A stretch of DNA of 64,000 nt from Podarcis melisellensis (lineage: Eukaryota): NCBI GenBank assembly GCA_964234715.1, contig OZ174277.1; one strand, written 5' to 3'. The position numbers and the translations under genes are program-made. Positions 1-64,000 of the stretch are shown here, in pieces (position 1 is the stretch's first letter; the number at the start of each line of letters is the position of its first letter). A model generated the notes under the pieces. That model was not told where the DNA came from, searched no databases, and worked only from the letters and a program-made list of their open reading frames with translations.

Positions 1-1095
1 GCTTATACTGAATGGTAGATGAGCTAACATCTCTTGTTAAAAGCAGCATGTAATTGACATACAAGCCTGAGCATATCCAGAATCCAGTAATTAATGGATT
101 CTTCAGCTTGTACATTTCTCATGTATATAACAAGACTTGGAATCTAAAATGTGCTGCCAACATCTTAAAAACATGAAAACATCATTATGCTGAAACAGCC
201 TTTTTTTTTACTTGCTTAGGTAGATATTTTGAAGAATAGAGTGGTTTAAGAAAAAAGAACTTTTGACCTTTTCTGTAAATACTGCATTGCGTGCACTTAT
301 GCTTAGAACAAGCTTAGAACAATGGCTTGCCCACCTTGTGTGTTTTTTTTTGGGGGGGGCATTTGCATGACATCTGTTATGACTGACATCTGCTGATTTT
401 AACTTTTACTTGGACCAGAGAAAGAAACTAAATTAGTTTTATACATATATTTTATATAATTGATGTTGTCTGTCCTTTAATAGCTATTTTATTTTCTGGA
501 TAATGATTTTATAGCTAAAGAAGCACTTTAATAAGCTTTCTAAACAAATCTTGCTCAGTTCCCCCAAACCCTAATTGCCATCTCTTCTGTTGTATGAGTC
601 AAAGTACCCTTTTCACTACCTACCACACACATTATACTGCAACTTGTGTAGAGAAGGGAGTCACTGTCTGTCCCCTGTGATCCAAAATTTAACTTCTTTT
701 TTCAGAAGGTACATTAAAACAAATTTCTGGCAGATGTGAAGTTCTCTTGGCATCTTTTGATTATGTCATGGACCAAAGGGACTAAATATCACCTGGGCTA
801 CTCAGAACAATTTTCTGTTTCCTTGCCCTCTCTCCCCTTTTCAGCAGAGAAACTGTATTTAGTTATCTGCCCCATTTGCCACCAATGCAGAGATACGCAT
901 TCTTCCCTGCCCTTCTGGTAGTCTTTGAAAAGTGTGACATCCAGTTAGTGATCAGTTTATGGAACTGCTGCCATGGCAGAAAATCTTGATTGGTTCTGAC
1001 AACTTCAGGAAATTTTGCTTTATTAATTTCTCAGTAAGAGAAATTAGTAAGAGAAGTTGGTATCAGTAAGAGAAGTTGGTCAGGAGAGCTATACT

Positions 1096-1096
<1 letters not shown>

Positions 1097-1136
<40 letters not shown>
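1097..1136. repeat. (TTA)n microsatellite, probably the tail of a decayed retroposon on -
   Basis: About 13 TTA units followed by a 'tttctatgctgcctttctc...ctcaaggcagcttaca' L2/SINE-like 3' end. Confidence 0.85.
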
Positions 1137-4058
1137 TTATTTCTATGCTGCCTTTCTCTTAGATTAGAACTCAAGGCAGCTTACAGATATATCTGCTTCT
1201 AAAACAGTCCAACCTAAAACAGTTATGTAAGAGCCTTTCTACCCTCTCATAGCCTCAATTTTCCACAATATAGTTTTATATAGCTTGAAAGTTTGCTGCA
1301 TCTTTAAAGGGCTGCTTGGCTCAGCAAAAGAGATTGACTTGTTAACTAGGTCTATATTTCTGTGGGACCAGCAGGCTACCAACCAACCCATGGATCTGCC
1401 ACACAGCAGGTGCCCCTGTTTACTCCACATCCATTTCATAGGCTGCGAGGGTGGGAAATGGAGCCATCCCTGCGTGGCACTGTCTACCCGTCATTCTTTT
1501 ACTGTTTATCTTTGCTTCAGATTTTGCATTTCAGCAGCTTTAAAAATTAAAACAAGCATGATGACAATAGGAATGGCAGCTTATCCCAATAACTGCTAGA
1601 AGCAGACTAAATTACATGCACATTAAACTGCAATGTTTGGTTAGAACATTTTTAAACACCATAAACTGTAATGTACAGAGTCTAATGAAGTTCAGTACTT
1701 ACTGCTAAATGGGAGATTCAGGATGCTTTCTCAGCAGTATAAGTCGTAGAAACAACTTCTCTTGAATGTAAAGATCTCTCTTCATTAAAAAAATGCATTG
1801 GGTTTTTTTTTTATTAAACAAAAATAGCTCTCTGATGCTATGACCACAGCAGTCCTGCCCATTCCCTGTCTTAGTACCATCTACTGGAGAATAAAGAACG
1901 ACTTTGTTTAATGAATCTGCCCTGAAGGGGGGGGGGAATACTTTGTTGAAGGAGCACATGCAAAGCTATCATGGAAGAAACACATGTAAACCCTTAATTC
2001 TAAAAATACAATGATTTCTAGATTCTATGATGAACGTTTGACAGTAGTTTAGAAATCAGGAGAAATGTAGAGCAATATGTATTTCAAAAAACATAAACCC
2101 TATATTTTAAAAGCTGCTTTAATTATAAGGAAATGAAACTTCAGAGTGACCTTTACTGCACCTGCAAATCAGAATTTACATTGCAAACAGCCACCACTAC
2201 CCCAAATCCCCCACAATAAGTTTATAATTCCTGCTATTAATTATGGTGCAGAAATCTATTTAAAGTGACAAAGGTATATGGCTGAGTTTTACATACCTGC
2301 TACTAGTAGCTTGTAGCCTTCTCTAGTTCTTTCTGTAATTAGTCACCTTTCCCTAAAGACCAGAAGGCAAAATAAAGTAGTAATGCTGATGAGGCTTTGT
2401 GATTAAATACAGAGCACTGTCGAGGAGATCCTGACAAGTCAGCAAGAGGGAGACTAAAAAGCAAAGAAAGTGGGAAGGGAAACCTGCTGATTGTGCAGCA
2501 AGATAAATATGAGTTCTCCCTATTGTTGTCTGACTCTTCCCAGTGTGTAGAAAAGGAAAAGGCAGTGGTTTGTAGCATGTGATAGTTGACAGCTACATAA
2601 TTTTATCCCTTGCTTCGTTAGTCTTGGAAGTAAATGGGGTTCTACGTTTTCCTCTCAGAACAGTTTTAATGTTGAGTTTTTAAGGCTGATCCATACCACA
2701 GTAATGCAGTTTCACATTTGATTTCTGCAGCCTCTGGTGATTGTGTCTGGGCTTAGTAATGGTTGACCCTGGGCTGCGACAGGGTCTCTGATTGAGCTTT
2801 GGGAGTGAAGCTGCTTGGGAGTGAAGCTTATTGTAGCAACAGGATAAACCCCTTCCTTTCTCCAGCCCAGTATAAGGATAGGGGTTTGTTTCTTTGGTCT
2901 CATGTGCTTTGAAAACACTTGGAAGCTTTTCATGTCTGGAGAGTACTACAATTCTATTAAAACACTTCATTGGGCGTAAGTCTAATTGAACTCGGTGGGA
3001 CTTACACCTGAGTAAACATTCATAGCATTGGGCTGCACATGTATTTGACTTAATGGCATTAAATTTGTTTAAAGCATCGAAATGGATGGCTTACTCAGTG
3101 GACCCCATGGCTGACAGTGGAAATGCACAGCAAAAGTACATGTGGTTGTAACTCATTTATGAAGTTGCTAGACTAATATTCCTTTAAATTGGGGAAACTG
3201 ACCCACAAGATGCTGCTGGACTACAACTCCCACCATCCCTGACCATTGGCTATGCTAATGGAAGTTGGGGTCCACCAAAGCTGGAGGGCCACAGACGCTC
3301 CATCCTTTCTGCAAATAAAGAAATGTCTGTAAAGCAGCAAGGGGATGGAATGGTAAATCATAATTATTTCTCTTTTTATTCCCCTGGTCAGGTAATTAGG
3401 TAGACGTATCCAGGGCCATGATGGGCCAGCAGTTTTTGAAACTCTGCGGGTGGGAGATTCAACAGAGTTGTTGTGGTAGTGGAAATCAGTGCAATGAATC
3501 CCACTAGTGCAATGCAAGTCCACTCCCCCCCCCCAATCTGCTTGAGAAGGTTAGGAGAACCCCCAGAACAGCATGCGGCACTGCACTCCATTGGCTGTTT
3601 TTCCTTAACTCATTTTGTGAACTTGCAATAAGTACTTAAGCTTCAAGAGCAGACAGATTGTTGTATAAATGGGTTTTATTGCATTTCTTTAATGAGCAAT
3701 CCTGGTTTATATAGATAGTGAATTGTAGACTAGTTTAAGCTGCATTTCTAGCCATGCTTAATAGCAAGTAAATATCATTGAAATCCATGGGAACTAATCC
3801 TGAGCAAATGGTAGGTATATGTTCTTTCTCAGGCTCAGGTAAAATGCTCCTACAAGACATTGTGTATTATTTCTCCATAGTTTTTTTCTGTCATGGTGAC
3901 GCTGCTTAGCCTAGGAGAGGGCTAAGTTGACAGAAGTCTCCAACTTTTGTTTAGTTTTATTATTACTACATTTATACCCCACTTTTCTTCTAAAGGAGCT
4001 CAGAGGGGTTCTTGTAGCTAAAGGCTAGTGTGGTAGTTTTTTTAACTGACCTATTTAA

Positions 4059-4113
<55 letters not shown>

Positions 4114-4476
4114 TTATTATTTTTTATTATTATTATTTAGACCCTGCCCATCTGGCTAGGTTTCCCCAGCCACTCTGGGTGGCTTCCAACAAAATATTAA
4201 AATACAATAGTCCTTCATATATTAAAAGCTTCCCTAAACAGGGCTCTCTTCAGATGTCTCCTAAAAGTCTGGTAGTTATTTTTCCTTTGATATCTGGTGG
4301 GAGGGTGTTCCACAGTGCAGGCATCACTACCGAGAAGGCCCTCTGCCTGGTTCCCTTTAACCTCACTTCTCGCAATGAGGGAACCACCAGAAGGCCCTCA
4401 GCGCTGGACCTCTGTGTCCGGGCTGAACAATGGGGGTGGAGACGCTCCTTCAGGTACACTGGGCCTAGGCCATATA
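4059..4476 (-). mobile_element. 5'-truncated L2-clade LINE 3' end with (AAT)n tail
   Basis: Minus frame YGLGPVYLKERL...TRQRAFSVVMPALWNTLP is the typical L2 ORF2 C-terminus; (TTA)n tail at 4059-4137. Confidence 0.85.
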
Positions 4477-6246
4477 GTTTTAGCACTGACCTTGTATGGC
4501 ATTTACAGAATTTTCCATAACAAATGAAGCAGGTATCTGCTCTGAAAAGTCTATACTGTAGTATAAAACTTTCTAAATGTCAAGAGACATATGGGAGAAG
4601 CAAGGATAATGAAACATACCTGTATGCATATACTTATCCTTGACGAAAATGCAGGCTTCAGTTTTGCTTGAAAGGTGGGAAAGAATGTAGACTGAATAAT
4701 ATAGATTGGTGGTGCCATATTTACGAGTTTGCATTGTACATTTACTAAAAATAAAAAACCAATAAATAAATGTAGATGTTTCTGTTTGGGCAAACAATTC
4801 CAATAGAAGGGGCAACAAGCTTTGGCAACAGAAGTGACAGAATTGTTTGGGGGCTGGGGTGTAGGTCCGCCTCAGTGAGATGAGCTAGTATTTTCTCTTA
4901 GCTGTAATTTTATGTTTTACAAAAAACATTTGCAAAATAAGGTGAAGGTGGTATGATTATCAGCAGTTTTAAAATATGCTTGTGTGTACCTTGTTAGATT
5001 TTGAAATTCAGCCTGCTAGTATGCACAACGAAGAAATAGGATATAATGTTAGTAATTTCAAAGCATCCAATCAGAAGGGAACAGCATTTTCTATAACCGT
5101 TCCCATAGTAACAAAGCAGCTTTCCTAGTATTCTAAGAGCCCAAGCCTATAATGAAGTAATGAGAATTGCTTTGTATTTCCATGGAAAGAAAACATTCTA
5201 ATGTACTTTATTTCTGTATATCTTAGTTTCAATTTGAACCTAACCTGTATGATATTATCCAAAATATTTATTTATATGGGATTCCACTTCTGCAAGTGGG
5301 AAGTCTTTTGCTCGTGGAATGACTGTTTCTGACCTAGTGGAAGAGGGCTGTGTGGGGACAAGAACCTCCAAGTCCAGAGTTGTTCTTCTCATGCAATATT
5401 TTTGCACATGCTCCTTTTAAAAGCCAGTAGAATTCTTAACTGCTATCTCCTGTATTGCCCTTATTCATAGGGTTTCACCTACTGCAACATAACCAATGAA
5501 TCATTTGTGGTACTGCATTGCAAGACATATCCTGCTATTGATTACACAATTATTCACACAAGTCATTGTTTGTTTTGGTTCCGAGTCAAAAACTTTGTTT
5601 TGGTACCATAGAATCTTCCAAAGACACACACAGAAACTGTATTGTCTTTCAGGACTGATCTTACAAGGCTCCTTCACAAAGTGTAGTTTGAGGGGCAAAA
5701 GTGCTCATAAACATTTTGCTTTACCTGTGAAAGGGGACCAGTTTGAGTTTCCTAAGAATGCCTATCCATGAACTGTCACCATATATGAAAATAGGACAGG
5801 GGTAGCCAAGGTGATACTCTGCAGAAGTTGCTGGAATGCAGCTCCCATCATCCATGACTATTGTAGTACGAGGATGACTTTGGCAATTACTAGTTTTTAT
5901 GTTGATGTGAATTTGGGGTAGATTTGTTCAAGGTAAATGCAATTATTCCAGGTTTTTCCTTACAGGACTTTGAATCCAAACTGCAGTGTAGAGCCCTTAT
6001 AGAAGGAATCAAAATAGCCAACAGGATATTCTGTACATTCAGCAGCAGCTCTTAATTGTGTTTTTCTAATTACCTGACATCATAATTTGCATCCTGCTAC
6101 AGGAACTAGGGTGGGCACCCGGCTTGAATTTTTTCAGAATGATAACCATTTTGTCTTGTTATTTGGCAGTTTAATTGGGCTAACAACTTTTTCGAATGTT
6201 TATTATTTGTACTGTAACTTTTCATTAGGCTCATATACTTTCTTAG

Positions 6247-6402
<156 letters not shown>

Positions 6403-6719
6403 TAAGAGATCTTTTCCCTACATACATTTTAAAAAAATCTTCAGAATGGTATTCTTAATACAATGGCTATGCAAAGTAATTTCACTCATGGGAATCTTTA
6501 GTTGGTGACAGAAGGCAGCATGGTGTGTGAAATAGCCAGCATAGACCAAATTCCTCAGAAAGAGCTCTTGCATCTCATATTATCTATAGGAGGACTTGGG
6601 AACCATTTTCTCCTCCTTGGGCCAGATCCTTATCTCCCCAGCCATAAGAAGGCCAAATGTAACATGTAGCTGGGGCCACCCACCTGTCAATCACTTGATG
6701 TCCTAGTGAGGTCAAGTGA

Positions 6720-7644
6720 TGTTGTAGCCTTATTGGAGTTCACTGATTGGGTCTGCGTTGCTCCGGGACAGGAGGAAGAAAGTCAAATGACACCGAGGTT
6801 GATTCAGAGAGTGAGTTTATTCTGCTCTCCGGATAGCAGAAGGCACTTGCGTGATCAAGTCCACAGCAAGTCCAAAGAAATAACAAGTTTCATGCAGTAT
6901 ATATAATCCTCCAGGCACCCTCTCCCTCCTTCCCATATAAATCCAACCATGTCAGCCTATGTACACAGGTTGACATCACATATGTTCTTGCTCTGGTATT
7001 CATAACCATAAAAGGGAATTCCTTCCTGTACTTCTGACCATAAAAGGATCTTCCTCTTCCTACTCTTATCTTGGAGGAAGAGGTCGTCATCCCCGAGAAC
7101 ACGCTTTTGGCTTTGTTCCCGGACTGGGTCTGTGGTCTTTGTGGTCACGACATAAGATAAGGTACAGACGCATCATCCCTGCTCTACTGGAACTTGGCAA
7201 GGTCACTCATTGCCGTCACTGACTGATAAGGGAGTTAGCTTTGAGCACAGGCAGGGGTTTTGTTTATACGTTGACTCAGAACTCAAGTTAATGGATTTTA
7301 GCTAAGGAAAAATAGGGATTTTGGTGCAGTTTCAAACTGCCTGCACAGTCAGTTTTGGGTTTTGGGAAACCCATTCCTTCAATGTTGTGCTTTGCAGCCC
7401 CACTTGTGGGAAATTCAAAGCACAATGCTGGGCTGTTTGAGAGTCCTTTGGTATTAACTTTTCGCTTTACTGAAGGAGGTCTTCTCCCTTCCATGCTGCT
7501 CCTTAAACCTCCAGTTTCCATTGAAGGCTGGTTGTTCCTTTGCTGGAGCAAGGTATGCACCCAGTCGGGAGTTCATCTTAAGCTGCTGATCATTCCTTTG
7601 AAGTCCCACCATTACAGACCCTGCTTGTCATCCCATGTTATGTC
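6720..7644 (-). mobile_element. Probable solo LTR in the last TFB1M intron (right boundary uncertain)
   Basis: Starts TG at 6720; minus-strand AATAAA (6816-6821) lies about 80 nt downstream of a TATA-like run (6898-6905); possible CA end at 7644; no clean TSD. Confidence 0.45.
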
Positions 7645-8820
7645 AGGTGTCAGGTGTGAATCAGTGAGCTTTTCATGACCAGTGGATCACAAGTGGATAT
7701 AAATCTCAATTATTTTGACGGTAAAATATGTGTGTATTTACCTTTTAAATAAATAAACATCATAAATTTTATTATTGGGTAAGGGAACATGAAACAAAGT
7801 AAATGTCTTCAGATATGTCTCTGAGAATAAACAGTGACAATCACACACACACTCACTCACTGCCCATGCCACTCTATAGGCCTACAACGAGAGAGAGAAA
7901 TTATCCAGGCCTAGTTCCTTTCTATTAACTAGCATCTACTTCACAATCCAGACCATAGTACACCAAGCAAAAATGAGACCAGACAGTTAACGCCCGCTGA
8001 CAAGTAGTGGCCATAGTTGTGATGAAAAGGTTTACAGGAATCAGAGCATGCAAGCCACTCCTTTTAATGCAAGCATATGGAACCTGCTGCTGGGCTGCAA
8101 TTTGGATTGGCTGGGGATGATGGGCATTGGAGTGCAAGAATATATGGATTGCCACTGGCTCCCCAACGTTGCTTTAAATGCCAGGACACAACCCCATCTT
8201 GTCACCGCACCTCTATGCCCTACAATCAGCAGATGAGGCCTTGGTGCCTGTTTATTATCTGAAACTTAATTGGGATAAAGGGTGAGACTTTCTTTGTAGC
8301 ATCACCCCTCCTTAAGGAACTGGGAGGGGGAATTTTCATTATGGTAGAAATTTTAACAGTGTGGCCTGACTTTTAAAGTGAACTGATCTGCTGCTTGCTG
8401 AAAACTAAACTTGTGATACTTTAGTGCTGCTGTTTCCATGTTGACTTGTAAGACAAAATAAAGACATCTTTGGTTTATGGTTAGGATGTCAATGCAAGCT
8501 TGAGCTCTGTGGCTTTTCATTTTAGAACTAAAGCTTTCCATAGAGAATGGCAGTGTTCGGGAAGAGAAAGTAAAATTTCTAAGTGATGTGCAGAGAAGGC
8601 AAAAAATTGGATAAGGAAAGCCAACCACTGAGTGAGGGGGCAGAGTACAGGAGATAGAGAAAAGATTGAGCAGCATAAGATGGTTCCATTGGGGTGTGGT
8701 GTGGTAGACCAGCAATGTGGGGTAACTGCACCTAGTGCAGGCAACTATTCTTATCATGGATTGGTCAGGTATTTTTATTGAAGCGGGTCACTGTTTCTGA
8801 TGGTTAAAAAACCTGAATAA

Positions 8821-9120
<300 letters not shown>

Positions 9121-9520
9121 CTCATTCTAGAAAAGTAACCATGTGTGTTTCTGTCGAGTGGAATGAAATACATTCTAAGTTGGAATGTTAAGCCTTTTTG
9201 AACTAAGGTATGTGAATTTCATTGAAGAGAGAACAGTATAAAAAACAAAGCACACCAATTGCATTTAGCATTTTACTGTACAAGCTTGTAGAGAAAAATG
9301 AAAAATACAGTAAGATTACAGTACAGGCTTTTTTATATTTACATATATATAAAAATCAAGTATAAACATCTTAGTGCAGGACTTTAATTTTTCTAAGATG
9401 AATTTAAAAATATTTTTTGCTTTAAATGCCCCGAATTAAAGTTGCTTGAGCTTTCTCAAAAGAACATAGGTATTGACAAGAGTTCATTCCCTTTTCAAAA
9501 ATTTAAAAACATCTCTTAAT

Positions 9521-9526
9521 TTTATT
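9521..9526 (-). terminator. Candidate TIAM2 poly(A) signal AATAAA
   Basis: TTTATT on + about 200 nt past the TIAM2 stop; usage not demonstrated. Confidence 0.4.
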
Positions 9527-9583
9527 TAAATGAGATTACACTGCCCTGAATCGTAAACAGCTCAATCTAAATTTCTGTTCCAC

Positions 9584-9589
9584 AATAAA
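9584..9589 (+). terminator. Candidate TFB1M poly(A) signal AATAAA (ATTAAA also at 9435-9440)
   Basis: First canonical AATAAA I found on + downstream of the TFB1M stop; usage not demonstrated. Confidence 0.4.
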
Positions 9590-9725
9590 TTAAAATAACT
9601 TAAGCCTTTACAACTACTTCTGTGGAAAACACAGTAGTGCATTAAACTGAATAGTTTCTCAAGTTACAATAATCACCCTTTTTAAAGTATGTAAATCTGT
9701 ATGTGGTGATGCTGGAATCAGGCAG

Positions 9726-10366
9726 CTAGGACTTTCCATGCCTGTCTACTGTTTCATAAAAGCAGTCCTCATTAACCACTGAAGTTAAACTTTGTACACT
9801 AAATTCTCTTTCTAAAATAGAGTTCAGGTCAAAACTTGCAGCGTCTGGATGGCTATCAAGAGACTGGTGCCGTTCTTGCATTGCCAGTAATGTTCCTTTG
9901 TCACGTCTTGTGCTGTTCACTTTCCGTTTAATAGGGCAAAAGTGCGCCCTGACTAGTTTAGGGTGATCACCCACCCTCCGCCCTTCTCCATACTCACTCT
10001 CAGAAGAATACTTATCCTCTGTATCATCACTAGGATTCTCAGAAATCTTCAGCCGCTGGAACTGAATTTCTATGTCTTTTGTGGGACTCCCTTTCTTTAG
10101 AATCTGCTGGTAGTCATCCTCGTCATCACTTAAAATGTCAGATTCTTTGACAGGACTGTTTGAAAAATCTGATGCAGAGTTTTGGAGATGTTTCACGGGG
10201 GACAAAGTTTTAGATTCCAGGATGCTATCGGTGGTATGGCAACTGCTACTTGGAGTACTGCTACTCAGGCTGCATTCATCAGAATCCAATTCATTTACTT
10301 TGCCTGCTTCAGTGTTCCATTCATTACTGGGAGAGTTCTTCATTAACTTTAATGATCTTGAGGAAG
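9726..10366 (-). CDS. TIAM2: TIAM2 last coding exon (C-terminal tail)
   Basis: accctggcag|CT TCC; (A)SSRSLKLMKN...KESDILSDDEDD...SPTKDIEIQFQRLKISE...LEREFSVQSLTSVVNEDCFYETVDRHGKS*; the ORF-track portion above 10366 is intronic. Confidence 0.97.
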
Positions 10367-11887
10367 CTGCCAGGGTAAAAACACATGCTAAATTCCTATA
10401 CTCAACAACTCTGGCAAGCATATCAATAAGAGTTACATAGTTTTACAATTATGTTTCAGTATGAAGTGACATTTTAAACTACTTTCGTTATATCATGGGG
10501 GAGATATTTTAAGTTGTGAAGTGTGGCTTTCTTCAAACAAACAAAAACTCTGAACTCAGATTGGCTCTGTGGGCTCCTAGATAAATCAGCCATACTCCAT
10601 GTGGACTAACTGTGTAAAAATGGCAATGTTAAGCTGCCTCTTAGTAGCACTAGGAAGGAACAGGGTTCAGTGCTTCCTGCCTAGTCACTGTGGAAGCCTG
10701 TCAATAAAATAGACCACCACTATTCCCCCTGCCCCCCCCCGAAAAAAGACTCCTACAAAGACAAGTTTGTAAGGTTCAAGTACTGAGTAAGGATCTTTGC
10801 ATGAAGCTGGAGGGACTGGTGAAATGAACAAGTTCTGCTTATGCCGAAGATAAGGAACCACTCATTCCTGTGCTATGCTTCAACCTTACCTCAACTGCTC
10901 TGAGGATAAGCCTCTATGGCAGTCTCAGCTCTTCAGTCAAAGGCTAAGTAAGTTTATGAGAAAGTAATTTCAAGCAGTCAGTGTAGAGGAAATACTTCTA
11001 TTTTGAAGGTTGCTCAGACTTTGTGTGTGGAAGAATATCCTACTTTGTTAATCACAAAGTTGATGTGTATTGTTACAATTTCTAAACCATCTTTTATCTG
11101 AGGATCACAGGACAGTTTACAATATAAAAACACATACCGTAGTAACAAATAAAAGCATACCCTTCCGAAGTTTTAAAAGGCCATATATTTTTTAATTAGC
11201 AAAAGGCCTGGGAGAAGAGAAATGTTTTTGCCTGGTGCCTAAAGATACGTAAGAAAGGTTTTATATTGTTGTAAACCACTGTGATATATTTTTATGATTA
11301 AGTGGTATATAAACATTAAATAAATAAATAACCCAAATTATGCCCCCCCATCCTCTTGCTTTGTTTACTATCCGGTCTGATTAAATGTTCGGGAACACTT
11401 GAAAGCTTGCATGCTGTTTTGTGACATTTCAGTTGACCTAGTAAGGTGGTAGTTCTAAGGCAGATTCTGGCTCTCCCCCTCCCCCCTTATAATCCAACAC
11501 AACTGACTTTTAGTTTAAGCAAAATTAATGTTCTCCCACGCTTGTACATGTTTTTTTACTATTAAATTTATGTCTCAAAAGCAAAAAAAACAACAACCCC
11601 AAACCAACCTAGAATCAGACAGGTATTTAAAAACATCAACTTCTATGCTTTGCAAATTTTTTGTTCTTCCTACCTTTTTCAACTGCAAGATGATGCAATA
11701 ACGCCTACTAAATATACAGTTGCACAACTAGTAATTTTCAACAAAGTGCAGTACAAACAGAATAAGTTTAGTTACTGTAATCTTTGTTTCCTCTCCAGCA
11801 ATACTACAGATAAGTGTTTGAACATGCTTGGATAGTATTACTACAAACTAGTATGAGTTTAAATTTTGACAAAAAATACATTCTTAC

Positions 11888-12042
11888 CCAATTTTGCTGA
11901 AACAGGAATTCGATTTTTATGCAGAACTAGGCGGCTTTTACATGTTTTCTCCAATGGTGAGTCACACTTTATTTGACGCCTTAAGTTTTCTCTTAGAATT
12001 GAACGAATCACTTTGACTATATTGGTCTTGCTTTCACAGTCA
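11888..12042 (-). CDS. TIAM2: TIAM2 exon (end of C-terminal PH domain)
   Basis: ttttgcag|T...TTG G|gtaaga; 155 nt; DCESKTNIVKVIRSILRENLRRQIKCDSPLEKTCKSRLVLHKNRIPVSAKL. Confidence 0.95.
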
Positions 12043-12497
12043 CTGCAAAATTCAAGAAAAGTGTAGTTAGGTTTTAGATAATACAAACACATATGATTTG
12101 GCTTTGTCTTCGTAAGTTGAAGGAGCAATTTGGAAACCTTAATTGTTCACAGATGGAACAGTTAAGTGGCTGGAGAATCAGCATGAATGTGCGATTCCTC
12201 ATGGGGTCTGCATAAAGTTCTGTGCTTACACAGTTCAGTTCTAGAGCTTTTGGAGTTGGCAGAGCATATCCATAGGGAGATGATTGGCCTTGCTGCATGA
12301 GCAACAACATAAAATATCTTTCACCTGAGGTTTCTTTAATACCGCTGCCATTAAACAAGTAAAATTCAGTATGCTGTGATTAATTCCAAAGGATATCTAA
12401 TGGCCCAAATTATGCATATTATATAGAGGGTGTTATGTAGGGTGGGAATGAAAGGAGAAAAGACTATTTGGAGGGGAAAGTGAACCCACAATTGTAC

Positions 12498-12585
12498 CTG
12501 CTACATAGCTGGAAGGTTGTTTCAGGTCTTCCTTCCAATTCTGACTTGGTATGAATCAATTCCCAAATGCAATTGTTTTCTGTTC
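12498..12585 (-). CDS. TIAM2: TIAM2 exon (PH2)
   Basis: catgcag|GA...AG|gtacaa; 88 nt; (G)TENNCIWELIHTKSELEGRPETTFQLCS(S). Confidence 0.95.
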
Positions 12586-13568
12586 CTGCATGTGGAAAGA
12601 AAGACATGTTATTGTAAATATTTCATGATGTCTACAAGTCTGTTGCCAAACAATTTTCATGGAAAGACTTATGAGACCACAGGGAAAACTTCAAGATCCT
12701 TCAAGACATAGTGCCCCTCGCCTATTACTATTGTGTTTTATATTCTAGATATTTATGTTTTCCCCACCACCACCACTGTTTTACCAAATAAAGATGCTAT
12801 CACTCTCCCTCTGTATGCTGGTACGCAGCAGGTAAGCTGTGCAGCCCTACCATGACATACACTATTGATATGGATTATTGGGAAGAAAAATCAGGTTTCC
12901 CCCTTATTTGCAGTTGTGTCATTAACTGTATCCAACATCGCATTAGAGACTCTACCCACACTGTTTGCTTAACAGCAAAGTAAGTTCATCACCCAACACA
13001 GGACAGCTTTTTGTCATTTATCTTCTGCTAAATTAAAAAATCTTAATCTCAGATTCACAGTTACTGAATAAATATGTTTTTTATTGGTAAATAACAAGAT
13101 ACTTGGCAAATGATGTTAAACACACTGCCTGATGTAAATAGGCACTACATTATTGACAATTATAATAAACACTGAATTCTTTCACAAGTGTCCTTCAACC
13201 ATGGCGACAACAAAATCTCTAGCTAAGGCCAAGTTATAAACCATCCTCCTGCATTAACATTACTTTTGCCGTCACATCAGCAGGGAATAAACCACAGTTA
13301 ATTACAGGTTCCTATTTTGTCTGAATTAGGAAACTATTGTTGGTTCCAAACAGCAGGCTATGAAGCCTTAATATATTGTCTTGTTTGGAAAACATGAACC
13401 TAGTTTACATATCATTGTTTCAATGTGACCATTTTCTTCTGTTGTTTAGCTTTACTCCATATGTTAAGATTTGAAGTAATAAAAGTACTGAACACATTCA
13501 TTGGTGACAAACATCAAAAAACAATAAAAATGTTAAATAAAAAATGTATTATCTATAGATAAGGTCAC

Positions 13569-13674
13569 CTGCTGTATTGCCCAGTCGGACTTGAAGCGCA
13601 GATAAAGGAATCAGCCAACGAAATTTAAATAAGTCCAAATCATTATGATTATGCGTAGTACGGACATTTGTTGC
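13569..13674 (-). CDS. TIAM2: TIAM2 exon (PH2)
   Basis: tttacag|GCA...G|gtgacc; 106 nt; ATNVRTTHNHNDLDLFKFRWLIPLSALQVRLGNTA. Confidence 0.95.
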
Positions 13675-14099
13675 CTGTAAATAAAAAGTACTGAATCAGT
13701 TTAAGTGCCATTGCCTTTTAAAGAATTAATTAAAGCTTCATTCCTAGAAGACAGAATTATGCTTCTGGGGGAGGGGGGAGTTTGAATCAGGGATCATGTA
13801 AGCGAGTGACTTTTTGACATCACCCCATTTGGATGTGATGGGTAAGAAGGCAAAACAAACAAAAATCTCCCCCACCCCTTCCTAAAATGGAAAGGTTCCC
13901 CTGGATCACAGTCCCTTGTGATTCTAGATTTTTTTCACCTATTTCTAATCTACTTTATCTAGAAAAATTATCTAAGTAATGTATGAAACATTCCATGCAT
14001 ATTCCGCACGTATACCTTGAAACATTTTGTATTGTAAATCAGAACAATAATACACAATGCATCTTAGGTAGTCTTATTTTTTGACTAAGAAAAACTTAC

Positions 14100-14158
14100 C
14101 AGTTTCTTTTTCAGTTTGCAGTTCTCTTTATATACTAAGATGACAGCTCTTTTGAATG
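14100..14158 (-). CDS. TIAM2: TIAM2 exon (PH2)
   Basis: ttcttag|CA...CTG|gtaagt; 59 nt; (A)FKRAVILVYKENCKLKKKL. Confidence 0.95.
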
Positions 14159-16253
14159 CTAAGAAGAGAGAGTGACAAGGCAACTTTTATTGATTAGACT
14201 TCCAAAATGAGTACTACATTTTAATTTTTGAATTCAGTTATGACATACACTAATAATAGTGTGTCTTAACTGGCAAAGCAAATTGCTACAGGTATTTGCA
14301 CAGGGATTTGTGTCGTCTTCTCTAGATCTGCCATTGCTTGCATTTCACTCCTGGGGCTTATATTTATACAATCTTGAGTTGCATTTAATGAGAAGCAAGA
14401 TTTTTGCCTGATTGGTATAGCTGGTAGCTGGAAGTCTTTCACTTTACCTATTCCCGAATATTGTAAATATGTTCTACTGTACATTAAAGCGTTTATCTAT
14501 TCACATTTTTGTCAGCTCATTTATTTTACAGAATCTGAGCACAGCTACATCCCAATCCCATCTACATTATCCACTTTTCTTTCCTCCCACCAATAAACTG
14601 GATCAAATTTATCTGAGATGGGTGCAATCATTCAAATTTACTATTAACAAGACTACAGTTCCAGAAGAAGCATTTAGGTATAAGAAACATACAGAAGTTT
14701 GTTCTGGGACAATGGGATACACAAATTAAAGTGAAAGGGAATAAGAGTCAAAATTCCTAATAATAATATTAATAAGAAGAAGACTATATAATCCTTTAGT
14801 AAGAGCTATTTATAATATGCAGACACATCATTCACACAACTATAGACACAGGCATGAACAGAAATTTGATTGATTGCTGTAGGTCTTATATCTTAATTGC
14901 ACAAGGCTAATTGATTCATGTCAGCACCTTGCAATTGTTACAATCTTCATCCAAGCCTTAATGATGCAGCAGCATGTTTCAGCAGCTCCAATATGGAAAC
15001 TGTTGCATGTATAGCAGCCTGCTCATATTTTGAACTTTAGTTGCTAATTCTAATGAGGTGAGAGCTACCTAATGCAAACGGGCAACATCATGTGTAATGG
15101 TAGTTCTTTCTCTCCTCACCTCAGCCGCCCACCCCCCTCTCAAACTTCTCTCCAAAAATAGGTTTCAAAAGGCAGAGGAAACCTCTACAGCAGATTTTGG
15201 GGAGAAGCAGGGGGCTGGAGGGGACAGAAGAGAAACAGGAAGTATAGGTGTAAGAGCAGATTTCTGTTGTGGCAAGTATGCAAAAATCATTGGATGTCAC
15301 CCTAAGTGACTGGGGAAGGTCAAGGCAAGGCAATCAGTGGATAAGACTCATCAGTCTCCTTGTCCATGACCTTAGCCATCTACAGCCTGCTACCCCACAA
15401 TGTTTTATCTGGTGTCTCTCCCACTCTGCTAAAAGGATCAAAAATTCAAGTTACTTGAGAGCTGGTACAGCATAGTGGTTAATAGGCTGAGCCATAAAAT
15501 TGGAAGTCCCTGACTCAAAACAGGAAGTTCCGCGGCTATTACCTGGATGCCATTAAGAAACATCATGATCATATACTAATAAAAACTCATTCATGGGCAG
15601 CAAAATCAATACTATACACAAGAGAGGAGGCATCAGCAGGCTTGGATAGGCCGGGGAATACAGACATACAAATATACTTGTAGGGAGGAGGATAGGTCGG
15701 ATGAAAAAGAGGACAGGGCTCTGCATCTTCTAAAGTTATACAGAAGAATTCCAGTAGGTGTAGCTTAAATGACAAAGAACAGAAAAACCCCTGGAGAAAA
15801 AAATGACTAAGCAGACTCAGAGGCCACAGAATGCTGGCAGATTGTTAGGAAAAATAGAAATATCAAGGAGGGAGGGAATGGAAAAACTGGAAAGAGCATT
15901 GTTAACTGACTGTGGCCCTCAACAGGAGCAATCTGCACTGCAACCTTTTGTTGCTGCTCCCACCTGTCTTATCCTCTGCAATAATGAGATGTTACTGGCC
16001 TACTCTGTAGCACTGTTATCACTGTGATAAAATGTGTAAATACTTTCACAAAAATGTTGAGATCTAAATTATATACTATATTCACAATAATGCCCCCATC
16101 ACTAATTTTCAGTAGTGGAATACATTTCAACCAAGTTCCATCTTGGAGCAAGCATAGAAAGCTAACAGATCTGATATCGAACAACGCATACCTGTAACCA
16201 CTGCATGAACTATTTTAGATGATGTTTTGACATAGTTTGAATAAATCACTCAC

Positions 16254-16362
16254 CAAACACTGTGAGTTCCAGGTCTTTTCTTGTTTTGCCCAATGATGAG
16301 AATGGATTCAGCCATGCAACAGTAGAGTACATTAGAAGTTCTCCCATAGAAAGTTCGGTGAC
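16254..16362 (-). CDS. TIAM2: TIAM2 exon (start of PH2)
   Basis: gacatag|GTC...G|gtgagt; 109 nt; VTELSMGELLMYSTVAWLNPFSSLGKTRKDLELTVF. Confidence 0.95.
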
Positions 16363-16709
16363 CTATGTCCATTGTAGATTAGAAGGGTTATTCATTCTAA
16401 CATACAGCAATGGGGATCACTTGCTGAACAGACTGTTGGGCTGGGGTATTGTTTAGGGGGATTTTGCTGCTGTTACTGATAATAATTTTTTGTATCTTAA
16501 TTTTTGGTGCTTATAATGATTTATGTGGAAATTTTTCAATTATAATTCTGTACTTTTTATGTTTATGACTACTTTTGTTATGTTTGTAATTCAGGTAACT
16601 CTTGCCTTGTTGTAAGACATCTTGACTATGGAAAGGCGGCATACAAATTGATGATGGTGATACTGTTTGAATTATCTGCACACACAAAACCCTGCTCTCA
16701 TCTTCTTAC

Positions 16710-16828
16710 CTCTTTCTCAGTTCCACTCTGATCTGCAACTAGTTGGTCAAATACTGCACCGTAATCCTCATAAATCTTCTGCATTTCATTGATGTGACTG
16801 GCCACCTTTTCCATTGCCTTCAGTGCTT
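16710..16828 (-). CDS. TIAM2: TIAM2 exon (end of DH domain)
   Basis: ttgcag|AA...GAG|gtaaga; 119 nt; (E)[39 protein letters not shown]. Confidence 0.96.
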
Positions 16829-17114
16829 CTGCAATTTGTAAAGGCAAATCCATTATTTGATATACACTGAGTGGGCCTGTTGAAACATTGAGTCACTTAA
16901 AACCCAGGAATTCATCATCTTAGGAAGTGCAGAAACAAATGCACTGTTGATGATAACCAAATAAGCAAAACCGCTCCCAGTATCTTGCCAAAAAATTCTA
17001 TTAATCATGTGGAAAACCACTTTAGACTCTGTAATGTGCAATGAGGTTCCCTATTGTGTGCTTAGCTCAATGCTAAATACATGATACGATACAAACAGCT
17101 GGGACAGTTTTTAA

Positions 17115-17260
17115 GAACATAAAACGATCTTGCCATTGGTCCATCTAAGTCCAGCATCCTGTTCTCACCATGGCTGAACAGTTGCCTCTGTGAAACCAGC
17201 AAGCAGGAATCGAGCCCAAGAACATTCTCCCCTCCTGTTCAACTGGTATTCAGAAGCACA
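17115..17260 (-). mobile_element. Decayed CR1-like 3'-end fragment
   Basis: 'aagaacataa...ggtccatcta.gtccagcatcctgttctcac' motif; related copies near 48350-48470, 54600-54660 and 57240-57325. Confidence 0.55.
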
Positions 17261-17290
17261 GATAGCAAAGCTTATTTCCTTGGGAAGTAC

Positions 17291-17470
17291 CTGTGAGATG
17301 GTAATGCTCCTCGCTTTCAGGGTCTGTCAGAGATACCAGCTCCTTCAGGAGCAGCGGGTATTTCAGCACCCTCTGAACTGGCTTGATGAGAAAGGACTCC
17401 AATGTGGAAGAATGCTGTTTAGCTGGGTTGCGAGCATCCAGAAAGGCCTTAAAGGCTTTATCTGTTTTGG
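17291..17470 (-). CDS. TIAM2: TIAM2 exon (DH domain, IKPVQR motif)
   Basis: cctttag|CC...G|gtactt; 180 nt; (A)[59 protein letters not shown]. Confidence 0.97.
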
Positions 17471-18365
17471 CTAAAGGAAAAACAAAACAAAAACCCAGAG
17501 CGTATTAGCAGCCCAAAAGCAACCATATCGAGAATCAATCTTCTGCATTTCATTCCAGGACCTGGCAAACAACAGGCCACACTCCTCTGCCTCCCTCTTG
17601 GTAAAGGCCATCAATATTCTATGTAGCAATAAGCAACAGAGAGATAATCCTTTCATATATTATGCATCCTTTGTTACTCCACCTTAATCTACAATCACTG
17701 CTGTGCAGCTTAGTTTTCCACAGCTATTAAATTGACCACAGGGCATTTACTACTGGGCGGTGGAAGTGGCTGGCAGGGCACAGCTACAATGCTAGCTTCG
17801 CAGCAGCAGCAGCAACTTACCGGATGGGGCAAAATCGCAGGGAGATTAGCACAGGGAAGCCAAGCTGGTGCTCCTGCCAGTCTGCCCACAGCACATCCCA
17901 TCACCTAGTCCTTTGTCCCTCCCAGTAAACGGCAGCAAACCCATTGCTGGAAAACTGGGCAAGACACTTCTGTTGGCCAGTATATAAATATAAAATAATA
18001 ATTTTTTAAAAATATTTTTTGCTTATTTAAAAGGCTTGTCTCACTATGGGTATGTTTGCATCAGCCTTTTTTGGGGGGTGGGGGGTGGAATATGTTGCAG
18101 AACATAACATCAATCATTTATTAACTCTTCACCATAAGTGGTATCTAATACAAGATTTTACTTCTGGAATGTGCACTAGAAGTGTTCGACTTTACTAAAG
18201 ATTTACAAACATTCCCAGCAGTCACAAAGAATATTGTCCTCCTTTCAGGGGATATGTCACAGATTCTACTTCCATCTAAAATTACTCCCAAGAAGCTGTG
18301 GCAGTGCATTTTCTTTCCAGGTGGCAAGCTGCCATATCTACTCAAGGAAAAACACTATTTTAAAC

Positions 18366-18393
18366 AGCCTCACTGTGTACTTGTGAACATGTT

Positions 18394-18458
<65 letters not shown>

Positions 18459-18560
18459 ATGATATAAACCTCAAAAAACCCCTCAAAGCCTCACTGTGTA
18501 CTTGTGAACAAGTTCATACTCTCTCTCTATATATATATATTAAAGAAAATGATATAAACT
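18366..18560. repeat. Two-copy tandem duplication, each copy carrying a (CT)n(TA)n microsatellite
   Basis: agcctcactgtgtacttgtgaaca is identical at 18366 and 18487; both copies are followed by (CT)n(TA)n and aatgatataaac. Confidence 0.9.
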
Positions 18561-18960
18561 TCCAAACCCACAGTTCAATCCAACTAAACTGCCCTCTCTC
18601 TAGGCCCCTGTGCATCCCCAGAGAGTGGGGGCACAGAAGGAGGAGTGGAGTGGGAATCATTCTACTTGCTCAATTACTTAGTTGGCTACAACCCTTATTC
18701 CTCATATTTACACAGAGGTTACACTAGAATATTATTTCCATAACTAGGTAGAGAAAGAGGGAAAGTACAAATGGAAAATATATGGGATGTTGAGGCAAGC
18801 ACACCCTATTAAAAGCACTGCAAAATAGTCCCTATATCATCAGAAGGCAGTCTGAAAAACTAAAACAAAAGCTATTTTTTTTATGCCATCACCATGAAAA
18901 ACAATTACTTTGGTGCTATGAATCTGTCGTATGGATATATTGCATCAGTAAGACTTTTAC

Positions 18961-19069
18961 CTCTTTCAAGAACTTTCTGGACTTTTATGTGGTTTGCACA
19001 GAACCCACTGTACAATTTAAAGTGGTCAGCATAATACAGGAAGGAACCTCCCAAGGAGAACAGCAGTTT
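18961..19069 (-). CDS. TIAM2: TIAM2 exon (DH domain)
   Basis: ctttcag|AAA...G|gtaaaa; 109 nt; [36 protein letters not shown]. Confidence 0.96.
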
Positions 19070-19592
19070 CTGAAAGCAACACAATCAGAAGTTAGGAAGA
19101 GAATTTTTTTTATTTAGCAGGTACTCTAGTATTATTCTTTAGTTAGAAGATCCATTCCTTAATGCAAAACATTCGTGGTCTGCCTTCCATTAGCATTCAG
19201 GAAGTGTATAACAGCAGTTAAAATAATGGCATACAATTCAAAGACATTGTGCTTTGAAAATGATGAACGCAGACCTCAGCAACACCTTTTGCAAATATCT
19301 TAACATGAACAAGGGTTTAGTTAAGGAAAGCCGGTGCTCTGATTGTCACACTGCAAAAACAAACCAGAAATTCACCTCCAGAGTCATGCCCTCAAATGCA
19401 GAAGTGTTAATAGCCCATGGTGTTATGGGCCTAGTTTAGTGGCATTCCCAGTTGTGGCCAGACAGGGCCCTCCCTGTTGAATTTCCAGCACCTACTGAAT
19501 ATATCTATATCTATTTCTAATATTTCTAATAATATTTCTAATATAAATTCAATAAAAACGATGAAATCATAATTTAGTTAAGTATTTTATAG

Positions 19593-19616
19593 TGTGTGTG
19601 TGTGTGTGTGTGTGTG
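19593..19616. repeat. (GT)n microsatellite
   Basis: About 12 GT units. Confidence 0.95.
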
Positions 19617-20080
19617 AATATAAAAATCCAGCAGGCATTTTAATTAAATTATTTTATAGTTTTTATTGAATTTTGTCTTTATTATATTGAATTACTTGTA
19701 CATAACTTATTATAATTAAGTAGTATAGAGGTTGCTTTGGATATATTTGACCCTGATACCAGATTGGTAGAGTCAATCTTTCTGTTGAAAGATTGGTTGT
19801 AAAAACATGAGAGAATATGAGAAAAACCCATAACGTGGGAAAAAAATTGTGAATGTGCAGAGTTTCCCCTCTATATATTCCTGTTTTGCAAAATATCTTG
19901 GGGAATGTATGAACTGCATTCCTTTCATGGCATACAGTAAGCAACTGTACAAAAGAAACTATTCCCAGCTTATTCCCAGATTTGCCATATTTTTCACCCC
20001 ACAGAACAAATCAGAAAACAAGAGCTTCATAACCCTGTTTGTGTTCACCAATGGTGTGACTACTCATGGACACGTACAGC

Positions 20081-20205
20081 CTGGCCAGCGTGATCCATGC
20101 TCTGGGAACATTCCTGGTGCTGCAATGCACATCAAGTGAGGCTGTCTTTGAAGTCTGTTCAGAAAGTGCAGTTGGTTCAGAACCAAGTGGCTAGATTATT
20201 GACTG
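20081..20205 (+). mobile_element. L2 LINE ORF2 fragment
   Basis: LASVIHAL...LSLKSVQKVQLVQNQVARLLT resembles the L2 'KLQLVQNAAARLLT' motif. Confidence 0.75.
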
Positions 20206-21039
20206 CTACTTTGGCACTGCAGGTGACATCAAGTTCCAACAATTTCACATATTTGAGAAAATACTTAAACCTTTTCTTTTTGCGTCAAAAGGACAACAAA
20301 GATGCATAACAACAATAAAAAGCACAAAGACATCATCAATGCTTCATGTTATTTACGTGTATGAAACAAAATGTTTGTGTTGGAGAGAGAACAGGGTGAC
20401 CGTGACTCTTAAGACAAGAATTTGCTCAGCTTTTGAGTATAGCATTTCCCCCTCCAGAGAGTTATCAAGATAATACAATTATAGGATGGGACTAGGGGGA
20501 GATCAGGCATGAGTTTGTTGTACCTTGATGCAATGTAGATATGTTCTGACAGGGAAATCATGAAAGTGAGTGATTTAACTGGGAAAACATTTCATAAACT
20601 TATTTTACTTTTTCCGGATGTATGATAATAAAGACATGCTTCTTAAGACTAAGAAAACTCTTTCCCCTTTCTCTTAACATAAAATCACATGAATTCCTCC
20701 TCCCCACAAAGAGTATTCACTGCATGCTTGACTGTCTGAAAACAGTTTAGTAGTCAATGCGTTATACAAAAGTAATTCTGAGGAAGAGAAGAAAGCATCC
20801 TCATAAAACTACAATTCCCAGGATCTTTGAGAAGAGAACCTACGTCTACAGAATCAATTTTAAACAGTTTGGGTTTGCAATGTGCACATATGCCCTTAAA
20901 TTCATCCCAATGTAATATTGGGGGCGGGCGGGTCACCCAGTTTCTCTGGAAACTTGCAAGTTTGCTCGTTCACTCTAAGCCATGGTTTGGCTTAGTGTTA
21001 TGTGCAAACTGAGCCAGTGACTGAGATAATTCAGTCAAT

Positions 21040-21432
21040 GGCCGTATTCACACGTAACATTAAACCAGGGTTTGTGCTCTCCTCTCCTGTCCTGAGCAGC
21101 CATGAACACATGTCAAGTTCAGTTTCGTTCTTAAAGAATATTGTTTTACCGTTATGTACGAACCAGGGATGCTGTTTTAAAACAAACTCAAGTCAGTTTC
21201 TAAAGTCTGTTTCAGTTTTATGAAGCTGGCTTGTTTAACTAGACATTGCTTGTTTTAACCCTAGATTCCTGGTACACATATAGTGCAAAACAGAGAGCGT
21301 TTGAAAGAAGTCCTCGTCCAAGTGACAAGGGAGCAAGAGAGGGAGCAGGCGAGTCTAACACATTACTCATGCTAACAGAAACTTGTCTATGCAGTGCTAA
21401 ACCATGGTTTGGCATTACATGTGAACTGAGCC
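21040..21432. mobile_element. Non-autonomous DNA transposon with GGC...GCC termini (PIF/Harbinger-like MITE)
   Basis: Imperfect TIRs ggccgtattcacacgtaacattaaacca / tggtttggcattacatgtgaactgagcc; a second right-end copy at about 20975-21015. Confidence 0.6.
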
Positions 21433-21566
21433 AAAGTCAAAACAGTGCCCCCTGCAAATAAATACAATTCAGCTGAAGAGATGGAAAGAAAGCAAAGGAA
21501 AATAGTTACTAACAAAATGTACAGGTACTTTTTATATATGTAATGAGTTTGAGATTTTATATTTAC

Positions 21567-21692
21567 CCGGAACTGAGAAGGTGTTTCAAGTGTGTTGAAG
21601 TCAGAGCAGGAGGAAATGCCATCTTCAAGAGTCTCTAAAAATACCTTTTGAAAATCCAGCATCTCTGGCAGACTTCCAAACAGAGACTCCAT
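21567..21692 (-). CDS. TIAM2: TIAM2 exon (DH domain)
   Basis: catgtag|ATG...CGG|gtaaat; 126 nt; MESLFGSLPEMLDFQKVFLETLEDGISSCSDFNTLETPSQFR. Confidence 0.96.
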
Positions 21693-22045
21693 CTACATGT
21701 GGGGAGGAGAATTAAATATGGAGCACGTAAATTGTTTACGGTAATACTATCCAAGAGAAGGCAATCAATCAATATGTTGCTACAGCAAACAAAGAGATAC
21801 TTAGCATTAATGAATTTGTCTCATAACAGTTTTGGCACTGAACATGGAAAAACAAGTGGTTTCTGAAACAAAGATGTCTTAGAAGCATTGTCGTCAAAAG
21901 TGGACTCAATTTTTATAACTAAGACATGATTGATGCAGCGGATAGAAAAACACAGTTTGTCTTTTCTTTCATGTACGATATGATGGAAATGCTTGCAACA
22001 TTGCAAAAGATTGGAAAGCAGTTAACAAAAGCAAAATCCTCTCAC

Positions 22046-22114
22046 CTCATCTTGAGTGAGGAAGGTCTCACTTTGAAGAGGTTCCAAGTATAATTGGAAG
22101 AGGCAGCTCAGGTC
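22046..22114 (-). CDS. TIAM2: TIAM2 exon (DH domain)
   Basis: tttatag|GAC...GAG|gtgaga; 69 nt; DLSCLFQLYLEPLQSETFLTQDE. Confidence 0.96.
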
Positions 22115-24114
22115 CTATAAAGGCACAAAAATTGCAGAGTTTCAAAAGAAAATAATTCCTTGATAACATTCACCCGGGTATAAAACTAATGAAAAATAAT
22201 TTTAACTGACATCCAAAGTCTTATTATTCTAACGCTATTGCTTGAACTCCGTAACTGTGGCACTCTTACTAGGAATAGCAAAGACAGCTTAGGAACATGA
22301 TGACATGGAAAAAGAATTGTTTGAACAAAAGAACATTACTCCCATCTCCCTCCCTCCCTCCCTCCCTCCCTCTCTCCCCACAACCACATGATTTCTATGA
22401 CAATAACATCCTCATACTGAATGTAAATAAACTGTGAAAAAGACCCTATGGATCAAAAACAGAGACGCTATATGTACTTTTCCTTGTTTGTTTGTTTGGT
22501 AACACAATGCAATCTTTAATAAAAACTTGTTAAAGGAGGAAGAACTGTTTATTTCTAGCTGAATGTGTCACTGGAAGAAGGTCATCACTGAGGATTACGG
22601 GACCACCTTGTGGTCAAAATCAGGAAAAAGAACTGAAGGGAAGCAGGATGCTCCCAGAATCACATTTGTGTCTTCACCAAGCTTGAACATGTTGATTGGA
22701 AGGGACCTACTTCCGTAACAATAAGGGAGTATTAGCTGTCAAAAATAGAAATACCCCAAACAAAGGAAGAAAGGCAGGAAAGTGAATTAGATTCTGGGAG
22801 CTGCCTGCTTATCTCAAGTCCTCTTTTTAAGGTCTCTTGCCTGCCTTTAACCACAAGGTGGCGACATGCCCCTCAATGATTGCCTTCTCCAGCAACACAA
22901 GACTGTTAGTATATGTAAACATGAACCCTCTAAAGCAGGGGATTCATCCACCAGACGAACAAAGGACTGTGGTTTATTCCAACTATAGACCACAGTCAGA
23001 ACAGAGCACAGTTCTCATGTAAAGCCATCGCTGACAGCTGTGATTAGTTTTAAAGAAAAATGAGAAGTTTTCGATCTCATGTGTGCAAAAGGATAGCAGA
23101 GAGGAAGGCAGAAGCATGAGAATCCAAGACTTGCTCCTGTAACACCAATCCATAGCGTAGCATTACATTCTGAAACTGGCCACAGTGAATAGTTATGATA
23201 CAAATGCCTGATCTGAGTCATTTGTGCTCTGTAAGGTTTCATTCACACTACTGAAAGTCACACTGATGAAAGAATAACGAACACTAAAATAACAACAATA
23301 CAACAAAATTTATGTAGTGTTCAAGCATTCAAATATATAATACAGTATATTCAATATATTATATATTCAAATATAACTGTCCTATTAGTTAAGTCCATAC
23401 TATTATCCCATAGTGCAGATGGAGGACTGAGGCTAAGGGAACAGATAAAAGTCTAAGCTCTTAGCTGCTGTATGGCACTTTCTCTCACACTTGGCCAGAC
23501 CTGACTCACACAGAGCTGACTCGATGGTTCTTGGCATACTAGGTATTAATTTTCATGCATTTTAACACTGTCAAGAGAATGTCTTCAAAAGCACAAGTTT
23601 GGTGTTCTTTTAAAAGTAAAGCTTAAGATTCTTGAGGACAACAGAATATATGAACTAATGAAAGCTAAGCTAGAAGATTTAAAACTTCTTGCAATCATCA
23701 CAGTTTTAGCTGAATCACTGATGCCACACTTTTGGTGGATTATAGGAAGGGAAAAGTTTTTAAACTGCTAGACTTGGAACCTTGTGGTACGGGCAAGGGC
23801 CAAACGTCTACATGGGAAAGCTTTCACACATGCATCTAACACAGGGTATGCAACGTGGAAAGAACTGCAGTTGCATGAGAAAACTGTGAAAGCATGCATG
23901 GGAAAACATTTGGGAAATCCTGTCCTGTGCCCTCCAAAGTTTGAATCTTTTATTCATGGGCAAATACCCATAAAAGATGATGGGATGCCATATAAAAGGC
24001 AAACTTTGCTGGTTAATATACGGAAAACAGCCGCTAGAACACAGAGGGAAATAAATTATCCCAGCCAAATAAGAACTATGAAGAAAAATGAACATGGTAA
24101 AATGTTTGTATTAC

Positions 24115-24288
24115 CTTTACATAAGATTTTTCTGTGTCCATAAGCTCTTGGATGACCTTCCTAAGTCTGTCTGCGTCAGTAAGTTGCCGTGCCAGGGGCT
24201 TCAGAGGCGGAATGTTCTTTATTCCTTCCATACTGTTTACCTGAGATTCATGGAAATGTGGGCACAAAGCTGAAATCTGCTCGGCGCT
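24115..24288 (-). CDS. TIAM2: TIAM2 exon (linker and start of DH domain)
   Basis: ccgacag|AGC...AAG|gtaata; 174 nt; SAEQISALCPHFHESQVNSMEGIKNIPPLKPLARQLTDADRLRKVIQELMDTEKSYVK. Confidence 0.96.
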
Positions 24289-27200
24289 CTGTCGGTTGAA
24301 AAACACAGAGACAGACTAGTTATCATACTTTGCTTCCCACTGCACATTTGACATTGACCTATGTACCATTGCATGTATAGCAGGCAAATACATGGTTAAG
24401 GAGTTCAGTTTCTAACAGTGCAATCCAAAAGTCTCTAACCAGTGCAATCCCATCCATGTCTACCCAAAAGAAAATCTTATTGAGTTCAACTGGACTTGGT
24501 CCCAGGAACATGGGTATAGGATTGCAGCCTATATGTTCAATTCTATGGCCCTGCAGATGTTGTTGGACTACAACTTCCATCATCCGTGCCCACTGGCTAT
24601 GCTGGTAGGGGCAGACTCCCCCCTCCCACTCCATTTGGTGAATGAATTATTTAAGATGCAAAGACATAATATAGGTTCTTGCTTGATCTAAAATATCCAT
24701 GGAAGATAGTGTATAATGCACTAATGTGAGAATACCTAAATAGTAAGCTAAAACATGTTCATTTTTCAGCTTTCCAACCAACTTCTTGGTTTCTGATTTT
24801 CCTGTTACAATCTATTTATTCAAACATCAGAAAAATACACAACACAATGCCACCTTTTTAGATCGGCCTTTGAATGACAATGATAAGAAAACCACATGAC
24901 GCTAGAGCTCCAAGAGGAAAGGATAAACAACAACAACCAGTTATGTTAAATAGGACCACACATTTCATGTGATATGCTGTTTGACCTTAATCTGGAAACA
25001 AGATGGGGTGGTGAGAATGGACACTGATGTCCACTCCAACTTAGCAGTTCTATGATTTTCAGTTACTGTATGGCATTTCTAGCTGAATTGCTGTCGTATG
25101 ATAACTTCCTTTTTCAACCACACATTTTTTTACAGTCTTTCTTGTGTTTATCAGCCATCCCTGGACCCGCTGCCCTGCACTTTCTTATTTAATGCCACTC
25201 TCCCTTTTTCTCCTCTTATTTCCTACCCTGCAGATTTGAGGTCTGTGTGCAAGGGCTTCCTTTATCTCTTGCACACAGAACAATGATTGTAGGTGCTTCA
25301 AAAAGATGACATCCATTGTCAACGATGCTGCAGATCAGACATGCTAGTCATGCTGCCTATTGTTCCCATTTCTTGAAGTATATTATTTTACAATCTGAGT
25401 AGTATTGGTCACGGGAAAAGTGACAAGAAACATTGTTGTGTATTTTTGAAAACTTGCAGAATGTGGGAAGGGGTTAGAAATGGTCAGTATTCCAGACTCT
25501 GGCATTTTTATAACAAATGACTGCACCCACAAACAATGTCAACATCAATCCTCAATTTGTTATTTAAAGATGTTAAATTGTTGTTATAAAGAACAAAATG
25601 TTATCACGCTCACAGATACACCAGAACAGATAGATGTTGATAATGACAGGAAGTGCTGTTTTCTAGATTAGTGCTATATTTGTGCCAGATTCATCCGTCC
25701 AAAGCGTTTTCCAGGAATGTGAGTGACTTCAAGCTGTGTCAAGATTCAACACACTTGTCACGTTTCATTTTGTGTTCTTCCTCACTGTCCCAGTATTTCA
25801 TGTAGTTTAATCTTCCAGAATTGTAGACTTTAAAGTTTTCTCTAAAACGAATTTGTGCAGTTGCACCTACGCCTCCCTCTCAATAAATTAGATGCAATGC
25901 ACCAAAAGGTATGCACCAAAAGTTATTTAGAAAATGATGCGTTTAGTTTTTGCTTACAAATTATTCAACAGATAAAATGGACACGGTGAGCAAGCTTCAG
26001 ACCATGGGTTCTCATCACTCCTACCATTATTTTAGATTATGGATAATCATTCATCCTCTAATAATGGCATCAGAAACAAACAAAAATCTGGCACAGGAGT
26101 AGACAGCCAAGCTACTAAATACAGCTATAGCTCAGACCATTCAGGCTACCATGTTATTATAACAGACCCCTCAAGTGTCCCGATTTAATCCAGACATCCC
26201 AAATTTACAGAAGATGCCCTGGAGAAGGATGAGCAGGCAGGTGCGGAAGGGGGCGGTCTCTGTCAGTGGCAGGGAGAGGGTGTGGGATGGGGTGGAGGGT
26301 GCCCTGAATTGCCCTCCCAAAATGTTGGAGGGTATGTTATAACCTTCAAACACTTAAATATTGTCAGTAATAGCTATGTAGGTTGTCAGGGGTGGGAGAG
26401 AGAATAGAACACAAGAAAGATAAATGATCTCTAGTTTAAGAAAATGCAACACAGAAATCTAATCAAAATATCTTGAGAGTTGGATTCCTTTGTGATGAAA
26501 AAATTCAATATAAAAATAGTTTCATTAAGCAGCCCAGTGTCTTGCTATTCTCCACCCACAGCAAGAAAAAAAATATGCCTGATCAATACTTCAAGCACAG
26601 TATCTTTTGTTCATGAATAAACTTTTGCAGGATTAGATAACCACAACCTGAGTAAGCCAAGACACTGTTACAAGGCAAACTGTTACAAGGTAATCCACCA
26701 GCTGTTTATGGTGATGTATTCAAGGAGGCTCAGGCTCAATGGAAGCCTCTGAATCAGTATTAGTTTGAAGCCTAATTCGAAAGCTTATTGGCTATTAATG
26801 TTGTGTTTTAATGAATTAGAAAGAATGTAAGTGGTTTCCTCTATGCAATTTCAACAGTATACAATGGAAAAGGTACTTCAGGATTCAATCTTATCACAGA
26901 TGTTTAAAACATGGCTTAGACATAAGGTGTCCCTGCACTCAGAATTCTCTGTCATTTTCTGTTGTTCCCACTCAGAAAGTGTTAATTAAGAAGTAAGTTG
27001 CAGACTACTGCAACAACAGTCAAGGTCTGCAGTATTTAACTCATTGTCCTTTGTACTTAAGTACATTCACTTTAGTTTTCAGATGTGTACTTTTTGGGGG
27101 TTGGGGGGGGGAGGAGTGTCCAAAACTCCACAATCCAGAGAAGGATATCCATGTATGGAAGGTTCACGTCTGTGCTCCTATCAGGAATGAAAGTGCAAAT

Positions 27201-27940
27201 TGTATGCACACCTGCGTAATGGATCCCATCTACCCCAGTGCTTTACTTTCAATCTATATCTATACATGAATATGAATGAGAAATCAAGAATGTTATGCAA
27301 TTTACATAGATGGTTTCTGCATGTAGGCTTGCATTTCCCATTTCTGCATACAAGTCTCTTTCACCTGTATCAGTGCTGTAAATCACTGAGGTTGGAAACT
27401 TAAGGGACAGGGCAGCGCTGCAGCCAACCCCCCCCCCCCAAAGAATCATACTGACATAAATGTTATCTGAAAAAGAAACTCCTCTACTACCAAAGTAGGA
27501 GGATTTCGCTAGTTGCAGATTGTATCACTAGCACAGTTATACTAGAGATGCACTTCCTTGTTCTTTTAAATGCCTTCTCAGATAGTTTATAGCTGCAAGA
27601 TGTAGAAGGGAGACAATTTTGCAAAGAATTCTGAAACAGTTGTTGAAGTTTGATTCAACATGGTATTGTGAGTGGTATTGTTTTGGACACCAATCTCAAA
27701 CACAATCCATTATTTTATTTTTTTAACACACACACACACACACACGCAGCAAGTTTAGTTTACCCTTACTCAAGATCAATTCTGTTAATTACTGCCATGC
27801 TCACTTACGGATATTATTATATTAACAACTGTGCATGCATTAAATGGAAGGACAGTCCATAGGTTTTATATACAATTCCTGCTTCTTTCAAATTTTGCAT
27901 TTCAAGTTTGCTCAAGCAGTTTAAAGAATGAAACACTTAC

Positions 27941-28081
27941 CCTTGAAACTATCCTCTGCAGGGATCCGTAAGCTGCTGATGTTTGCTGCTTTGCTTTCCT
28001 TCCTAAAGCTAAGCCCTTAACTCTGGTTTTACTGTGTTTGAAGGCAGGCATTGTATAACTTGCCTCAATGAATTTTTCTCC
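27941..28081 (-). CDS. TIAM2: Candidate alternative TIAM2 coding exon B (141 nt, phase 0-0)
   Basis: Pyrimidine-rich acceptor ending ...ctttttag|GGA and donor AGG|gtaagt; 47 codons with no stop, in phase with the downstream DH exon: GEKFIEASYTMPAFKHSKTRVKGLALGRKAKQQTSAAYGSLQRIVSR. No homology recognised; inferred from splice signals and frame only. Confidence 0.55.
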
Positions 28082-28198
28082 CTAAAAAAGCAAATACTTC
28101 AAAAAGTGAAGGTGGCGAGGCCCTTTATTAAATCACTCTGGCACATTATTTTGAGGCGCACTTTGGCAATAGGGGAAAAAACATCACCCAGCAGTTAC

Positions 28199-28252
28199 CT
28201 TGTGCACTGACGTACGATAACCTGATATGCGGCTGTTCTGCATTTAGTTGAG
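28199..28252 (-). CDS. TIAM2: Candidate alternative TIAM2 start exon A (54 nt; ATG at 28243)
   Basis: tttttccctgtattttgtttag|CTC AAC TAA ATG...CAC AAG|gtaact; encodes MQNSRISGYRTSVHK ending in phase 0; a 117-nt intron joins it to exon B. Confidence 0.45.
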
Positions 28253-31200
28253 CTAAACAAAATACAGGGAAAAACACACTACTCAGTCTATAAAATATCT
28301 CGTACAAAACTATTGCAATTCCTGCAAGGGGTGGAAGAATACCTTCAAGATTCAACTGAACACCACAGAGTTTCTCTGCTTAAAGAAACCCAAAAATTTG
28401 TGGATCAAATCCCATTCAGAGGTTTCTGGCTAACAAACCCTATGGAATTTAACATGTAACCCAAAACATCGGGTACTATTAGAAATCTGCTGGATAGAGA
28501 GAGAATAGAGAGGCTGGATGGCTCTGAAGGTCAGAGTGAGTTTTCAGTGACACTGCTGCTCTGTCAAGTATTTCAGACACTGAATGCCGTGGCTTCAAAA
28601 ACAGCAACACAGCACTGGAAAGTTAGAATGCCAAAAATTGTACACAGTTCAGTGGGGTTTTTGTTTATATAATTTTTCTTGTCCTTTATTTGAACTCCCC
28701 AGTTGTAATTGCATCAATACAAAAATCTACGGTAAGCTGTGCTGATTAATAAATTCATGCTTGAAAAGACATTTAATTTCCTATACTTCACTGTAGCTTA
28801 ATTAATGGCCACTGCTTTAAATGTACATTTGTAATATTTTAATACTATTATTTTTAATGTTTACTTTGCAACCTCATTTGGAGACCTAATGCTAAAAAAA
28901 AAAGGATTTCAATTAAACAAACACACATGGGATTGTTTCCAGAGCATTTTGAGAAAATTTGAAAACATGCTTCTGGAGACATTGTTTATTTATTCTTTCA
29001 TCCATCATTCATTCTTTCCATTTCTACCCTGCCCTTCATCAATTTGCAATCCAAGGGCAGGTTATGCTATGTGATGTGATGCATGGTGATAGCTGAAGCC
29101 TGCATTTCTTGGAGCTAGTTAAGAAGAAACCTACAGAAAATATTTCTGCATACAGTACTGCTGTAGAAAAAGTTCTGCTTTAGAATAAATGTTCAAGAAA
29201 TCCTAGTTTTCTCCCCATTAAGTAATATACTCTATTAATGAATCACTCCCATAAAAAGTTCTGAAATACGGTAATTTATCAATAAAGACAATAAAGCAAT
29301 TTAACAATAAATATGTAAGTAAATAAAATTTCTAGCCCAGTACAGATAGAAACAGGTATATAGATCTCCAATAAAAAGTCTTGTTTAAAAAAGAAGGTCT
29401 TCAATAGGTGCTGTGAAGACAATAAAGACTGTGCCTAATGGGAGGAAGTCCAAAGTTACTGGCTGATGTACAATAAGGGTGGAGAACCTTTGTGCTGGTT
29501 GACATCAACCAAGATCACATTTCAGAAAAGTGTGTGGTACTAGAACAAGTTGGTACAACAAGAACAGGCCATACTCACATTACTTCTACTCACAAAGTAT
29601 GGAAATCTGTCCTATACACACCCTTTCCCTCTCTTATTCAAAGCCAAGAAGAGTGGCAAGAGCTAGGATGTCTGGTTAGCTGGGGTTCTCAACCACAAAA
29701 CACGAGGGCTAGCACATCTCTATATGGCAATCTAGCTTCCACACTCCATGTGTGGCCTTCTGAGCAAGTACACCTGCATGCCTGTATGTATGCTTCCCAG
29801 TGTCTCTTGGCTCTGCAGCCAAAGATGAGATGGGAAGAGCAGCTGGAAAGGACACGGATCCCAATAATGGGAAACATGTGTTCCTTCAGATATTGTGGGA
29901 CCCAGTTCCCACAATCCCCAGCTACCATGGCTTGTTTGTCAGAGATGATGGGAGATGTGGTCCAACTGAACTACATGGAAAGTGCTTACGCTCAGATAAA
30001 ACGGCATCATGATCTGCATTTTCACCAATGTCCAATTGGTGAATGTCCAAAAAGGCCCTTATTCTGGTTCTACAGCAAGAATATTAAGACGATTATGGCT
30101 CACAGTTGGGTCTTCAATACTCATGCAGAGCTTCAGACATGCAGCGGTTATTTTCATTTATGAGCCAAGTAATATCTGCATGCACAATAGGTTAGGTGCA
30201 TGTGTGCAATGAAACACTGTCATTCACAAAGAAGCCATTTGATCATGGTGAACTTCTTAGTATGCTTAGCTTGAATGTATTTTTTGCATGTATAAAGTGG
30301 CTTTCATAAGCAGGCAGGCAGGCAGGCAATCAGCAGTACTGAGTACCGACTATCGTCTAAGGATGTCAATCTTTTAGAAATATTTACACAATTCTGTTGT
30401 TAACTTCTGACATGCTGCAGTATAAATATACTAATGGTTAGGATGGGTATGCTAAGACTGTATGAATATGCATCAATTATTTTATTTACTTACTTACTAG
30501 CAAAATGCCAGGTATGACAGGCAGGGTAGGATGGGTGGGGAGAGGACACGGTTAGCAAAGAGTCTGGGGCTTGTAGTATTCTTTGAACACACATACGTAT
30601 ATATTCATCCACCTTAGTGAAGGCCAACACTTCACTTGACCCAATGGGAACGGAATGGCAGACACTCACTGATAGAGAAAAAGTAAAGGTGGACATTGGA
30701 GGCATCCACACTCCTGAAACAGGGTAGTGACTGATTTAGCTCACTGCCACTAGACTCTGCTTTCATTTGAAGACTTTTTTACAACTGTGTAAATCCAACA
30801 TAGAAAGAACCTGGGAAGTAACACAAGTGCCAAAAGGTCTCCCCACCCCCAGTCCTACAGACTGCAGCTCTTTTATTTGTCTCATAAAACTGAATAGAAA
30901 GCCTCGAAAACTGAGCCAATTCCAATCTCTGTAGTCTTGCCCTGTCTCCTATCTGAATGTCTTAGTCATGTGTGTTTCACAATTATTCTCTTTCTTCCTC
31001 ATTGAAATTCTGTGAGATAGGTCACTATTATTCTTTTTTTGCAGAATGGGAATTAAGGCTGAAAGATGGCAATTTGCCCGAAACTACCTAATGTAGCTGT
31101 GGCTGATCTCCAGAAAGAGAATATACTTGATGCTGAATTGAAACGATATATAATAATGCCATTTCTGAAAAATAAATGCAATTCATCATTATTTTTAAAG

Positions 31201-31492
31201 GACATCTAATAACTGGCTGCTTGTATAACTGGAACCCAAAATAGAAGTGATGACATATGATGCCGTGGTAGTCATGACACCACTGCTCCCTAGCCTTATC
31301 AGAAAGATGCAGTTGTCAGAATGGCTTTGCACAATGTCATTGTAGATCTGAGGGTATGTGCGAGATGAATCTGGCCAAGTCCTTACAGATTCACTTTCCA
31401 TTCTGTACATTGTTCTTTTTAGTGTGAATGAAGGCCATTGTCTAGGTCTGAAATTTGTGTTGAGTGCAATTGGGAAGAATAAAGATTTAAGC

Positions 31493-31630
31493 CATTAGTA
31501 GTCAATGTGGTACCCTCCAGATGTTGTTGGATGACTTCTCCCATAATTTCGGACCACTGGCTACACTAGCTGGGGCTGATGAGAGCTGGAGTCCAACAAC
31601 ATCTGGAGGACACCATATTAGCTAAACCCA
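31493..31630. mobile_element. Old hAT-type palindromic MITE
   Basis: ccctccagatgttgttgga...tccaacaacatctggagg inverted core; degenerate 8-bp TSD atttaagc/atttaaag. Confidence 0.75.
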
Positions 31631-34600
31631 ATTTAAAGGGAAGGAGAAAGATTAGAACCCATGTAATTTGATAACATGAGTATTCCTTTCCTTTTGCTAT
31701 TCAATAACGCAATTAGTTCAAACTTTCACTCTTGAAACTGAACAAAGAATGAAGTGCAAATGCTGGTTGACAGATCACACCCAGCTCTTAATAACTGCAA
31801 CATCGAGTGATGAATAGCATGTGTGAATGTGCCATTGAGTCCAGAAAGGTTTTCACAATGGTTAGCTGAAGCATGCTGCAAGTCATCAAATGCAAAGTAA
31901 TCAAGGAATGTATATACATATGAGAACCAGCCCAAAGACACCCCAGTAAGAAAAGGCCATTCTCTTAATTAGTTGGTGTCTAAATACAATACAGTATGTG
32001 GATGAACCTCATCTTCAGCAATCCTTCACTAAGTGAAAGCCACTTTTTCCATTTGGTGCATTTGGGGGCAAATACAGCAATGTGTGATATGCAACTCTTC
32101 CAACAGAGTAATCTTGAAAAACACTCCCACACTTTCTTACGCCATGACTGGAAAAGGCTGCATAGTTCTAGAGTCAACAGTATCTTCACTCCTGCTCAAA
32201 GTATACAGCAAATGCTTCAGTTCCGTGTCGGAGGCGGAACAGATTTAGCAGCTTCATGAATTAAAAGCTAACCATATGGCAGCTGGCACAAGCTCTTAAT
32301 TAACAAATTGCAACCATTTTTGTATCAAATAGTTCAATAATCTCTTCATCTTGCAACTTGAAAAATACAAGTAAATTGGAAAACAAGACGTCATTCAAAT
32401 TGCTTTGTAAATGCAAGAGAAACTCTGCTGGACTAGAGAAAAGGTCCTGCCTTCTATTTCCACACTAGCCTAACATATGCTCCCAGGAGGCAACCATGGC
32501 ATGAAGATTTCCTTCACTGCCGGGGCTATGAGGAGTTTGGAAGGAGTTCATTATGTCCGAACTCCAACAAACTGTGGCCAGTTTTAACCATTCTTCGTTA
32601 AAACAGGCTGACCTCGAACCATAAGTAAAATTAACCACAGTTTAAAGTTTAGGTGACACACTACACTCTGCCAATGTATTATAAAATTCACTTTGAAGGT
32701 TTTTCTTCTAGGAAAACCACAAAATATCCTAGATTGTAATACATGAAATATTTATTTTCAACCCCAAACTAAATTTTCCCAAATACAGTAGTTAACACTA
32801 TTGAATCCATATACTACCTAGTGGGTGGGTGTACTTGGCTAAAATATTTGACATTAGAAAATTAGTGGCTTGGTGTAAAGATGTTTAAATGCAAATTTTA
32901 TTTTATTTTATTTTAAATGTTTGATGAATTCCCACATTAACAACATTCCACTTTACTATAATTACACAGAGTGACAGAGCCTTGTTCCATAACCATTTCC
33001 TAAGGATCAGAGTCTGAAACTATGGTAACCACGGAGAATTCATTCTCGGTATCATTCATATCTTTTAAGAATTATTTGACTTTGCTATTCATAAGCCATT
33101 TAACATAAAGACACCACAATTTTGGTTTGAAACATTAAATGTATTCCATTGACATAGTAAAAAGAACTTATTATGGAATAGTAAAAGTATAGCAATGGTG
33201 ATTCAGGATCACAGGAATGGAGCCCCCTATCTGTGGCTGATAAGGAGCTTTCATTAAACTTTAACCGTTTTGAGTAATAATCAAGGATTCTTTTCTTTGC
33301 TATCTGTTCCATACTCGCTCATATAAATTTTTCAAAGTCAACAATTACATGAGTTCAAGGGCAAAACTTCCTATTACAGCGAGTACTTGCTTATGAGCTA
33401 CACTATACAGAAACACAGAACTGGTTATGTTTTCCTTTGGACCAGCAAGTCTTCAAAAATGCCAGAAGACAAGCTCCAGTTATGCAGCACTTTTATTCAG
33501 GCTTCAGGTAAATTATATAGCCATTTCTTGCAATGGTTATCAGATAAACAGAAAACACAGAGTTTATTTTTGATCGTCAGTTTCTGGCCACCAGAACTTT
33601 GCCACTTTTCATAGTGCTTCTACCAGGAAAGTGGCGTGGAGGTTGCAGCATAGCACTGCCTCCCACTGCCATGGCCGTGGCTCTGGGAGTTTTGCCTGAA
33701 ATTGGCCAATCACAGGCAGGCCTGGAGGTGGGCTTCCAGGGAGCGGGCCTGATTGGTCGACAGCCAGTCTTCATGCAGGTCTGCTCCTTGGGCTTAGATT
33801 CAGCCTGCTTCTTCTCCTCAGTGCCACACTTGTCATGGGATCTCCCACCATCCTCCTCTCATTGCTTAGAATGCACCCGCTCATCAAAGGGTTTTTATTA
33901 CGTATTTTGTGTTTTTTATCTTGTAGTTTTATGTTGAAAACCACCCTGAGATCTACAGATGAAGGGTGCTATGCAAATTTAATAAATAAATAGGGGGTTC
34001 ACATGAATCCCCTCACATGTTGCCAACATCCGTATGTTCAGCACCCATGTGAAGCAACCTTAAATCTATACAGATGCATTTTTACCTTTCATGGAGGAGG
34101 TGCATGTGCACCTTGCCATTTCACATGGCCCACATGCAGCTGGAAGGGACATGTGTGTTGCACAAAGTGGCAGTGTTGGATAGCGCTAGCTGGCACAATC
34201 ATGCAAGCCCTTAAGATATACTTTTAATGCATTGGGGAGTTGTGTAAACCTACAATCAAATAATTCTAAAAGGTTGGTGTTGCAGGAATCCCTTTGCAAA
34301 AGCCATTCTGATACATCCAGCTCTCCTGCCCACCCACCTCGCCCCTTTTTTTACCAATTCCAGCTCTAATGTCACTTTCTACCAATTCACCTAAGAGAGC
34401 TATCCCTCTAATCCTCTGATATGTAGTCTGATTTTAGTAAGTTGCACATTTTTGTAAGTAGTCCAGCAATTTCACATGAGTATTTTAAGAATGCGATCCA
34501 CCCCTAGAGATGTATTAAGTTGATGAGTGGCAAAGGGGTGACTTTATGCTCCCTACCTAGTTGATCTGCATGAATAGGGTGAGCAGGGGGCTATTGGGGA

Positions 34601-35769
34601 TGTGTGTGCGCATGCCTTCTATTTTTGTGTGTCATGTGTGCACATGTGGTATGTCCAATGCAACCAGTGTGTGTGGCGAGTGTAATGGTGAGAGCATGCA
34701 TTGGCCTCAACATTTCCTGGCCACATGCTAGCACACAGCCCTTTGAGGATTGGCCATGGGTGAATGGCACCTTTGTGCTGAAAAAGTTAGCCAACCCTGT
34801 TCTATCAGAATCATTTCAGTCTGCAATCCTAATCCATGGAGACTTACTTCCAAGTAAGCATGCATAGGACTGGGCTGCAAACACTTAGACTGTATCTGAT
34901 GAAATCAATACACATGACTAACTTAGACTCATTCACTTCAATGAATTTACTCTGAGTAAAACTTAGTTTGATTCAATCCTTAACTTCTAACCAACATACA
35001 TAACAAAGAAAAAGAAGCATCTATACTACTATCTTGTCAGGCAACATGTAGAACATTGCATTTTAGTGTATGGATTCATTGACCTTGATTACTGTCAGTC
35101 TATATCAGCCTTTACGTAAAAGCAAAGAGCACACAGACCCACAGATATGATTCAACAAAGCACAAACAATTCACTCAGCAATTATACTGCATTCTCAGAT
35201 ATTTTAATGTCCTCTATTATAGTTTCAAGGCAACAGCTATAGAGTGTATGTGTCATTACCATAAAACAGTTTTGAAACATAGTTCGAAGTCTTACTATCT
35301 CTCTATCTATGATATCCACAACATTGCAATATACAACTACATTGTGGTTCTGAAGGAAAACAGAAATGTCTTATTTTTAAAAAGAAAGCAGTTGGAACTC
35401 CCACAAAGAGAAAGTTCAAGGGAAAGAAACACAACATTTAAGGATCATCATCAAGAGAATGTAGATTTACACATTCCGCACAGGGGGAAACAACTTCCTT
35501 TTTGGAAAATTAAGCACCATTTCAGTTGCTTTTTGTCTTAATTTGCTTTTAAGTTCATTCACCACCTCAGTTGCAAAAGCAGAGCAGTCTGCTAGTCAAT
35601 GTAAATGTGTTGCGTACGGTAAGAGAAAGGTCTTCCTTCCCCCAAAAGTTGTGAAATAAATTTACATTCAAAGAAGCTTCAAAAATATGTGCATTACTTT
35701 GCTTAAGCTTTAAATCATAAAGCAAGAAGAAAAACAGAAACTCAGATATACGCTTGTGCATTATGTGCA

Positions 35770-35794
35770 CAAACAAACAAACAAACAAACAAAC
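35770..35794. repeat. (AAAC)n microsatellite
   Basis: About 6 units. Confidence 0.9.
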
Positions 35795-37254
35795 ACACAC
35801 TTGTGGAGTTTAGATTAATTACAATTTTGATTTCTTTACTTACATATGTTAAGGAAAGAGAGTCAGATAATAATTTTCTCCTTCCAGACTCAGGGATGAT
35901 ATCTAAAGCTGTTGTCTGCCAGGAACTGAGCACTTCTTCCAATCCCTCTTTCACAAAATAATCCTCAGACTGATTGTTCTTCCAGCCTGCACTGAAAACC
36001 TCCTAGCGTCACGACCATCTTCTTCACATCATGTTTTTACATAGTCCCACACTTAACAATATTACATAACGCCAAGATGCTTCTTCTGCTGTACTTTCAC
36101 ATAAGTGCACTCAATGAAGTCATGCAGAAATATGAAGCTGGGGTGGAAATCAAGCATTTTCAATAGTAAATTGCTATGAAAGTCTTAAGGCTACTCACAA
36201 AGAGGATGTCTAAAACAAGGCTAGGAAAAGAAAAGAGACATCATTTTGCTCTTTCTGCCTCCGCTCACAATATCTTTTCAGCAAGACTACTTTCTAATGC
36301 ACCCCCCAACACACACACACACACCAACACATCTGTTGGAGACAGACAGGGTCATACAAATTGCTCTGACAGTAATAGGCACCCTCCAACCAAAAAACCG
36401 GCATTCAATTATAAGCCATTTGCAGAAATTGTAGGGCTGTCAAAGACACTGCTACAGTTGGTGGTTCAAGTCTGGTAGTGTTAAAGCTCAAACCATTTTT
36501 TTCCTACTGCATCTTAAATCTAGAACATCCTTACTTAACCGCTCAAAACATCAGCAACATTATCTAGGACTAAATGCTCTAACAATAGTGTTAGTGCATA
36601 TGAACAATAGTCCCAAACGCGTCAACATGCATGCGTGCACACCCACACACAAACACAATTATAAAGAAACACTTCCCTGTACCTTTCCAATTAATTGTTA
36701 AAGTAACATATGCAAAGGAATGTAAAGGACAACTTACGGTTTGCACTGAAAAGCACTATAAATAAATTGTGTCTATGTGTAGCCATTCCACTAAATTTGC
36801 TGTTATTGCCAGGCTTCCAGAACAGAGGACAAAGGAAGCAGAAATTCTTTTGATAAGCAGTTGTTTTCCTTTAGTCATCAAATTACGTATTGATTGGAGT
36901 TTCTTTTTGTTTGTTTGTTTTTAAAAAGAAGAACTAACAAATGCAAGGGAACAGAGACAATGGAGCTATCTCCACTTTATTTATTTTGAGCAAGGAGATA
37001 GGGCCAAGGGCAAAGAATGGATTGTGACTTCCCTTTGGATCGAACAACACTGTAGAACTAGATGGCTAAAATTGGGGTCTGAAACTACAGAGTGGGGATT
37101 CTCACAGAAACGTTTGTGGAAATTAGTCTGAAACCAGAGCATGATACAACTTCATGAAAGATGCAAGACTAATGTGCTGGACACATTAGTGTGTGTCTGG
37201 ACTTATCACAGCAAATAGGCAGGGAGTGTCCTACTACGTAAGTCCAGAAGCTTG

Positions 37255-37580
37255 TATATGTCTCAATGCAAGAAAGAGTGCAGTCCCAGCCTCTTTAAAA
37301 GAGGCAATCATTAGACTGCCCTTCAAAATAAACATTGCCTGGACCCAGAAGATGTTGACTTCTGCAGGCCAGTTGCAAACATTCACTTTCTGGGCAAGGT
37401 GTTTGAGCAGGTGGTTAGTGGCCAGCTCCAGGCACTCTTAGACAATACTGATTTTCTAGATGCATTTCAGTCTGGTTTGGGAACAAAAACTGCTTTGGTT
37501 ACTCTATGAAGTTATCTTTGGTCCTTTTGGCAGCTTTTAAAACCATTGACCTTTGTATCCTTCTAGATATACCGTCTGGG
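37255..37580 (+). mobile_element. L2 LINE reverse-transcriptase N-terminal fragment
   Basis: VPASLKEAIIR, then after a frameshift RPVANIHFLGKVFEQVV and QLQALLDNTDFLDAFQSG. Confidence 0.8.
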
Positions 37581-39342
37581 CTGGAGAAATACTGACACTG
37601 ACAATGCATTCAAGGGCAAACTGTGTCCAATATTAGAAGTAGAACCTAGTCACTGTGGCTGGTAGCTATTGAAAGACCATTTTCATGGAGCATAAGACTA
37701 AAACTCTTCTAAAGCCATCCAAGTTGGAGGCAATCACTATTTCTGGTGGGATTGAATTCCACAGTTTAACTATGCCCTGTGTAAAGTGTGCCCAGCCAAT
37801 AGACTTGTAAGCAATCTACAGGACCACACTGAAGCCTGGGAAGATTTTTTGCCCTTAATTAATTTGGCTAAAAGCCCAGAAGACTAAAATACAAAGACTT
37901 GACACAAAAGGCATAGTATATCCTACTAGATTTTAAGTGCTTTTTTCTCTCCTCGTTTAATATATTTCTCTGTTTATTCCTTGTATTCTTCCTTGATCAC
38001 CTTTCAAACACTAGATCTCCCTTGGTAATACTAATGTGATTTTGTATTATGAAAGCACACATTCAGCTGGTCATCATAAAAAATAGCTCTTTCCTTCCAT
38101 ATTTATACCAAAAAGTCCAGAACCTTTTAATCAAAGATTATATGCAAAAATCCCCTTACTGTGCTGAAAAGCTGCAATCTCACCGTGTGAATAAGGACTA
38201 TGGTTTCACAGCCAATTTAACCTCTCATTATAGTGCGAGTCACAAAGTAAAAATTCTATCACAGAAATAGGCATTTACAAAATTGGTTAATGGTGTTTCA
38301 ATTGCATGTAATATAGCCACAACTTGAACTAGTGCTTTGAAGGCCTGTTTCCACAACCTAATTGTCATGTGGCTCCTGTGGCAACTTGGCTAGCTCATAT
38401 TGATTTCTGACTACTTCAGTATGGCACAAACTAACTGAATGTAGCATTGCCAGCCAGACAATTTGATTTTTAGCATGGCATTGTAACCTGCCTTAAAATG
38501 AGGGTTTGCTTTGCTGTACTAAAAAGATGAATGTGACACACAGAAGAAAATCCACATGAAAAGTTTGTCACAGCCTAGAACAGTTGCAAATCAGCAGAGG
38601 GTAATTCTTCCCCATGGATTCCAAATGCCGAATTGGTTGTCATAGTAGGCTCCAAGACCTACCAAAATTCAGGAAAAAGTAAAACTAGGTTGGGGTACCA
38701 AAAACATGCACATGTGGCCCTTTGCACCTGGGCTTTGGAAAAATTATTCTGTTGGGTTTTGTCTTAACAGAACACTTTAGGGTACTGTCAAGTAATGAAG
38801 TACAAAGGAAACAGAAGTAGAGCTATAGCCAGCTATTCCTCCTTGTTTTTCTGCAATTTAACAGTTGCTAAAAATTCAATAACAAAAACATCAAAAACAT
38901 CCAAGAAAAACAAGCAACTGATTTATGTAATCAAGCAGCATCCAAGTAAGACCTGACTGCTTTGATTTGTTGTCTGTTCCTGTATTTGTTCTACTATTAT
39001 GCTAAGTAGTTATACCTCTTTCTTCAGCTTCCTTGACTGCTAGTGCATGTGTGTGAGTAGCTTCCTCCTTGGACATTTTGGTGTTTCAAGGGTCATCCTA
39101 CATGTCCAACATGCTCTTTCAAGAAGCATCTTCTCTCTTATAGCACTTCCTGTCCTTTGAAATCAGGGAGTGAGATTTTGTAGATACGTTTCATCTTCTG
39201 CCCATATTAAGATCAACAAGAGATCGACACCCACTCTCAGGAATTTAATGTCAAAGAGATCTGCTTAACTCCCAAACTGCTTTCCATTTGCAGATGAAAG
39301 TACTTTTTTTTTAACCCCAAGCCCTTCTTTAAAAGTATATGG

Positions 39343-39552
39343 CAGGCATGTCCAAAGTCCGTTTCGGGGGCCTAATCCGGCCCGCCGGTCGGTTTACTCC
39401 AGCCCCTGTGGTAGTTTATTTCCTGGGGGGAAATCCTAAAAAACCCTCAACCACAAAAAAGGTCAACAACTTTGGTCGGCCCTTTGGTTGGCCCTCACGG
39501 CCCTTTACTTCATCAAATCTGGCCCTCTTTGAAAAAAGTTTGGACACCACTG
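39343..39552. mobile_element. hAT (Charlie-like) MITE
   Basis: TIRs caggcatgtccaaa / tttggacaccactg; internal 'tccggcccgc' motif; 8-bp TSD gtatatgg/gtatatgt. Confidence 0.85.
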
Positions 39553-41101
39553 GTATATGTTGATTGCTGGCTTGAAGGGGTTTTTTCTATTGTTTGGTAG
39601 CTTTAAAAAAATGTTTTGTGTTATGACTTTCTGGTAAGTTGTTAGTATCGTTTCTTGCTTTAAGTCACTTTGGGTACCTCATGGCACAGAATCAGCAAAA
39701 ATAAAATACATGCATACATACCTACAACTGCCTGAAAACTGAGCTTCCCTCAAGCTGAAGCTCAAGTAGTTCCATTTCTTATGAGTGTGGAAAGTAGCAC
39801 TCGGAAGAGGAAATCATTTTTGTGACGGACAAGAAGAGAGATAGGTAGCGATGCAGTTTTGAAGGTGAATTTTTTTGGATGCAGTTATTGCCAGCAGCCC
39901 TGTTTGAAATCAGGGGTGGCATGGCGAGAATGGGGCTGGATGAAAGAGGATGAAGGACAAAGGGTAGAGCCAACCATGGCTGACATGCAGGGCTGGGCAC
40001 AATCAAGCAGCTGCTTATTGCTTCTGCCCTCAAGGGGGGCCCAGGACAGACCTTACTGCTGGCTACTGACCTGCCATTTAGCAAACAGCCTATGGGAGGC
40101 ATCAACCCCTGCTTCTCTGAGACGGCATTGGGTGATGTGGGGTTGCCACAGCTCTTGGTGCTCACTGCTGACCCTATCTGTAGGCACTGGAAAACCACTA
40201 GCTGTCATCAGGGACCAAGCAGGAGTTTGCGGGTAAGGTACAGATATGGCTGTAGAAGTCCAGGCAGTTTCAAAATGCCATGGATCAGCTGTCAGGTGAG
40301 GCCAGTGGTTAAAGAAGTTGAGGAGACAAAGAAAGAAGGCAAGGAGCACAGATGGGTTGGGGAACAAGTTATACACGTGTGTGTGTGTGTGTACACGCAG
40401 AAATGCAACTGCTTCCTTCAGAAAATACACAAGATGTCAGGCAGACGTGCGTGTGCGTGTTCAGCCTTGAGCTTTCAGAAGTCCTTGAAGGAGATACAGG
40501 TACTACCTGACGCTCTTCACTTCTCCTCCATGAGCTTCCATTAGCAGCTAGCATGGCCCAAATGTGGATGAGGGGCTGACTGTAATTTCAATGACACTTA
40601 ATTCTAAATTCACTCACTGGGTAGGACAGGGCTTGGAAACCTGTAGCCCTCCAGATGTTGCTGATGCCCAACTTGAGACTACTTGCCTCGTTGTGTGGAT
40701 AGGGCATCACCTGGCTCGCATTGAGAAACTACTTTTAAATGTGCTTTAGAAGAGAAACGAGTTGCCCATATAAACCAGTGTATGTACATACTGGTCAGAA
40801 TATACCTTTTGGCCCCTCAAATGCTCCACACTTCCAAAATAGTTTCTTTCCTAGCCCTACCTACACACTTCTCACAAACCTCCTGTGCACTGCAGTGCTG
40901 ATCTAGCTGACCAGTCCCAAACCAAAACAAACCTGGGGTAAACCCATGCCAATTCACTTGTCTGGGCACATGACTGAGGTATACAAAAATGAACAGCCAT
41001 TCAAGTCATGGTCTAAATAACTTTGATCCTCTTAATCCTAAAAATCAGAAGCCAAAGTTCAAGAGCAGTTGAAGGAGTAAAAATACTGACAACATCAAGA
41101 G

Positions 41102-41236
41102 CAGGCAGGGCCAAACGTGGCCCTCCAGATGTTTTGGGACTACAATTCCCATCATCTCTGACCACTGGTCCTGTTAGCTAGCGATGGTGGGATTATAGTC
41201 CTAAAACATCTGGAAGGCCAAGTTTGGCCATGCCTG
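41102..41236. mobile_element. hAT MITE
   Basis: TIRs caggcagggccaaac / gtttggccatgcctg; 8-bp TSD atcaagag/atctagag. Confidence 0.9.
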
Positions 41237-41700
41237 ATCTAGAGGATAGACAGTTCTTATCTCATTCACTCTGGCAAGATTCCTGTTTGTGTTACATTTG
41301 ATCATAGTTACATATAAAGGCAATAAGCAAATGAAGAATGAAATGAAATCACTTGCATTCAACATGCAGGAAGTTTGAAACCAGGCGTCCCAGCAGTAAG
41401 TCCAGTACTTTGCCCACAACAATACACAGCTTGTAGGCTGTGGTACCTGACAATTTATTACCAAGCATAACCATCATTGACAGACTTCGTTCATGACACA
41501 TGAAAATGCATTTTGCCTCCTCAAAAATAGCTGCTTTCCTACAGGTATAGCAGTCATACTCCAAAATGTACTACAGATTAAGGTAAGGCTATTGAGTACA
41601 GAATTTTAGGCTAAATTATATCATGTATAAGAGCTGTCAGCAAGTCTCCTAATACTGTTTGCTGATTACTGTGCTCTAGGTTTTTAAGAAGTGCTCTTAC

Positions 41701-41804
41701 CTGGAAAGATAACTCAAGTTTCTCCTTCTGGGGAACCTGGTCCAGAATGCCATTCGTACTGCTTCTTTTCAGACTTGCAGTAACATCAGGCACATTGCTG
41801 AAAT
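41701..41804 (-). CDS. TIAM2: TIAM2 exon (PDZ-DH linker)
   Basis: catgcag|AT...CAG|gtaaga; 104 nt; (D)FSNVPDVTASLKRSSTNGILDQVPQKEKLELSFQ. Confidence 0.94.
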
Positions 41805-42386
41805 CTGCATGCAAGTGAAAAGCAAAAAAATTCAGAGGGTTCAATTATCAGCAGTAGAAAATTATTTCTTGCTTCATTCATAAAAGCTCTCTGTAGCAGG
41901 GAGAGGGGAAGGAGGAGGACTACTTTGCTACTTCTACTGTTCTCCCCCCCCCCCCCCGCCGCCTCTTTTAAAAGGCAGTTCAGCTAAAACAGCCTCTCTG
42001 AAGTAATGCACGTATTTGATCGGCTAAAATTAAGCTCTTCCTCCCCAAATTCCTAATGTAGCATCATCTGTCTACAGTGTAGCACAGTTTGTGCTGGCCG
42101 AAGGGAACAACCAATAAAAATGACTCCATGTATCAAGTGATTCTCTTGGATGAACACAACGTTCTGCAACATGACGTGGTTCATAAATACATTAGTGGAG
42201 CAAAGTGGGCAGGGGAGGGAACCACCCTGGCTTCCTTCTTAATGCAGTTTTTTCTAGAGAAACAATTTGGAAAACTGGCAATGGAGGGATGATAGAGCTG
42301 TCCTTGACCAACATCAGGCACCCTGCAGGCAATTTTAACCAAAAGAAAAGGAAGGTTCAAATCTCCCAATAAGAGCATCCAAATTT

Positions 42387-42435
42387 TGTGTGTGTGTGTG
42401 TGTGTGTGTGCGCGCGCACACACACACACACACAC
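42387..42435. repeat. Self-complementary (TG)12(CG)3(CA)9 microsatellite
   Basis: Read directly from the sequence. Confidence 0.95.
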
Positions 42436-43683
42436 CTTTTGCAAACATGGGATAAATACATCTGTCCTGTATACAACTTATTTGCCACTGCATATATTCT
42501 TATCAGGAAAAGCCTAAAATCTTTAAAAGTTGAAAATGACAAACCAAGGATGGGGAGCCCAGTTCAATATTCTTTTCTGACTCTTCACGACTCTTTCACT
42601 ATTTCCGCCAAGTATTTCCACCTCGGGCCATGAGACCAATACTAGGGTTTGACAATCAATTCCATGTTTTCTCTTTGAGAGCCCATGTGCTAAGTCTACC
42701 CCCGCCCTGAACTGGAATCTGTTACTAATTTCACTCAACAAAAATCACACTCTGGAGCATACAACACAAAAGTTTAAAATAATGCATTATTTGTTTCTGG
42801 TTATTATGCATCCCCCCCCCCAATCAATAGTTCCCTCCGCCATATTCCAAGGTACAGCATTTGGGGGTTTCGGGAACTGAGTTGATGCCATTCATCATGT
42901 TAAAATCAGTTGCACTAGGCAGGCAGCTGACTCATCTTTCAACAGGGATGGGTTGGCATAGTGCCCCACCAGCCATCTGCCATTGGCGCTGCTTTCCCAA
43001 TCACAGCATGGCTGGGAAGTGGCTGGCCAAGCCACAAGAAGCCAAATGCTAAGCCAGCTGCTGCTGCTGCTACCACCAGTGGCAGCCTTATTGGTCTAGA
43101 GCAAGCCAAATCCAAAGAAACTGCCCCACTAATATTCAGGGAGTCAAGTAAGGGGATGTCAATGCAAGGAGACCCTCAAGAAAATTGGAAAGCAAGGAAA
43201 TGGTAAAGCTGTGGCTATATATCCAACATTCCTAGGAGTTCTACTTATTAAAAATGGCTCTGTCAGTGTCAGTGGGATCCTTATCTGATCTCCAGAGATT
43301 GAAAAAAGAGGTTAATCTATCCATATTTTAGTGGGGTGCATTTGTACATATAGATCCAAAAGGGTAAGGATAATCTGCCCTCTAAATCCAATTTTAAAAT
43401 GCTATTATTATTTCTTTATTATAGCTACTTCTAAACCACACTTCCATAAAAATACAATATGAGGGTGTACAGCATATAAAAACTGCGACAACAGTAAAAA
43501 CATTAGTGACAAAATCTATACTACTGAATAGGTTAAAAGCAAATTCATAGTTCAAAGGCCTAACTAGTATAGTTATTAGCTGTAGCCTTATAATTATGTC
43601 AAAAATCAAAGGAAAACTGTGGGTTTCAGCCAGTGGTGGTAGTGGTATGCCAGCAGACAGCATTTCTGAAATTGCGGCAAGTA

Positions 43684-43879
43684 CTGTATTGGCCCAAATA
43701 TAAGCCGCACCTTTAAAATTCCGCAGGCACTCACACCCCAAAATGGCAAACATAGAAGAAAATGCTACAGCGATATCGTAAAAGCCAATTTTTGTACGGT
43801 TGTGAATTGAAACCGCACTTCGTGAAAAGTTGGAATGGGGTGCGGGGGGAGAGTGTGGCTTATATTCAGGCCAATACGG
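43684..43879. mobile_element. Tc1/mariner-superfamily (Tc2/pogo-like) MITE
   Basis: 27-bp TIRs ctgtattggcccaaatataagccgcac / gtgtggcttatattcaggccaatacgg, flanked by TA on both sides. Confidence 0.85.
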
Positions 43880-46686
43880 TAGTATGAATTTACTGCAACA
43901 AAACCAGGGGTGGAATCCAACTCAGTTTTATTTAGAGTATACCCATTGAGATAAATGAACATGACCAAGCTAATATCAGTGGGTTTCCTCTGAGCAAAAC
44001 TTAGAGCTTATCCATACTTCTTCTTGTCCCATTGCTTTGCCCCACGGAAAACTGCTTTTTAGTGCTCAATCAGAGCAAATGGCAAATTGAATACCACTCT
44101 AAGTATTTTGCCCAGAGGCACTCAGAAGCCATGGAGCATCCACAATGGCAGGCAACTTCAGTGAGTGCTTGACTGTATTCAGTCTTGTGTGACCAGTGGC
44201 TCCTTAATTACATGACTTACATAACGTTGTGTTATACAGGCAGGCAGATCTATGACTCACCGTCATTCAAAAGAAGTGATCGTGTAGCCACCAGATTACA
44301 AAGAGTACACCACGGTTTCCCAAATCATTCCCTTACAGTTGGTTATTCAATTAAAGGCAAACAGACTGTGCACAGATGCGATAGTCACAGAAGGAACCAA
44401 ATATTTGTCAACCATAAGGGAATGCAGGTATTTGCACTTTCAGAGAGGTAGAGGCCACAGAATAAAAGCTGACAATGGGGCATAATCAAAATTATCAGAT
44501 GCAAAGACCATGCATGTGCTGCAGAGGTTTTTGGTGCTAACATATTGAAGGCTAGGAAAATGATGGGGGGGGCCTTCAAAAAACCCCAAAACCCTCTCTT
44601 TCATTAAGAAAGTCTTTCTACCATGTAAGAAAAGAGAGCAGATACAGCCTTCACATGTTGCCTCTTAGCCCACTTGATTAATGAAGCCTTAATTACATTC
44701 TAATCAGCACTTCTCTTGCCATCTCATCCTTCTCTCTGCAAATAAGGGGAAATTACAGTGAGGAGTAAGGAGGAATAGAGAACTTGCTCTTAAATATCTT
44801 GGTGCTAGGAATGCTTCCTACCATTCATAGCTCTATTCTGAACAAGTGACTTATTGCTCATCAGGAGGGAAAAATCAAGTGTTATCAAATGTCAAGAGCA
44901 TGGGTAGGTGGGAAAGACTCTTCCAAGCCAGAAAAAGGAGGTGCGCTTTACCTTCTAGTCTTCTGACAGTAATAGAGGGAAGGGGATGGAGAACTAAAAA
45001 TAAAAGCAGATGGCACAGCGAAAATTAGATGTACCCAACCTCTCACAAAGTAGAAAAGCTGTATAGGCAATTTGTTCAGTTTTCTAGGTCATGCCTGTGA
45101 GAGTTTCAGAGCACAGACTGTCTAATGGGATATGTGTTTAACTCAGGCAATATATTTGTTCAACAAGGATGGAATACCTTGTGGGGAAAAGCTGTTAATA
45201 TGAGAAGGAGTAGAAATGTGAATGGTCCATAGCAAAATAAGATATTTAGTTATGCTGAGTCACTGCTCTTCCACAATCAGTTTGAAACTGAATACAAACA
45301 TCAGTTCTACACAGTATTTAATATAGCGAAGCAATGATTCTTCAACATCAACTTCATTGGACTGGTCATGTTGTTTAGATGCCTAATTATTGTCTTCTAA
45401 AGCAACTACTCTATTCCCAACTTAAGAATGGAAAGTGTAATGCCGGTGGACAACAAAAGAGGTTTAAATATGTTCTCAAGGAAAATACAGCTTGAATGTT
45501 CTTGAACCTAATTAGCTTTATCAGTCTTTCCAGAACGTACAGAACATGAACTTACTCTTGTAGGGAGAGGTCATGCCATAAAAAAGCCACCAAAACAACA
45601 ACACTGTGTAACAAAAGCTATAGTAAAAATGATATAAAGCAACAGCTGACAAAAGGATGCTTGCAGTAATCGCTTTTGCTCCCAAATTAAAATACTGGGA
45701 AAATCTCAAAATACTCTCTCAAGATACTTCATATTTTGAAGGAAAGATGAAAAGCTTAGGGAGAAAAATATAATCACATGCACTGGTGTTTTCATGAATG
45801 GGGTCAGATTTATTTACATCAGAAGTTTCTCATATTCTTCTACATGTTTTGATCAGGCAAGCTGCCGAAAGGCTTCTGTTTAAGCAGTTCAGGAATGGAG
45901 CCAAACCTCAAGGAGGTACAAAACCTTGGTGGTCCTGGTATTTAGTAATGACTGGAAAAATGCTGAAGGGAGCGGCAAATGAAATACTATATTGCATCCT
46001 GAAGAATGAAAACAGCTGTTGAATGAACTACAAACAATTCTCCCTTTGCAAACAACAATCCCAAGGTTAATGGTCAGCCCAGAAGATAAAAATAATGCTA
46101 TTCTGTTTTCAACAGAACAGAATAAGCACATTTCCAGCTTTCACAAATCACTTGTTGAAAACACTATGCATTGTTAATTATCAGCTTATTACATTAATTA
46201 CTTGCTCAGCACTTTTTATTAAAATAAGCTATTAGGAGTATTTAACAGTAAACACTGTATGCTTCAGAATCAAGTTGAAACAAATACTTGTGACCAATCA
46301 GCTGATTAATCACTTAGCTGATTAATGTGGGAGAAATCTCAATGATAGTGTTTGCCCAAGTAATCTCAATGGGTAAATGAAAACAGAATCATAGCTCTCA
46401 AATTCCTGAGTCTATCCTCTTGGAATTTTGAAGGTTTCTTACCTAGAGATAGCTCTGTGATATATGCCTCTTCATACAAATTCTCAAAAAATGGGGTGGG
46501 GAACATTAATCCCTTATTAACCCCCACGTTTTAAAGGCATCCCCCCTTTCACAATACACACAAAATTTTAGCAATGCTTAATCTTCTTAGGAAACTACAA
46601 TGGCCTGCAATTTTTGTAAATTTCTGTCAAAAAATTAAAGGTTATGGGTACACACTGTAAAAATATAAAGGTGCCTATCACAGATT

Positions 46687-47192
46687 TGTCACCTCATTGT
46701 TGGAAACTAGGCCTCAAAATTTAAGGCGTTGATCCCTGCACCTTCCTATTGAAGAGCAGGGTGGACACAGCTATTTGCATGGCAAGTGGCCGGAGTCACA
46801 AGTAAATGGGCACTCCTTCAAGTGGGTTGCCTCTGTGAAGTTTGTTCACACTGGTGCTGGCATCTCTGTGTTGACTGGGGTGGAGCCAGAGCTGGCGAGC
46901 ATCAAGCTTACTCTCAGTCATTTCCCCAGAATAGCAGGCTCCTCACAGACAGGAGGAGGTGCCAGAAGGGGGACATTCCTCTGACAACCTGCTCAGTCTT
47001 CTCCTCTGAATCCAGATCTACACCCCCCCCCCCCCGCAAGATCCATTCTGGCTCAGGAACTTAGTGGCATCCTGATCCACCTCCCCCATCCTGTTAGAGC
47101 CCTCCCCAGGATCCTTCAGTTGCCCAAGCTGTTTCCATTCCTCCTCAGGATCTGACCATCCCTTCCATGATTCCTCCATGAGTGTCATGACG
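46687..47192 (-). mobile_element. Possible decayed solo LTR (Gypsy-like)
   Basis: About 500-bp GC-richer island bounded by TGTCA...TCATGAC(G), purine-rich on -; no TSD seen. Confidence 0.35.
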
Positions 47193-47306
47193 TGAGGGAT
47201 GAGAATTGTAGTGCATGCTCAGTACATCTTTGTGCATAATTAGGAAGAGATGAGTAAGATTTGATTTGCAATTCCAGTCAGCCTCTCCCCCCACCACACA
47301 CACACA

Positions 47307-47548
47307 CAGTGGTACCTCGGGTTACATACACTTCAGGTTACATACACTTCAGGTTACAGACTCTGCTAACCTAGAAATATTACTTCGGGTTAAGAACTTT
47401 GCTTCGGGATGAGAACAGAAATCGTGTAGCGGCGGTGCAGCAGCGGCAGGAGGCCCCATTAGCTAAAGTGGTGCTTCAGGTTAAGAACAGTTTCAGGTTA
47501 AGAACGGACCTCCAGAACAAATTAAGTTCTTAACCCAAGGTACCACTG
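47307..47548. mobile_element. Tigger/pogo-like MITE
   Basis: TIRs cagtggtacctcgggtta / taacccaaggtaccactg; TA on the right, left TA merged into a (CA)n run. Confidence 0.9.
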
Positions 47549-48699
47549 TATATATATGACATCAAGACAAAAGGCTTAAGTTTGTGGTAAAAGTTAGACT
47601 TTTACTCAAAGCTGTGGAAAATTAAAGTTCAAAAAAAAACACCTCCATACCTTTTATTGTCAAGTGGCCATGTGGGGGTTTACTTTAATAGCCTTCTTAT
47701 GTAACCAAAGAATGATTCATAAAGAAAATGAAATTCACAACCTGACAGATGGTAGCAAAGACATGGGTAACTGTGAATCTAAAATGCTTAAGCTTCAGAC
47801 ATAGTTTGCAACCATTAGAAGAAATGCTAGCTTTCAGCTTATCCAAAGAGCCACCTCATTTTCTCTCTCTCCACCCCCACCCAGTCCCTGTTGTCTTAGT
47901 TCTCTCATTACAGATCACCACAAGATTCCGAAACAAAAAAAGAAAGAAAACCCTAACTAGATATAGATGACCATCTTAGCACACCTGGTGCCTTGAGAAA
48001 ATCCTCTATTACTACCGATAGAAATGACTAGTCCAGGTTCCCCACACATATAAGGCTTTGACCATTGTTAACATTTCCAGTTAATCTAGGGAACTCCTTC
48101 CTAAAAGCAGAACAGGAAACAAGTGTCATGAAGAGGGCTTTAGAGTGCTGCACTGTGTAAAGAACTGATATCCCCTTATTGCAGAACACATTCAGCTGAA
48201 ATTTACATTGCCCAGTATTAAACTTAGCTTTACTCAGAGCAGACACACTGAGAGCAATGAACATGACTAAGGTGCGTTGGTTAATTTCAACAGATCTCGG
48301 ATATTGCTCTAATTAAAAACAACAACAAATGAATTATCAGGATTCCACAGAGAAGGGCTGGTGCTTCCATGCTATGCTTTTGAACTTCTTGGAAGTACCC
48401 GACTGGCCGTCATTGGAAACAAAATGCTGGACTAGGTGGGCCTTTTGACCTAAGGGAATCACTGCAGCCATTCTGTATGTCAGAGTTGGAGAAACCTGTG
48501 GCCTTCCAGCTGTGGCTGGACTCCAACTCCATTTAAACCAGCCAGCATGGTAGATAGGGGTGATGGGAGTTGTAGTCAAGCAACATCTAGAGGCCAGAGG
48601 TTCACCTGTACTTAAACCAGAGCTGGAAGTAGAAGACCTAGATCTATATAAATCAGGACTAGTGATTTTCCACAACCTCATGCAGACACAACTAAGATG

Positions 48700-49030
48700 A
48701 CAAAGGTAAAGGTACCCCTGACTGTTAGGTCCAGTTGTGAACAACTCTGGGGTTGCACACTCATCTCGCTCTATAAGCTGAGGGAGCCAGCGTTTGTCCG
48801 CAGACAGCTTCTGGGTCATGTGGCCAGAATGACTAAGCAGCACATGGAAACACCGTTTACCTTCCTGCCGGAAGTATTTACTTGCACTTGACATGCTTTT
48901 GAACTGCTAGGTGGGCAGGAGCTGGGACCGAACAATGGGAGCTCACCCCATTGCGGGGATTCGAACTGCCGACCTTCCAATTGGCAAGCCCTAGGCTCTG
49001 TGGTTTAGACCACAGTGCCACCCGTGTCCC
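48700..49030 (-). mobile_element. Sauria SINE, near full length
   Basis: Minus 5' GGGACACGGGTGGCACTGTGGTCTAAACC...GGCAGTTCGAATCCCC (A/B boxes); 3' (ACCTTT)n tail; 10-bp TSD aactaagatg at 48690-48699 and 49031-49040. Confidence 0.93.
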
Positions 49031-50309
49031 AACTAAGATGGTAGGCCACTGCAAATGAAGTCAGGGCATAAAATGTGAGAGAACATGGGCAGAAAAGGGT
49101 AAACTCATTAAACGGATGCATTCAGTCAAAGCTGTGCTGCCTGTACTGGTTTCTATAACAAGCCATTTGAAAATGCATAAACTAAATGCCGGCACACTAT
49201 AATCCGATAAATGTGACAGACTCTCTCACAGAGATTAATTTAGAATAATTATCCCTGCCCCCAACTCATTGTAAAAAAGTCTGCCTTGGTTGCTGTCTGA
49301 ATCAGACAGTCAAAGCCAAAATACCTTTTATCCTTTGGTGTCTGGGAACAACATACATTTCTAACAATTTCCTATTATAATATATGGAGATTAACACAAG
49401 TTGCAAACGTGTCCCTAAGGAACAATGAATCCGGTAAATGGGCACATACACTTACTATGGCGAATGCACTAGGTAATGCTGGCTTATGATATCAAGCTAA
49501 CAATCTGAGTGATAGTCCTAATAAAACGAAGAATAATTAATTAGCACCATAATTTTTGTTTTATGACATGAGCTTTTATATGCCAACAGTCAATTTAATA
49601 GTATTTAAAATTGGACTACGACCCATGAGGAAGATGCTTCTTACTGTGCCACAATTCTTGCCATCATTTTTTACTTTAAGTATGACCTAATAAAGCTGCT
49701 ATTTTATAATTAAATCAACCCTAGAAAATTCTCCTTAGTGACCTTTCAATTTTTAGAGGTATGAAAAAATCAGATCAAAAGCCCTTGATACATTGAATCA
49801 ACCACATTAATCACTTACCCAAGAACAACACACTTCAGTTACACTATCAGCCAAAGTTTAATAGCAACCTCTACTGTAGGCAAGTTGCTGATGCAGAAAA
49901 TAAACCACATCTCTGGTCAGTGTAGACACTGCGTAGCTAATACAAGTTAGCTCACTTTTTATTTCTACAGAAGAACATAAAAAGCAGCCATGGATTCAGT
50001 GAGTTTGATCAAAGGAACGGTGGCCTATTTTTACTGCTCAAAAATCACCATCTCAATATGCCTTTTTACCCATAGAGAAAAAAAAGTATGTATATGGATC
50101 ATTTCCTCAATGAATGGAAAAGCAACTTGGGGAGACATTTTGGGGTAAAAATTAAAATATGGCAGGATATGAAATGATTAAGCAGTCTCTTAGATACCAT
50201 TTCTATGGTCAATTTCCTAGTCCCCTGGGGTGGCTTTTTATAAAAAGAAAATGTTGGGCAATGGTCATCTGCATCCTTGAGTACTGAACATGCTCCCATA
50301 GTTTCTCCC

Positions 50310-50490
50310 ATAAGGAAGCTGCCTTACGCAGAGCCAGACAACTGGCCCATATAGCTCAGCACATTGACCTTCAACAGCTCCTTCAGGGTTTGGGGCAGCG
50401 GTCTCTCCCAACCCTATCTGGAGATACCAGGAACTGAACCTGAGACCTTCTGCATCCAAAACAGATGCCCTGTCCCTGAGCTACACTCCT
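50310..50490 (-). mobile_element. tRNA-derived SINE (Squam2-like); related copy at about 61810-61966
   Basis: Minus 5' gtagctcag...gcagaaggtctcaggttcagttcctggtatctccag tRNA-like head; 3' 'aaggcagcttcctta' tail shared by both copies. Confidence 0.7.
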
Positions 50491-50859
50491 TCCTGAGCTA
50501 CAACTCTTCCATAGTGATTTAGTGTCCCGGAAAGAAATTCTGCTGATCTCACCAAATCAAAGTCCCTTATGCTGAACACAGCTTATTTGCAATAATTTGT
50601 TAACATTTCTCCTAAAAACTGTACGGAAACAAGCAGCTACCACCATCTCCCCTTTACTGCTTCTGCTTCTTTTGCTGCTTCTTTTAAGTGGCTTTCTAGC
50701 CCTCCAGACTAGCCCTCCAAATGTGTTTTAAAGACACATTAAAAAATATATCAGCTACGTTTAGATATTTAAAAAGAAGCCCTGCACTTCTCTCTTGTAT
50801 AGTCTGCCTCCCCCCCCCCCCAGGCTTCCAGGGCAGCTTCTTCCCCTGGCAGAAAAATT

Positions 50860-50990
50860 GCTGCTATGAACCCCAACCAGACTGATGTCACTCCTTGCCA
50901 CAGAGGACTCTTGGGCCTCCAGAAAGAAAGATGCATCCAGGGGTACCCCCAAGCTACGCACTAGCTCTTTCAGAGAGAGTGCAACCTAGA
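50860..50990 (-). mobile_element. L2 LINE RT fragment
   Basis: VALSLKELVRSLGVPLDASFFLEAQESSVARS resembles the L2 'VRSLGVLLDPSL..EAQV.SVARSA' motif. Confidence 0.7.
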
Positions 50991-51321
50991 ACATGTAACT
51001 TGCCTATCTCCCAGACATGGGAAGCACCCAAGTCTGTTCTAATAGCAGCAGATTAGACTCTGAAAAACATGTCCTCTCAGATCAGCTGATCATATAAACC
51101 ACTCATTCCTTTTTCGATGCCTTGTTTCTGTCTTTTTCTCTTTCTTCTTTTTTTAAAGGCTAACGTCATTTAGATGACATTAAAATAATTGCATTTGCCC
51201 TTTAGGTACATAGAGGACTTTAAAAAGAAGACACCATTCTGATATTATCTAGAAGCAATCAGCTATGACAAAATGAAAAAGGAAGGAAGGAAGGAAGCAT
51301 CCATCATGAGCAGTATCTCAC

Positions 51322-51582
51322 CATTTGCTGTATTCTTTTTGAAGTTATCCAGAAATTCCTCCAGGAGTTGTGACTGGTTAGGAGGGGGTAGAGAGTTTCT
51401 TGCTTCCCTGGAAATGTCACCATCTGACCACGAAGTGCATAATGCACTTTTATTGCGGCCAAGATTCGTAGTCAAAGTCAGCTTCACACTTTTCTCAGAG
51501 AACAATAACTCCATCTGTCTGAGGTCAAGATCACACACCGATTCTCCATTTATAGTCAAGATTTCATTGCCCACACGTAACC
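51322..51582 (-). CDS. TIAM2: TIAM2 exon (second half of PDZ and linker)
   Basis: ctcccag|GG...G|gtgaga; 261 nt; (G)LRVGNEILTINGESVCDLDLRQMELLFSEKSVKLTL...LPPPNQSQLLEEFLDNFKKNTAN. Confidence 0.96.
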
Positions 51583-51856
51583 CTGGGAGCATGAGGAAGA
51601 GAAAGTAAAAGAAGATTAAGCATACTGGAGCAGTCAGAAATATTCAGCTAACCGCATAGCACCTTAATTGTTCAAACCAGTACCCTGGTCTTCATATTAT
51701 TATATATTAGGCCATGATACACACTTTGATGAAATGAACATGTCTAACCATTATTTTCTCAAGGTTGATATTTGCTTTTTTGTGCAAAAGGGCACTCAAT
51801 CCCATATATACCTCATTAGAAAAGCCTACACACATATGTGACAAAGCTGCACAAAC

Positions 51857-51949
51857 CTTCTCCGTAAGCCATCCCATCAGGGAGAACATCACTTATGAAG
51901 ATATGGGTGAGATGCTGGTGTTCATCCACTTGTGCAGTGACCGCAAATC
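51857..51949 (-). CDS. TIAM2: TIAM2 exon (PDZ)
   Basis: actccag|GA...G|gtttgt; 93 nt; (G)FAVTAQVDEHQHLTHIFISDVLPDGMAYGE. Confidence 0.95.
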
Positions 51950-52239
51950 CTGGAGTTAAAAAAGAGTAGTGCTGTTTTAAATTAGTTTTAAAACAATTCT
52001 AAAAATCAGATTATCAGATAGTGAGTTGAAATACTCTCATAATTGAAACTAATCCTCTTTTATATTACGACAAAGGTGTAATTGCTGTATTTTGAGTCTG
52101 TCCTTCTTTGAGATTTTTAGCTGTGATTTCATCATTGTAGGTTTTTTTTTTGTAAATCACTTAATAGGTTTTTTTAAAATGTTAAGTGGCATATAAATTG
52201 TATTAAATGAATAAATACGTGTTTGTTTATTCATTCCTT

Positions 52240-52612
52240 TACTATTACATTTGTATCTTACCTTTCGTTCAAGGAGCTCAAGGTGGCAAGCATGGTTCAT
52301 TCCCCCCTTTCCATTTTATCCTCTCAACAATCCAGTGAGTTAGGTTAGGCCAGGCATAGGCATAGGCATAGGCAAACTCGGCCCTCCAGATGTTTTGGAC
52401 TACAACTCCCATCATCCCTAGCTAATAGGACCAGTGGAATGATGGGAATTGTAGTCCCAAAAATCTGGCGGGCCAAGTTTGCCTATGCCTGGGTTAGGCT
52501 AAGAGACTATGACTGACTCCAAGGTCACCCAGAGAGCTTCATGGCCGAGTGGGGAATGGATACCTAGCATCTGAGGTCCTGTGGCCAACACTCTAATCAC
52601 TACACCACACTG
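52240..52612 (-). mobile_element. Old CORE-type tRNA SINE interrupted by a hAT MITE
   Basis: Minus 5' cagtgtggtgtagtgattagagtgttgg..., core 'tgggtgaccttgg'; the two halves rejoin at the duplicated ggttaggc. Confidence 0.75.
52351..52491. mobile_element. hAT MITE nested in a SINE
   Basis: TIRs caggcataggc..aaac / gtttgcctatgcctg; perfect 8-bp TSD ggttaggc (52343-52350, 52492-52499). Confidence 0.92.
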
Positions 52613-52769
52613 ATGCTACATCTTATTACTATTTTGCATAACATGAGACATGAAAGCAAAATTGTGTTTACTGGATAGATACAGAATTTTAATTTTTTTT
52701 AATACTGTACTATGTAGCAAGAAGGGCTGGTGTCTTCAGAAGTCCCATCCTCCCTACCAAATGACTTCT

Positions 52770-53096
52770 GAGAGCCAGTGTGGTGTAGTGGTTAAGAGCG
52801 GTAGTCTCGTAATCTGGTGAACCGAGTTCGATTCCCCGCTCCTCCACATTCAGCTGCTGGGTGACCTTGGGCCAGTCAACACTTCTCTGAAGTCTCTCAG
52901 CTCCACTCACCTCACAGAGTGTTTGTTGTGGGGGAGGAAGGGAAAGGAGAATGTTAGCCGCTTTGAGACTCCTTAAAGGGAGTGAAAGGCGAGATATCAA
53001 ATCCAAACTACTCCTCCTCCTCCTCCTCCTCCTCCTCCTCTTCTTCTTCTTCTTCTTCTTCTTCTTCTTCATCTTCATCTTCTTCATCTTCTTCTT
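52770..53096 (+). mobile_element. Young tRNA-derived CORE-type SINE (Squam3-like) with compound (CTC)n(CTT)n(CATCTT)n tail
   Basis: A box tggtgtagtgg; B box gagttcgattcc; core tgggtgaccttgggccagtca; microsatellite tail at 53009-53096. Confidence 0.88.
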
Positions 53097-53738
53097 CGTT
53101 CCCCTGCCCCACACACATATACTGGCACTCAAAAGTCTCACATTTTGTTTCATTTTTGCAGTTGTCCTCCTAAAACGGAAGTTCTGGAGCTACAGAATGG
53201 CTCTGGACACCCTGGAGCCACAATTTCCTTCTAGTACAATCAAGGTCAACTAAACAAAAGACTAGCAACTAAGACAGTGCACACATTAGGAATGCCATGT
53301 TGGAAGCAACTTCAAATCTTTTCACATGGCAGCTGTTTCCACACAGCAGGCCATTAGTATGAACCAACTCATCAAGAAGATCTGCCTATTTTTCCGACAC
53401 CACCAGAGGATAAAAAAAGAATTCAATCTTAACTTGGAAAAAAGGGGTAAATGGCGTTGGTGTAATTTGGGAATATGTTCTCCCACATCTGATTTCTGTT
53501 CAAGGTTAGGACACCAGCTGTGATGGGCTTCTTGAAGCAGCTAAAGGCTACAGGCCTCTGGCATGACTCATCCACACCTACCCTTTCTCCAAAGAATGTA
53601 TGTACATGCATTGGCAGGTATAAATCTCTGTTACTGAATCTCTTCAGTTTAACGTCTATGACAAGGTTACTATACTTAGTAGTATAGTTTATGATGCACT
53701 GGCATCTCTTAAATTTATATTTTGGAAACTGTACTCAC

Positions 53739-53817
53739 CAAAATCAGTTATACCCTCATTCTTGGTCAGATGCACATGATAGATACATAAAGGAAAGATT
53801 TCTATTTCATCATATAT
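53739..53817 (-). CDS. TIAM2: TIAM2 exon (RBD end / PDZ start)
   Basis: cctacag|ATA...G|gtgagt; 79 nt; IYDEIEIFPLCIYHVHLTKNEGITDF. Confidence 0.94.
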
Positions 53818-54100
53818 CTGTAGGAGAGAAAATATAATCTTAACTTTTTAACTGTAGAGAAATACATCCCAAAGATGTACTTAGAAGAAACTCCCAACCT
53901 AATCACCATTGGACTAATTTTGTTTCAGCTCTGGGTCACAGTTTCTAGGTAGAGAGATGCCAGTTATTTGATTTACTATATTTTAAACATGCAGGACCCT
54001 CAGGTGTCACACTCGTTTGTGCTCATTGTACACCAACTTAGAGGTGGGGGATGCAAAGTGTTGTGAAAGTTAACTTGTGCCAACTATTTATCATTTAGAT

Positions 54101-54236
54101 CAGTGTTTCCCAACCTTGTGCCTCCAGATGTTTTTGGCCTACAACTCCCATCATCCCTAGCTAGCAAGACCAGTGGTCAGGGATGATGGGAATTGTAGTT
54201 CAAAAACAGCTGGAGGCACAAGGTTGGGAAACACTG
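54101..54236. mobile_element. hAT MITE
   Basis: Long TIRs cagtgtttcccaaccttgtgcctccag / ctggaggcacaaggttgggaaacactg; perfect 8-bp TSD atttagat. Confidence 0.93.
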
Positions 54237-54793
54237 ATTTAGATCAAACTAGACATGCTGACTTTGATCATGTGTCTTTCCTGTTCACACATCAAAAAGG
54301 GATTGGGACAGTCAGCGTGAAGATGTTCCCCCTGCACCTATATTTTTTCCTCCCCTCCCCCATTATTTTTAATTACATATTTAGCATCAAGTATAATTCA
54401 GCCCTAAGCTAGAGCTAGGCATTTCAAATTTATGTCCACCCAATTCACAATGCATTAAGGCTGGCGCGCCTCAAATGTTTCTTTCAGAGTGAACCAAGGA
54501 AGAAACTGCAACCTTCTACCCATATTTATTAAGTAGTCCCATCTGAATAAACACAAATGTTCCTCCTCCAGCACATATAGTGCTTTGTAACCTATTTCAA
54601 AGAATCATAGAATTGTAGAGCTGGAAGGGACAACAAGGGTAATCTAGGACAACCCTCTGCAACAATGTGACTGATGAAGAGCAAGTGTTGAATGAGTCCA
54701 GCTCTGCTCCATCTTGCAATATTTGTCTACCTTTATCATTTGTATGTTGTGAACCACCCTGTGACCTTTGGATGAAGGATGGTATATTAATTT

Positions 54794-54794
<1 letters not shown>

Positions 54795-54824
<30 letters not shown>
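54795..54824. repeat. (TCAA)n tail of an L2-like 3' end
   Basis: About 7 units after 'gtgaaccaccctgtgacctttggatgaagg.tggtata'. Confidence 0.8.
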
Positions 54825-54826
<2 letters not shown>

Positions 54827-54895
54827 TACAAGGGTGCAGTCCAACAAGTAAAATGTCTGAATAATGAATTGCACATCTTTCATTGTGTCACTTGC

Positions 54896-55000
54896 CTGAT
54901 CTTGTATGTATTCGTACACTTCAGGAACATAGTGCTCAATATTTTCATCAGTGAGCCTTTTAAGTTGTAAGCCATAGTGTCTTGGTTCCAGCTGCTTAAT
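54896..55000 (-). CDS. TIAM2: TIAM2 exon (RBD), followed by a GC-AG intron
   Basis: ccattag|ATT...CAG|gcaagt; 105 nt; IKQLEPRHYGLQLKRLTDENIEHYVPEVYEYIQDQ. Confidence 0.92.
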
Positions 55001-56124
55001 CTAATGGATGAAAAGAATATATCTAGAATTCAGAAATCATTTGTAAAAGTCTAGATGTCACAGCAGATGCACACAGATACCAAATGACGCAACAGCAATC
55101 TTCAATAAGCCACTTCCTAAATAACCACCATAAATAAACTTAAGTTGTACAGATTTCACAGCAGCAGTTTTGTTGCTTTTAAAAATCAAAAGGTTTGTAA
55201 TGTTTATTCCTGCACATAAAATTAACTGTCTGGTAAGGTGGGTAAATAAACTTTGAACCTTGTTCTCTTCCTCAGTTTAAACTGACATCTGTTAAGTTTC
55301 TACAGGTCTTCCAGATGGCTTAGTTCTGCTCAGTGAAACGTACACATCTGATGTATAAAATGCATATGTGCACACAGGCTGTTAAGAGAAGGATGTTCTG
55401 CATCAGCTGTCTTTTATTGAACTCTTTACTGCCAATTTCCTCTGAGATCGTGAAACACCACCTATTTTTTCCACAACATGTGTTACCTCCAGGAAGCTAA
55501 ATAACGGAAGAGGGAGGACTTCCCTCAAGAGATTGTCATTACAGAGTGAAACCATTGAGGTACTGTTCCTTAAGCTCTCTGGATAAAGCTGAGGTTGCAC
55601 TGATTTCATTTCAAGCATCAACAAATTAACAGCACAAACAAAACAGTCTGTGCACCCATTAAGAGAGAGGGTTGGTACCTATCAGGATCTTCCATGCTCA
55701 AAAGGAGTCCTTGATTTGATCCAATGAAGGCTGCAACCCTCCATGCCACCTCCCAGGAAGGGTCCCCTCAACCCAGCAGAGCAGATGGGAGGGTGCAGGA
55801 GGCTTCAGAAAGGACTGGCAAATACTGCCTTCCTCTTCTATTAAAGAATGCCGAAGAAGCCCTTTCTGCAAACACAACTTAGCTCATGGGATCTTTCTGT
55901 TGAGTGGAACTCAGCTCATGAGATTGCATCTTCTAGCTACACATTATTCAGTTGAACAAGGTAATTCAGCAAGATTTTAGGCAGAATGTGATTTTTACAA
56001 AGCCTGTCACATTTTGATTTATCTGATTTAAATGTGTATTTCTTGGATTTGTCACATTAATTAAAAAAAGATTGCCAGCACAAAGAATAAAGGATCTATT
56101 CCATGAATCCTGGATGAACAAATA

Positions 56125-56376
56125 CAGTGGTACCTTGGTTTAAGAACAGCTTAGTTTGTGAACAACTTGGATTAAGAACAGTGCAAACCCAGAAGTAGGT
56201 GTTTTGGTTTGTGAACTTTGCCTTGGAATAAGAACATGTTTCGCTTCCTGTTGAGTGTGTTCCATTTGTAAATTGAGTCCCCCACTGCTATGGGAAAGCA
56301 CACCTTGGTTTAAGAACGCTTTGGTTTAAGAACAGACTTCCGGAACGGATTAAGTTCGTAGACCAAGGTTCCACTG
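56125..56376. mobile_element. Tigger/pogo-like MITE
   Basis: TIRs cagtggtaccttggt / accaaggttccactg with TA TSD on both sides; related to 47307-47548. Confidence 0.9.
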
Positions 56377-59255
56377 TACTTGGAAATGGTTGCAATCCTG
56401 CACAATTTGTAGCAATTTAGTTTCAACTTTGAGTAACCAGCAGAAGTTTTTTCAAAGAAAAAAGTATCAGTAAGTGGTTGTTATCCAAATAAAACATTTC
56501 AGGAGATGTTGATAACCAGAACTAGTACTGCTGTAAATGACCAAGTTTTTATTTACAAAATCTCAGTGAATCTTTGATGCTACAAATAAAGCACTCTTCC
56601 TGGTTTGTTTATTTGTTTAGGCAAGCAAGTAAATGCACAGTAGCCTAATACACTAAACTGTATCAATCATCCACCACTATAATAATCCATAAAGTATATG
56701 AAGACATGAAGCGGAATGTAAGAAAAATAGCAACATATCCAAATTTGTATATAAAATTAACTGCTTCATGGTACAGTATCATCCATTCTTTAAAAGACAT
56801 GTTTGTGTTATTGCTGCTTTCACATGAGTTTGTCTTCTTCAGCACCTTACACTTGCTAAACAGAACTGCCAAATGTACATGGTACATTGCAAATGTTCTG
56901 ATGCAATTAAGCTGCTGAAGTTGACCAGGTCCCAGTTCACACCTTGTGAACTTGACTGCTACAGTTTATCATATTGAGATGGATCCATTTGCTCACACCC
57001 TCTCTTCTTCCCCTTTCCATTGTATGGCTAACTTTGGCAAAGTATCCTAATCTTCATCTGTAGTTTAAGCGCTCCCTGCTGTTCAGGATCAGTACTTGGC
57101 TTACATATTCTATTTTTCAAAGAGGCCTTTAAACCACTGTTTCCTGATTCAGATGTTTGAGCGTTCACCAAATTGTGAGGTGAAGGGAGAACCGAAAGGA
57201 GAAGGAGGCAGCAAACAGGCATAAGGCGGCCAGAGGCTACTCATAGGCATCTGACTGGCCACTTGTGACAACAAGATGCTGGACTATTTGGGACATTAGC
57301 CGAATCTAGCAAGGCTCTTTTTATGCTATTGTGGCTCAGTTCCCTGGATCAAGATTATTTCCCTTGAACCTGGTATATGATGAGTTCAAATATTGTTTCT
57401 GTGACTATGTATACATATTTGGAAGAGGATAGATTATATTATAAAGCAGTAGTTTTTAAGAAAAGTACTGTAAAGCAATTGGGTATGTGGCTCTTTTTAA
57501 TGCTCCTGCATTAAAATATTTTCTACTGATTATCCTCGCTCTGGTATTTGTATGTTCCATTTAGAAACATATTAACCTGATATGCAATAATCTTTTGTAG
57601 TATCTAAATAGGAATTTAGAAATCGCCATTCTTATCCAAGTATAAAAATGAAGTCAGCAGGTAATGGGGAAGATCCTTAACTGTACCTACTACACAGACA
57701 CAGTCAGATTACTTAAATGCAGTGGGACTCAAGCAACCTATGTCCCCCCTTTTAGTACTTATCTACCACCCTTGTACCAGACACAAATGCAAAACATACA
57801 CAAACATTCAAACACCACTTTGCACTAAAGAATGAAGATTCCCAGCACTCACCAGAGAAGTATGGAAATGTAAGAAAAAAGAACCAGGAAAGATGTAGCA
57901 GAAAGGAGTCAGCATTAAGAGACTGCTTATGAAAAACATTAAAAGTATTCAGAACAGAAAGAAAGATAAAACAGAAACAAAGTTTTAATTGAAAAAGAAA
58001 TCAAAATAACTTCAGATCAATGAAGTGATATATACAAAAAGAGAAGCTACAAAAAAAATAAATCCCCAGTATCTACACACATATATTTTACCACAAGGTA
58101 GTTTGTTTTTATGAGAGGTTATTATAGTTCTTCAAGGTTTTCCTTGTTCAAATAGCAGTATTTTTCTCAATTTCCCCTTTCCCCCAGGCTTCAGGTCTCT
58201 CCCGCCACCTAGTGGCATTCCCTATGATACATTGCCTTTTCCCTTATTAGTTCATAGAATAGGAAACACAAAGATAAAGCTAGAAGCTAAAGTGGGTAAT
58301 AAGAGCAATTTAAATATATATATTTGTAGTGACTTGGTATAATTAAAGCCAAGTAGTAGTAATGCCAGGAAAAGCCTGATTCTCCCCTCTCCCCTTCTGC
58401 TATATGACCATGGGCAGTTAAGGGTGTGCTTGCGAGACTGACATGTCCTCTTTATGGCACCTAAAGTGAAGCCACTTTAAGGCTAACCTTAAACTGAGAG
58501 GCCCAGACTAATTTTACTGGTGAAGTCTATCAATAACCATCAAGGGTGATTCAGAGGGCAACCCCTAGTCCAAACTCTCCCCCATCACCCACACTTGCCA
58601 CTTTGCTTTGCTTATCCAGAAGAGGCACAATAAAAAGCTGAACACACTCCAGTATTATTAAAAACAAATAAATTTAATTGGGCTTAATTTGGGTTTTTAA
58701 GGTATTCAATGACTGGATTTTGTGTCAAATATATATATATTAAGGTGGTTACTTTTTGCCACTGACTGTGATTCTGTGCACATGGGTATGTTTGCATTCA
58801 AGTCATTAGCATTTATGAGTGCATTACCCATATTTTACTAAGAATAGATCCATTGATGTTATTGCTTCCTGTATAATGCAATTTTTCTTATGATCTAAAA
58901 TTCTGTTTCAGTGGTTTTGGAGAAAAAATACATTATGGTTTGGCTTTCTAAATCAATTTGATTTTATAGTACATTCTGAGATCCTAGGATTCAACTTTTT
59001 CATACTTCACTGTTACATATCTTTTGGCTATACTGGGGGCAAAGCCAATTCATAATTTTAGAGACAGAAAAATATAGTAGGTTAAAATCTACTGGAGGTT
59101 AAAATTTACTGGAGACTGAACTGCATTGTATGCCGCATCATCTTACACAGCATCCTTTAAAACTGTATATATATATTTGCAAGGATGTAACACCTGGGCT
59201 TTAAAGTTCTAAACAGCGGGATTAGCCAGACAAATTAAGATGAAGAATAATGTAC

Positions 59256-59423
59256 CTTGCATGCCAGAGTCAAAACATCATCTACTCTGTGTTCTGGCTT
59301 GAGAGTTAGCATTACTCCTTGGCCATCAGGAAAGTGAACAGGTGACTGGATGTCCCAGGTATTTTCTTTTGAACAACTTTCTGGAGCTGGGCAGTACACA
59401 TTTAGAAATTCATCTACTTTCTG
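59256..59423 (-). CDS. TIAM2: TIAM2 exon (start of Ras-binding domain); alternative start at 59420 via NAGNAG
   Basis: ttcttccag|cag|AAA...AAG|gtacat; (Q)KVDEFLNVYCPAPESCSKENTWDIQSPVHFPDGQGVMLTLKPEHRVDDVLTLACK. Confidence 0.93.
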
Positions 59424-62043
59424 CTGGAAGAAAAATATAACAATTTAATAAAGCAGTATCACTTTATAATCTGTATAATCTGAGTGATAGAAGATTGCTA
59501 GAATGAAATAATAATGTGGCTTTTGTTCTAATTTCCCACCACCATACCTCTGCCTCCTACATGCTGCACTCACAAGAGACAATCAGCTGACAAGAGGATT
59601 ACAGGAAAGCACACAGGAATTTGGAGAATAGGATGGATATTGCATGAATACAACCTAAGAGGTTCACTGAATCACAACTCACAGAACCATGATACATAGT
59701 TCTATTTAAGGAGGACTGGCCCAATCACGAGGCAATTGTCCAAGATGGTGGTAAACTGGCACCCCTCCCAGGACCCCCAACCATTTACTTCATTATTGGC
59801 TGGCCAGCTGGGGTTGCCAGTACTCGTCCTGCTGTGGCCAAAACCATCAGACAGACTCCCACCCAGTGATGCTAGGCTCTATACCACCACTCACATCACC
59901 TCCCTGCCTCACTCTGAGAAAGGACCAAGGTGTTCTTTCCTCAGAGTGAGGAATTCTGTGAGAAGTGACCAGGACAGCTCCTGCAACACTGCTGCACTGA
60001 AATAGTGTTTAAATCTTCTTCTTCTTTGTACAATCACTTTCCAGTGGTTGTACTTGATGTACTTACTTAGAATTTCTCATCACAGTGGCAGCAGAAGCGC
60101 TTTCCTGGTCAACTCACCCAGAATGCCTCATTTAGAAGAAGGACCAACCCTCTTGGTCCTTTCTCAAAGCTAAGAAGGGATGAGGTGCAAGGGGCAGCAG
60201 AAACACCAACAGCACTGCTGCTGCTAATGCAGCAGGAAAATGGGGAAAAAAGAATGGAGATGACACAAGGAGGAGGGGTAGGAACTAAGTCACTCTAATT
60301 TCAACTAACAATTGTAATTTTATTATTTATAACCGCACCCATCTGACTGGGTTGCCCCAGAAACTCTGGGGCCACACTTAAGATCACTTCATACATGAGG
60401 TACATGAAAGCCATTCCATATATAGTCACAATACAAATGTCTGTATCGCACAATCTTGAGCACTCAAGAGTGGAAAAGTATATAGACGGTAATTCCATTA
60501 AATGACTTCTGCTCTCCAAATGAGTTTGATTCTTTATTCTCTTCGTGTGCTTTTCAAAGTGAGAAAACGATACACAAAAAATATACAGTGTATAAATGAT
60601 TCAACAGAATCAGTTTCAGATGTTCAGATTTGTGTAAATTTCATCAGCAGAGGGCACTCCGTTTCAATACTATCTGGAAACAGAAATGTAATGCAGGGGG
60701 ATTCACACTACTAACAGTTTTTGGTGGGGTTTTTTTAAGGCTTAAGTTTCTTTCACCTTCCCAATTTTCAAACCTCAACTACCTTTGTCAAAACCATCCA
60801 GGTCCCAGAGCAATGTGATAACAGACAGACACTTGTTCTAAAACAACGCCTAAAATTCATATAGGCGTGAGTCTTTACAAACTGTTTTAGGTTTACTGTG
60901 ACCAGGGGTAAGTAAACAAAAACATTTGTAAAAGTTTTGATTGTTTCATGGAAACGCTCTTATGGTGGTTTACATTTTTTTTACTCCATCCAAATTTTCC
61001 ATCTTTGAATCTAAGGGGGTTGTATTTTCCCACCCAGTAACGTCTGCAGAGTGAGTAATAACCACAGTACTTTATTCATCCATAGCCATGCAGAGGCCCG
61101 ACAACACGTTCTGTTTTCCATAAATCTATGCCAGGGTTGTAGAGTGTACTATGCTTTGCCACGGTGTTGGTTGAAGAGCAGTTGGTTACTTCATGATTTT
61201 CCTGTCTTTGTTTTGTCACAAATTTTATATGAAACGCCTCAGAAAACCTGCATGGAACATTTAATGGGGCTGTGCTTCACTGAACTCATCAGGAAGTCTC
61301 TTGTAACGGTTCGATTTTGTTTTTCTTCAAAATTTCCTAACAGAATAGGCTTGTTTCCAATTTTGGTGGTTTTGCGAGCTATGATGAATCACTTTTTTTA
61401 AAAAAAAGTTGTTGGATGAGGCATGAAGGAACTGTAGAAACTCCTACAAATCTGCAGACAGTTATTCAAGTCCTTCAAACGTTTACATAGATGGAATGCC
61501 CAAACTTATTCATTTAGCAGACATAAGATCAGTGGCTCATAAACCAAGTTCCACAGAAGGAATAGTTTTGGTTTAAAAATCCAAGCTCACTATAAAATTA
61601 TAGATTTTTCCACCTGACTTGAAAGCTACTGAACACTTCTGAGCAATATCCCAATAAATTTTCGAAGTACAATATGTATGCAAAAAAGAGAGAGAGAGAG
61701 ACAGTGAGAGGAAAGATCAAGAGATATTCAGAAGACAGGCTTTTGTCCAATTATAAAGTTGCATTTAAAAGATCTCACTTCAAATGCAGCCTTGTCCACA
61801 TTAGGAGCACAAGGAAGCTGCTTTATATTGAAACAAGACCATCTTCCTCAGTATTGTCTGCTCTCCAGGGCTTCAGGTAGGAATCTCTCCCAGTCCTGCC
61901 TGGAGATGCCGAATATTGAACTTGGGACCTCCTGAATGCAACACAGATGCTCTACCCATGAGCTATACAAATAATACTAACAAACCCATCCTAGCATCCC
62001 AAGGCACAAGAAGGTCAGATAAAGAGGTCTTCTACCTTATAAG

Positions 62044-62453
62044 GTAAAGAAGAAAAGAAGGCTGATCGCCGAAGAATTGATGCTTTTGAATTATGGTGCT
62101 GGTGGAGATTCTTGAGAGTCCCATGGACCGCAAGAAGATCAAACCGATCCATTCTGAAGGAATTCGGCCCTGAGTGCTCACTGGAAGGACAGATCCTGAA
62201 GCTGAGGCCCCAGTACTTTGGCTACCTCATGAGAAGAGAAGACTCCTTGGAAAAGACCCTGAGGTTGGGAAAGATTGAGGGCTCAAGAAGAAGGGGACGG
62301 CAGAGGACAAGATGGTTGGACAGTGTTCTCGAAGATACCAACATGAGTTTGACCAAGCTGCGAGAGGCAGTGGAAGACAGGAGTGGCTGGCGTGCTCTGG
62401 TCCATGGGGTCACGAAGAGTCGGACATGACTAAATAACTAAACAACAACAACC
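62044..62453 (+). mobile_element. 5'-truncated RTE-BovB LINE
   Basis: KKADRRRIDAFELWCW...RVPWTARRSN.SILKE...RREDSLEKTL.LGKIEG.RRRGRQRTRWLD...WRALVHGVTKSRT; (CAA)n tail; 10-bp TSD accttataag at 62034-62043 and 62454-62463. Confidence 0.95.
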
Positions 62454-63022
62454 ACCTTATAAGACTTTTCACTGTTTGGGAAAAATTTTTTTGAAAGTGT
62501 GACATGTCAACTGGCACACTTTGTAGGTGCTGGTGATAAAATGCCTTTTAAGAAAATAATTTAAGCTTTTAAAATTCCAGAATGAACAAGTACGTGAATT
62601 AACCAGGGTACTGGATATTAAGATGGAGGGTGCACTTCTATTCCCAAGAAAAAAGAAAGCAAACAGGTTTAGCTGAAGTTTGAAATAAAAGGCCTAGAGT
62701 CCTGCTGAGTCCTGCTGACAGGACCATTGAAGTGATGCACAGCCAGCTATGCTTATGGTATTATTGAAGTATTCGCTCATTAAAAGCTTTTCAATTATGA
62801 CAGCTGGTTTGGTCCTGAAGCCTGCTTACCCCAGAGGAAATCTACATGACAATTTCTTCTTGTAGTAGAAAAATGAGTATTCCTAGCACATGCCCACTAA
62901 AGGATAGAGGAAAACACAAAGAGGACATACTAATAGATCAAAAGGAGGGTGGGATTGGAGAGAATCAGTCAAAAAGTTTCCTTTGGTTTGCAGTTCATAC
63001 AGCTGCACAAGGGTTTTAACAT

Positions 63023-63057
63023 ATACATACATACATACATACATACATACATACATA
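63023..63057. repeat. (ATAC)n microsatellite
   Basis: About 8 units. Confidence 0.95.
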
Positions 63058-63411
63058 ACGATTGCTTCAGTTTTTAAAGACTAATCTGTATCAAATTACA
63101 ACCACCCATTTTAAACGAATATTGAATATATAGGTAGCCATGCCCTCTGTTCCTTGTTTGAGGATTAGGATTCAATAGGAATTCACTACTTATAAATCCA
63201 TGAAACATTAAGGTGTGGCCAAATGTATATAAGTTATGACTTGCTAATAGTTTCACATGCACATGACTAGCTAATCCTTTTTTCTACAAAATGTATTAAG
63301 TGGTTCTTTTGGGGGGAGAGGAGAGAGAGAGAAACATAGATAAATCGTGATTTAAGAAACACATTCAGAAAGTGTGATAAATAGTGAACAGCAAAGATTT
63401 AGAACCCTTAC

Positions 63412-63483
63412 CTCGGTAGAATTACTGGAATTCTGAGGTAGCTGTGTTCCAGTAAATCCATGCCCTCCAGTTGAGTCAAAAAT
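63412..63483 (-). CDS. TIAM2: TIAM2 72-nt exon (most 5' exon in the window; the gene continues beyond 64000)
   Basis: taattag|ATT...GAG|gtaagg; IFDSTGGHGFTGTQLPQNSSNSTE, matching recalled human IFDSSGSHGFSGTQLPQNSSNSSE. Confidence 0.93.
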
Positions 63484-64000
63484 CTAATTAAAAAGAATGT
63501 GTATCCTAATATAAACAAAGCATTCCTTGCAAAACGGTTTCACATGCACACAAAAAGGAAGGAAAAGCTAGTGAACTTAGATCAGTAAAGCCGAACAACT
63601 GAAGAGTAGTTTACTCTTTTAAAATTTGGGTGTTAGTGTGTGCAGGCATTCCAGGAAAAGGGCAGGGTGGAAGCCCCTTGCACTAAGAGATTATACTGAC
63701 ATTCAGACCTTCCATTTTCTACATGCTAAAAATCACATGCATGCACTATATAATTCTGCCAGATATCTGTCCTGACAGCTGAGAGCATTTTGTACACACT
63801 AGCCCTAGAATCCTGGGGCAATTGTGCTAACCAAGCAGCCAACACAAACAGCTGCCAATCAGGAAACTGACTTCACATCCAATTGCTCTCAAGCCTTTCC
63901 AAGGATCATCCTGATAACCAGTTTCTGAGCAGCCACTCTTAGCCTAGCTCTCCTTTCACTGCCAACTTGGAAGAGAGGGATGCAAATAGCTTGACTAAGA

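Follow-up and report, generated by a model that had tools for sequence, protein, structure and literature searches.

The window analysed here, a stretch of 64,000 nucleotides from Podarcis melisellensis, carries on its minus strand part of a gene that, judging by its sequence, is a member of the TIAM family of Rac-GEFs, since its first DH-domain exon is approximately 70% identical to the beginning of chain 1foe_A from the TIAM1 DH-PH crystal structure. The assignment to TIAM2 is that of the original prediction, and the value of 70% identity to mouse TIAM1 at the start of the DH domain suggests a paralogue and not TIAM1 itself. The DH exon is 72% identical between lizard and bird, and the bird copy also has a phase-0 acceptor. 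A Pfam search assigned no family to this exon or to exon B described below, both being too short, or to ten larger minus-strand open segments. Upstream of the DH exon lies an intron of 17.4 kb (41700-24289), whose borders at 41701 and 24288 were confirmed by a spliced contig from sister-lizard RNA. The features in and around this intron are compiled in Table 1.

Table 1. Features of the TIAM-family locus, given from 5' to 3' on the minus strand. Positions count from the first nucleotide of the window, and identities are fractions.
Feature	Position	Strand	Identity among birds	Identity, lizard versus birds	Remarks
Canonical upstream exon of the long isoform, 3' end	41701-41733	minus			exact match to the letters of the X1 contig
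Non-coding block shared by lizard and birds	28505-28766	minus			~260 nt; 450-715 nt upstream of the leader ATG
Exon A, with ATG 28243	28199-28252	minus			15 codons from the ATG; donor AAG/GTAACT
117-nt intron of the original prediction	28082-28198	minus			gap between exon A and exon B
Lizard TAG acceptor to conserved ATG	28052-28081	minus		0.46	30 nt
37 nt upstream of the coding block			0.87	0.46	
Conserved leader coding block, proposed first coding exon segment	27941-28051	minus	0.92-0.97	0.63-0.78	111 nt; ATG and 37 codons, starts MPAF
Splice donor	27935-27940	minus			GTAAGT (GTGAGT in birds); phase 0, directly after codon 37
Downstream of the coding block			0.5-0.8 (0.54-0.61 over the first ~150 nt)		
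Both flanks of the coding block				0.2-0.5	
First DH-domain exon	24115-24288	minus			begins SAEQ; phase-0 acceptor; would accept the leader

Two minus-strand units, each with an acceptor and a donor, had been predicted inside the 17.4-kb intron, and both were found in the letters, including the gap of 117 nt between them. Exon A is preceded by a pyrimidine tract and a TAG ending at 28253 (minus strand), and a reading that starts at its acceptor meets an in-frame TAA before the ATG. Exon B (28081-27941, minus strand) consists of 141 nt, equal to 47 codons free of stops, and is bordered by a T-rich tract with a TAG acceptor and by the donor AGG/GTAAGT, which has the best donor score in the whole intron. 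The predicted join to the DH exon in phase 0 (45 + 141 nt = 62 codons) was reproduced, as was the second ATG at 28051, which has A at -3 and opens 37 codons with nine K/R and no D/E; one H is also present.

The frequency of such units was estimated with a rough donor and acceptor matrix, by counting open phase-0 units of at least 141 nt whose sites are as good as those of exon B. The 17.4-kb intron yielded one on the sense strand, which is exon B itself, and two on the antisense strand, compared to 0.02 in mononucleotide shuffles. Real intron DNA gives about one unit per strand, and the splice-like motif pattern by itself does not exceed chance. The case depends on conservation across species, which is confined to 28051-27941 and its donor. 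Apart from exon B, only 40071-40415 (minus strand, 115 codons from acceptor to donor) combines on the sense strand an acceptor and an open frame with a phase-0 donor; its translation is of low complexity and looks non-coding, and we rejected it as a coding segment.

A block of 37 codons shared by lizard and birds

A phmmer search with the exon B peptide against 1.84 billion representative sequences returned three matches (E 8.7e-7 to 1.6e-4, 62-67% identity). All three are ORFs on Logan contigs that read through the donor into the intron, and the loci are long genomic contigs. One of the underlying runs, ERR7220458 (contig L010), is a 10X genomic dataset from the northern goshawk (PMC9020535), and the remaining contigs are taken for birds because they share the peptide and have alignable flanks. 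None of the contigs resembles human sequence, and the DH exon of the birds differs from the human one. A word search with the 47 aa of exon B gave no match, which is uninformative at its length limit of 26-82 aa.

In three of the bird contigs (L001, L003 and L004), the leader block is located on the same strand as the DH exon and 6.7 kb upstream of it. An unbiased blastn comparison of lizard positions 22000-42500 with the bird contigs recovered two DH exons, the leader and the segments 28766-28660, 28568-28521 and 36460-36329, all of them colinear. No further conserved block was detected downstream of the leader until the DH exon is reached, which makes the DH exon the natural partner of the conserved donor. 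Almost all Logan contigs of the goshawk type (L003-L010) break off approximately 670 nt before the bird leader ORF begins, and these shared ends suggest a repeat or a stretch that is hard to assemble.

The alignment from ATG to donor comprised the lizard and seven bird lineages. Across these eight sequences the 111 nt contain no gap, and the ATG, the length and the frame are kept. Only the leader frame is open in 8/8 sequences, and the other two frames have stops in nearly all of them. The donor occupies the identical codon boundary in the lizard and in 7/7 bird lineages read, the latter with the GTGAGT variant, and identity falls from 0.92 to 0.61 across this edge. The A at -3 of the ATG at 28051 is likewise kept in lizard and birds, and in both the 37 codons end in phase 0, matching the phase-0 DH exon.

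The substitutions within the block have the appearance of coding sequence. Changes at codon positions 1/2/3 amount to 6/1/7 among birds and 10/5/15 between lizard and birds, both being small numbers, and the codon changes among birds comprise eight that are synonymous (~25 sites) and six that are non-synonymous (~86 sites). The resulting dN/dS is 0.25-0.33 for lizard versus birds and 0-0.14 among birds, again calculated from small numbers. Between the sister lizards, none of the ten listed differences falls into the 91 scorable nucleotides of exon B (P ~0.006 if differences were evenly spread). Frame conservation and dN/dS had been proposed as a check of the whole leader, and the segment 28051-27941 came through it without indels and with a dN/dS of ~0.25 between lizard and birds. 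By our own estimate, the two lineages separated approximately 280 million years ago. On the basis of this signature, 28051-27941 is very probably a real protein-coding segment that provides the start codon and the first 37 codons of an alternative 5' exon.

Transcripts and upstream elements

The RNA data comprised three raw RNA-seq runs and the X1 contig set of the sister lizard (organism A, ~4% diverged in introns), which is not recorded as RNA but proved to be so. X1 had been selected for containing this stretch, and it alone expresses the gene. A 1590-nt contig of X1 (depth 59) covers the DH exon, and its upstream continuation matches 41704-41733 exactly; the canonical long-isoform junction from 41701 to 24288 exists in RNA. 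The leader region is represented in X1 by a single contig of 289 nt (27961-28248, depth 3), which is unspliced and runs through the 117 nt. Since two low-depth intronic contigs of X1 together cover approximately 11% of the intron, and X1 was chosen for holding the stretch, the leader-region contig is not counted as specific expression and fits pre-mRNA background. The second unspliced contig (29289-29608, depth 2.8, ~4% diverged) adjoins a mild rise in G+C content (0.46 in 29500-30100) and is probably pre-mRNA background.

No X1 contig joins 27941 to 24288, a result that must be read in the light of contig assembly dropping rare forms. The three raw RNA-seq runs contained no read on the leader, at a DH exon depth under 1 that marks the gene as barely expressed. 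Word searches with the bird leader ORFs (products of 44-394 aa) retrieved only unspliced genomic ORFs that continue past the donor, which is a weak negative given the length limits and cluster absorption. All reads of the three runs were drawn by 24554-24585, where 32 nt of a dispersed repeat lie shortly before the DH exon. These reads extend on both sides into unlike sequence, with loose ends such as GGTTCTCAACCTGTGGGTCCC; they derive from SINE-like copies transcribed elsewhere and not from this locus.

Further upstream, the non-coding block of Table 1 is 73-75% identical to four bird loci over ~108 nt (28766-28660) and 79-81% identical over 48 nt (28568-28521) by blastn. In the alignment of the lizard with four birds, the mean column identity of 28505-28766 is 82%. 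The block holds a TGATGCAAT motif, a AACAAAGG motif and, at 28663-28673, a TATA-like motif, which was not accepted as a core promoter: in every species five to nine upstream ATGs intervene between it and the leader start, and it reads TATGTAAA in two birds. The block as a whole is a candidate for regulating an internal transcript.

Another conserved stretch was found 8 kb upstream of the leader at 36329-36460 (together with 35956-36025, minus strand), which is colinear with the gene; over 134 nt, the lizard sequence is 80.6% identical to bird contig L001. Motifs of the TGACAG and TAATTG type abound in this stretch, neither an open frame nor splice sites are evident, and it looks like an enhancer-like conserved non-coding element.

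Alternative structures around the 5' exon

The headline of the original prediction was a leader of 62 aa that starts at 28243 and is spliced from exon A to exon B over the 117 nt, which would represent a lineage-specific extension of the leader by 25 aa in lizard mRNA. The splice-like sites and the open frame required for this structure exist, and none of the differences listed for the sister lizard affects the AG or the GT. Birds, however, have neither ATG nor donor at the positions aligned to exon A and no AG at the position of the lizard exon B acceptor, the nearest bird AG varying among birds. Directly upstream of the leader ATG, lizard and birds are moreover separated by a 2-nt indel, and the upstream frames of the birds shift between species. 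With these sites missing and the indel in place, conservation begins at the second ATG, which argues against a conserved 62-aa leader as well as against a conserved in-frame cassette exon.

The comparison of the two close lizards points in the same direction, given that position 28215 in exon A changes Arg to His; nine substitutions and a 1-nt insertion are located in the 117-nt stretch, and none is listed in 27991-28081. Position -3 of the ATG at 28243 is a T, and the antisense strand of the intron contains two units of equal quality. The junction from 28199 to 28081 that had been named as a test was not seen, the lone RNA contig across the 117 nt being colinear with the genome; as it stems from the sister species at low depth, this is a weak negative. 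We consider the two-exon structure unsupported and improbable, and exon A is lizard-specific at best. The segment 28052-28081 is probably 5' UTR, and the sequence upstream of the leader ATG, including exon A and the 117-nt intron, is most likely untranslated or outside any conserved structure.

It is also quite unlikely that the leader block is a non-coding element, i.e. an enhancer or an untranslated RNA part in which the ATG, the GT and the frame are incidental. The intron does contain other blocks shared by lizard and birds that have no coding look (28766-28505 and 36460-36329), and X1 and the three raw RNA-seq runs provided no transcript evidence, but conservation of the leader block stops at the ATG and at the GT, the eight sequences are free of indels, changes avoid second codon positions, there is an excess of synonymous changes and a single frame is open in all species. 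We attribute a very low probability to the possibility that exon B is an in-frame cassette of the long isoform, adding 47 residues where the PDZ-side linker meets the DH domain. Although the 141 nt of the lizard run stop-free from phase 0 to phase 0 and have an acceptor, this acceptor is not conserved and conservation starts at the ATG instead, the 2-nt indel and the shifting bird frames lie directly before the ATG, and in the X1 contig 41701 is followed immediately by 24288. That the open frame and the splice-like motifs are functionless intron noise is hardly credible in view of the coding signature and the match to syntenic bird sequence (E 8.7e-7), even though the antisense strand shows the motif pattern at least as often.

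A putative short isoform with a basic leader

Our preferred explanation, to which we assign a probability of roughly 0.72, is that the conserved block would serve as an alternative first coding exon of 37 codons that is spliced to the DH exon and gives a short TIAM isoform composed of leader and DH-PH. Alongside the conservation, reading frame, donor and synteny observed, we infer a transcript that would begin inside the intron before the DH domain, with the phase-0 donor at 27941 spliced to the DH exon at 24288. Its translation product would contain the leader, DH, PH and the C-terminal tail, and would do without the N-terminal PH/CC-Ex, RBD and PDZ. The original prediction of an intronic 5' exon for a DH-PH-only TIAM2 with a basic N-terminus is thus retained for the 37-aa leader from 28051, which is conserved in birds, and abandoned for the two-exon form of 62 aa.

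The leader had furthermore been proposed to act as a targeting signal. Its net charge is +9 in the lizard and +8 in birds, with no D/E in either, and this part of the proposal stands. The maximum hydrophobic moment of 0.49 in the lizard and 0.44 in the bird was reached by 20% and 38% of shuffles, respectively. The reading as an amphipathic helix or mitochondrial presequence was rejected, as the hydrophobic moment does not exceed that of shuffles, and no specific class of signal is supported. Our best guess, held with low confidence, is that the charge may attract the truncated GEF electrostatically to acidic membranes or localise it in some other way; the polybasic leader would then cap the truncated GEF and bind such membranes electrostatically. 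Nuclear or mitochondrial targeting may be considered as alternatives, with similarly little confidence.

Constructs of TIAM1 that lack the N-terminal half are reportedly active Rac-GEFs. The proposed lizard product would resemble them as a DH-PH protein devoid of the N-terminal regulatory and localising domains. In contrast to these engineered truncations of a paralogue, it would be a natural form capped by a conserved basic peptide. The human short form of TIAM2 seems to start at an internal Met of the shared sequence, without a unique peptide (1701 - 626 = 1075). Unlike it, the lizard and bird locus would encode a unique, conserved basic leader of 37 aa.

Human TIAM2S (NM_001010927, ~626 aa) possesses a unique first exon within an intron of the long form and its own TATA-less promoter (PMC4799941), which agrees with the human short DH-PH isoform from an intronic 5' end that the original prediction had referred to. 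The proposed lizard isoform would be similar in being a short DH-PH form with its first exon in the intron before the catalytic part. In the mouse, testis Tiam2s is contiguous with exon 16 and its translation starts inside that exon, and the brain transcripts NM_001286757 and NM_001286758 have separate first exons in intron 15 (PMC6394906). The lizard transcript would share with these mouse forms a start in the intron that precedes the DH-side exon, which is exon 16 in the mouse. The leader of lizard and birds would be a separate exon, unlike in the testis form, which has none.

The locus looks like a sauropsid counterpart of mammalian isoforms of the TIAM2S type. Short TIAM2 forms with an internal start are known, and what is new, as far as checked, is a unique coding leader common to squamates and birds. 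The leader may already be part of automated sauropsid TIAM2 gene models, for which our result offers an annotation point of practical use.

Short TIAM2 forms differ from the long form in mouse sperm competition (PMC6394906) and in human tumours (PMC4799941). How a short TIAM2 without the N-terminal domains is localised is a question for which the conserved leader offers a concrete and testable peptide. We put forward, as a tentative and rather doubtful extension, that in sauropsids, and perhaps in all amniotes, a DH-PH-only TIAM2 carries the dedicated 37-residue polybasic peptide as an autonomous localisation signal for an acidic membrane, the nucleus or the mitochondrion, maintained by purifying selection for ~280 million years. 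If this were true, the short isoform would be a separately targeted Rac-GEF and not a mere truncated by-product. A leader common to lizards and birds would mean that the short isoform is old and selected.
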